Origin: Octopus vulgaris
Taxonomy: Eukaryota
Length of the DNA stretch: 64,000 nt
Direction: 5' to 3'
NCBI GenBank assembly: GCA_951406725.2
Contig: OX597821.1
Location: forward strand, 37,696,001-37,760,000
The translations under genes and the position numbers were made by a program. Shown in pieces: positions 1 to 64,000 of this stretch (position 1 is the stretch's first letter; each line of letters starts with the position of its first letter). The notes below the pieces were generated by a model. That model was not told where the DNA came from. It saw only the letters and a program-made list of their open reading frames with translations, and did no database searches.

Positions 1-305
1 TAAAAACAGAGTAGTGACGGCTTCAATGCATTTAATACTAGGTTTCCCCCAACAATGGCCGACATGAGTCTGGGACTAAATAATAATCATATTCCTCTGA
101 CTGCTAAGTCCCAGTCAAATTATGAATCACAGTAACAGGACATTCTAAAATACTGACTGCAATCTTCATTTAATAAATAAAGGCTGATAATTAGTTTCAA
201 AATGAAAATTAATCTCATCATTAATTACGTTTTTCATTAGAATTACCCTATTTGTTTTAAAGTAACCTACTTTTATCAAATTATCGAATTGTATACATCC
301 TGTAT

Positions 306-307
<2 letters not shown>

Positions 308-348
<41 letters not shown>
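308..348. repeat. (CA)n microsatellite, one example of dozens of CA/TA/GA/TACA/TATC tracts in the window
   Basis: Perfect dinucleotide run read directly from the sequence. Confidence 0.98.
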
Positions 349-351
<3 letters not shown>

Positions 352-1216
352 TTTAATACTTCATCTCTTAAATTTTTTAAATATATATAAATGGTGCGAA
401 CGCAAGAAAAAAAAACTATGAATCTGAAATAAAATATAGTTTGTTGTGTCTGTGGATTTAGTTATGGGTATAGCAAGGCTGAGTATTCCTGGAACCTGTA
501 AACTTTGGTCTCCTATTTTGAAATGTATTTCTCAGTTAGCAGCCATGAAAGTTACATTGAGTATAAAAACCTCTTCTCTCATGAATCGACCAGTCAAAAT
601 AGTAACCTGAGGCATTAATTTTGTCAACATCATTACATCTAGTATTATTACATAACAATATTAAACGTGTAATATCTAGTACTGTTATATAACGGTTCTA
701 AATATTGCAAGTTTTGTACCGTTAGGTAATGATACCAGCTATTTAAGGCTTCCGTATAGGATTATGGGATGATGGCCCTTATTTTGGACAGAAATCGCAG
801 AAGTCCAACAAGTTCCAGAGCATTTCAGAATTCAACAGCTGACCTGACAGTCTCTACGAAGTATATATGTTTGCAGTCCCCTGAAATGCAGTCCCAGAAC
901 TTGTTCTTTGTGGTGTTGTTGATATTATTGCCCTTTCATGTAAACACACTAATAGCTCTCACGATTGAAGCTTTTGAAAGACTCTTGTACTTTTCTCCAT
1001 AGGAAGCAGAAATTTCTGTACTAATTAAAGATGAAATTAAACAAACGTATATATAATTGCAAAAGATTTTCCCCACTAAAACTGTCGTCTGCTCAGAATT
1101 GGAAAGAAAAGAAGTGTTCGGTTGATTCTGGATAGTTTCGGCTTCAATGTTGAGTGGTCGGCATATAAATGTGGAAGGTAGAAAGGAGGGAGGCGGGAAC
1201 GGAAATGGGAGAGAGG

Positions 1217-1262
<46 letters not shown>

Positions 1263-1971
1263 GAGAGGGAGAGAGAGGTTTCTTTCCCTACAGTTCAGTG
1301 TTTCTCCATCCGCTATTTTACTTGAACGTCCTCACTTTTACCATCCACCGCCATTTGTACTATCGTCCATTCACAGACGATTAGAGTCAAGTTCAATTTT
1401 CCAAATAATAAGACGTTTCCAATGTAATCATTATCTTGTAGTTCATATATATTACCTATCATTTTGTAACTAGATATATTTTCTTCGCCTCTTTTTCCTG
1501 ACAATAAACACATATTCTATTAGTTTGAAATGTTTTACAATAAAGCATGGACAACCCCCGCCAGCGTTGTTCCTGATATATCTACATAAATTATAGAAAT
1601 TGAATGAAATTACTTTCACTCCTCGTGAATAATATTGGCTGTTAGTTGTTTGAACCAATTGTAAACAATTACCAGTGCCACGCGCGGTGTCGACAAACAG
1701 GACTCGGAATACATGCATATAAAATACTTGATTCAACGCCTGACATTATACAAAGAAACGTTCACAGTACCTCGAATAATTAAAAACTAGTGACTACTTC
1801 TGAACTGAATCTGACTCAACGCGCAAAATATCATAGCTGAAAGCTTTCAGTCATCACTCTTAGCAATCCCTCCCTCCCCTTCTCTCTTTATGCTTACATT
1901 ATATATGTGTATATATATATGTGTGTGTGTGTGTGTACGTATGTGTATATATAGTATGTGTGTGTACGTAT

Positions 1972-2179
1972 TCTCTTTTATTCAGTCATTTGACTGCGGC
2001 CATGCTGGAGCACCGCCTTTAGTCGCGCAACTCGACCCCAGAACTCATTTTTTGGAAGCCTAGTACTTATTCTATCAGTCTCTTTTGCCGAACCGCTAAG
2101 GGTATGTAAACGCACCACCATCGGTTGTTATGCGAGGTTGGCGGAACAAACACAGACATACAAACATATATACATACAC

Positions 2180-2234
<55 letters not shown>

Positions 2235-2397
2235 AACGATGGGCGTCTTTCAGTTTCCGCCTACCAAATCCACTCACAAGTCATTGGTCGGCCCGAGGCT
2301 ATAGTAGAAAACACCTGTCCAAGGTACCACGCAGTGAGAATGAACTCGGAACCATGTGGTTGGTTAGCAAGCTACTTTTCAAACATCCATTCCTGCG
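1972..2397 (-). mobile_element. tRNA-derived SINE, family A (internal (TA)n tract)
   Basis: Reverse complement of the full copy at 49362-49792: tRNA-like head, internal microsatellite, tail ending GCTCCAGCATGGCCGCAGTCAAATGACTGAA. Confidence 0.9.
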
Positions 2398-2445
2398 TAT
2401 GTGTATATATAATATGTATGTGTGTGTGCATGTATGTATATATAG

Positions 2446-2550
<105 letters not shown>

Positions 2551-2735
2551 ATATAGTGTGTATGTGTATCTGTCTTTGATTTGTTTCGGTCATTAGACTG
2601 TGGCCATGCTGGGGCACCTCCTTGAAGAAGACTAAGACCCTTCAACATGGTGTCCCCGTATGACCGCAGTCTAATGATTGATACAAAATATAAGTTATAT
2701 ACCTACGTGTGTACTGATGTCTGTATATGCATGCT

Positions 2736-2769
<34 letters not shown>

Positions 2770-3374
2770 CGTTTATATATCTATATACATGTTCATGAAT
2801 GTGTATGTGTGTTTGTGTGTGATATTTCTATTACTGCTTTCAAAAATGTATGCAAAATTTTCGGTTGTTTCAATGGATGGCAAAAGCTTTCTAATCGACC
2901 GTTCTTTGTAATTCATTAGACTCATTTTCCATTCCTTAGTTGCCATTGTTTATGCTCGAGTGACATTACGTTAAATGCTGAAGGTTATATTTCAAATATC
3001 AGTATATAAGGCGAAGATGCGAAGTAAATATTTAATATAGTGTAGAAGGACTATCACACTAACAATATATTATGTAGACGCGTGAGCGAGTGAAAAACAA
3101 AACATAAAGAAAACTACAAAAAGCAGAGCGGGTGTGGCCTTACGAAGGAAGAATATTAGAAAATTCTGGAATATTAGATACGCTTGTTGATTTCATGGGA
3201 AATGGAAGAATCATGGTATTAATAAATCCAGACGATAATCCAAAATATACAGAAAAAATTGTCTATCAAAATATAATGTAGATGCGTTTCCAATATATAC
3301 ACCTCCATGCACACGCACACACTTGTATCTATGCATGGATATTGTGTGTGTGTTTGTGTATATGTTGATATATG

Positions 3375-3626
3375 TATATTATACACACACAGACACACAC
3401 ATACACACACACGTATATATATATATATATACATATATACATATATATATACATATATATATACATATACATATGTATATATATATACATTTATATATAT
3501 ACATACATACATATATATATATATACATACATATACATATATATATCTATACATAGATATATATATATCTATATCTATACATACACATATATATCTATAC
3601 ATACATATACATACATATACACATAC

Positions 3627-3694
<68 letters not shown>

Positions 3695-3718
3695 AGAGAG
3701 AGAGAGATAGATAGATAT
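3375..3718. repeat. Compound (TA)/(CA)/(TACA)/(GA)/(GATA) low-complexity tract
   Basis: Read directly; it explains the YI-rich spurious ORFs here. Confidence 0.95.
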
Positions 3719-3757
3719 AATCCGAATTGTATAGCATTAAGTAACCATCACGGCTGG

Positions 3758-3835
3758 TCTTACCAACTGGTTTCGCGCAAAGATACAATGGAGTGTTAGG
3801 TAATAATCCAATTATATAATTACGCTCATCAGAGG
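3758..3835 (-). ncRNA. Type I hammerhead ribozyme motif (weak stem I)
   Basis: Minus strand reads cct CTGATGA gcgtaa...ttgcgc GAAA ccagttg GTA aga. Core is intact, stem II has 6 bp, stem III is ACCA-gt-TGGT, triplet is GUA. Only 2 bp of proximal stem I. Confidence 0.65.
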
Positions 3836-6800
3836 TATCCGATATCGAAGGGAATATGGCGACTGCCCTCTATCGTCGGAAATTAATTAGCACAACCAGA
3901 CATCGGCTACTGGGGAAAAAAAGTGGCGATTTACTTTAGTAGTAGCCTTGTATAGGGTTCGTTCGATGGTGTTGAGATATTCTTTGTTGAATATCCCAGG
4001 TCGTAATATTCCAAATCCATTTTTAAAGGTTGTATAAGTAATATTACAATATTTGGCTACTATGTAAAGCGCAACGCTGGTAAGAGTAGCTGTATGGTAA
4101 GAGTCAAGGAAATCATATTGTAATACACTCTACGTTACTTTGCCAGCGTGAGCGTGCGAGAATCATCTAAGAGACGATAAGCCAGGGAACTTTGAGTAGT
4201 ACGTTGCTGGTATACTCTAGGGTGTCCAACAAATCGTAAATCCCATGGTGTAAGTAATCAAATGAACAATAAAGACACGATGGACAACTGTCAGCCTACC
4301 ACAGCTGTCCCCCATACAACCCATAACAGAAGAATGAGAATATCACATCACTCCAAAAGATCGCAATCATTAGATGAGAAGCAATTTTCAGATGAAATGT
4401 AATTTGTAAAATTACTTCTCATCTGACCCAAATCGGAAGGAATAGACTATGGTTGCTGTCTTAGATGAGTATGGTGACTAAAGAATGTGATTCACTAATT
4501 AAATCCATATATTGGTTTGACGTCATTAAATAATAGAAACTCTTCAGAGTTAGCTAATTTTGCTGTGTAGTTATGAATCGAAATACTGTCAACTTCGATA
4601 TCAATTTCACTGTAATACCCTGTTGAAAAAATATCGATTGTAGACAACTAATCAGAAGAAAAGTCAGCAAAATCCTGTTGACGATAACAAATTTAGACTT
4701 AAATTCTAAACGATAATATTATTTCCATGTACAGACACTATTATAAATTATAGGTTCAAATTTCAATCAACAGGCCTGATTCATTGTCTGACTGGTAATT
4801 ATTTAATTCTGGGAGAGAGGTAAAAGACATAAATATTAAAACTTTAAAACCAGAAGGTAACTAAATACTATAAAGTAATCTAAGGGTATTGCGGTTTTTG
4901 CCAGGCTTCTACTAATGGCCCGAAAAGGAAGTTGACTGTGACAGAATTTGAACACTGGATTTGGTTAAAAAGAGACGATGAGCGATGGCTAGAAGTATAT
5001 TGAGTTCTTCATAACCAGCTGATCTAGCAAGCGGGGCCTCATATCAGTGAGTGGGGCCGGTGCGCATTGATGCCGTCGAGAGGTAGGCCCCGAAACGGCA
5101 CGCATTCTCTCCTGATGACCCCGTACACTTGCTAGCTTCCGGTATACGGAGCTTTTAACTGGTAGCACTTGCATGTGCAAGTTGTTTGCAAGACATCTAA
5201 TAATGCAACTATAATCTTTCCTGATTTCGAATATTATTTTTTTTCCATAAAAAGAATAAAGTTCTTAGATAAGAAGCGTTAAGTGATGCAATTTCAATGT
5301 AATTCACCATCAAAAACTTGGTGATGGCTACCTTCGAACATGAGAAATTTTGCACAAATATAATTTTGGGAATAATGGAAAGATATCTAAATCATGGAAT
5401 GCTGTACAAGTATTTTGGAAGACAGTAATGTCCAAAATGTAACTGTGACAAAAGATACAAAGAAAAATCTTACGATGAATATAAACTGGGCTTAATTGCG
5501 AGTTGAAGGTTTTTAAGTGTACAACTGTTGTCCATTTAATGGGGGTATACATACATAGATGGGGATAAAATGCTATAAATAGGCATTATTGTGTGTATAA
5601 TAATTTTTTATTATTTTCTATTGAAAATTAAAGAACAATGGTTACAATAAACTGGGAACTGAATCAAAAGAGTTGAGTATATTTTTGATCTGTTGATATT
5701 AACTAGGAACATGGAATATAAGCATCGATTATCAGAATGTATTGAATTTATAAAGCCGATATTAATTGAAAGTCGTTTGTGTTGTGATGCAGTTTTCATT
5801 AAAACAGGGATCACAAATTTTCTCCTATTTTTCACTAAAAAAGAATTAATTTTCATTTTAGGCTCATTAAATTTAGTTCGATATCTCCAACCCATCTTCC
5901 TTGAACGAAATTTAAAATGAAAATGTTAAACAAGTCTTGATTCTTTTAAACATTAGTGTAAGATAATGCATTAAAAATATTCTTAGTGGGGTTGGAGAAA
6001 TCAATATTAATTTCGATAGAAAATAGAAGCCTTAATATCATTCTATTTAATACAATTAAATTTTCGACGTAAACTAAGTAAAGGTTGGGGTGGAAGAAAA
6101 GTCAAATTTATTACGTCTGATGTCTGGAAGCCTGTTATTATTCAACAATTACAGGAAATCAAAAGCTGATCACCAGATGAAGAGGGGAACCGCAAAACAC
6201 ATCAGCTGTTTCACTACTTCCGTTGTGAGTAACTATTGCCCGCAGTAATCGAACTTCAAAAGCAATTCGTTAAATTGAATTTAAAAGAAGAAAGTATTAA
6301 AAGCTATTAAAACGAGTAAGGTGGGGGAGGAAATTCAAAGACTAAAATTAATTTGCATTCCCCCACTTTTACCGATTCAATATGTATGTGAAATAGATTG
6401 ATATCATTTTCGAATTAAATGGTTTAATTATACCAGTTGTATGTCCTGTCATGTTTAATGTCATACGCTTCCGGATGTCATTTTGGCCACAACTCATTCC
6501 TCCGTCAATGTTTCATACATGGCGAACAATATTTAAATTCTTTAATTTCTCGCTACAGTGTTAGTAATATGAATAACAGCATACGTACAGATCATTGCTG
6601 GTAGATTGGTCAATGAATTTTCATTTTATTTCGAAGAAGTAATTAAATTTCAGGTTCTATGATTCAGAAAGTTCAAATAATCTAAAGCGCTCGTATGCAT
6701 CTCATTACACACACACACACACACACAAAAATATAAAACTAAAAAAAAAAAAAAACTAAAAAAGACTCTCTCCTGCCACACAAACATACTGCCATACATA

Positions 6801-7319
6801 TGTTATATTAAAAATATCTGGTCACAATTTGTACAAACAAACACATACATACACACAACTTGATACATAAAATGTTGATGTAGAGTTCTGTCTGGAGCGC
6901 CCTGAAATCTTAGGTTTCGTGTAAGCGTGCAATCGTCAGCCATCCAGGGGTGAGTTAGTGGAATACGGAATCTGTTCTGATCGCTTGACAAGTTCAAAGA
7001 TACAAACGTGTACCGATAAGAGATAGAATGAATGAAGTTGAAATTAAATGCTGAAGTGCTTTACTGGGCATGTTACTGAAAAGCTTCTCGTTTTGTTCTG
7101 AAATTTCGAAAAGAATCTGGGATATTATCAACTTGTAAGCATGCACCCGGTATTATCACATGCAAGTGTCATAAATGGTGGATCTTGATGCCAACTTCAT
7201 GATTTTTGTCTCCAGTCATGATATTCTCTTTTAAAGGAATTTTATCTCATTTATTTTCTCTTATGCATCATCTCCCTTGCAAGCTTCGACATATTTAATT
7301 AATCAACATTTATTTTAAA

Positions 7320-8152
7320 CTAGCAGCATAGCCCGGCGTTGCCCGGGTATGTAAGAGCTCCTAATAGGCAACGACTAATCCCAATCTAGTCCTTTCCCTC
7401 TAGGGAACGAAGGCGCATGTGTAGGTTGCAATGTCTTCTCTTCACTGGAATACTTCTGTGTATACGATGTTCCTAGCTGTCCTTTTGGGCGAAAACATGA
7501 AAACATCATTGCGCCTCCCAAGAGAGTTAAAAAGGTCGAGTTGCTTCCCCTAGACAGTCTGTGGTTTGTGTTTAATACACAAAGCGGTTTGCTATGTGTG
7601 CCACATATGATTTAATTAACCGATTTTTTCCAGTAATAAAGTATCCTATTGGAATAAAAAGGGCCATATAGCTCCTTGGAGCAGACATGATGCTCGGTGT
7701 GAATTTAAAAAAGAATTCCTGCCAATTTCTGAAAGATATTGTCGAAAATATGTCATCTTGAATTTGAACGCGATTTCCCAAAATGGCATGATTTTATCGA
7801 TTTTTTCTGATGGTAAGGTATTGCATGAAAAACTAACGTCAGAATTAAGTTTCTTTGGGTAGCATTAAGCTTCACCATGAGTTTGGTGAAAATCGATTGC
7901 AAGTTGCGAAAACTACAACAGAAAATATGTTGCATATAAAAAGCTTAGATTCTCGACCCCATGTCGAATTTATCAATTTTTTTTCAGAACTGGGGGAACT
8001 TTTCAAAATTTTCGCTGCGTTAGTTTTGAATTATGACATTGGGCTATGTGTGTATCAAGTTTCATCAGAATCGGTTGAAAGCCGTGGTCAGGGTGAGGGT
8101 ACAACCTGAACAGACACACAGACAGACAAACTGCCGTTTATATATAGAGAGA
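7320..8152 (-). mobile_element. Non-autonomous Helitron retaining the RepHel C-terminus
   Basis: Minus strand begins A|TC and ends with hairpin CCCGGGCAACGCCGGG then CTAG|T. About 7500-7443 translates MFSPKRTARNIVYTEVFQ*, matching the T.NIVY.EV end of Helitron Pif1-type helicases. Confidence 0.85.
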
Positions 8153-8526
8153 TTCATAATTCTATCCATGTACTAGTATTTCCAACACCCATTTAATTTC
8201 GCTTTCCACACACACACACACACACACACGCACACACACACAATCTCCGTCGTCATACGCTTTTCCCCCAAAATCGCTTCTTTTATTGTATTGGAATTCC
8301 TCCAAGAGTAATTCAAAATCCTCCAAATATTCTTTTTATATTTTCTATTGTATGTCCCTTTGTTCAATTGATCTTAGTCGCCTAAAGATCGGCAACGAGG
8401 AACTGTGTGCCACAATGTGAAACTTGCAACTTCTAACAAATATATATCTGTTTCTGCACCAAGTGCTGCTTTTCATTTGTCATAGTGAACACTGCAGTAT
8501 ATATATATATATATATATATATATGC

Positions 8527-8877
8527 TTTTATTCTTTTACTTTGAAAGGTTTTAATTGAACAAATCGACCTCAGGACTTTTTTTTAAATCGCAAAGAACT
8601 TATTCTATCGGTCTCTTTTGCCGAACCAATGATGTTACGGGGATCTAAACACAAGCACCAGTTGTCAAGCGGTCATGGTGGGTGGGTGGGACAAACAAAC
8701 TTAGACACACATACATAACTGGCTTCTTTCAGCTTCCGTTTACCAAATCCACTCACAAGGCTTTGGTCGGCCCGAGGCTATGGTAGAAAACACTTGCCCA
8801 AGGTGTCACACAGAGGGACTGAACCTGAAATCACGCGGTTGAGAATCAAGTTTCCTACCACACGCCATGCCTGCGCC
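8527..8877 (-). mobile_element. SINE family A, diverged copy
   Basis: Shares ACCAAATCCACTCACAAGGCTTTGGTCGGCCCGAGGCTA and ACACTTGCCCAAGGTG with the other copies. Confidence 0.88.
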
Positions 8878-8880
8878 TAC

Positions 8881-8912
<32 letters not shown>

Positions 8913-8940
8913 CTGTGTGTGTGTGTGTATCATTTCAATA

Positions 8941-9138
8941 TGTGACCGCGAGTGTATCGTTGGCGATTTTCTTTCTCCGTCTTCCCTTCTTTGGACTTTT
9001 TCTATATTTCTGATGAAGAGTTCCACTCGAAACGTGAAATCCTCTTTTCTTTCCTTTCTTGAGCATCCAATAACACTGTACTTATTCTACGCCCTCGCGT
9101 TGTTGTTTTTTCTTGCTTGTTCATGTTTGGATTGACTA
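8941..9138 (+). mobile_element. Short (~200 bp) hammerhead-bearing repeat, probably Penelope-like; sister copy at 29733-29944
   Basis: Aligns end to end with the reverse complement of 29733-29944 and ends in (TA)n. Confidence 0.75.
9006..9040 (+). ncRNA. Minimal type I hammerhead motif, probably inactive (GUG triplet)
   Basis: attt CTGATGA a gag ttcca ctc GAAA c GTG aaat; palindromic ACGT stem III; position 17 is G. Confidence 0.65.
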
Positions 9139-9485
9139 TATATATATGTATATATATTATTCAAAGGAATTCCAACTCTGTTTTTTATGTTTTATTTATA
9201 TTCTTTATAATATTAATGTAGAATATAGAATATATAGTATAAATAGTATATATAGTAAAATGAAATGAAGTATTGAAAGTTATTGCTGTGTTTGATGCGT
9301 AATAAGCTTTCACTTGACTTGACTCATAGCTTTTGAATAGATGAACTATTGAATATCAAATATTAAGGGACTAGTATACTTTCTTGCATTAAATCAGTCT
9401 TCAAGGTCCCAGGTTGTGATAGGAGGGTTTCAACTGTCATGTATATATATATATATAATGTGTGTGTGTGTGTGTGTGTGTGTGT

Positions 9486-9815
9486 GAAGGCGCATGGCTC
9501 AGTGGTTAGAGCGTTGAGCTTACGATCTTGAGGTTGTGAGTTCAATTCCCGCACCGTGCTGCCTGTTATGTTCTTGAGCAAGACACTTTATTTCACGTTG
9601 CTCCAGTTAACTCAGCTGTAGTAAGTGTGTTGCGACATCACTGGTGCCAAGCTGGATCGACCCCTTTGCCTTTCCCTTGGATAGAATCGGTGGTGTGTGG
9701 AGAGGGGAGGCTGGTATCCATGGGCGACTGCTGACCTTCCACAAACAACCTTGCCCGGACTTGTGCCTCGGAGGGCAACATTCTAGGTTCAATCCCATGT
9801 TCATTCATGACCGAT
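9486..9815 (+). mobile_element. tRNA-derived SINE, family C
   Basis: A box TGGCTCAGTGG, B box GAGTTCAATTCC, then TTCTTGAGCAAGACACTTTATTTCAC shared with the copies at 24679, 31291, 44748 and 61933. Confidence 0.85.
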
Positions 9816-10071
9816 ATACATATATATCGGTGACGTCATAAGAATTCATAAACTTTCGAGAGAACGCGGAATTTTTTTTGTGGGTATTTGGTTCTTGAAG
9901 TATATCTGAAGCTATTAGTAATATGAAAATTTTTGGTTTAAAACCCTTCTAGGCAGAAAAAAGCCGAAGACTCCAATATTTCATCTCTCTAAAAGGGGAT
10001 TTCAACCGATGTTTGCATGCTATTATTTATAGCTCGATATTCACTTCAAGAAGAAATTTCCAAAAAGTCAT

Positions 10072-10104
10072 GTACATACATACATACATACATACATACA
10101 TACA

Positions 10105-10140
<36 letters not shown>

Positions 10141-10200
10141 CATACATACATACATACATACATACATACATACATACATACATACATACATACATACATA
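10072..10200. repeat. (TACA)n microsatellite
   Basis: Direct tandem run. Confidence 0.97.
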
Positions 10201-11718
10201 CTTAAATATGTGTGTATGTGAGTGTGTGTGTCCGTGTGTACAACGAGCTTAAGATAAGTTTCCGTGCTCGAGTCTGCGAGAGAGAGGACACTTCACCTAA
10301 AATGCGGTTCAGATTCGTTGGATCCACGCACGGAAATGATACAGCAGACCAATTAAACATACAGAGCCATCTCTGCCTTCTGAGTGTGTCAATGAAATCC
10401 AGTACACGATCTCCCAGCTAAGTTTCACCTTTCGTCTCATTGTTTTCATAATAACTGTTAACAAATGAAACCCCAAAATGTAAAATCTGGAAATGTTTTA
10501 ATACGTCCAGCATCGAAATAATTGATTACATTTTCTTTGTTCCTTTCCCCCAACGTCCGTCCATTGAAAGTTGTTGCTGTGTTTGATGCGTCATAAGCTT
10601 TCATTTGACTTGACTCATAGCTTTTAGTCAGGAGGAAGCCGTTTTTCCTTTTATTTACCCGAAATATGAGGCGAAAAAATTTTGTTATCTCATAATAGCT
10701 TCATTATCAATTATGAATAGTGTGTGTATGTGTGTGTGTGTGTGTGCGCGCACACCTACACCACAGCTTTTTAAATACTACCCGGTTTTTGAAAAGGAAA
10801 TCATAGTCTTTGCTTAATATACACTTCAGGCCGTTCTGCTATTGATCATACCAGTCTGAGAACTTGGACAAATAACCAGTATTCAGAATTTTCTCTTTAT
10901 TTATGTTTTAGCTCAAACTTTCTATAGGACAAAAAGAATAAATAAATAAAAAACTCACCTCATAAATTGAATTATGACTATTATAATCTAATAATTATAA
11001 TAGTCGTAAAACTGTCTCCCTACTTCTCTCTCTCTTCTTCTCTCCCTCTCTATTTTTTGGCGTTTCTCACTTATTTCTCTTTCCCTGTTTCCCTTTCTTT
11101 TTTTTTTCTCCGCTCTGTTTTCTTTCCTTTTTTTTATCCTCTTCCTTCGTACTCCTCCTTCCACTCTTTCTTCCCCAGTTTCTCTTCCATTTTCCTTTTC
11201 GCCTTTTTTTCTCTTTCCTTCATACTGCCCATGTATGTAGATGTCTTTATGTACGTGAATATTTATGGACATTCGTAAAGTAAAATATGTCCACCAATGA
11301 CCTAATGTTCATGTGAGTTAATCGTAGACTACTAGCACTGTGTATATATATCAGAGCGTCTGCTAATGATACGTGGGTTTGTTGATGAAGTTGACTATGA
11401 ATGTTCAGACTATTAAATGATTGTTTAGCTGTGTTTAGTCATGCGATATAGGACAGAGGTCTAAGCTTGGCCAAAGCGTACACAAGAAAAAGAAAACAAA
11501 AAACCAAAACCAAAACTGAAGTGTATATCTTTCTTCTTCTCAAAGAGCTCTTTGTAGATGTAACCTTAAACTTTGGGCAACATATAGGAAGTAGACAAAG
11601 AAGCAGTGTAATCTACACATTTTTCTCTTAAAAATTAACGCGTAGGTTGTATGTTTGCCAGAGTCACTCATTAAAACCTCACATCTGACAAACTTTTTCA
11701 TCCTCGTTCTTTTTCATC

Positions 11719-11779
<61 letters not shown>

Positions 11780-12091
11780 CACACGTACCATTTCAGATCA
11801 ACAGCCGAGGCACATATTAGCATAATTATGTGATTTAGACTTATTTCTTTCTCGGAGTTCCAGCATGGTTTGTCTTGTCACAGAAATGCAATCAAATGGG
11901 CTGGGTTTAGTCTGTAAATATATATATCCCTTTGGTATAAATGGTGCATTGTGATTGGAAGATATTCTTGGTTCGTAATCGGTAACAGTGTATGAAAATG
12001 TTCATCTTAGGTGACCTAAAGTTGCCAGGTGATGCTGGAAGTTACAACAATCATCTGACGCAGGAAAACTATCAATATTTTCTGTTACCAA

Positions 12092-12278
12092 GGCGGCGAG
12101 CTGGCAGAAACGTTAGCACGCCGGGCGAAATTCTTAGCGGTATTTCGAGTTCAAATTCTACTGAGGTCGACTTTAACTTTCATCCTTTCGGGGTCGATAA
12201 ATTAAGTATCAGTTGCGTACTGGGGGCGATCTAATCGACTAGCCCAAAATTTCGAGCTTTGTCTCTAGAGTAGAAAAG
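12092..12278 (+). mobile_element. tRNA-derived SINE, family B, with 16-bp TSD
   Basis: Head GGCGGCGAGCTGGCAGAAACGTTAGC and core CTTTCATCCTTTCGGGGTCGATAAA; flanked by AATATTTTCTGTTACC at 12074-12089 and 12279-12294. Confidence 0.92.
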
Positions 12279-12407
12279 AATATTTTCTGTTACCTTGTCA
12301 TGCGAAGTAGGAAGCTGCTAAAAATCATCTAATTTCTTCGTCTCTATTTCAAGAGACAGAAAAGAAATCACAATTTCATATCTAATGCATATAAAAAATC
12401 TACTTAA

Positions 12408-12780
12408 CGCAGGTGTGACCGTGTAGTAAGAAGTTTGCTTTACAACAACATGGTTTCGGGTTCAGTTTCACCGTGCAGTACCTTGGGCAATTGCCTTCTG
12501 CTGTAGTCTTGAGCTGACCAAAGCCTTGTGAGTGGATTTGGTAAACGGAAACTGAAAGAAGCCCATCGTGTATATATATATATATAAGTGACTGTGTTTT
12601 TATGTCTGTGTTTGTCTCCACCACTACTTGACAACCGATGTTAGTATGTTTACGCCTCCGTAAGACACCGATAGAATAAGTATCACGTTAAAAAAAATGT
12701 ACTGGGGTTGGTTCATTCGACTAAAAATTCCTCAAGCATGGCCACAGTCTGATGGCTGATAAAAGCAAGAGATAAAAGAT
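12408..12780 (+). mobile_element. SINE family A
   Basis: Colinear with the 49362 copy, including the internal (TA)n and the TAAAAGAT tail. Confidence 0.88.
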
Positions 12781-13109
12781 ACTTTTGGGGCGTAACATGT
12801 ATATGTAGAGTTAATTATATAGAGGGCGGTACTTTCAGAAAAGAGCAATTGAAGTATTTAACAATATATATGTCTATTAGATTCATTTCTTACTTATACA
12901 CGAATGTCGTGGTTGTTGATTTGCGATGGCACCCTTCTTTCTATAAGGAATTTTACACACTCACTTGTGTGTGCGTGTGTGTGTGTGTGTATATTTATTT
13001 ATATATGATTTTACGCATTTCATTTGTTCGTACGGTGCTTGGTCACTTCAAACGAACTTTCGCAAGAATGATGGGGGAGAATATTAGTAGTTATTTAGCT
13101 GGCGGACTT

Positions 13110-13163
13110 TGGCTGATGAGAAATCACGCGCCTAGGTGGCCCTAAATTTCGAAACCGGTACCA
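13110..13163 (+). ncRNA. Type I hammerhead ribozyme, canonical core
   Basis: tgg CTGATGA gaaat-(loop)-atttc GAAA ccg GTA cca; G10.1-C11.1 pair present, palindromic ACCGGT stem III, predicted cleavage after 13160. Confidence 0.8.
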
Positions 13164-15519
13164 TGTTGACCAGCATTTACTTGTTCTGACCCATTTGAGG
13201 TAAGACATTATTATTGTTCACTGATATTTTTTCCTATCTTGTCTGTAATAGATTTGTGACTATTCGGTGGTACAGAAGTATTTTTTGACTTCTGTCATTA
13301 ACAATATAGGTACTCATGTAGTACCCTTGTGTATATATATGTACATATCTAATATTGTATGTATATATTTTATTAATTTGCCTGTACGGCTGATAATTCA
13401 CTTACCACTTGTGATGGTATTTTAATAATACCATCCCTATATATATATACTTGCCACTATGAAAATGAATACACAAAATATTTACTGAAAATGTACACTT
13501 TCTCTGACTTAGAGAAAAATATTTTACAAAGGAATGTTCAGTTGAAGCCGTATCATTCGACTAAGTGTTGCTTTTAGTTTTCATATTAATACAATTGTAC
13601 GTTGTTAGCTACCTTTTGTGTCACTTTAAGGGAAGTAACTCAAAAGTGAAAGCCAGAGAAAAATGGAGGGAAATCAGACGTTAATGGTAAATGCTGGTGG
13701 TGGCAGTGGTGATGTTTATTTGTTATAATGACGTTTTTTATTTGTTGTTGGTTGTCACGGTAGCATTGATGGCGGTGGCAACATTTGCTTCCACTATGGT
13801 ACTACATACGTTCAGTCATACGGTATTTTTTAAAATCATAAAAATGTTCACCGCCAGCTTCTTACTACAGACAAAAATCCACTGATGAATACCCTTCCAA
13901 CATCATCACCACATCATACTGTTACAGTTCTCAGTGTGTATGTGTATGTGTGTTTGTGTGTGTGTGATATCTGTATCGATCAATGACGTTTCATTTTATT
14001 TTGTTTCTCCTACCTTTCACTAAACTAATCCCTGTCACTGTCTCCTCTTCCATATTCACCCCCCCCCCCATCTCTTTCTATCTTGCCTTTCATTCGCCGT
14101 CGTCTCCATCACAACAACAAGGAGCTACAATTCTCGATTTTTACTGACAGAACCCACGAATTTCTTCGGGTTTTGCTAGTTTCCAGTAAGCACACCGCAC
14201 ACACACATACAGACACACACACATCAATTAAATACATGACCTTGATTGCAACCAAAAAAGATAAAGTTATCAGCTCAGATTATTAGCCTCATGCCTTAAG
14301 ATCCGACTGAGTTGATTGATATTATCTAATAGGCTAGTGCAGTGAGTTCGAATCCCATCGGAGTCGACGTTGCTTTCATCTCTCCCAACTTCAAATGTGT
14401 ACTGAGTTGATTTCTCTTTACAAAACTCTTTTGTGTCTAGAGACATATTATTAGTTATTATTATTATTGATTATCGTTAATGTTGAGCTGGTTAAGAGGG
14501 AGAAACAGGAAAGCACATGACTATATACCTCTAGTTCTGATTTCAAAACCTATGGGAATCAACTTTGTCTTTCATCTCTCTGATCAATAAATCAAGCATG
14601 TACTGGGTCGATTTAATCAACTACACAACACCACTGTTACAAATTTGAACAAGGAGAGGAAATGGTTATTATTTATAGTTTTTTATGCAACTGAGAAAAG
14701 GCTTGGCACTCTCTAATCTAATTTTCCACATTTAAACAATGTGGATGGAAGGAAGAAATCAATATGATTAATATTAGGACAATACTACATGCAGCGGCAG
14801 CAGCAGCAGTTGTTGTTGTTGTAGTAGAGAAGAAATAGCAGAGGACTTCACTAAATGCCTTACACTAGTTAGTGACAACCCTTTAAGTGCTGCACTAGAA
14901 ATACACTGGTTTCGACTGTTTGTAGGGTTGGTAAAATAACGACCAGTAATCTATATTCTCTAAATCTGATTATGATCATTAATATGTTACTTATTTAGCT
15001 CATTTGCAAGAAACACACCTGAAGTTTTGCCAGTGGCCCGTCGCAATATCCATAGTGTACAAAACTAGAGTTATGTTAATCTTCAACCAAGAAATGGAGT
15101 AAGCTGTCCAGAACCAAAATTTACGAAAGTTCTAACCATTTCGCTAATAACATTAAGAATTAAGACACAATTCACCTCCTTTTCATTTCTCCCCAATACA
15201 TCGATCTTTTGCGCTTAGCCAATGGGAACAATTAATCATGCGAGAAAACCTTGCTTTTAACAAGTAAATGATGCAATACTCAAATGGCCTCAATCAATTT
15301 CAGATAAACATATTAATGTAATTAAGGCAGGGAGGAGAAGGATCAGTTAGAAAAATTCCTTTAGTTATTCCAAGATCAAACTGCATCAAAATAAAGTATT
15401 CATGTATAGAAGTTACAGAAACTAAGAAATCCTGAAGTGTTGCTAGTCAATTATAAGTATGTAAACTTCTACACTCACAGGATCATTCCCCATCATATAC
15501 ACTTCCGCAAACCTACTGA

Positions 15520-15891
15520 TAGACAATGTAGTGTATTGAGATCACCAAGAAAAGAAATATCTTCTAATCGATGTATCAATCCCAACAGATAACAATGTGT
15601 CTGTAAAAGAAACGGAGACACTCTCAAAATACAAATATCTGGAAAGAGATCCTAAAAACAGAAGCGATTCCTATAATAATAGGTACGATTAAAAGAACAA
15701 AACATTCAGACAAATACATAGCCAAGACACCAAGGCTTACGAATACATATAACATCCAAAAACTAGCACAACTAAGCACCGCACACATTTTGAGTACCAC
15801 AACAGACCACAGAACACACTCAAGGTACATAGAGCTGTGCTCGGTTATACAGTAAAAGTACGTGATAAAAATAGGGCTACTGAATAATAAT
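15520..15891 (+). pseudogene. 3' fragment of a restriction-like-endonuclease non-LTR retrotransposon (R4/Dong-like)
   Basis: Frameshifted translation DHQEKKYLLIDVSIPTDNNVSVKETETLSKYKYLE / KTEAIPIIIG / NIQKLAQLSTAHIL fits the RLE D...K..KY..L...P...G pattern; ends in (TAA)n. Confidence 0.8.
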
Positions 15892-15892
15892 A

Positions 15893-16397
15893 CTTTCTAC
15901 TATAGGCATAAATTCTGAAATTGTTTTTTGGAGGGGAGGGAATAAGTCAATTATATCGACCCTAGTACTTAATTTATCAACCCCAAAGAATGGAAGGCAA
16001 AGTCGACCTCGGCGGAATTTGAACTCAGAACGTAGTGACAGGCCAAATACCGCTAAGCATTCCGGCCAGCGTGTTAACTATTCTTATTTCTTTACTGTCC
16101 ACAAGGGGCTAAACGCAGAGGGGACAAACAAGGGCAGACAAACGGATTAAATCGATTACATCGACCCCAGTGCACAACTTTACCTTTCATCCTTTCGGGG
16201 TCGATTAAATAAATACCAGTTACGCACTGGGGTCGATATAATCGACTTAATCCGTTTGTCTGTCTTTGTTTGTCCCCTCTGTGTTTAGCCCCTTGTGGGT
16301 AGTAAAGAAATAAGTATTTCGTCTGTCGTTACGTTCTGAGTTCAAATTCCGCCGAGGTCGACTTTGCCTTTCATCCTTTCGGGGTCGATAAATTAAG
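15893..16397. mobile_element. Cluster of SINE family B pieces in both orientations
   Basis: Minus pieces at 15893-16175 and plus pieces at 16180-16397, all matching 20339-20569. Confidence 0.88.
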
Positions 16398-16694
16398 CAC
16401 TTCTTACCACACAACCAAGTCTCATTCACTCACCCTTAATAGAAATAAATAGGTGTGTATTAATAGATGTATCTTTCTATACACATTCACACCCATAGTA
16501 TCTAATTTTTCGTCGCTTACCGGTTATAGTTTTTAAGCAGCGGCGATGCTGGGACACTGAATCACATACATATATAATTTATGTATACCCCTCCCACGTA
16601 CTTGTGAGTACAGAGCTGATAAAACCTATGAGTATTTTATCAGCTCTGTAATCACAAACAGACATTGTATATATATATATATATATATATAAGA

Positions 16695-16819
16695 CCCTAG
16701 GACTTATTCTATCGGTCTCTTTTGCCGAACCGCTAGGTTACGGGGACGTAAACACACCAGCATTGGTTGTGAAGCGATGTTGGGGGGGGGGGGCAAACAC
16801 AGATACACAACATACACGT

Positions 16820-16856
<37 letters not shown>

Positions 16857-17016
16857 GACGGGCTTCTTTCAGTTTCCATCTATCAAATCCACTCGCAAGG
16901 CTTTGATCGACCCGAGGCTATAGTAGAAGACACTTGCGCAAGGTGCTACGCAGTGGGACTGAACCCGGAACCATGTGTTTGGTAAGCAAGCTACTTACCA
17001 CACAGCCACCCCTACG

Positions 17017-17018
<2 letters not shown>
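16695..17018 (-). mobile_element. SINE family A, 3'-truncated
   Basis: Matches the reverse complement of the head and body of the 49362 copy. Confidence 0.9.
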
Positions 17019-17052
<34 letters not shown>

Positions 17053-18379
17053 GTATACACTGTCATCTACACTCCTTCTTCCTCTACTTCCCTAGCAATA
17101 CAAAAACACATTGTATGTATTTTTTCTACTTTGTTTACGTTAGCGTTAAGAACAGCTTAACATTTGGGCCTCTTCCTTTCTATTTTTCTTATATAAAATA
17201 TGGGATTGGGGCGAACTAGTCGATATGTTTATGTATGATTCAACGTTTTCTTAATATGGGCATATGTCAGTCAGCATCATCCCACTAGCTTCTTTACTGC
17301 CAGCAACACCCTCTTCCTCGTACAGGCTCATCTTCCCACCATCACCACTTCCCCCCTCTTTTTTTCTCGGTTTACTTCATCCTACCAAGAGACTTCTTGA
17401 TGCTTTATCTTTATTAGAAGACAAACATTACCCTGTGTCTGCTCTGTTGCATCTAACGTCAATTCTTCATGTGCCTTCACACACACACACACACAGCTGG
17501 ATGTTCTGAGTCACACTATAATACCTTTGGAGAATTTACTACCACAATTCCACTTTCACGCTCTCTGCCGTTACCAAGATATAGAATCCAAATTTTGCTT
17601 TGATGATATTTGTTTCCTATTCTCTAGAAAGTTTCAGCGATAACGATAACTATTTTCAACGAATAAAATTTATCTGCTGAAATTCTGATTTGTAAAATTT
17701 CTTTTATGATATTATATGCAAGGTGTGCATCGTGAATTATGTTTCTCTCGAAATTTCCACTTCAACCGCCGGGATGCAGATTAACAAAAAACAATATATT
17801 TGTTAGTTGACTAAGTCATATACACACGTACATACATACACATTCACAAGAAATCTTGAAATAAACCTGAAAAATGACATACATGTATGCCTATGTGTGT
17901 GTGTATGTATATATGTTTGTGTGTGTGTATATATATGTTCACCCATGTGTTTAATATATCATGTACATAAAAATGTATGTTTTTTCCAGTACTGTTGGTC
18001 TATATTTGACTTACATGCGCCCCTACGCGCACGAATATATGGATGTATGTGTGATGTGTGTGTATATATATATGTACATACATACCTGCTTGAGCCGTGT
18101 AAGAGACCATAAGTCAGTGAGAAGATGCACTCGTATAACTGTTAGTAGACCTGTTTGGCCAAATGTCACCCGACAGTAAATCAAAATTCCATAAATACTT
18201 CGATTTTATTTATTCATTCTAGTTATTTATTAATTATTATAACGTGAATATTTAATATTTAGTAGACATGCCCTTTGCATTTTTCAATGCAAAGTCCCTA
18301 TAAAGCATGGTACTTATCAGATGACGAATATTCTCTTGAGGACTTAATTGCCAAGTTTCATGCAGAAATCTCAATGAGA

Positions 18380-18928
18380 ATGCTTTCTTGTTCTTTTTAT
18401 GAAGGATCCTGTTCGTTAGGCCTCAGAGGTGTTCAATAGGATTCGACCATTGCTCAGAATTGCTCCCCAGATCATCACAGAACAACTACCATATTTCATT
18501 GTTGGAAGTAATCTTTTCACATCAAATTCTTGTTCACAGTCTTCAGATCTACACTCGATCACTGTCAGAAAATACAGCAAATCTGGACTCATCAGAGAAT
18601 ATGACAATGCTCCAAAACGCTAGTGATCTCTCCACCGCTTGATGTTGGCTGGTCGAAGAAGTGGCTTTCTTCTTGCTGCTGTGCCATAGTAGCCGAGTTT
18701 GTGGAGATATCTGGCAGCCAACGAGGATTATCCTCGACACTTCTCTTAACAAAGCGGAGGGTTTGACTCCTTCCCCTCGCAGGTAAATTGCACAATCACT
18801 TTATTAATTGTAGAAAGCGGGATTCCAAGGTATGCAATTTTACGGTGACTATGCCCACCTTCAGAATGATCCACAGTACGACCTTTCTGAAATTCGGTCA
18901 GTTCCAAGGCTTCGTTTGTACGTGGCAT
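18380..18928 (-). pseudogene. Decayed Tc1-family transposase
   Basis: N-terminal HTH ([11 protein letters not shown]...[19 protein letters not shown]), first catalytic motif VIFSDESRF, and PTMKYGSCSVMIWGAI, spread across frames; later DDE residues not seen. Confidence 0.9.
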
Positions 18929-19050
18929 GATTAAACAGTCAGATAAAGAACCTGAAACATAAAAATGTCAATTAATAAACGATATAAACCTTTTCTAGTT
19001 AAAATAGACAAAAAACGTTTTGTGCGGTGTCTATTTACTTCTGTCGTGTC

Positions 19051-19114
<64 letters not shown>

Positions 19115-19143
19115 CAATAATATGTTACGTTACTCGATAGTCA

Positions 19144-19203
19144 AGATAAAACTCTGAGTTTCAGATGCCGAAGTGGGAATCCACGACATCTCTTCGGTTA
19201 TCT
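19144..19203 (-). ncRNA. Variant type I hammerhead motif (CCGAAGA core)
   Basis: agataa CCGAAGA gatgtcg...cggcatc t GAAA ctcaga GTT ttatct; 6-bp stem I, stem III ACTC-A-GAGT. Confidence 0.55.
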
Positions 19204-19255
19204 GGCTATTTGAAAACGGTATGAAAAAATACCGTCATAGCGTTTTCAAATAGCC

Positions 19256-19315
19256 AGATAACCGAAGAGATGTCGTGGATTCCCACTTCGGCATCTGAAA
19301 CTGAGAGTTTTATCT
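19256..19315 (+). ncRNA. Variant type I hammerhead motif (CCGAAGA core), mirror copy
   Basis: agataa CCGAAGA gatgtcg...cggcatc t GAAA ctgaga GTT ttatct. Confidence 0.55.
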
Positions 19316-20338
19316 TGACTATCGAGTAATGTAACATATTATTGTATAGATAAATTTCCTCTATTTACATAATATTGAGGTCTCTTTCTTTCTTTTGTTA
19401 TCTTACCGTTTTACCAATATATATATATATATTCAAGTATCTGCTCTTTATGATAGTATTTGATAGTACAAATACGAAAATCTAGTTGGATTTGTGAAAA
19501 TTCTATGTTTTATAGATGTTTTCATTTTTAGTTTGATTTTTAAAATAGTTTATTCTGTTAAAATTTTCGATTATATCTTCTAATTGAGTAGTAAGTTGTT
19601 GAAAGTGGAACCCTGCAACTGTCTTCGTTATGTTAAGTCTTTTGTATTACGTCTTCAGGCTTGTTCTTTAGTTAAACTTGCCAAAAATATAACACTCTAA
19701 CATATCAGTAAATTATAAGACATGTATATTGTGAATAGATTTATCCTTAGCAAACATTTCTAAAAGTGTTTACTTGAAGCCTAAATTTCTGGACTATTTT
19801 CATTTTTATAAATCTTGATTAGTTTTCTTTTCCCTTTCAACAGGAAACATATTTCTCTAAATTTCAATTGAGCTATAATATAAAACATATCATTTAGAGG
19901 AGCATTGTTCAGGAGAGAGCGATGGAATTCAGTCTTATTGGCTGAATTTATTGAAACGAAAAATGTTTGATTATGTTAGCAACTGTTGCACTCTGTTTTC
20001 TTGCATGTAACATCGTATTGGTCTCTTTTTCGGTTCTTTTGACTTGTATTAGGCTGATCTGATTCCATCAAGCTAGATTGGATAAAGTAGCGGATCAATC
20101 TAACATATTGCACCTAACAACTACTAATCTCGCGAAACCTCTTCAGTTTTACTGTTGCGATTTGCATTTTCTAATAAACTGCTTATTTTGAGTTTCTCTT
20201 CAATCATACACGTTATAACAAAAACACAATCGGGACTTTGTAAACGTGGATGATTGTGCTCTTTTGTACTGCTCTTATATAACATGTGTATGAAGTTGAA
20301 ATAGGCCCAACCCAAACGAACTACTCGATAAGCTTAAA

Positions 20339-20569
20339 GGCGGCGAGCTGGCAGAAACGTTAGCACGCCGGGCGAAATGCGTAGCCGTATTTCGTTAGCC
20401 GTTACGTTCTGAGTTCAAATTCCGCCGAGGTCGACTTTGCCTTCCATCCTTCGGGGTCGATAAATTAAGTATCAGTTACGCACTACGGTCGATGTAATCG
20501 ACTTAATCCGTTTGTCTGTCCGTGTTTGTCCCCTCTGTGTTTTCAGCCCCTTGTGGGTAGTAAAGAAAT
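20339..20569 (+). mobile_element. Full-length SINE family B with 17-bp TSD
   Basis: Flanked by AACTACTCGATAAGCTT at 20319-20335 and 20570-20586; B box GAGTTCAAATTCC. Confidence 0.95.
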
Positions 20570-20632
20570 AACTACTCGATAAGCTTGAATTCAGTAATCA
20601 ATAACATCAAATTCAGACATTTTACACACACA

Positions 20633-20698
<66 letters not shown>

Positions 20699-20884
20699 TA
20701 AACATAAATATATAGCATAATGTTTATATGTTCGTGCGTACGTGTTTGTTTATTTTCAAGACTTCATTTTTTTTATATTTACATGTAAAAATCCCTACAT
20801 TATTATCGCTATGCGTTTCACGGTAACTACATATGTGAGTTGCTATGCACACACAAACACACACACAAACACACACGCACACGC

Positions 20885-20939
<55 letters not shown>

Positions 20940-22307
20940 CGCACACAGCAAATTTACGCTACGATTTATAAATTGAATTAAAAACGTGTGCTTCTGGATT
21001 GGAATGGAATCCAGTCGATATGGAAATCTGTGGAAATCTAATTGATGGATGTTTGATAATGATGTCAAGTTAGTGTCTCTCATGCAGTTACTGATCGATA
21101 ATGTTTGCTAATAGAAATCTAATCTGCAAAGCCCTACAGTAATGCTAACCTGTATAATTCTCAATATCCAGTAGAACTGGAAAAATAACTTTGAAGCCAG
21201 TTTATACAGGACTCGAGGAAAAAAAAACCTACTTAATTTGTGTTTTTTTTTGTATATTTTGTCTCAACTAATAATATAATCAACACAAATAATAAAAGAA
21301 TATCAATATTGGACTATGCAAAAGCCTTTTTCAATGAAACAAATTAGCTATTGACCTAAGCTAAGCAATTTTTTATTGATTATTTCTCGCTACCAAATAG
21401 CTTTGTTTGCCTATATGTCTCTCCAAATAATATATATTTGTGCTGCTGTTAGCCTGATTTAATCATTCCGGCAAACATTTCTTGAGGAAATAGAATATTA
21501 ATATTATGATTAAATTAAGAAATTATGAAAGGCAATATAATATAAGCTTAAACTAACATATAAGCACTTGTGTATCGCCATACCTGATCAATGGACTTTT
21601 ACCATCGTAAGAGACCCCACGATTTTAGAATTTACAACTGTTATTCAATAAAAGAAAATTTTTCTCTTCGGTTGCTTAAATCTATTATAACAAATTCTCA
21701 ACTTGTCCCCGAGAATTCGCGATATCTTTGCTAAAGTAACTTCTTTATCTTTCCCATAGAGAACGAATAGCTGGGATTGATCTTTGTTTCTGGAAATGTC
21801 TCAGAATTTTTTCTATTTTAGATTTTATTTCGGCGGCAAAATTTAGAATAAAATGTTCCCAAAATAGATTGAGTTAGTCTGGGATCTTGGTCGCAAAGCT
21901 TGTATTATTGTTAGCTAATTCCATGTACCTTTCAGTGCAGAAGGCTTTTTAAAAGGCTATTGGCACAACTAATTTGCATACAGATTAAATCTTTCATCTT
22001 GTGCTATTATCTTTCAGAAAGGATTTAAAAAAATACAAAAATAGGATAAATTAGATTAGAATTAGAGCTTCCTTCTAGAGATCTCTGAGTCCCGAATTCT
22101 CTGTAAATGTCAATAAAATAGCAATTGGTAATTAGTAAGATTGCAATTTATTTCTTGAGAATAATACCTGGCCATATCATTTAGAAGGTTATTTTCCATT
22201 GCGAAATTATCTTAAAGTGGTGGGGGTTAACAAACAACTTTTTCGCTGTTTACAGATCTTTCAGTAAGACATTTTCTCAGCGACTAATTCAATAATTTGA
22301 AATAAAA

Positions 22308-22679
22308 TCTCTCTATATACAAAGCTGAAGTTGTCTGTGTATGGCATGTTTGGTAGCCTTCAACTAACACTACCTCCTCCGAGACCCTGCGGCGCAAGTT
22401 GACCAAAATTGAGAGTATGATAGAAGAAGGCTTGCTCTTCATTCTGTAGAAAAAAAAACTTCAAATCGGACCATGTTAACACCATGCTTTTGTTCTATGA
22501 AGATCCCTATTTTTTTACGATTTTTTGACTGCTGTGTCGCCATTTTTCGGTGTATTTCAACCAGAAAAATGTTCACTTTAAGAGAATAACAAACTACATA
22601 ATGCAGAATTTTTACTTTTCAAAAATTCCAATTCTAAAGGGTCGAAACAAACCTAAGCAACGCCGTGCGATACTGCTAG
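22308..22679 (+). mobile_element. Non-autonomous Helitron
   Basis: A|TCTCTCTATATAC start; ends AGCAACGCCGTGCGATACTGCTAG|T, the same terminus as 56092-56597. Confidence 0.82.
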
Positions 22680-23133
22680 TAACACAATATAGACAAATCT
22701 TCGTTGAAAAGAATTGATTAACAAAAAAATATTCTTTATAATGAACAGACTGAATCTATATTTAGTCGCCAGATTAGTGCTACGATGGATTTTTCCATGA
22801 ATGTAAGAGTTAAAATAGTTTTTAGAAGTAAATCAATTAGTTAAATATTTGGATTTATCAAAGAATGGTTCTCATTTAACACAGATGATTCAGTGTCAAA
22901 ATGGTTTGGCAGCAAAATTAGCAAAATAATTAAAAGAAATGCTAACGTCAGTACTACACACCTTAGAGCAGTGCACATGTAAAATGTCCACTGATCTGGC
23001 CGCTGATGGGACGAATTTTCCTTTTCCTCTAACATTCTTTGGGTTTTTAACACATCACGTCTATGCGAGATGTTCTCTCAGAGCAAATACCATATAACTG
23101 GCCTATCTACAATGTGTATATATTATGATCCAT

Positions 23134-23182
<49 letters not shown>

Positions 23183-24678
23183 CATGTATAGGATGTGAGT
23201 TTATATATAGTGTACGTATGCATATACGCATATAGTACGTATTTATACACAGGTAGTATTTACACACACGCGCGCGCACACATACACACACATGAATAGA
23301 TAGAAAGATACACAACTTTAAGCCAGCGTATGCCATGTTAAAAATAAAAGCCAAAGGATTGAAGTAGGGTACATATATAGCATGTAGAGAGCCTCTTTCC
23401 AGCTGTCTCTCGTAAAAGCGAAAGATTTATCTTAAAATCTGATTTGTTATTTGCATTCATTTATGTATTTTAGGCATGCAGTGCTTGTCTTTCATTCATG
23501 CAGGAAACGCCAGGTGTGTGCGTGTGTATGTATGCATGCATGTATGTATGTATGTATGTATGTATGTATGTATGTATGTATGTATCATACACTTTCACTC
23601 ATACATTTGTGTGTCAGCTTTAGGTCTCTGTTTATGTATGCCTGCTTTATTTTTAAATTTCATTTTTGTAAATGTCAGTGTAAACTCAACTTATGAAAAC
23701 CGCAGCTGCAATTCCTCCAGTATTTTTCAGTTGAAGCTCAAAGCAAAACAGAACGTACAGCAAATGGCTCCATAATGAAAGGCTATCTAAAGTGCTAAGT
23801 TAACATTTCAGACGGGATGTATTTCCATCTTCATACATTTCACTCCCAGAGCAGATGTTGTTGACATATCTTGCATCAGCCTTGATATTCCAGATGTGTT
23901 AACATAAGCTACGAAGAGGCAAGGGGAATGTGATACATTTTCGGTACAATTGAGGTTTTAAAAACTTAATTTCTTTTACTTTATGATTTAATGTGCTCAT
24001 AGATTCCACCGAAAGAAAATAATGCATTCAAAGCTTTTAAAAAAGTGTACTAGTTTTTAGAATGTAATCGTCTCGGATTAAAATATCTTACTAGATAATT
24101 AAATTGTTGTTTATAATATCAATTTTATAACTAAAATTCCATTAGTGTCTCACAAACCTGTGTAAAATGAAGAGTTACTTCAGTGTAATTCCATTAGCTT
24201 TACATCAAAGTTCTGCTCTAATGAAATAAATTTTTCGTATGACTTAACATTGAGCTTGGAATGTATTATAATAAATATGTTGTATTAAATGAAAGAGTAT
24301 ACGAAAAGAAATATGGATATTTGTGGACACACTTAATTCAATAGAAACATTTCTTGAGCAGATTTCACTTTAGAAAGATATGTGATTTCAATATTTTCTT
24401 TGGTCTCATGTTTATGTCTGTTTATACGTCTGGAATATCAAAATTTACACTAGATGTCATGAACAACTGTCATAGTAGGGAATTATATAAGCCTAAGGTG
24501 AATGTACAACAAAGCTAACAACTCAGAGACCTCATCTGCATGAAAAACAATAGTTTAGTGTTAAGCTAGGAATACTAAAACGTTAACTCAATATAACATG
24601 GTTTTCATTTCTTTGGAAATTAAGAACGACAACTCTGGATACGATTTGGTACTATTATTCAGTAATATAGTAATAATG

Positions 24679-24910
24679 GGGAGGCACATGGCTTAGTGAT
24701 TAGAGGCTGGACTCATGATCGTAAGATTGTTGTTTCGATTCTTGGACCGGGGGATACGTTGTGTTCTTGAGCAAGACACTTCATTTCACATTGCTCCAGA
24801 CCACTTCACTGGTAAAAGTGAGTAATCCCCCTAAAGATTGGCATCCCGTCTTGGCAGGAATATATATACGCCAGAATAAAGCAAAAAGAAGCAACGGGAG
24901 ACGGTCCTAT
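24679..24910 (+). mobile_element. SINE family C, diverged
   Basis: TGGCTTAGTGATTAG...GTTTCGATTC...TGTTCTTGAGCAAGACACTTCATTTCAC. Confidence 0.75.
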
Positions 24911-25196
24911 GCCCCTTACACTGTAATGTGAACTAAACAATTTGGTAATAATAATAATGATTTGAAATTTTTGTACAAAACAGGCAATATTGGGGGAGGG
25001 GTAAGTCGACTACATCGACCCTAGTGTTTATCTGGTACTTGTTTTATCGACCTTGGCGTCACTAATTTCCACCTGGTGCTTATTTTATAAGAATATATTT
25101 ACAGAAACGTTCTTGAACATAAAGTGACATCAATTTAAACATCAGTTTCTGGACCTATGTGAACATCAACTTAGGAAGGAGTACTCACTGACAAAC

Positions 25197-25278
<82 letters not shown>

Positions 25279-27907
25279 ACTCGCACACACTCACTCGCAC
25301 ACACACTCACTCGCACACACACTCACTAGCACACTCACTCACTCACACACAAGCATTCGTATTCGAATATCCACACATAAATGGATTGATGGTTTATAAA
25401 TATTAGAAATTTGCCGGAAAGAGAATATGTGGAATATTTTGATGACAAATGGCTGATAGAAAATATGATGGAGTGGTTTGGAAACCATAACAGCCCCCGT
25501 AACAAAGCGGTTCGGCAAAAAGTAACCGGTGGAACAAGTACCACAACTAAATATAAAATACAGGGGCCGATTTGCTCGACTAAATCCGTCAAGCTGATGC
25601 TCCAGTGTGGCCGCAGTTTAATGACTGAAACGAGTAAAAGATAAAAGATAAAGTTGATATGTGACCTACTTGAATAAAATTTGATACAAACAGTGTTTGT
25701 TATTGTCTAATGTCACGAGTGATTCACTCGAACAACCAAATATTATTCCTGTCTTGATATTCACTTGCAGAGATTTCACTTTATCATCGTCTATAAACTT
25801 TCCAATTCCTTATACAAACAAGAACACAATGCCATGACACATACATAGATACATACATTTATGTATGTATATATATATATATATATACATTTAAATATAT
25901 GCATACACACATATATATGTATATTTATTCACACACACTCGCACACACTCACATATATGTTCTTTAATCCCCCAAATACCAGATCATGTGTTTGACATTT
26001 GATTGTTAGGAAACAAAGCTGTAGGTGATGTTTCCAACAGATGAGTAATAAAAATTCCATTCGGTTTTATCATTTTGTTCTTGCAACCATTGCACTGAAT
26101 AAAAGACATCGTATTATAGTATAGCAAAAATATATATTCACCCTGTTATTATAAGCGCGCGCGCACACACACACACACACTATTTTTGTCATGAGGTCTT
26201 TAAGAACTTAAATTGGAGAAAGAAAATGGTAGTTTTCTAGTCTACTTTAAGACTCCTTATAATCTGATTTATTGAAGGAATCACTCAGAATTACAGACTG
26301 TATCTAAGTACAGTATATGTAAAATTTACTCTTATAGTTCAGTTTGAGAAGAATTCCATTACAACATTGTTTATTTTAGCATCAAAACGTAATGGACTAA
26401 ATACTTTTTATAATTGAATATATACGAGGCTTGGTGAAAAATTTACTTTAAAAATTCAATACACCAAAATGTTTGTCTGGAATATTTAGTGGGTCGTCAT
26501 ATGTAACGTGAAGTGACTCTGGAACGTAGAATACACCTCAAGTTCTCGGTCTTACGGTGCTGTTCTGAACTTCACTTTTGGATATTTTGAGAAGGAGCAT
26601 TTCTTAACATTATTATCTCTGACCGGTCGGTGTTAATTTGTATAATGGTGTTATTTTGGTAATCATTAAATAATCCCTAAAAATAATTAGTTATTAATAT
26701 GGTATTTTCAATCCTCCGTTTAAAAACAAATTTCCGAAATGCTTGTATAAAATCAAATAAGACAGGACTTTGGTTCTAAATCTAAGATCTACAATCAAAG
26801 CGTTTCTAGTCATGACAAGCACAGTTTATCGAGGACCACATTATTTAATGCTTCCCATTTCTCAGGTCATAGGGTGTGCTAGGAAGAAGATTTGGTTACT
26901 ATTTCTAGCAGTTGGAAGCTTTCTTGGCTGGCAACATATGACTATAAACTAAGTTAGTAGTCCTCTGCGATTCTCCGACCATCTGAGAGCTGCTGCTATT
27001 TCAACGTACACAGATAAATCTATATTTAACTTCTCAGAAAACAATCTCGGTGTAACTGTTGGTAAACATACTGATTTCATTCAGAAACTGCATCCAGCCC
27101 ACTTATAACTTGATACACCTACCTACTTATAATTAACAGGATAATTTCTGCTTCTATATTTATTTACACGTCTAACTAGATTTATTTCATGCTTGTGCAA
27201 TACAAACATGAATGTCTATGAATCTTTCAATGTTACGGTAATATTTTATAGTCCTGCTTTTCGCAAAGTTAGCAATTCCGCATTAATGCGTACTGGTTAA
27301 TGTTTTATTTAACACAGTTCTTTGACTTCTCGCATCAGAAGCTCATTATTAGAATTATCACAGAAGCACAGTCAACCCTGAACTTTTCAAGTTCAGGGTT
27401 GACTCGTAGCAGTTAAGCCATTCACTCTAACAACAAACTGCACATAACCTCTCTTATTCTCTCTCTCTCTCTCTCTCTGCTTTTGATGTTCCTTAAGTAT
27501 TATTTGTTAATAGCAATGCTTTTACGCATTTGTTGTTATGGATTCCTGTATATATTATAAATTCTTTCTTGGTTATAGGATTCCAATATTTCTTTGATCT
27601 CAACGCTTTTCACTCCCAAAGCTACGGTACGCATCCACAGTCCTAGCATATCCCTGTTTAACCAACGCACCGCACTCTGAGTCATACAAGTCATGAATCA
27701 TTGGATAGGTAATTGGCGATGTATTTACTAAACAAACACTGCTTCAATGTATTTCAATGAGCAGCAAATGAGTAATTCGACTTCTGTAGACCAGATAAGA
27801 CAGCCATAGACACGGTAATGAGCAAACAATGTTCCTATCTATATCTATTTGAAAAATTACGTCATTTCACGTTCACGCACACATACATACATACATACAT
27901 ACATACA

Positions 27908-27944
<37 letters not shown>

Positions 27945-28059
27945 GTTCAGTAAAAATTTAGATTCAGTTGAATATGGTACTTAAGTTAAAGGCACCAGCA
28001 TTTGGTATGGTATTATCCATATAATTCAAAGTGGGGTGATGCACATATACACCTGTTAT

Positions 28060-28425
28060 TCATTTATTCTTTTACTTGTTTCAGTCATTTGACTGCGGCT
28101 ATGCTGGAGCATCACCTTTAGTCGAGAAATCGACCCAGGACTTATTATAGTAAGCCTAAAACTTATTCTATAGGTCTTTTTTGCCGAACCGCTATGTTAC
28201 GGGGACGCAAACACACCAACATCGGTTGTCAAGCGATGGAGAGGTGGAGATAAACACACACAAACATATACGACGGTCATTTTTAGTTTCCGTTTACCAA
28301 AATCCACTCATAAGGCTTTGGTCTGCCCGAGGCTATATTAGAAGACATTTGTCCAATGTGCCACTCAGTGGGACTGAACCCGGAACCATGTGGTTGGGAA
28401 GCAAGCTTCTTAACACACAGCCTGC
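28060..28425 (-). mobile_element. SINE family A
   Basis: Colinear with the reverse complement of the 49362 copy. Confidence 0.9.
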
Positions 28426-28493
28426 ACAGCTATCCTACACGGTATACCCTACTCCCCTTCTTACCACTACTGAAAGGAAGTAAGGGAGGGGGC

Positions 28494-28551
<58 letters not shown>

Positions 28552-29645
28552 TACATACATACATACGTGTGTGTGTGTGTATAAGACTACTTGTGTTCGC
28601 TACAGAATTCAGTCATTTTCGCTACTCTATGTAAAAGTTACAGCAAAATGAGAGGCAAACCTTACAAGGAATGGCAAGATACTTGTTGCATCGTGGAGGC
28701 CCTCTTCGAGTTCGTGTTCCCATCAGCTCATGCTCAGCATGTTACAAGTGACTACACTTCAGCAGGTGACACGTTCATAAGAACTGTCCGGTCACTGAGA
28801 ATAAAGTAGTCAAAAGAAAAGTTTGAAAGTGAATGAAATATTTAATTTAACCGTTATTTGGACAAGATATATTTTGTCGGACTAATGATTATACATATGT
28901 GGGTAGAGGACGTCACAAACTGTGTAAGCAACATGAAGTACGAAAACTAATGAGTTAAATCTGCAAACAACGAGAGAAAAATGGAAAACTGGACAAGTAG
29001 CACAAAGAACGACCCTTCATCAGTTGTCGGCTGTTTATCTACTCCTCATTTCGAGCATTCAACAACAATATGAGTCTTCGAAGACAGTTGCTCCCATAAA
29101 TTCCAAAATAGAATTTTGGATTTATTGAGGGTCAAAGTTGGAAACAAAAACGGGACAGTGGAGACATACAAGGAAACCGAACGAAAACAAACAAAGAGGG
29201 TCGTTAGACCAGAACGAGAGGAAAATAGAGAACGCTAGGAGAAATAATTTCTTTGAAAAGATAGAAGGCGTCTAGCCCTTAGAACGTCGTGCAGGAAAAG
29301 AATGATGGTCACGCGAGGAAAAGAAAACTTAGCTGATTTTGGGTTGGATAAGTGTTGGAGTAGTGGTGGGTTAAAGTAGGAGAATCTGCGACGGAAGCTT
29401 ACAAGATGAGCAAAAAGCAGAATTGAACTTTTAACCCAAATATAAAGGAGTGTGGGGGTGGGGGAGTTTTGATTATGGTGGTGCTAAAGAAACTATAAAA
29501 TTTAAAATTGAATAATTAAGAAGAAATAGCAACGTCTTTTTACTTTTAGTAATGTGTGGCCCGAAGTGGAGCTTTTGTATTATTTGTGATTCTTGGTAGC
29601 AAAACACATAAGCTGAAGAAAGAACTCAATACTTATAAATGTGTA

Positions 29646-29732
<87 letters not shown>

Positions 29733-29733
<1 letters not shown>

Positions 29734-29939
29734 AAGTTAATCCAAACATGAAAACACAAAGAGAAAACACAACAACGCGAGGATGTGGAACAAATATAGT
29801 ATTATTGGACGCTGAGGACGGAAGGGAAGAAAGAGGGTTTTACGTTTCGAGCGGAGCTCTTCGTCAGAAACATAGGAAAAGGAAAGATCCAGAGAAGGGA
29901 AGACGGAGGAAAAAAAATCGCCAACGGTACACACGCGGT

Positions 29940-29944
<5 letters not shown>
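29733..29944 (-). mobile_element. Short hammerhead-bearing repeat, sister of 8941-9138
   Basis: Alignable to 8941-9138; flanked by (TA)n and (CA)n. Confidence 0.78.
29837..29871 (-). ncRNA. Minimal type I hammerhead ribozyme
   Basis: gttt CTGACGA a gagc tcc gctc GAAA c GTA aaac; loopless palindromic ACGT stem III, GUA triplet. Confidence 0.75.
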
Positions 29945-29995
<51 letters not shown>

Positions 29996-30105
29996 AGTAC
30001 CTGTGTATATGTGTGTATAATATATACCAACTGTCTTAGCGTCCAAAGGCGTATTGTTCAGAGGAGACAGACGGGAACAATCAAGCTTTACCTATGACAG
30101 ACGTT

Positions 30106-30106
<1 letters not shown>

Positions 30107-30149
<43 letters not shown>
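30107..30149. repeat. (GAC)n trinucleotide repeat
   Basis: Direct tandem run. Confidence 0.97.
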
Positions 30150-30150
<1 letters not shown>

Positions 30151-30652
30151 AGTATATACAGAAATCTGTACATATATGTAATGCAATCTGCAAATTCCTT
30201 ATACTGAATCCGACGTGGCAGAAACAATCCCATTTGTAAACGAAAAATTAAAATTAATTGGATTGTAATCTAATTACATATTTTGACTTGAATTTCTTTT
30301 CATATTTTTCTGCATTCAATCTTTAGATTTTCAAATTTTCGTACACAATGCACATTACGCATATATACTATACACGTACACTACATACACACATACTCTA
30401 CATGTACAAAAGCTACACACACACACAAGCAATACGTACATATACGTTACATACACACGTCACATACACACACATTGCAGACATAAAATTGAATGTGTGT
30501 ATATACATCCTCTCCAGTATATACATATATATAATGTAAAAGTGCTTTTATTATAACGACATAAAAGCAAACACTAATACACACGTATAATACATATATA
30601 TATATATATATATATATACAAAACTATGAGAGAGAGAATCCACTATTTTGAC

Positions 30653-30697
<45 letters not shown>

Positions 30698-31068
30698 GTA
30701 TGTATGTATATATACGTATGTATGTATGTTACAGCACTAAACCTGGTGGCCATTTAAGCGCTGTATTCCTGGACGGTTAATGGGTTGAATGTAGCGCTGA
30801 AAAAGTAACAACAACTCCTGAAATGTGCATGTACACCCATTCCCTATTTTTGTGTCTTTGATCGCATTGTTTACATAGACGTATTCGTATACAAACTATA
30901 ATTTGCTGGGTCTTATTTCTGTAGAAGATCTCTAGAGAGAATTTGAAATTCAATAAATCGCATTGCTAGCACCAATAATAGGACACAATATTATTGACTT
31001 ATAAGCCTCTAATACACTTGATAGTAAATTATGGTTTCAAAAACGAAATACAGTGTCCCACCAGCAAT

Positions 31069-31112
<44 letters not shown>

Positions 31113-31244
31113 ATATATATATATATATATCACGTCATCACGTGACTGACCAGACCATCAGATGTTGTTACACATCGCTGGTCACAATGCGTTCGCATTG
31201 TTTTAGCCTTCGAATGACGCCACCCCGCTGGCTAAGCGAGCAGG

Positions 31245-31278
<34 letters not shown>

Positions 31279-31290
31279 TAGATAGATATT

Positions 31291-31608
31291 GAAGGCGCGT
31301 GACTTAGTGGTTAAAGTATTCGGCTCCCAGTCGTGAGTTCGATTCTCAGCGATACGTTGCGTCCTTGAGCAAGATCATTTATTTCATTTCACATGGTTCC
31401 AGTCCACTCAGCTGACAAAATTCAGTTGTTCCTCTACTTAAAATGCCTAGTTTTGTCATATTCGGTGTCTCGCTGATTATCCCTGAGAATTACGTGAAGT
31501 TTATGCGTGTCTGTGGAATGCTCAGCCACTTGCACGTTAACTTCACGAGCAGGCTGTTCCGTTGAAGGACCATCAGGAAGTCTCGTCGTCGTAACCGATC
31601 GAGTCCCA
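31291..31608 (+). mobile_element. SINE family C
   Basis: tRNA-like head, GTCCTTGAGCAAG core, and tail GTGGAATGCTCAGCCACTTGCACGTTAA shared with the 61933 copy. Confidence 0.85.
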
Positions 31609-31648
<40 letters not shown>

Positions 31649-32414
31649 CAGTAACCATACACACACACTACATATAGAAAGATCATCGATGTTTGGATTT
31701 TGAAACGGTCACAAGGAGATTTGAATGTAGAACCATAGCACAATCATCTAAAGTATCTTATTTTTCTTTCATCTTCACCTCGTCCTCTGTGTGTGTACTT
31801 GTACGAAAACAGTTATAGGTTGGTGAGTTGTAAAGAAAACACCTCGTTTATTTATTTTTTTAATTCTCGGAACTAAAATTTTTATCAATATATTTTTGTG
31901 TTTTTATTTTTAATGTTGCTTTCGGTTTATTTATTCCATGCAATCAGTTTCCATTGAGATAGTAGCATTTTTAATTAGTCAAGCTTCTTTTATTTATTAA
32001 GTCCTAGCGGAAACATCAGTGAAAATTCAATTTCAATGCGGATTGTGTTTACCACGCAAATATAAAGCAAACAAACATGACTATGATTGCTGCGAGGCCT
32101 AAATTTTAAGCTGATCGATCATGGAAAAGAAAACCCAATTTCTCCTTGAGTTAGGTTAATAGAGCACAGTGTTATAATAAAGCTTTAGTTGATTCAATGC
32201 AACTAATGGTGGGTGCTGTCTTACTTTACTACGAATTCATTGCCTCATTTTTCAAAGTATTTATCATTTCTCATAAAAGTAATGAATCAAAATAATTAAA
32301 AAAAAAACAAACGAAATTAATGAAATCAATTATTATATCTTCGATGTTTGATTTCTATTTTAGAATCGAGCAGAATACATTCACACACTTTAGAATCGAG
32401 CTGTTCAACTTTAG

Positions 32415-32500
32415 AGACACTGTACAACAGTACAGACACTGTACAACCGTACAGACACTGTACAGACGTACGGACACTGTACAACCGTATAGACACTGCA
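32415..32500. repeat. 19-bp minisatellite, about 4.5 units (AGACACTGTACAACCGTAC)
   Basis: Units start at 32415, 32434, 32453, 32472 and 32491. Confidence 0.92.
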
Positions 32501-33150
32501 CAAATATTTTCACACAATGTCTTGTTGAATATTTTCTTTGAATTCTCCTCGTTTTTTTTTCTGCTTTTTTTTCCTCAATTATTTCTACTCTTACAATTTC
32601 TTTTTTTCCCGACTCCTTATCTTCTGATTTCGCCAAACATTTGCTATAGACTCGATATTTACTTCGAAGAATGGCATTGCATAATAGGAATAATCTAATT
32701 TCCATTAGAGATGAATATTACTTAAGTTGATTCTGAACTCTGAAAATGGCAGGTATTATGATATCTTTCACTGAATCAATAATCATATTTTATTCCTTTA
32801 CATAGCAATTCCTCGTTCTACTCCATTCACGACGAAAGACATTCAACAAGAAAAACTAAATAAACACTGAAACCATTTTGTTCGTCTAACATTTGCTGCT
32901 ATCATCTTAAATAAACTGATGTAACTATCCCCGTTTGCCCATCCCCGCCAATTCCCTTCATCTTCAAAATCTTCAAATATGCCAAATAAATGTAAAGCTC
33001 AATCTCCCCGGTAGTCACTTGCCAGAAATAGAATCTTTTATTTCTTTATCGACATTTTGTTAATTACACTACGCTCAGTCTCTAATCATTCCGAGATAAC
33101 AATGAGGGAAGGCACACATAGAATTCTAATTAAAAACATTAAATACTGAT

Positions 33151-33482
33151 AGAGCAGTTGTATACTGTCAACTTAACGTGACAGTCCCGTAGAGGGAATT
33201 ACACCACCGATATTTAGCCCTAGGAAGCATCAACGCTTCCTGTCGGCTTTGACACATTTCCTGTGTCCTTATGTTTACAAAAGGGAGACAAGCACCCCCA
33301 ACGGCTAGGCCCGTACCCAGAAACATGTTTCTGAGTCTTGCTCATCATCAGTCTGGAGTAGCATGGCCTGCTAGCTGAAGATACCTCTATGGGACTGTCA
33401 CGTTAAGTTGACAGTATACAACTGCTCTTTCGTACCACTACCGCTCATATCTCTCTGAGATATTTAGAAATTTAATATTTCT
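33151..33482. mobile_element. 332-bp insertion with 45-bp inverted arms, an internal hammerhead and a 16-bp TSD
   Basis: AACATTAAATACTGAT at 33135-33150 and 33483-33498; arms at 33151-33195 and 33384-33428 with 1 mismatch. Confidence 0.88.
33317..33356 (-). ncRNA. Type I hammerhead ribozyme
   Basis: ccaga CTGATGA tgag caaga ctca GAAA cat GTT tctgg; 5-bp stem I, 4-bp stem II closed by U-A, palindromic ACATGT stem III. Confidence 0.8.
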
Positions 33483-35349
33483 AACATTAAATACTGATTT
33501 CCTTTAAAAATCTTTAAGGTTTGAAAGTAAAAGTTAAATATTATATCGTAAAACACATCTGATATTTTAACGCCGTGAACTGTTGTTTACAAATAGCAGA
33601 TAAATAAATTAAAATAAAAACCAATTTTGAAGCCCGGCTCAATTCAAATAATGCAACAACTGAATCACCAATACGAATTTATGATTTTTCCCAGACTGGA
33701 TTTTAGCAAAATTCTGTTCCTTGTTGTATGTTAAATATATATCTCTTTAGTTTCCTTTCGATGTTCTAAACCAAGCGTCCTTTAGTCGCCCAGGCGTTCA
33801 CTTTCAAAGCGGTATCCACATTAATGCTATCTTTGGTATCTTGTACTGGTTCAGATTGAGTCCTTAGCCTAGCTATCGAGTCGTTGTCCCTTTATTTCAA
33901 CGGACATAGTATTACAACCAGTTTTGTGGTAGATTCCTCACCAGACACTTTGTTGCGCCAGAAGATGCAGTAGATTTTTCCTCAAGTAAGTATTGTGGAA
34001 ACTATTAATCCAATTCTCCTTTTATTACTCGCTCGTATTCTGAGATATAACATTAGGACAGACAGGACCTTAATTTGATTTGGCATAACAAATGTATACT
34101 TTAATGGAAGTAATGTGTGAAGTTGTGTTGTTCATTGCTTTCTCACTGAAATTAGTGACGTAGGTGGCTATAATTCTTCGCTTCAATATTTTGTATTTCC
34201 TGCATGTCATAAAACATCAGTTTGTATTTGATTTCGGTTGCTGTCTGCTACTCAGCTTTAGTTAACTGTTTAATTCCTTCTCTCTAATCTCAATCCAAAC
34301 ATTGACAGCAATTTCTATCCAACGGATTAATTCTAATGCCCGTCATTATTCCGGTTCAGTTTCACGATATTTGAAAAAGATGAGGTTTCTAGTTCGTTGA
34401 CTAAAACAGAAGAGACAATTCAACAGAAAAAAAATTGAATCTCTTAAATGAAATTGAAAACGTTATGAAACCAATATTAACCAACTTAATTCTTCAGATT
34501 GGATCGTCGTTTTCCATGCAATTGTTTCACCTTTACAAGGCAATGATTTGGCAGAATCGTTAGAACATCGGAAAAAAATGTTTCGCAGTATTTGTTCAGC
34601 TTTCATCATTTCGAGGATAATAAAATAAAGTAGCCGTCAATTTCTGGAGCTGATAGTGTCAATTAATGTCGCCCTTCAAAATTGCTGGCTTTGTGTCAGA
34701 AACGAATACGTTTAGCTTTTAGCAGATAACCAGAAGAGCTGGCTTTATGTAAACAATACTGGTGGTCATTGAGAAAGAGAAACATCCAGTGTGATGGAGA
34801 ACTTTTGCTAAAGAGAAGCTGCATTTCTAGGATCCATGTCACAGTCTAACAGGTTCCCAAAGACAAGGTTAGGCCCCTATAGAGAGGGAGAGATGGAAGA
34901 CCTTGGAAAGCATGTGCTAATTTTGGGCACAGCGTCTGAGTGTAATGGACGGGCCCCCATCAGGCAGTACTGGTGACCTTGTTAGTTTGAAGTGATTGAC
35001 GGTACATTCGCACTTGGCTTGAGTTTATATAAAGTGGCGAAGCTGGAGGTGGTGGAAGAGGATAGAAATGGAGATTTGCCAAGAGTGTGCGCAGTGTAGA
35101 CATTGTTGTAAAAGCGAGCAGCAGCGGCAGCAGCAGCAGTAGTAGTAGTGGTAGTGGTAGTAGAGGCTTTTTTTCCTAGGGTTGCTGCTCACAGAACAAG
35201 AAAATGAATGAAAGAATAATACGATAACGATAACACCCACTCCCACATACATACACACACTTATGTCTTTATGTAAATATGCATTTATGTATGTTTTTTT
35301 ATGCATGTATATATAAGTATGAATATACTTTTGTATTAATGTGTATAAA

Positions 35350-35387
<38 letters not shown>

Positions 35388-38300
35388 GTATATATACTTA
35401 CACGCACACATGGAGAAAGGGAAGGGATAAAGAGGGAGAGAGAGAGCTTTATGATTTATTTTTGTTAACTGGTATTTGTTTAAAGATATCTATCTTTCCG
35501 CATTCACTGCTCATTATTTCTGTCTGTCAATTTAATGCACAATTCTTGTAGCACCAATTAATTCACTCCTCATCTTATTTCCATATCAAGTTACCTTCTC
35601 TCTTTTTTTAAGTCATAAAGAGTTGCATTAACACACCGCAAATGAATATTATCTTCGTAACGGTGAAATGTTTTAATAAATTTTTGCTGTAAAACTCCAC
35701 CAAATTTAAATACTATCTGGACAGTAATATTTTTAAAAACATAAACATGAGTTAAGAAAAAAGAAAAGAAAAAAAACAAATACATTAAATTAGGAGTAAA
35801 ATGTCCCCCCACCATTTTATTTCCAACAATTTTCGATGTTTATTTACTTGGAGTAATTTGATAGCATCGTTGTTGAATATATTTCTGTAAACATTTAAAA
35901 CCATTTAAAAATCTAACTCTATTTTACTACCACAAATGATTGCAAAATGCACCACTTGTAAACATATTCCTAACCCACAATGTTAATGTAAGATTCTGCT
36001 GTCAGCACACTCACAGCCAAACTTAAACGAAATCGCAGTCTTAAAAATGGCTTCGCTACATTATATTTAGTTGTAAACTAAACCGATAAGACACAGCAAA
36101 TCTGTTGTTTTGATGTTAGAACTACTTCGTTGTAGTTTCAAATTAAAACTATTCAATTTTTTTTATGCATCTCTGTGAAGTCATTTTAGAATCTCCAATT
36201 AAGTTAAATATGTAAAATTTTCGGAAAACGACACCCGTTCCACAGTAAAACAATTCACACACTCAGAATCTGTGTATAGGTGAGAAAGAGTGGGAAATGT
36301 TATTCCCACTTTCAGATTGTCTTGCTATGTTTTAAGTTTATTTTTAATTAATTTATAATTTTCTTAATTAAGAATTTAGTTAACCACATCATCTCACAGC
36401 ACAATCGATCAATTTCTTTCTCTTTATCATATAACCGCGATAGGTTCCCAAGTGTGGGTAAATATTTGATTCACTAAAGAATGCAGGAATAATTCTATTC
36501 CTAGAAAAACCTCAACATCGCACTTCCATACATATGCTCTGGTATCATTCACAGTCGTGTCATCTGCTATTGTACAACTTCCGAAAGATAAATACCGCCT
36601 TCTTCAGCCATACTACTAGTTCCATTTGATACAATAATGTTGTATATCTATTGAATATAACATCGATCTAACGCATAAACTCTATGTTTATTGCTAGCAT
36701 TAGCTGTTAACTAGTTTTCGTTTTCGACTATGTCTTTGATGTTTCCAAATTAACCTTATAAAATATAGTTAGAAAATATTATCACAAAATATGGAATACA
36801 TATGTAATAAACAGGCGGAACCAGGTTGGAGGAGGCTGGGATTTTCAAATTTAGTATCAATTTGAAAGTTTTCTTTATTTTATATTTCAATTTATCTAGG
36901 TTAAGCAAGGTCTATAAAATCACAAGAAAATCGTTATTTACAGCCTAAGAGTAGTATTTTGTTTAATTTCCTTTGTAAAGAAATGAATGCATTTCCCACC
37001 TTTGTAAAATAAGCTTTATAATATACTTCACGCTTTCACATCTACCTTTAGATCACATCATAATGTCTATTTTAAGGCCTCAATTAGTTTAGCTTCGACT
37101 TATGTATATATATTGAATAATTTAATCCAAAACTCATACATAAAATGTATAAGTATTATTTTCCCCTTCAATTGTGTTGTATGGCTTATTCCAGCTACGT
37201 GTATAGTCCTCGTGGATGCAGTGAATATTTAATTTGAGATAGATACCAGCGTTTAGTGTGCATATGCAGCTATCATTTGCTTCACTCACCCTACTGTACT
37301 CACTTTTTAGTTTAATGACATATCACAGTTAATACGTATCGCCATTAATATTTAGTGAGGAACAAACCAACTGGCTGTGAAGCAGAGAATCAAGCACAGC
37401 ATTTCAACTATTCTCTCCGTGTTCCTTTTACCTCAATATTTTGGTTAGTATAACTGACAAGAATAGAAACCCGCAAGATTTTGCTATCTGCATATTCAAC
37501 GAACTCTCCTCTGATGGAGTACGAAAGAGTATAGACAGTTCATGAGATGTAAAGCTTTGTTTTCTTCATTTTTTTTCGGTCACGTCCGTTGCACAACGCC
37601 CATTGCTTTAGTAAAGTACTTTAACCTATATTTGCTACCAGGCATTATGAAATCGTACTAATTTTAATAAGTGAGGAGTGAGGAAGAGAAACTAATTGAA
37701 CAAAGCAGACGATGTGATAAAAAAATTCAGAATAAATGGATAAAAGCTTATCTGTAGTCCTAATACTCGATTTTTTCTCTTATTTTAATCTTGTGTAAAT
37801 GTTTCCACATGGTAATAACATATTTGGGTTGGATCCAAGTAAAGGGGGCGAGTAACGTCCCCCACTCTCTTTAAGTGTTCTACCCATTCATCATAATCAA
37901 AGGGAGATGGAGATCTCGCATTTATGTAGAGAGATTTAACTCAACACATTCCCAGTCAGCTGTGTATGTGTGTGTGTGTGTGCGTGTGTGCACGAGTGAC
38001 ATCTGCGTTTGTATCTTCCATGTTTTATTTTTCATTTCTAATTTGTTTTCTTCTTCCTCCACCCACTTCTAATTGCATTTCATTCCTCTTACTCTTCAAC
38101 AACAACTGACGAATGGTTCCCATCTGTAATGTTTTATCGCCAGATTCCTAATTTTAGCTCTACCATGCTTTGCTTTATCATTCACAGCTTTCAAGGAACG
38201 CCTAACTTTATATTCCAGCTCCTGTAATTTCGTTATATTTGCGTCTGCAGCCCTGATTAAAACCAAGTGTTTTTGCTTCCCCTTTCCCGTATAAGTTAAG

Positions 38301-38875
38301 CTTTTGTGGAACAGGAATTGAAATAAACTTGTTCAAGAAAAGGAGGATAAAATAATAATAATAATAATAACAATAATAATAATAATAATAATAAATCACA
38401 ATAGAATATTGAATTACTCTGCTTTTGTCAAAAAATACTTCATTGGAAAACTTAAATACAGAATAAAAATACAAACAGTTTTAAGAAAGTTTATTCAATT
38501 TGCCCTAATAGTATGTATCGTGTTCTTGAATACACTCTGTGTGTGTGCGTGTGTGTGTGTAGCATCAGCTCAGATTTTCCTCTCTCCTGGCATGAATTCC
38601 TGCTGAATTTAAGGCAATCTTTATTTAGCTGCTGATAACAGTAGACTTTTTTGTATTTTGCGTAACAGATCTGACTTCTGAGGGCAAGAAGCCCACGTGA
38701 CTTGAAAATTTCTAGAATGTTCTTTGAACTTGGTACCTAGAATAAAAGGGCTCCTATGATCTGCTGGGAACTAGGCGTCAAACAAAAGGCGGTGGGAACC
38801 CATCGAAAGAATCTCATTCTGCGGAGAGTATGTCAAGAGTAAGAGTTATGCTCTTCCGCTTTCTCTCTCTCTCAC

Positions 38876-38961
<86 letters not shown>

Positions 38962-39510
38962 ATATAAACACATATAAATTCGCATATGCTTATATATAGA
39001 CACATATGTATATCTAACACACACATATACATACACAAATAAAGCTGTCTATAAATATACACACAAATACAAATATGTCTATATATAGAAACAAATATAG
39101 ATATGTCAATATATGTGCACACACACAGATGTCACTGTGCGGTGTGTGTATGTGTGTGTGTGTGTGTTTTGATCTATGTCTGTACCTTGCCGTATTTGTT
39201 CCGACACTGCGTTTCCAAGTTCGAATCGCTTCCAAGCAATCTTTGGATTTCATCCTTTCCATATAAAAACCATGTCCCAATGCATAATGGTGGCCACCCA
39301 GAATAGTTAGTTTTGGAGGTGATGGCTTGCTGTATGTGTTCCACTTGCTTGTGATTTCACTGCGACGCTTGCGAAGACACTGGTATCAAACTTGACGGAG
39401 TTTGACAAAGATTAGGAGCGAGGTATGTGATACATGGGCAGTTGACAGTCTTTCATAAAAAAAAAAAAATTGCCCAGTTCTGTGCCTTGGCGAGGAACTG
39501 TCAGCTTGCT

Positions 39511-39549
<39 letters not shown>

Positions 39550-39889
39550 GGAAAATTGTTTAACTCAGCTACACATGACTTAAAGTTTTATGGGCGCGTA
39601 GTGCAATCCACTTCATCCGTTGTTAAGGGAAGATGGACGTCCCAACGCACAATACGAAACTTTGTCATGCTGGACCGAGTAAAATGTAGATAAATAAGAG
39701 TTTTCTGAAAATAACAGTGAAACACGTCAACTCTTGTTTTTTGTCCATAGAAAGATGTTTCAGTAAGAGTAGCTACTTTTCATAGAAGTCTTTAAAATGT
39801 GTGTTCCCTAAACCATAACTTACATCTTAAAATTAACAAATGACCGTATACTACTACTACTACTACTATTACAACTACTAGTTTGTCTT

Positions 39890-40510
39890 GTAGGCATAAG
39901 GCTTGAAATGTTGGGTTGTGAGATAGCCGATTACTTGATTTGTACTTATTTTATCGACTGCGAAAGGATGGAAGGCAAAGTCTACCTCGGCATTTGAACT
40001 CAGAAAGTAAATCTAAAAGCAAACTGTAAACAATTTGCCCGATGCGCTAACCATTCTGCCAGTTTGCTGACTTAAAGTGAATGATTTCAAATTTTGGCAC
40101 AAGGCTGTGGTTTTGAGGGGAGAGGCTAATCGACTACATCGACTCCAGTATTTGTCTGCTACTTATTTTGTGGACCTCGAAAGATTGAAAAGTAGAGTCG
40201 ACCACGGTGGAATTTGAACCCAGAACAGTAAGAGTCGGACGAAAAGTCGCTAGGCATTTTGTCCGTCGTGCGAACGATTCTGCCAGCTTGCCGCCTTAAT
40301 GGTTTCAAACTTTTGGCATAAGACCAGCAATTTTAAGGGAGGGGTCAGTTGCATTTCAACCTTTCGGGGACAATAAAGTAAGGACCATTTGATCTCATGT
40401 AGGCAAAGTCGACATCGGCTGCATTTGAACTCGGAACCTAGAGCTGGGAGAAATGCCGTTAAACATTTTGTCCGGTGCGCTAATTAATAATTTTGCCAGC
40501 TCGGCGACTT
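39890..40510 (-). mobile_element. Tandem cluster of about 3 diverged SINE family B copies
   Basis: Repeated GGCAAAGTCGAC...ATTTGAACTC...TTCTGCCAGCT(C/T)G blocks. Confidence 0.82.
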
Positions 40511-41047
40511 AATAATACTAAATGCATTTGTGTGCATGTGTGTATCGTGTTGTTATATATCGTATAAGAGAAGGATGAGCATCATAAGAAACGTTGAAGA
40601 TTTCATGTGTAAAATCAATATTCTTTTGTATTTTGTATTTCCTTTGATTAATGCTTGCAGTGACGAAGAATGCCAAAGATATAAGATTCACGAGGGTATC
40701 AAAAGCAATTAGTCAAATTTTATTCTTTATTTGTTAGCTCTTTATGTTCTCGTTTATACCTTCTCTATTTCTTCCTTTCTGAACAAGAAAGGGAGATTAC
40801 TGGTTTTGGTATCGGCTGGGCTTAACGATTCCTAACATCGCCAATACCTAAACAGTAATATAAATCTCAAGTGATTTCTGTTTTTGTGTTGTCTCACAAA
40901 AAATATCCAAATACTTTTATATAATTTTCTGTCAGAGTATTTTACAGACGATTTTGCGAAAATATATTAGGATATAGTTGAAATGTAGGGATTACAACTG
41001 CATGAATTATCTATTCATCAGAAGATTTGGTAAAAATATATTGAATA

Positions 41048-41422
41048 GCTGTGTGGTAAGTAGCTTGCTTACCAACCACATGGTTCCGGGTTCAGTCCCA
41101 CTGCATGGCACCTTGGGCAAGTGTCTTCTACTATAGCCTCGGGCCGACCAAAGCCTTGTGAGTGGATTTGGTAGACGGAAACTGAAAGAAGCATGTCGTA
41201 TATATGTATATGTATATATATGTATGTGTATATGTTTGTGTCTGTGTTTGTCCCCCCAACATCGTTTGACAACCGATGCTGATGTGTTTACGTCCCCGTA
41301 ACCTAGCGGTTCGGCAAAAGAGACCGATACAATAAGTTCTGGCTTACAAAGAATAAGTCCCGGAGTCGATTTGCTCGATTAAAGGCGGTGCTCCAGCATG
41401 GCCGCAGTCAAATGACTGAATA
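41048..41422 (+). mobile_element. SINE family A
   Basis: Near-identical to 49362-49792. Confidence 0.93.
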
Positions 41423-41810
41423 AAAAAAAAATTACCGAAAAAATTGAAATGGAGCAATATTTAGTCACTCACCTATCTCCATATTTAAACATACAAATTA
41501 TATAAGACTTGTACGAGTCAGAGAGAGAGAGAGAGAGATTTGTGTGTTTGTGAGTTTGAGCGTTTGTGTATATATATATATGCGCGCGCGTGTATACATG
41601 TAGATGTCTGTATATGTGTATATGAACGAGTGTACGCATCTACCCCTATATCTCTCTTTTAATTCTACGCTAAGCACATGCTTATATTTGCATACTTTTT
41701 TCTACCTTGGCATAGAACTTTCCATAACCATCAACATAAACTTTCTCACTAATAACGCCTGTATGCCCCGAAAATGTAACTTTCCCAAATAAAGTGAACT
41801 TTATTTTCAA

Positions 41811-41894
41811 GGCTCTGATGAAGCTATAGGATATTATCATGGTACTCAACTACAAAGAGTCCTACATATCATAAAGCAGAAACCGTTGTAAGCT
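41811..41894 (+). ncRNA. Hammerhead motif with extended stem II
   Basis: ggct CTGATGA a gct ataggat...gtcctac...agc a GAAA ccgtt GTA agct. Confidence 0.6.
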
Positions 41895-44747
41895 GATGAA
41901 GTTCTTTACATAACATTTGTTTTTTTGATTTCGATTACCACTGTATACTCATATGACATTGTGTTCTGGAGAATGCGTATATTGACTTCTATACCAGGCT
42001 ACTCGTCTCGCTATGCTTAAACAATATATATATGTATGTCGATTAAGTACGTTCAATCGCTAAATCTTTATTCCCTTCAGAAAATGGGGTGGTGATCGTA
42101 TAGTTTAAACTTTAGTTAATTCACATACATTCACTAACATCAATCTCCTTCATGTGTATGTACACACAACGGCCAATAGTGCACTTACTGAGCACCAAAC
42201 CCCAGAAACAGCTGTAAATATTTACTCGTATCCTAAACCCTCTTATTTGTGAGGTTTAGATATGGACTCTTCCGATATACACCTAGTTGTGATGAACTGT
42301 AACAAAGGCTTTCACAAATAGGTGTCCCTTTTATCTGTGATTTCAGAGTATGACTTTTCCGGATGCCTTGATTTTCCTGCTTAAATATATTTATACTTAC
42401 TCTTTATAACTGTTTTATAAACGATTTGATGTTAGTAACAAACGCCTGCTCCAGCTTTATTTTATATTTATTTTCTATTCCATTATATATATATAATTAT
42501 AAAAACGACTGGTATAAAATTGGTATTCTGTTTTTATATAAGTAAGCTTTTAGACCAAATGCAAATTATCAATGAAGTTTTGAAAAGCTAATGTAAAATG
42601 ATTGAACAGCAACTGTTGAAGGAAATAGATTTATTTGATGCATACCGGGAGCTCGTTCACTAAATATGTAATGGAATTCCTGTCGTCTTGTATAGCCTCT
42701 ATTGAAATTTATATTCATGTGATTGTATATTTTTTATTTTTGGCACTATTACAGGGATGTAGTTTAGTGTGTGACATTAAAATTATGGGAAAACATTAGT
42801 CATATTTCATTTGGAACTGAAATATAGAAATTGATCCACCAGGGATCGCATCTAAAACCAGAATACAGTTTTACTTTGATATGAAAGAACTGATTTTCGC
42901 TCTGAAAGCTGCATTTTACTATTTATACGTAAATACATCATAAATTTGATAACTCAAATTCATGTCTATACTTTTCTGTCAGAACATTTATAGAGCAAGA
43001 ACACTGATAGAATATTAGAAACAAAATAATATTGCTCAAACCCATTGTTTAGGTCGCTTACTCTGTTACATGTTATTCATTTCGACTGTGAATTTTTTAG
43101 AGGTTCTTTCTAGAGGTAAGGGAAAATTTAAACTGTCCTTGTAGATTGTAGATAACGTACGACCATATATACGACCATGTAGATAACGTACGACCATATA
43201 ACGTACGACAACTTCAAATAACAAAAATGCGGTGTGATCTTTGTGAGAAAAAAATTATATCATGGAAGTTACAGGTTGAACACAAGGACTGAATTTTTAA
43301 CCATGTATGCATAGAGCTAAGTATAGTTTATGTAAGTACTTTAATGTTCACCTGGTTTGGTGAAAAATGTATTGGTTTCGAAGTGAAAAAAAAGTGCTTT
43401 TCAAATATTGCTTAAGTAATAACACAGTTTCACTCGAGGACAGTTCTCTGAGCAGCTCCTTTTCATGAGGTTTGAAAGAAGAATGTAATGTTAATTTTAT
43501 AAAATAACGTTTGGAGATTTCCCATGAAAACCAAAAAAGAAATGAAAAACGTGAGTTTGAAATCCCTATTTTTACACATATCGCTCGCACTATTAAAAAG
43601 CCCCATAAAGATAAGTGTCTTCTTGTTGGCTTTCATATAATCCTTTCATACAATCGACTCCAGTGCATAACTGGTACTAGTTCATCGACCCCGCAAGTCA
43701 ACCTCGGCGGCATTTTAACTCACAACATAAAATCCGAAGAAATGCCGCTTAGAATTTTGCCCGGTTTTCATATAATATCTCAAAATACATTCAGACAACT
43801 CAAGAAAAAAAATGAACTGCTAAAGCGGAAACGTGAAACCCAAATTCTTGGCAATTTGAACCTTTTAGTGATAATGCCTTAAAAAAGACGCTAGAAATAT
43901 TTTCTTTCAATTTTCATGTAGCTTAAAGTATTTGTATGTATAAAATCATTTTCTCTCCATATCTCATTGCAAAATTGGAACAGAAAATACCGTATTGATA
44001 ATTCATAAGGTTCTAAAATATAAATTTTACTTTGATAATTCATAACGCTTTCCAAGATAAATGTTCAAGTGGCAGCTAAAGAAATAGATCAAACGGCAGT
44101 TTTCTATTCTTTGCGCGACAAATATGACATGTTAAAAAGCAAATCCTGATTTGTTGTCATTTTTTCAAATGTATAATTAATTGATGTTAGTATGAGAGTG
44201 ATATCTGTTTAAAATAAAATGGTATCTTGGTTTCTTTTCTAGCTTTTGACGTCTTCACGTGCAGGTAGAGTATCATGTTGTCTCTTGACAACGTTTAGGA
44301 TTTTTAATTACATACACTCGTAATTGAGATGAGCCTCTAGCTACCACTAATTATAATATAAGCAACAGCCGTATGCTGTTTTAGATATCTTTAGTTTCAC
44401 CTGTTTCTTCTCAAACAGTTTTAGTCGCATCGGTACACTGAAGCTGCTAAATCAATTTTCCTCTGTGCCAAACACCAACCCAATACTTAGAAAACACAAG
44501 AGAATCTATTAAAAACCATGGGTAAATAATATTTTCCATGTGTTGTGAAAAAGCAGTCTTTGGATTATCTTGTTACAAAAAAAATCAAGATGTAACTCTT
44601 TCTTTATTCAAGACATCGAACTGGTTTCAATGCTGGGGTGATTTAACTCCATTTTCCTAATATCACAAACAACCACGAGAAAACGCCTAAGAAATTCACT
44701 ACTTCCTTTTTGTCTTCCCTGTAATATTGCACCGTGTCTCTTTTATG

Positions 44748-45057
44748 ACTGGTCCTCCGTCGGTTACGATGACAAGTGTTCTAGTTGATCCGATCACTGG
44801 AACATTCTGCTCGTGAAATTATCGTGCAAGTGGCTGAGTACTCCACAAATACGCGTACTCATAATGTAGTTCTCAGGAAGATTCAATGTGACACAGAATG
44901 TGACATTTGAAATGCAGGTACTACCCAGTGTTGCCAGTTGAGATGACGAGCAAAGTGAAATAAAGTGTCTTGCAAAAAAGGACACAATGCATCGCCGTGT
45001 ATCAAACTCACCACCTTACAATCATGAGTCAATACATTAACCACTAAACCACGCGTC
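44748..45057 (-). mobile_element. SINE family C, diverged
   Basis: Contains GTGCAAGTGGCTGAGTACTCCAC and GTGAAATAAAGTGTCTTGC, reverse complements of family C motifs. Confidence 0.8.
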
Positions 45058-47022
45058 TTCTACAAGATTTGTCAAAATCCAAATAACTACTGAAAAGTGC
45101 AGAGAATGTTTTGTTTTCTATGAATGCAGTAGAATCAATCCAGTGGAGTCAACATAAGTATTTTTAGCGAGGAGGTGAACTTTTACTAACTGAATATTCT
45201 AAAAGTGTCAACGCAATATTTTTGCCATCCAAGACAAAATATTTTTGGATTTTACGTTTATTTTTCGGCCAATATTGTTTTTTTTTTTAAAACTGCTGTT
45301 GTTTAAATAACAAAATTAAAAAAGACAAGCATTTTCCCAACAAATTTCATTGTGTTTTCCCTGAAGAGGAGTTCGATTAAATGCGTCCAAAAGTTTTTAG
45401 CAGCCTATAAAATAACCATCATATAAATCTTCTAGAAATTTCACACATCAAAGTATGATATGAGCTAAGTTAACAGTATCGGCTATATCCTTAAGTTTCT
45501 GCATTTCAAAACACGATTGTGGTCGACTTATTGTTCTGGAATCAAAACAATAAATGACAGTTATATATTATGGTTGAATTGATCTTAATATTCTGCTCTG
45601 CTCCTGAAAAGAAAATGACAGTTTGCTTATTAAAAAAAACAAACAAAAAATAATAATTATTCGTCTGAAATATTTTCTCAAAAGTTTGAAATTATATATT
45701 TGTGAAATCTGCAGACAACATCACTCATTATAAACAACCAGAGTGAAATTTGTGGCGCTCCATAGAACTGAAGGTAGTTATATAGCGGTTCGGTTAGATG
45801 ATAGTCCTAACCACAAAATGGCTACCTTAATTGCCGGTTGCTTTGTAAACACCAGTTTATTATTTAGTCATAGTTTCTAAAACTGCCATACAAACAAAGC
45901 AATTTTAGAATCAAAGAAGCAGACGACAATAGAAAACTGGGGGAATATTTGTATAACCGCCATCTTCGACACACATAATTTCATTCACAAATTCTTTTCT
46001 CCTTTATTTCTCTTTGAGACTTCTTATCAATAACTTTGAAAACTCACTGCTACAACTTCTACCATTGTTACAATACCTAATACAACTTTTTAATTCACAA
46101 TTTTATTATTTTTTTATATTTTGTCTCTTCTTTCTCTTGACACTTGTATTTTTCTCTCCCCTTCTTGTTTTTATCCTCTCCCTTCCTACTCTTTTCATCT
46201 TCGTTTAACTCACCACCATTTCTCTCACTCTCTCCTCATCATCTCAAGCTGCTTTAGTCATTGTTGTGGAGCATCCTATGTCAACCTCACCGCTAATGAC
46301 ATGTCAACGGGAGATCAACAAATAAAAAGATGAGCCACCGAAGAAGGCGCGGGGCGGTGGCGGCTGATGTCGATAGAATTGCAGAATGTGTGTAAGACAC
46401 AGATGGAATGTCAGCTGTAACGGAATACTGAGTGACTTGTGAAGTTAACAGGCCGCAACACGAACGCTGGCTTATTTAAACATTACATGCTATCGAGGAA
46501 AGAGGAAGGGGAAGAGAAAAGCCACTTAGGAAGTAGGAGAGGAAGCATGAAGTGGTTAAGAGGAAAGAAAAATAAAGAAGATCAAATTGCTCATCGCTTA
46601 TTAGTAGGAGCAAGCAAATCTCATGCTGCTGTAATTAAAAGAAGTAAAAGAAAAAAAAAATAATAAACTCTAAATGTAGCAAATAAGGCGGATAATGAAC
46701 GTTACAACATTTTAAAATATTCATTGAAAATATTTTTTTTTTCTTCGAATAAAGTGTGAGGGATGGGGTAATGTAGTTTGTGTTGAAACTTCAAATATTT
46801 GTTCTGTCTTTGTTAATAAAAATATATTTCAATGATATTATGACATTCTTCAGTTGATAACAGTAAACATTAACTGAAGAGAAACAGCGCCAACCACTAA
46901 CTGTTATGTAAAAATCAGCCATAAATTAAATGGGAAATTTATATATATACATACTTGCACAGACACACATTATCTACCGACACAAAAAGAAAAAGACACG
47001 AGGGAGGGAGAAAGAAGATGGC

Positions 47023-47068
<46 letters not shown>

Positions 47069-47595
47069 CACGCACACACACATACACATTCTTGTAAGTG
47101 AATATATGTATGCATATCTGTGTAGAGCAACCACAACACTGAATAATAGAACATTCCTACGTTAGAGATAATGTTTTCCCTTCTCTTCACACTTGTGGTG
47201 TCATAATTACATACACATCCCTCTATGCTATGCGTAATATCTCTACCCCCCCGCCCCCCACCCACCTCTGCCTGCTCAGTCACATTATCATAAACGTACT
47301 CTTTCTTTTATTGCAGAAATCTACAAATTATATGAACGTCCTGATAATTATTTGTAGACACACGAACGCTTTCACAGTCGTCCCCTTCCACTACCACCAC
47401 GTGCACCAACGTCTTAGCTATCACCTACATAATTCTGCGTATTCTCTCTCATTTCTATACACATACAAATACTTACACACGCACATATACCAGCACTGTC
47501 ATTCTCTCTCTCTCTCCCCTTTCTCCCTATCTCTAACTCTGTTTCCTTTCTCTCTCTGTTATTCAAATTCTTCCGTGTATGTATGTGTGTGATAT

Positions 47596-47666
<71 letters not shown>

Positions 47667-48960
47667 AATATATGTATGTGTGTATGTGGATATAGTTTTA
47701 CTTCTACATTAGTGTACCATAACGTCATTATTATTCATCCTTCATACGCCGCGAAATCATTTTCTATCAAGTTTGACGTGAATTTCCGATATTTTGGCTG
47801 CATTAGTATTTTAGCTTAAAAAAATCAATAACTGAAATTCACATCGAAACTAATGCAGCCTAATTGATCAGCGGTACAGTGGGCATTTTTCCTTAATTAG
47901 TAAGCTTCAGTCAAGAAAGCATAACAATATATAATATGAGACAAAATAGGTCCAGAAGCATGGAAAATATTATCATTTCTAACATTAAAATTTTATTATG
48001 CTATGATGCGTATGAGCGCCATCTTGTCGTGGCAGCGTTATGAGTTCCCATTAAACAGCATTTAACGATATAGGTTCAATTCTCAGAAAAGATATTTTGG
48101 TTTCATTTTACATTTGTACTTTGCAGTTTCCATACATAGACAATTATAGGACTCAAGGATAGTACTTCACTAGGATGAAGGTCAAAATGGCGTATTTCGG
48201 CAAATTTATTTTGGATATAAATTGGCAAGGTACTTTAGCTTGCCGGCAGCGGTTATAATTCCCTATTTCGGGAAGTCGTTATCAACATACAACCCTACTT
48301 TATTCCAAACTTCTTTTAACGTTTTAGCTTGAAATAAATGTTAAAGTATTTTTAATTGAGAACCTGTTGTCGGATAGAAACAAAAAAACAAAACAAAAAT
48401 AGATATTTTTGTGATGACAAAATCAGTTTTCTACACACCTACAATCTCATATTTCCTTTGTCTTTGTACTGTTTCTGTATTAAATACTCCATTTTCGGAT
48501 ATCGATTCCAAGTAAATGCGTCACTTTCATTTCTCGTGGCACCCCCAACTCCTAGCTTCTCCGAGCAGCCATACTCTCCTTTGAAAGAGACAAAATATAT
48601 GTGAACTTCACGTCAGGAGTTTCATTGACTCTCACCGAACTTGAGACCTTCCCTTAATCCTATCTCCGATAAGAGACAAAGAGGGAACATTTCAAATGCT
48701 CATACTTACCCTTTATTTCCACAAACAAATGTCTTTAACACAGGAAACTGCTCTGTAGAATATAAACTGGACTTCCTTTTTTTTCTACTTCCCAACCTCA
48801 TCTTTTTACACTCTTCCGGAGTCATCCTCTCCCCTCCCTTTATTTTCAGTAAATGTGGAAGTGCTTGTAGGCACATACATACATACATACATACATACAT
48901 ACATACATACATACATACATACATACATACATACATACATACATACATACATACATACTT

Positions 48961-49524
48961 TTCATGATGATAGCCGTCCACTAGTGACCGAGGAAGACTA
49001 TTGCTGACCTTTAGGAACATTGTGCGCTCTAGAACTAACTTAAATTTTGTATTTGCGGTTCCGTTAGTGGCTAATGACTCCTGCTCTTGACAAGCATACA
49101 CGACTACAAACATTGCAAACCAAACCTTCCCCATTCACTACACCAGCAATGTGCTTTCGAGCAGCATGCTTAAGGGCTCTCTCAAAAGTGTCGACCCCCT
49201 CCTTAACCTGCTTCCTCCATCTGGGGTGATAACAGGCATTGTTCTCCCAGTCAGTCTCCTGCATATCACAGGCCTTTGATGAGGACTTGACACAGTCCTT
49301 AAATCGCAGCCTTGGTTTCTGCTGGGGTCTCTTTCTATTCACAAATTCCCCATATAGGGAAGGCGTAGGAGTGGCTGTGTGGTAAGTAGCTTGTTTACCA
49401 ACCACATGGTTCCGGGTTCAGTCCCACTGCGTGGCATCTTGAGCAAGTGTCTTCTACTATAGCCTCGGGCCGACCAAAGCCTTGTGAGTGGATTTGGTAG
49501 ATGGAAACTGAAAGAAGCCTGTCG

Positions 49525-49566
<42 letters not shown>

Positions 49567-49830
49567 TGTGTGTGTTTGTGTGTCTGTGTTTGTCCCCCTA
49601 GCATTGCTTGACAATCGATGCTGGTGTGTTTATGTCCCCGTTACTTAGCGGTTCGGCAAAAGAGGCCGATATAATAAGTACTGGGCTTACAAAAGAATAA
49701 GTCCCGGGGTCGAGTTGCTCGATTAAAGGCGGTGCTCCAGCATGGCCACAGCCAAATGACTGAAACAAGTAAAAGAGTAAAAGAGTAAGAGTATATAGCA
49801 TCCGCTTAGGGATCCTGCTATCCTTCATTC
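48961..49830 (-). pseudogene. 3' end of an RTE-clade LINE interrupted by a SINE
   Basis: MKDSRIPKRMLY | GEFVNRKRPQQKPRLRFKDCVK...W...W...CNVCSRVCLSRAGVISH fits the RTE C-terminus with a terminal zinc-finger-like motif; followed by a short UTR and a (TGTA)n tail at 48872-48958. Confidence 0.88.
49362..49792 (+). mobile_element. Full-length SINE family A inserted in the RTE fragment
   Basis: A box TGGCTGTGTGG, B box GGGTTCAGTCCC, internal (TA)n(TG)n, (GTAAAAGA)n tail; ATATAG on both sides. Confidence 0.95.
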
Positions 49831-49839
49831 TAATATCTA

Positions 49840-49990
49840 CATACATATGTACCAAATATATTGTTACAACAAATTTTCACAACGACCTAGAAACACTTGG
49901 TTTCATGATAAAAGAGCGGATTCTCTAAATCCAATCTATTAGTGGCACAGTGAAGATTTGGAAGACATTCCAGAAGATATCCATGTGAGA
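49840..49990 (+). pseudogene. Possible C-terminal fragment of a second RLE-type LINE
   Basis: YVP...DLETLGF...IQSISGTVKIWKTF resembles the end of RLE domains; short and frameshifted. Confidence 0.45.
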
Positions 49991-50780
49991 TTTTCATGTG
50001 AATAGACGCAGACACTTGGGTGTATGCACCGACAGTTCAACCAACATACCAATTCAACCACATATTTACAAATACTGAGTACTCTCTTAACTCAAAAAGT
50101 CTTGTTTCTTTGCTAGCAACCAACTTGAACTTCTCTCAAGAACACTCGAAGAAAAATCTTACATATGTGTGTGTCTGTGTATACCATACATACATATATG
50201 TATGTGTGTGTGTCTTCTTGTTCGTGTGTGAGTCTGTGTGTACTACAGAGTTTATATATTCATGCATTATCTACAAACTGGTCGTTTTAACTTTCAGAAT
50301 TTTGTTCATTCTATTTTCATTCCCAGTCTAAGCCTTCACTCACCATTCACTCTCCCACACACTTCCACCCGTTCCACTTCTTCACTTGACTGTGCCTCCT
50401 TCCTCCACTCCGCTCGTATTCTCAATCTTTCCCTTTTCATTCGTATTCCGCTTCCACCACCACTCTATCAGTTTTCTCAACACAACCTATTCTACTTACA
50501 AATAATTTCTATGAATGGATTTATTTTAACATTTTAAAAACAGTCTTCTCTATGTGTGCCTATTTGCATTCCGTTAGCTTATTACATTTTCTTTTTCCCC
50601 CAGCCCTCTTCACATGAACATCATCTGCCGTCCTGCCGAATTTCCTCATTCTTCGTTCTCTATTTACCACCCCACTCCTTCAAATCCCCTCTTACAACCC
50701 CTCCTCTTCCTTTACATGTCTTCCTCTCATCATATTTTCTTTTCAATCCCTTTATTAGCTTGCAGTGAAGAGAACAAGTG

Positions 50781-50824
<44 letters not shown>

Positions 50825-52518
50825 GCACTCCTAGAAAATACACACACACACACAGAGTAGGGCCTTCCTCCCACCCCGTCAACTACCAATGATTCTCTCT
50901 CTCCCAGCAGTTGAACTTATCGAACTCTTCCAGGAACTCTCCTGTGATCAAAACTGTTCCGTCTTGGTACTCCCCGAGTTAAACAAACTCAAAGCCGATT
51001 AATTTCTCGTTTTAAGCGACGACAGCAAAACAACTGACAACTCATTTAATTAGTTTGATTTTAGCCATATTACTTTTAATATAGAAACTAATCGATATTA
51101 TGCACTGCTATAGAACTTTATTGATCTGCACTTAATTATTACAGACAGGTTTGAGGAAGAGAAGGCAGTATGCACCGGTTGGTTTCCCCTTCTTTATTTG
51201 GAATGTAAATATTCACGGAAGAGAAAGAGGAGGAAACAGAAGAGAATCATTTGTGTAAGGGATTAACGATAAAAAGGTATTAAGTGTTCTGAAATCCGAA
51301 AAGCAGATCAACTTGAGATTCTAACTAGCATAACCAGTTGATAGATTTCAATTGATAAAATACAAACATAGCCAACCATCAAAGTATTCCTCTTTGTCAA
51401 TGTTTTGTCAGATTGATTATAAAACAACATGTTAAATCCACAAATTCAAAGGGCACTCGAATAAATAGGTTTACTATCAATCAGGATTACGTGTCAGCCC
51501 GGAGTAAAGTGTGTACGAGAGTAGTTATGTGCGTAAGTGCGTTTGTATGTGTGTGTGTGTGTGAGAGAGAGAGGGAGTGTGTGTGAGAGTGTATGTGTTT
51601 GCATATGTCTACTTAAGCAAATAGTTCTGTAACTATCAACAAAAATGTTATTTTTGTTTGTAATTAAACAGAAAAAAAAAAAGACCCTGAATAGAGCGAT
51701 ACAAACATCGGCCATTAGCTATTTTGGATTATGAAATCTTTTGAATATTGTGAGAGATATTTTATGGAGAAATTTTTTTTAATAATTTGAATTGCAATTA
51801 CGTTTCATAAATCCAGGTGTTTATCGGAAAAAGATCTGTGGATATGAGGATTTTTTACTGAGTTTATATCATTAGATATAAACTGAGAAACATAACTGGA
51901 GTCACCCCGCAACAGTTGGAGTAAATATATTAACACGTGGCTTTACGTAAAATAGTCTCATTCAAAAGTACTCTCTCTGTGCTCTCAAGGGTTCCACTAA
52001 AGGTACTTGAATACTCTAATGTAGACTATACTTGAAAAGTTACCGGTGTGTGAGTACTCGAAACTAAACTACTTGGGTACTCTGATCAATAGATAACCTG
52101 CAGTAGGTGTTTACTGCTTCTAAGTAACTATAAGAGTTGACTAAATTAACAGCGAAATCTAATTTAAAATGAGTTATAATTAAAATTCGTGGATAGATGA
52201 TGAGTAGTTAAAATAACCAGTGAAATTATAATCATGGAATAAACCATTCCATTATTATGTACGGTCGTTGTCATCAAAATAATTTTTTTTAGTATAATAT
52301 ACTCTTATAGAGAGGTTTGAACTAATCGAAGAATATATATCGTCATAGACCAATCAATGATTCTCGATAGTTGGCTAATGTTTGAAACGTCATTTATTTC
52401 TAGTTACCTTGAATACAAATGATCGATTTTCTTCTGAAGTTGACAAATCTTGAACATTTGTATCTATTTGAAATGATATAGTGTTACCAAAAACGTTAAC
52501 AACAGTATCACAAATGGC

Positions 52519-52551
<33 letters not shown>

Positions 52552-52629
52552 AGAGAGAGAGAGAGAGAGAGAGACGCGCGCGCACCCCCCAATAGGTTTC
52601 AAATACAGTTATAATCAAGAGCCTTGTTT

Positions 52630-53978
52630 CAGGGGGTACCATGGGACAAGTTCCGCTCCCACTTTTTCAGGAACGAGGGTAAACCATGTTTTGTCCCCAC
52701 CCACTTTTCCCCAATTAAAAAACAAAGTGCCACCGTCAATCTAGGTGGCCTATTGTATATATTTCTTTACTACCCACAAGGGGCTAAACACAGAGAGGAC
52801 AAACAAGGACAGACAAACGGATTAAGTCGATTACATCGACCCCAGTGCGTAACTGGTACTTATTTAATTGACCCCGAATTGATGAAAGGCAAAGTCGACC
52901 TCCGTGGAATTTGAACCCAGAACGTAACGGCAGACGAAATACGGCTACGCATTTCGCCCGGCGCGCTAACGTTTCTGCCAGCTCGCCGCCTTATAGGTGG
53001 CCTATTGTATAGTGTCAAACTGGTGCAGGGGGAGCTACAAAATCTACGCAGTGAATACAAATTTCAGGAGCTGTTCAATACAGCAGATGAAATGATTTAG
53101 CAACTCAATATTTCTCTTTTGGAGCTACCCAGGCAACAAAAAGTTCCTAAAAGATACCAGGAAGGAAATGTGTTAAAATATCAACACTGCACTGTTTTGG
53201 ATCATTACAGAGTGCAGTATTTGCAGATGGTGAACACTGCAATAGCAAATTTGAAAGATTTTTTTTCTCACGGGATTTAGCAGATTATGAATAAACCGAA
53301 CCATATTTTACTCAATGGAAATTTTTGTGCTGAAGTGATCTTGCAGTATTCAGAGCTTGATGAATTTTCTTTAAGGAACGAAATGCCTTTTTTTTTTTTT
53401 GAAATTATCATAGTGAGTTATCTCTCAAGGATCATCGTAAAATATTTGGTGAAATGCAACCAGAAATCCGTCGCATTTTTGCAAATGTTGAGCGGTAGCT
53501 CAAGCTACTTTTAGTGTTTCCAACCAGTTCTTGTGAAGCTGAAGGATCTTTTAGCATTCTACGGAAAATCAAAACTTGACTGCAGTCGACCAGCAAAAGC
53601 TGAATCATATTCTAATATGCCACGTTCGTAGAAATGTTTTGAAAAAGACTAGTCGTGAAGAAGCTGCTAAATTATTTATTGACAGCAATGATGCAAGATA
53701 TAATATGTTTGGAAAGTTCTAAAAGACAAATTTACTTTACATTTTTTTAATTCAAACATCTGTGTTTCATTTTTAGTTTATTTGGTATAATAAATTCTTT
53801 TTAAGCTTATTTTATTATATCTGACGTTCATTTGAGAAGTAAAATTTCTCGTTAATTAAATTTGATATAATGTGACAGGGTCCGGGAAAGGCACCATAAG
53901 CACTACTAACATGCTCCTTTCAGAATCAACGAATGTTGGTTTCTCCCCATCACATTTTCAAGGCAACTGAGGTCCCTG
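52630..53978 (+). mobile_element. Internally deleted hAT DNA transposon with decayed C-terminal transposase
   Basis: Ends CAGGG...CCCTG; translation LELPRQQKVPKRY...DHYRVQY and PTSSCEAEGSFSILRKIKT*LQST...KLNHILICH (hAT dimerisation domain). No matching 8-bp TSD seen. Confidence 0.85.
52760..52990 (-). mobile_element. SINE family B with 18-bp TSD, nested in the hAT element
   Basis: TAGGTGGCCTATTGTATA at 52742-52759 and 52994-53011. Confidence 0.95.
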
Positions 53979-56091
53979 GTTATATATAATCCTTAATTCT
54001 AGATTTCTGGCCTTAAAATTCTTCATTCACTGTACGTTATTAACGATAATTCGGAGATATCTATTTGTTTTGTATAAATTAAATATACATGGCACTGATA
54101 AAGCAACGATATGCGCATTCGCACAATTGCAGTTTATTGTGTGCGATTAATATGGCTGCATGTAAACAATAATATTACATTTGGCTAATATCAAACAGCA
54201 TCAGAGTTGTAATGTGAAGCGAAGTGATAAAGCCGGAGGCAAATTGAGAAAATGTAACAGAAACATTGACGGGATGCCAATAGAAGAATATAACAACGTA
54301 TTGAAATGAAGTATTTTTTGGGAATGTTGTCAAAACTGTAAAATTATATCATATGGAATGTAACCACACACACACACACACACACGTACACACATATAAA
54401 CGCTCACACGCACAAAAGGATGCATGCACGCTAATACAATGAAAGGTGAGTTTCTACAGTAGATTACACAGAGCATCAAAATGTGATAATGTGTAATTTA
54501 ATGCGAAGGGGAATTGTAGATTGGTCGGTTGATTTATCGGCAAATTGAACTCCTAAATTGATCTTTTAGGTTAAGTCTACTGCAGCGAATTAGATCCAAC
54601 ATTATGCGTATACAATGTGTCTCTAATCAACATGTATGAGCGTGTGGTCTAAACAGACACACATGCACTCCACCCACACAGAAGTCCATGAAGAAGAGAC
54701 AAAAGATGTGTGTAAGCTGTCATTCTGAAACAGACAACCGTGCTGTGTAGAAATATAAGAAACTGATTTTGCTGCTCTCCGACTTCTGTACAGATCTCAG
54801 CTAATAAAAAAAACCTTATCTAATTTACTCTTATTTAATAATGACGCTACTAACTTTGTTATATTTTATTAAAGAACAGTTTTATTTATCTAAGCGATCA
54901 TTGGAGTAGGTTTATGTGAGGAGAATCACGGAGAAACTAAATTGCTTCAGTAATCAAGCTTTTATTTCATATAAAATGACGTTCTTCTACTCACCATTCG
55001 TGTGTGTGTGTGTGTGTGTGTGTGTGTTGTCAAATAAAAGCACATACAGACATTCACCCACACATTTCCCACCCACGCACATATACAAGTATACATGTGG
55101 CTATCTATGCTTACAAACGGTCAACTCATTCAAGTACTCTGCCAACCAATCGAATGCTCTGTACTTTGTAGCCTGTCATTGGAGGTGCTGTCCTCATTCT
55201 TCAATGTATTTCGCTAGAACAACTGTCCGTTCGCTTGTTGAATTTCTGTGATTCATTCCGTGATTGTATCTTGATAATATAATGCATTCATATCTCTGTC
55301 CTCCTTCCACCACTATAAGTAGGGCGGGACACAAGTTAGGGTTTCTAATTCTAATACATAAAGGTATGAGACGATACTTAATGAACTAAATACCAACAAT
55401 CATAGAGAACCTATAATTGCAGTATGTTTTTAATTAGCTCATTATTAAATATAGGGGTGATGTCAAAGATTTAAAATGTGATGCATAACCAGTTACACAT
55501 GTAAAATGTAAAGTTACTCAAAGGTGATTTCAATTTTACAAAGTATTCAAGTTTTTGTCGAGATCACCTGAATCCCTTCCATATTCAGATTTGTAATTTT
55601 GTCCTGTTAAATTGGATCTTTCATGTTTCCTATGTTTTGTACTGAAATATGCAAAACAGGGTGCCCTGGATTATTGTAAGCGGGAGAGGAGTGGTACATG
55701 TTTCTAAAGCAGGGTTATATGTTTCTAATTGATAGCTAGTAAAACATATATATCATGAGATAATGAGCGACTATGTGATGGTCATGCCATTCTCAAAGTA
55801 TTAATCATGAAACATATATGGAATATTGTCAATTGCCGCTCTGTGCATGTCATGTTTTCTCCAAAATTTACCCAATGGCAGATTATCGTCTTTAAATCGA
55901 AGTTACATATATATTTATTGTTACACAATTTAAATCTTAAATTCACATATAATTTTACACGACAATATGCAAGAATATCCATTTGTCGTATTTATTTGAG
56001 GTAGAACCAATATGCAAATGCTTATGTTTTTCTGTTGTAAATTTCGCTCGAAATCAAATATATAACCTTGCTGTGATATCACTTAATGACA

Positions 56092-56597
56092 TCTATATAT
56101 ATAAAACTCTAGTTGTGTGAGTGTCTGTCCCCTTCGATTTAGATTCCTAACTCCTCCCACATTTTGCGGTGCAGTTTAACCAAATTCGGGTATCTTATAG
56201 TCGTGATTCATATCGAGCCCGTCTGACTATTAGCGCGCGTCAACGATGAGTCTACGATTTTAAAAATAATTTAACATCATTTTTTATTCCATTTTAATGC
56301 ATAAAATGCATCGTATGTCGATGGCGGCGGAGTTGGCGTCCACGCTCACAGCTGCACCTGTTTGCTTCTCCCCCTTCCCTCCCTCGTGAAGCTGTGGGGA
56401 AGGGAGTGTAAAGAAATCAACGTCGCAATGCGTTGTGAAGGAAACCAGCGTTCTTTTAGAACAACGACTTCATGGCTTGAAGACACCAAAACAAAAATGG
56501 CTAAGAAAGCCCGAATTTATAAGGGAAGTAACTCTCTAAAAATGCTTATATAGTTATTTCCCTTACAAACCCGAGCAACGCCGGGCGATACTGCTAG
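56092..56597 (+). mobile_element. Non-autonomous Helitron
   Basis: A|TCTATATATATAAAA start; hairpin CCCGAGCAACGCCGGG then CTGCTAG|T. Confidence 0.87.
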
Positions 56598-56636
56598 TTG
56601 TATATATAATCATGGAAATGAAATACAGGCATTATA

Positions 56637-56867
56637 TATTTCTTTACTACCCACAAGGTGCTAAACACAGAGGGGACAAACAAGGACTGACAAAGGGATT
56701 AAGTCTATTACATCGACCCCAGTGTGAAACTGGTACATTATTTATCGACTCCGAAAGGATGAAAGGCAAAGTCGACCTCGGCGGAATTCGAACTCAGAAC
56801 GTAACGACAGACGAAATACCGCTAAGCATTTCGCTCGGCGCGCTAACGTTTCTGCCAGCTCGCCGCC
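56637..56867 (-). mobile_element. SINE family B
   Basis: Reverse complement of 20339-20569. Confidence 0.93.
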
Positions 56868-57574
56868 TTATATAGACCTGTTTTCAATGCTGACTTCGAA
56901 GTCACTATCCTGTTTTCCAGTTTGTTGTTCCCTAGGATTGTTGGGCTATTAATAATACTGCTTTGAATATTGTAGAGAAGCGTTTGAAGAAAAGATCTGG
57001 TCAGGGTTTAATTACAAAAGGAAGATGTATGGAAAAATTGATTATCATAAGATTTGGAAAAGATGAGTTAAGGTAGAAAATTGAAGCGAGTAAGTTGGTG
57101 TACTTTAGAACTAGTCAAAAGAAACCAAGATGGTCGGACAAGGACAAGTATGAGCAAATACTCCTTATTAGTTCTGTATTTTATGATTAGAATTAGAAGG
57201 CAGCGCTGTTGATGCACGAAAATTTGTGTCCATGTTGCGTCATTTAGATGAGACAGAAACAATGTCCATTTAAAAAAAAAATTTTTTATTAAATAGTGCT
57301 TTATATAATTACCTTTTTTAATGTTATAATTAATTTTAATTAAATGTTTTCTTTGTTCTATTTTCAGGTAAGTACAAAACATTTTGAAAAATGTTTTTTG
57401 ATTTCCCTGAAAAATCCATGTTCTGGAATGTTTTACCCACAAAAGAAGGTCTATGTGAGTTATTTATTTTTCTACAATTCCCTCTTAGATTTGGGATTCA
57501 TCCATTCACCACACCTTTTCTATTGATGGATTACTGCATTCAATTTGTTGCCATTCTGTGTAACCCCTTGTACA

Positions 57575-57630
<56 letters not shown>

Positions 57631-57822
57631 AGCAGCGTACGTACACCTTGTTTTATATGTGTATATATATATATATATATTTATTTATTTATATATATAT
57701 GTTATATATATATATTTATATATATGTTATATATATATTTATTCTTCCTCCACCTTCCTCCGCCTCACTCTCTATATGTATCACATCGAAACTAACTATG
57801 ACTTAATGTTTCCTCTCACACC

Positions 57823-57877
57823 GTCTCCGATGAAGGGATATTATTATTAATTAATATTCTAGAAACAGCTGTAAGAT
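57823..57877 (+). ncRNA. Variant hammerhead motif (CCGAUGA core)
   Basis: gtct CCGATGA a gggatatta...taatattct a GAAA cagct GTA agat; palindromic ACAGCTGT stem III. Confidence 0.6.
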
Positions 57878-57943
57878 CATCTATCTATAAATGCTCTAAT
57901 ATCTATACAGCCTTGGTTTTTTTTAATCTCATTACGCAAAAAA

Positions 57944-58007
<64 letters not shown>

Positions 58008-58025
58008 ATCAATATATATAATAAA

Positions 58026-58230
58026 TGTCAGCTCATTGCGGCTGTTTCTTACGCATTTTTAACAGAAGAATGAGAACGTTACTTCGTTACAAAAAAACAG
58101 TAATCCTCAGTGAACCATAATTTTACAATACATTATATTTCATTTGATGATTACGGTGTTTTTGCAATGGAGAAATGTTTTCATTCTTCTATTAAAAAGA
58201 TGTGTGAGAAACAGCTGTAAGGAGCTGACA
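58026..58230. repeat. Diverged inverted repeat (~55-bp arms) carrying the GAAACAGCTGTA half of a hammerhead
   Basis: 58026-58080 approximates the reverse complement of 58174-58230. Confidence 0.75.
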
Positions 58231-58554
58231 ATTATCCATCGTCTGTCATTATTCATTTGATTATAATACACCAAGGGGATTTACGACTTATCGGACACCT
58301 TAGAGTATTTTCAACAATGTACAATTCAATGTAACGCGTGCTTTGGACCAGCCCCTAGGTGCTAAATACCCATAGGGTGGGTTTTCTCTGTGCACTCAAC
58401 CGGAATATCCTATTTGATACATATCAACCATAGGCCGGAACCACAGGTTTATCCATCCCTACCTGGTGCATATCTTTTCCAGTAACCGATTTTATCTCAA
58501 TCCTTATTTTCCTATATATATATAATCAAAATAAGCAACAAGAAGGACTCCGGT

Positions 58555-58645
58555 AATTTGGTACAATCGTTTCGTACTACATCATTTTATTAAATGTTGT
58601 AAGTATTACAACAGATTTAAGATGCTGAGTACTCATCAGCCAATT
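58555..58645 (-). ncRNA. Type I hammerhead ribozyme, canonical core, long stem II
   Basis: aattgg CTGATGA gtact...agtac GAAA cgatt GTA ccaaatt; stem II continues through catc/gatg, ttaaa/tttaa and tgttgtaa/ttacaaca. Confidence 0.82.
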
Positions 58646-58696
58646 ATATTATCTAAATTAAGTACCATATCCATTTGAATCTAAATGTTTGCTGAA

Positions 58697-58750
<54 letters not shown>

Positions 58751-58805
58751 CATGTGCGCACACACACACACACACGCGTGTGTTAATGAATGGAGTAGAT
58801 AAGAA

Positions 58806-58895
58806 CCGGGTTACACATGTTTCATTGCGAGTGGAACCTCAGAAGTGGTAAATATCTAAGCGACGTGTATACCGCAGGCTACTCTTCAGGCCTAG
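58806..58895 (-). ncRNA. Degenerate hammerhead motif
   Basis: ctaggc CTGAAGA gtagcctgcg...cgcaat GAAA catgt GTA acccgg; core intact, stems I and II mismatched. Confidence 0.45.
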
Positions 58896-59497
58896 GATAT
58901 CTTGATTAAATGAAAGTTTACATTGTCGCAAGGAGGTGTATGTTAACACACAGAAGATTGAATCAGAATGTGTAGTGCTGATTATATATATGATGTGTGT
59001 GTATATATATATATATACATGGTTAGAACATTGAATTACGCTGGATATTGGTATTTACTGAGGATTAACAAACTTAGGTACATGTTTAACATACGTAATA
59101 CATAACTCATAAATACATAAGTCATATGTAGATTTGCAATTTAGCCGTAGATTATATTTTGCAGCTAAAACATTTTTTTCGCGTTCTGTTTTTTTTTTAG
59201 TGTTTATTGCAACTACCTGTAACTTAATGAGAAAATTCTTAACTTTGTTCAGTCGTTATCACCTTAAAGAATTAATATTTAAGAAAGATTTTTTTCATTC
59301 CTTTTATTTTAGTTAGTGGTACAAGAAAGAATTAAGAATTCATTAAAACGTCCATCTGTAGATAGTGTGATTGTATATATTATATATATATAACGGTGTG
59401 TTTGTGTCTATGTGCGTGTCCGTGCTTGTGTGTGTATGTGTGTGTGATAAGTGCCATGCACGGGACTCTCGACCCTTGAGTCACTTAGTCTCTCATG

Positions 59498-60080
59498 TAT
59501 TATTATTATTATTATTATTATTATTGAGTGAGAGAGCAATGCATGCCATCAAAGTGACACTGGGATTCAAATATACGAAGCCCAGCATACCCATCATACT
59601 ATACATCTGATAAGGGTACACCGAGCATATGCATAACAACCATATGTGCGTGACATGGTGATATAGTATCAAGATGAACAGTGCATGACCTTGTAGGAGG
59701 GGCCCAGTTAGAATTTTCTTCAGGTCGAGTAGCCCACCCTGCTGAAAAGATCCTTGAATAAGGATTATTTAAGGCTGTCAAACTAAACCCCCATGTTCCC
59801 AGGGGTGAATTATTCAAATCCTGGAAATTTCCTTTTAACACATGGCTATGATGTTTCCCCACTAATCTTGCACTTGATCAGAGATGCATATATCATCGGC
59901 CGCTAAGGGATGTGCTCAACTGGTTAAAGTCCGAACAACGGACAAGTAAATCTGTGATATTGAGCAGAATGTTTGCTGTAACCCATCTTTTTTCCTAATA
60001 TAAAACATGTACATGATAACACTTCCAACCAGCTAAGATCAGAAGCCACTAGATCCACTGCCTGCAACTTCATCAGGGAA
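59498..60080 (-). mobile_element. Probable LINE 3' UTR fragment ending in (TAA)n; family not identified
   Basis: Higher-GC block directly abutting a (TTA)n run at 59498-59525; no recognisable protein motif. Confidence 0.35.
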
Positions 60081-60094
60081 AGCGGTAATTCGTT

Positions 60095-60232
60095 CTTCTT
60101 TACGTTCTGAGTTCAAAACCCACCGGGGTCGACATTGCCTTTCAATCTTTCGGGATCGATAGATCAGGTACCACTGAAAGACGATAATCGACTTTCTCCC
60201 TCCAAATTTCAGGCCTTGTTCCTTTAGTAGAA
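60095..60232 (+). mobile_element. SINE family B fragment
   Basis: TTACGTTCTGAGTTCAAA...GGTCGACATTGCCTTTCAATCTTTCGGGATCGATA. Confidence 0.75.
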
Positions 60233-60244
60233 ATAATAATAATA

Positions 60245-60292
<48 letters not shown>

Positions 60293-60304
60293 ATCATTAT
60301 TATT

Positions 60305-60363
<59 letters not shown>
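60233..60363. repeat. (TAA)n-(TTA)n-(TAA)n array with polarity switches
   Basis: Read directly. Confidence 0.95.
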
Positions 60364-60364
<1 letters not shown>

Positions 60365-61932
60365 TAGAAGTTACAAAAGCAATTCGCACGGCTAGGCATT
60401 GTAATGAAGACAGATGGTGGCTGCTGTAGCTCCAAGCCACAAAGGCTACTGTGCGTTGGCTATAAAAAGAGGAACCGTTTAATTAGCACAGTGAAGGATT
60501 TTCCCCTCACCAGGTGGTCATCACTAAAATGAGGTTAGTTAACTTCCCAGACGATATTAGACATAAAGACTTATAAGTAAAATATCGAGAGCTATCAGCC
60601 GTATAGAAATCAGTTTCCACTGCAGATAGGCTTGTGATTTTGTCCCCGCATGTTAACCTCACTTCTTTATTACTGTTGATTGAATTAGATATCTATTTTT
60701 AGTTTCTTTTTCATTTATCCATTCAGATATTCATATAGTAATATATTTTTTATACTAGTGTGCATTTGTACTTCCTGGATTTTTGTGAGTGTATGTACTT
60801 AGCGTAAAATGACATCGTTTGATTATTCTCCCCACTTCTTTGAAGCCATATTTCAGAGAAATTCTTTTACCTGTAATAAATCAGACTTGCTTCTCAACCA
60901 TTAAATCAGAAAAAAATAGTTCGATATGTATTATCTGTGTTTATAGAGTTACAAAATTTAGTTTCTGAAGAGCCTCTGAGGTAGTGAAAGCAGAATTTCT
61001 TGCTAAAACATTAAATTTATCAAATATAACACTTCGGTCTACAGTTATCGTTAACAGTTTCAAAGCCCTCTTTGGAGTTTTAGTCTCCTGGATTATTGAT
61101 TCAAAAATTTTTCTACACATACACAAATATATAACTTTGGTTGTGCTGTTGAAATAACATTAACCCACCGCCTTCAATATTGCACTTTCTTCCGGTTTCC
61201 TTTAAACACCCAATGAATGCTTTTAGGTATATATGCCTGTAAATAACTTGCTAGCCTAAATGTTTTTCTCTTAATTATCAGAGCAAAACGATCTTGCATT
61301 TCTTTGGGTTCATTGTTCGTAATTAATTCAGCCAGTTTTAATGCTGTTATGTACACGTTACACCTGTCCAACTTTATGCGCCTTATCAGCAGCAAAAAAC
61401 TGTTCTTCTTTCTTTGGCAACAAAGTGATTAAACCATCTTTGTTGAAAGCTGTACAAAGAAAAATTAATCGTTGTTGTGTTTTTTCAGGCAACAAAAGAA
61501 AACAAAAATATGTCTTGCAATCATTTTGGCGGCAGAGCAAAAGCTTATAAACACCTTCCACGCTGCAATTGTTATCTTTATGTCTTAGAGGAGAAATGGA
61601 CATTGTTTAGTTTCAATGAATGAAATAAGGTCAGGTGTGGGAACATGTGCTGTTGCAGCACGTAGTTGCAATGAATAAAATAACTGGCTGCCTGTGAAAC
61701 AACGCAATTTAAATAAAGTTGACTTTTATGTAAAAAATGAGTTATTAATTAATTAAAAATGTCAACGCATTAAAGACGGAGTTATTTGTATGAATCTCGG
61801 TTATATTTCTATTGATTATTTTTTGAAATTGTATTGTAAAAGAAGTTTTCTTTCTGACAGAATATTTAGAAGGAAACACTGCGAATGGGAGGTGTTATGT
61901 GCTTTCTTCGAATGTTAATATGGAGGAGTATT

Positions 61933-62297
61933 GAGGTGCAATGGCCCAGTGGTTGGGGCAGCGGACTCGCGGTTTCGATTCCTAGACCGGGCGTTGTGAG
62001 TGTTTATTGAGCGAAAACACCTGAAGTTCCACGAGGCTCCGGCAGGGGATGGTGGCGAACCCTGCTGTACTCTTTCACCACAACTTTCTCATTCTCTATC
62101 TTCCTGTCTCTCTTGTACCTGTATTTCAAAGGACCAGCCTTGTCACACTCTGTGTCACGCTGAATCTCCTCCGAGAACTACGTTAAGGGTACTCGTGTCT
62201 GTGGAATGCTCAGCCACTTGCACGTTAATTTCACGAGTAGGCTGTTCCGTTGAATGGATCAACTGGAACCCTCGCCGTCGTAACCAACGGAGTGCCA
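61933..62297 (+). mobile_element. SINE family C variant
   Basis: A box TGGCCCAGTGG, B box GGTTTCGATTCC; tail shared with 31291-31608. Confidence 0.85.
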
Positions 62298-62567
62298 ACA
62301 AAATATGAAGGAGTAATTCAATTTGAAAAGCAAAATAGACTGATTTTTTTGTGTGCTTCATCATATGTAAATATAGATTTCTCTTGACGCTCTTTAGTAG
62401 AACAATTAATGCCTGTTGTCAATCGTTAGGGTGAAGCAAGATGGTGAAGGATAAAATGTCCTGGTCAGAAACCCAGCAAAATGTCTGACGCTTGTTTGGA
62501 AACAGGATCTGAGTTCAGATAGTTCAGTGTTCCTTTTCCGTAATTCATTTTACAGTTTTGTGTATTT

Positions 62568-62603
<36 letters not shown>

Positions 62604-63587
62604 ATAAGATTTCTATATTTCTAAGAATATCGTTCTATAGGTTTTCGTTTTTGTTTCTGTTCATATAGTGATAAACACGCGCGCACGCACGCTGACATAC
62701 ACACGCATACATATACACATACACACACTAACCTATGCTTATATACATGGACACACACACACCGCCACAAACACACATGATGTTCGCGGATGCTTTCAAA
62801 ATTCTAAGACATATGGGAATGTGAAGATCGATTTTAATAAAGTCCGTCTTTTTTGTTTATTGTAAGACATTGTATGCAACAAGCCAACTGTAGGTAATCA
62901 AAGCTGCAAAAGTAATCTTTTATTCACTAGTTTCTAACTTGAAGACATGTCCATCACAAGAAGGCTTGCCGTAAATAAAGTCTACATGCACGTTACATTA
63001 ATGCTTCTTCTTTTGTCTGTAGCTTTGAATCGTCTTTTTTGAATCTTCTTTTTTGATTTGTTTTTTCCCATCTGACGTTTCTCAAATATTAGATTCTTTT
63101 GCCGCCCCACTCCGCTTTTCTTTCAGTTTCTTCATGTTTCATGTGTCTGCATTATTTAGTAGAGCGTAACTACGGGGGAAAATGATATTCGGTTTGCACA
63201 GTTCAGTTATCAAAACTGTGCAGTGAGAGCAATCAAAACGGCGGCAGGCTTTCTTTATTTTCTAAACAAGAAAAGCTCAATAAAATATATTTCTGACATA
63301 CAACATACATTATAGACGAACACTGCCAGTGTTTTAAGTTGTTCATAAACTACACATCTCACTCCATGCTTGTTGATTTGTATTTTAGGTTTGCAATGAG
63401 AGAGAAAAAAATGTTAAAAACGTGTATTTGCTACATCTGCTTCTTAGATAATTCAAAGTCAAAGAAAAACTGCGCGCGCGCGTGTGCATGTGTGTGCGCG
63501 CGCGTGTGTGTGCGTGTGTGTGTATGCATGTGTATGTGTGCTGGAAACGGCGAAGAAAGTAAAGATTACACTCAAATACTCTAAATC

Positions 63588-63645
63588 AGTGCAGTTCAAA
63601 GTGGTGGTCCAGTGCCGGTCCGTGAGCCATGAGCTGCCGGTACGT
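63588..63645 (+). mobile_element. Possible terminus of a hAT/Charlie-type MITE
   Basis: CAGTG start and CCAGTGCCGGTCCGTG resemble Charlie-like subterminal motifs; the other end is not seen. Confidence 0.3.
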
Positions 63646-64000
63646 TAATTACGTTGGCAAAATTAATATTTAGGTGTTTCAGTTCATTTTGTCACAAAAA
63701 AAGGAAGCTAGAAATGAATTGCTGCACCTCTTTCTGATTCTTTATTATTTTTTTTATGATAGTGGAAAGTTTTGCATTCTGTCCTGACTTGTACATTTAG
63801 TCACAGAAACTTATCGAAGAAGATAAAAATTGAGGCATTTACAAAGGAATTGGAAGCCTGAAGTATGAGTTAATATATGAAACTAGGATTCTGACACAGG
63901 AGAAATTACAACAGTGTGTGGCGGTAGAATACTATCTCAATGAAATTTATGATTAGTTGAGAATAATGTTGTTGGAAATGGTAGGGAGCTTCAACTGGAA

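What the first reader, a model, noticed from the sequence alone, without database searches (positions are those of the whole stretch)
33135..33498. Self-contained 332-bp ribozyme element with TSD, inverted arms and asymmetric tail
Seen: an exact 16-bp flanking duplication and 45-bp inverted arms. Between them are a compact minus-strand hammerhead (33317-33356) and further hairpins (AGGAAGC/GCTTCCT, GACACA/TGTGTC). A 54-nt tail lies outside the right arm. It looks like a MITE, but the arms are not both terminal and a 16-bp TSD suits target-primed retrotransposition. Inference: a recent non-autonomous Penelope-like or retrozyme-type element, and the cleanest unit of this system in the window.
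Basis: partly seen in the sequence, partly recalled or inferred. Interest (0 to 1): 0.7.

Follow-up and report, generated by a model that had tools for sequence, protein, structure and literature searches.

The report
Penelope-style hammerhead retrozyme insertion
This is one incomplete copy of a protein-less 350-base repeat, present in thousands of candidate copies, that carries a predicted self-cutting hammerhead RNA motif; it is made of two back-to-back pieces starting at two fixed points of the repeat, a footprint that likely records copying by a Penelope-like retrotransposon enzyme, a kind of genomic parasite already known in other animals.

Summary
The features are real: flanking duplication, 48-nt inverted arms, a minus-strand type I hammerhead motif and a one-sided tail. 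But this is not a self-contained unit. It is a truncated, partly inverted copy of a dispersed, circularly permuted ~350-nt non-coding family (about 3,300 candidates in the 2.8-Gb genome).

Across 119 distinct loci, 145 of 163 outer ends fall at two fixed sites about 52 nt apart (arm end, tail end). All 44 inverted loci are head-to-head. Where both ends sit at these sites, 30 of 31 pair one arm end with one tail end. Duplications peak at 12-13 bp. Arms and tail are therefore by-products of insertion, matching the published Penelope 'inverted pLTR plus one-sided tail' footprint, not MITE ends.

The hammerhead core is conserved, with palindromic stem III variants. No autonomous partner, promoter or RNA evidence was found; cleavage and circles are untested. 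The copy has average divergence and is not shown to be recent.

Verdict: new family of metazoan non-LTR retrozyme, likely Penelope-mobilised. The scan noted this kind, including the two-site footprint, on other DNA of this genome.

The parts
33136..33147 (+). Left target-site duplication, 12-bp unambiguous core (16 bp, 33135-33150, if bases shared with the element ends are counted)
33148..33386 (-). Long piece: monomer positions 59-298 in hammerhead sense, its 3' end at site A (arm end) abutting the left duplication
   Evidence: L001 1514-1752, 94% to the L007 monomer
33148..33195 (-). Left arm: monomer positions 251-298 within the long piece
33222..33241 (.). Small hairpin AGGAAGC/GCTTCCT, part of the family's predicted branched fold
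33251..33267 (.). Small hairpin GACACA/TGTGTC
33317..33356 (-). Type I hammerhead motif with short palindromic stem III; predicted cut after GUU, between 33322 and 33321 (family majority triplet is GUC)
33384..33386 (.). 3-nt microhomology (CCT) where the two oppositely oriented pieces join
33384..33483 (+). Short piece: monomer positions 251-350 (right arm plus tail), its 3' end at site B abutting the right duplication
   Evidence: L001 1750-1849, 93%
33432..33483 (+). 52-nt tail: the monomer stretch between site A and site B
33484..33495 (+). Right target-site duplication, 12-bp core (16 bp: 33483-33498)

Best explanation
The insert is a truncated copy of a non-coding ~350-nt hammerhead-motif repeat family, built from two head-to-head pieces that start at two fixed sites, and was likely written into the genome by a Penelope-like RT/GIY-YIG enzyme acting in trans on a probably circular or multimeric RNA. 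Shown: family, monomer, end sites, pairing rule, duplication lengths, junction overlaps, motif conservation. Inferred steps: (1) rare tandem loci are transcribed; paired hammerheads would cut out monomers that would be ligated into circles; (2) the enzyme nicks both strands of AT-rich DNA about 12-13 bp apart; (3) one nick primes reverse transcription at site B (tail end) and the other at site A (arm end, about 52 nt upstream); (4) the two cDNAs stop at variable points and are joined through a few bases of microhomology, leaving inverted arms of variable length and a tail on one side only. This copy is shorter than a monomer with one hammerhead, so it is predicted to be a dead end rather than a source.
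For: About 3,300-3,400 first-look candidates, 40 scored per search, best non-self copies 83-94% identical. 350-nt period in a natural tandem copy; longest stop-free frame 80 aa. Of 119 distinct loci (from 144 fetched): 145 of 163 outer 3' ends lie in two windows covering 33 of 350 positions (71 at A, 74 at B); 44 of 44 inverted loci are head-to-head; 30 of 31 with both ends at fixed sites are A+B, 1 B+B, 0 A+A; 11 of 11 among loci found with queries that do not favour that pattern (p=0.0005). Non-simple duplications in 18 of 44 inverted loci, 12 of them 12-13 bp; control 14 of 1000 at 8 nt or more. Junction overlap of 1-8 nt in 15 of 23 A+B loci examined. 42 of 165 segments exceed one monomer, and repeated passes agree at 95 of 104 diagnostic sites against 62 expected. 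Hammerhead: 53 of 73 motif copies pass a strict pattern; 44 of those 53 use one of three palindromic stem III forms; CUGAUGA conserved at 0.99 against 0.94 overall; 23 double-sided changes, reached by 0 of 500 shuffles. Six of six natural monomers fold as circles at z -5.4 to -9.5. 3' flanks are 76% AT, with a dinucleotide microsatellite in 51 of 163 against 123 of 2133 window bins. The genome holds intact 781-aa RT plus GIY-YIG ORFs. Literature: inverted pLTR with one-sided tail and 8-10 bp TSD (PMC3846280, PMC8557442); both strands cut and extended, two RT start sites bounding the tail (PMC11167929).
Against: No autonomous partner: the monomer shares no convincing sequence with 46 GIY-YIG loci. 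The young 781-aa family ends at (TA)n in the 4 copies whose 3' ends were printed and showed no one-sided tail in its one inverted copy. 13 of 44 inverted loci have one end outside the two windows, and 26 of 44 show no non-simple duplication. Circle against linear multimer is not resolved; 5' ends are not enriched at the predicted cut (2 of 165 at positions 125-126). The base pair closing stem II is unpaired, mostly C-A, in 49 of 72 copies, and 12 of the 23 double-sided changes come from one distal pair; shared ancestry inflates the shuffle test. The antisense strand also folds well (z -4.6 to -6.5). The tail (about 52 nt) is longer than the 30-40 bp reported for PLEs. Loci are the best-scoring hits, not a random sample. 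Only 1 of 9 Xenopus retrozyme dimers cleaved in vitro (10.64898/2026.07.22.740005).
Confidence: 0.8

Rival explanations
1. The copies are 5'-truncated pLTR fragments of an autonomous Penelope-like element that I did not find, rather than an independent non-coding retrozyme.
For: The footprint is that of PLE ends. Most PLE hammerheads occur as solo truncated copies (PMC4209133). Only 150 of 6136 GIY-YIG candidates were scored and 46 loci compared.
Against: Upstream of the hammerhead the copies run into the previous monomer's tail, not into coding sequence: 42 of 165 segments exceed one monomer. Two PLE proteins hit only 3 of 119 loci, none adjoining the element. No frame longer than 80 aa.
Confidence: 0.1
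2. A LINE-type enzyme copies the RNA by target-primed reverse transcription with twin priming, as for L1 5' inversions.
For: Duplications of 9-16 bp, AT-rich targets and microhomology joints also fit LINE insertion (own knowledge). PMC7229834 names LINEs as possible mobilisers.
Against: No poly(A) or fixed repeat tail. In L1 twin priming the two pieces copy adjacent, non-overlapping parts of one RNA (own knowledge), whereas here they overlap: 3933 shared sites over 43 loci. The second priming site is fixed, not variable.
Confidence: 0.05
3. A MITE (non-autonomous DNA transposon) with 48-nt terminal inverted repeats.
For: Short, non-coding, inverted arms, many copies.
Against: 75 of 119 loci have no inversion; the inverted part varies from under 20 to over 300 nt; ends are asymmetric; duplications vary from 9 to 16 bp; copies are permuted and tandem.
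Confidence: 0.02

Closest known systems
Metazoan non-LTR retrozymes (Cervera and de la Pena 2020, PMC7229834; Li, Clavereau and Pollet 2026, bioRxiv 10.64898/2026.07.22.740005)
   Same: Non-coding monomer of about 350 nt (mussel 350-390 bp), GC 41-45%, type I hammerhead with short palindromic stem III, long TSDs, no LTR features, strongly self-paired predicted circle, co-occurs with autonomous PLEs.
   Different: Mostly dispersed sub-monomer or 1.2-mer copies; only 2 of 119 loci keep two or more undeleted hammerhead positions in tandem. Frequent head-to-head inversions with two fixed start sites are not described in the parts of these papers I read ('inverted' occurs 0 times in the main text of PMC7229834). 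No homology to a host pLTR was found. Expression and cleavage are untested.
EN+ Penelope-like elements: PAc/Poseidon of Anolis (PMC11167929), Adineta Pen2/Pen3 (PMC3846280), Naiad (PMC8557442)
   Same: Partial tandems, adjacent inverted truncated copy, tail at one end only, variable TSD, AT-rich and microsatellite targets, hammerhead upstream of two start sites.
   Different: No ORF; tail about 52 nt rather than 30-40; TSD mode 12-13 rather than the 8-10 quoted for Adineta.
L1 twin-primed 5' inversions (recalled, not read here)
   Same: Two target strands prime cDNA; pieces joined head-to-head by microhomology.
   Different: Here the pieces overlap, both priming sites are fixed, and there is no poly(A).

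Membership tests
Metazoan non-LTR retrozyme | Type I hammerhead motif in the repeat unit | tested here: met
   53 of 73 motif copies pass a strict pattern; stems I-III supported; no Rfam hit for the window copy
Metazoan non-LTR retrozyme | Non-coding monomer of 150-450 bp, GC under 50% | tested here: met
   349-353 nt, GC 0.41-0.45, longest frame 80 aa
Metazoan non-LTR retrozyme | Tandem repeats with two or more hammerheads | tested here: met
   Met for the family at L040 (3 units) and L060 (2); a third locus, L229, has the core deleted; not met by the window copy
Metazoan non-LTR retrozyme | TSD longer than 4 bp; no LTR or tRNA-like head | tested here: met
   9-16 bp, mode 12-13; ARAGORN finds no tRNA gene in 5 of 5 loci; PBS and PPT were not searched separately
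Metazoan non-LTR retrozyme | Expressed as linear and circular monomer RNA | tested here: inconclusive
   No run on record as RNA; only contigs were available
Metazoan non-LTR retrozyme | Self-cleavage in vitro | not testable with these tools
   Needs a bench assay
Autonomous EN+ PLE | ORF with RT and GIY-YIG | tested here: not met
   No ORF in the monomer; no PLE protein hit in the window or adjoining 119 loci
PLE-type insertion footprint | Inverted truncated copy, one-sided tail, two start sites, variable TSD | tested here: met
PLE-derived non-autonomous element | Sequence homology to the pLTR of a host PLE | tested here: inconclusive
   None in 46 loci, out of 6136 GIY-YIG candidates
MITE | Terminal inverted repeats and fixed short TSD in all copies | tested here: not met

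The most novel reading that the evidence does not exclude
The strict arm-end plus tail-end pairing records an asymmetric Penelope enzyme complex in which each target strand is assigned its own fixed start site on a small ribozyme-made RNA circle, sometimes on two different RNA molecules (arms agree at 101 of 124 diagnostic sites, tandem passes at 95 of 104; Fisher p=0.036). That would give an in vivo rule explaining the one-sided Penelope tail and direct genomic evidence that PLEs mobilise animal retrozymes lacking pLTR homology.
Probability: 0.45. Interest if true: 0.6.

Novelty: new member of a known kind. Interest (0 to 1): 0.36.

Why it matters
Which enzyme mobilises animal retrozymes, and how Penelope elements make their inverted ends and one-sided tail, are described as open in the papers read. 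A 350-nt protein-free template with two mapped start sites and a counted pairing rule is a compact substrate for testing both. It also shows that such copies can be mistaken for MITEs. The element class and the general footprint are already published, and the scan has noted sister families in this genome.

Tried and rejected
Rfam scans of the window and of 33100-33520: no hammerhead family hit.

Expression: no RNA holder listed. Four runs guessed to be RNA are contigs only and cannot show ends, strand or circles; no conclusion drawn.

Empty allele: none among the 15 joints shown, 14 more not shown; this does not prove fixation.

Autonomous partner: 46 GIY-YIG loci gave no convincing similarity to the monomer.

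snRNA-type promoter (lead from e1-8798639): U1, U2, U4 and U5 genes share ATCAGT near -58 and AATTAA about 32 nt further up. The monomer has ATCAGTGAA at position 10 in sense, but it scores at a background fraction of about 3e-4 to 2e-3 per position (roughly chance over 350 positions), an antisense site scores as well, and the upstream motif is not at the right spacing. Inconclusive, not used. U6 upstream regions showed no shared motif by eye.

Fusions or starts at the predicted cut (lead from e1-9876745): no enrichment. tRNA head: none.

One search used a mis-registered structure string and is superseded. One search timed out and was rerun smaller. L035 was left out of alignment A1 because its hammerhead stretch is identical to L007's (72 of 73 aligned).

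Paper searches: retrozyme+octopus and octopus+hammerhead ribozyme+retrotranspos listed 2 papers each, neither about such a family by title or abstract start; Penelope+twin priming and PLE structure listed no paper on the A+B pairing rule. The library lacks most subscription papers, supplements were not read, and Repbase/Dfam could not be checked.

Full report
OBSERVATION. Rfam does not recognise the motif and the single motif folds no better than shuffles, so it had to be judged from related copies.

FAMILY. The window lies in a 2.8-Gb animal genome of 227 contigs. Searches gave 3323 and 3416 first-look candidates, of which 40 each were scored. A natural tandem copy (L007) defines a 350-nt monomer. 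In hammerhead sense, numbered to end at the tail, it reads: spacer 1-58, hammerhead core 94-124, hairpins 150-250, arm 251-298, tail 299-350. It has no frame over 80 aa. Six of six natural monomers fold as circles at z -5.4 to -9.5 against 30 shuffles each; the antisense strand gives -4.6 to -6.5.

ANATOMY OF THIS COPY. It is two pieces: positions 59-298 on the minus strand (33386-33148) and positions 251-350 on the plus strand (33384-33483), overlapping by CCT. The arms are the part copied twice; the tail is the part copied only by the second piece. Four of the 16 duplicated bases also belong to the family's ends, leaving a 12-bp core. The copy lacks positions 1-58 and has one hammerhead, so it could not release a unit-length RNA by itself (inference).

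PATTERN ACROSS COPIES. From 144 fetched loci, 119 are distinct. They are top-scoring hits of four queries and not a random sample. Outer 3' ends: 71 at site A (284-300), 74 at site B (343-8), 18 elsewhere. Inner 5' ends are spread over the whole monomer. 75 loci have one orientation, 44 are inverted, all head-to-head. Of the 44, 31 have both ends at the fixed sites: 30 A+B, 1 B+B, none A+A; the other 13 have one end elsewhere. Using only loci found with the whole-monomer or mid-monomer query, it is 11 of 11 (p=0.0005). Non-simple duplications occur in 18 of 44 inverted loci (9-16 bp, 12 of them 12-13) and 9 of 75 single loci; mismatched flanks give 14 of 1000 at 8 nt or more. Junctions overlap by 1-8 nt in 15 of 23 A+B loci examined, abut in 2 and have a gap in 6. 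Flanks are 76% AT and often dinucleotide microsatellite (51 of 163, against 123 of 2133 window bins).

TEMPLATE. 42 of 165 segments are longer than one monomer and read through the predicted cut; only 2 of 165 start at positions 125-126. The template was therefore not a cleaved linear monomer. Repeated passes within a segment agree at 95 of 104 non-CpG diagnostic sites (62 expected) and differ by 5.7%; the two arms of an inversion agree at 101 of 124 (74 expected) and differ by 7.2% (Fisher p=0.036, sites not independent). This fits a circle read more than once, or a homogeneous tandem transcript, and hints that the two arms sometimes come from different molecules. Only 3 of 119 loci span two hammerhead positions in tandem, and in one of them (L229) the core is deleted.

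RIBOZYME MOTIF. In the first 76 distinct loci, 53 of 73 motif copies pass a strict pattern. Stem III is ACATGT (27), ACTAGT (10) or ACATGCATGT (7), all palindromes, as expected for hammerheads that work as dimers (PMC4209133). CUGAUGA is conserved at 0.99 against 0.94 for the monomer. On 72 aligned copies the proposed structure has 88.7% of cells paired and 23 double-sided changes, reached by 0 of 500 shuffles, including C-G to U-A in stem I (4) and A-U to G-C in stem II (3). Against: relatedness inflates that test, 12 of the 23 changes are in one distal pair, and the pair closing stem II is unpaired (mostly C-A) in 49 of 72 copies. The window copy has U-A there and GUU in place of the majority GUC. 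Activity is untested.

AGE. The copy differs from the family majority at 13 of 239 and 6 of 100 sites; the mean of 131 segments is 5.6%. Both junctions appear in three large runs under three organism labels (kind not on record; I take them as DNA because they cover the flanks), with 0-2 differences in 318-477 nt, and no listed joint skips the element. 'Recent' is not supported.

MOBILISER. The genome has 6136 GIY-YIG candidates (150 scored) and a young family with intact 781-aa RT plus GIY-YIG ORFs. By my reading, its terminal repeat carries a variant hammerhead-like motif with the same GAAACATGTT stem III. The monomer shares no convincing sequence with 46 such loci, and that family ends at (TA)n without a one-sided tail in the one inverted copy inspected. 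The partner is not identified. No PLE coding remnant adjoins the copies (3 of 119 loci have a non-adjoining hit), which argues against solo pLTRs.

MECHANISM AND RIVALS. Best reading (0.8): a non-LTR retrozyme family copied in trans by a PLE enzyme that nicks both strands 12-13 bp apart and primes one cDNA at B and one at A, the two being joined by microhomology. The end sites, pairing and duplications are shown; the enzyme, the RNA form and cleavage are inferred. Rivals: solo pLTR of an unfound PLE (0.1), LINE twin priming (0.05), MITE (0.02).

COMPARISON WITH WHAT IS KNOWN. It works like a PLE insertion: inverted truncated copy and one-sided tail (PMC8557442 and PMC3846280, passages), both strands cut and extended, two internal start sites bounding the tail (PMC11167929, parts 1-2 of 4). 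It meets the sequence criteria for metazoan non-LTR retrozymes (PMC7229834, passages and section 14), which a 2026 preprint derives from PLEs (10.64898/2026.07.22.740005, parts 1-3 of 5). PMC4209133 was read in parts 1-2 of 4. Expression and cleavage criteria are untested. Supplements of these papers were not read and may list cephalopod families. Searches listed no paper on this family or on a strict A+B pairing rule, within a library that lacks most subscription papers.

EARLIER NOTES OF THE SCAN. Several notes describe sister insertions in this genome, one with back-to-back arrays from two fixed points. A sequence look-up found no look-alike, so I cannot say whether any is the same family. 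They are not independent support. Two leads from them (snRNA-type promoter, starts at the cut site) were tested here without support.

VERDICT. Real feature, new family of a known kind, interest 0.36. The counted pairing rule is the most useful part.

Noticed in passing
window 19120-19340: Near-perfect palindrome of about 220 bp (94% to its own reverse complement); scores 57.4 bits against Rfam mir-9, under the 58.6 cut-off. Could be another head-to-head insertion or a foldback element.
   Followed up: no
window 9010-9032 (+) and 29867-29845 (-): Two further hammerhead-core motifs in a second repeat family, about 80% alike to each other over 270-290 bp and unrelated to this monomer; a third copy lies in L107.
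   Followed up: partly
window 13113-13154 (+) and 6939-6915 (-): Two more hammerhead-core pattern matches with no other copy in the window; not validated.
   Followed up: no
L121-L127 (e.g. G000:C16:20835000-20841000): Young autonomous Penelope-like family, copies up to 98-99% identical, with intact 781-aa RT plus GIY-YIG ORF, a ~385-bp terminal repeat, (TA)n at the 3' end, an inverted terminal repeat in L126 and a variant hammerhead-like motif in the repeat.
   Followed up: partly
L229:797-1790: Two successive tandem units carry the same deletion of the hammerhead core and the same private variants, while the opposite arm has an intact hammerhead: a defective template copied twice, or a later duplication.
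   Followed up: partly
L137-L170, L185-L202: U1, U2, U4 and U5 genes share an ATCAGT-like motif at -57 to -60 and AATTAA about 32 nt upstream of it, a candidate snRNA promoter for this animal; not evident upstream of the U6 hits.
   Followed up: partly
L043, L054, L056 (G000:C1:131.77-131.81 Mb): Three near-identical copies 14-16 kb apart with the same damaged hammerhead, probably carried in a larger tandem duplication.
   Followed up: no
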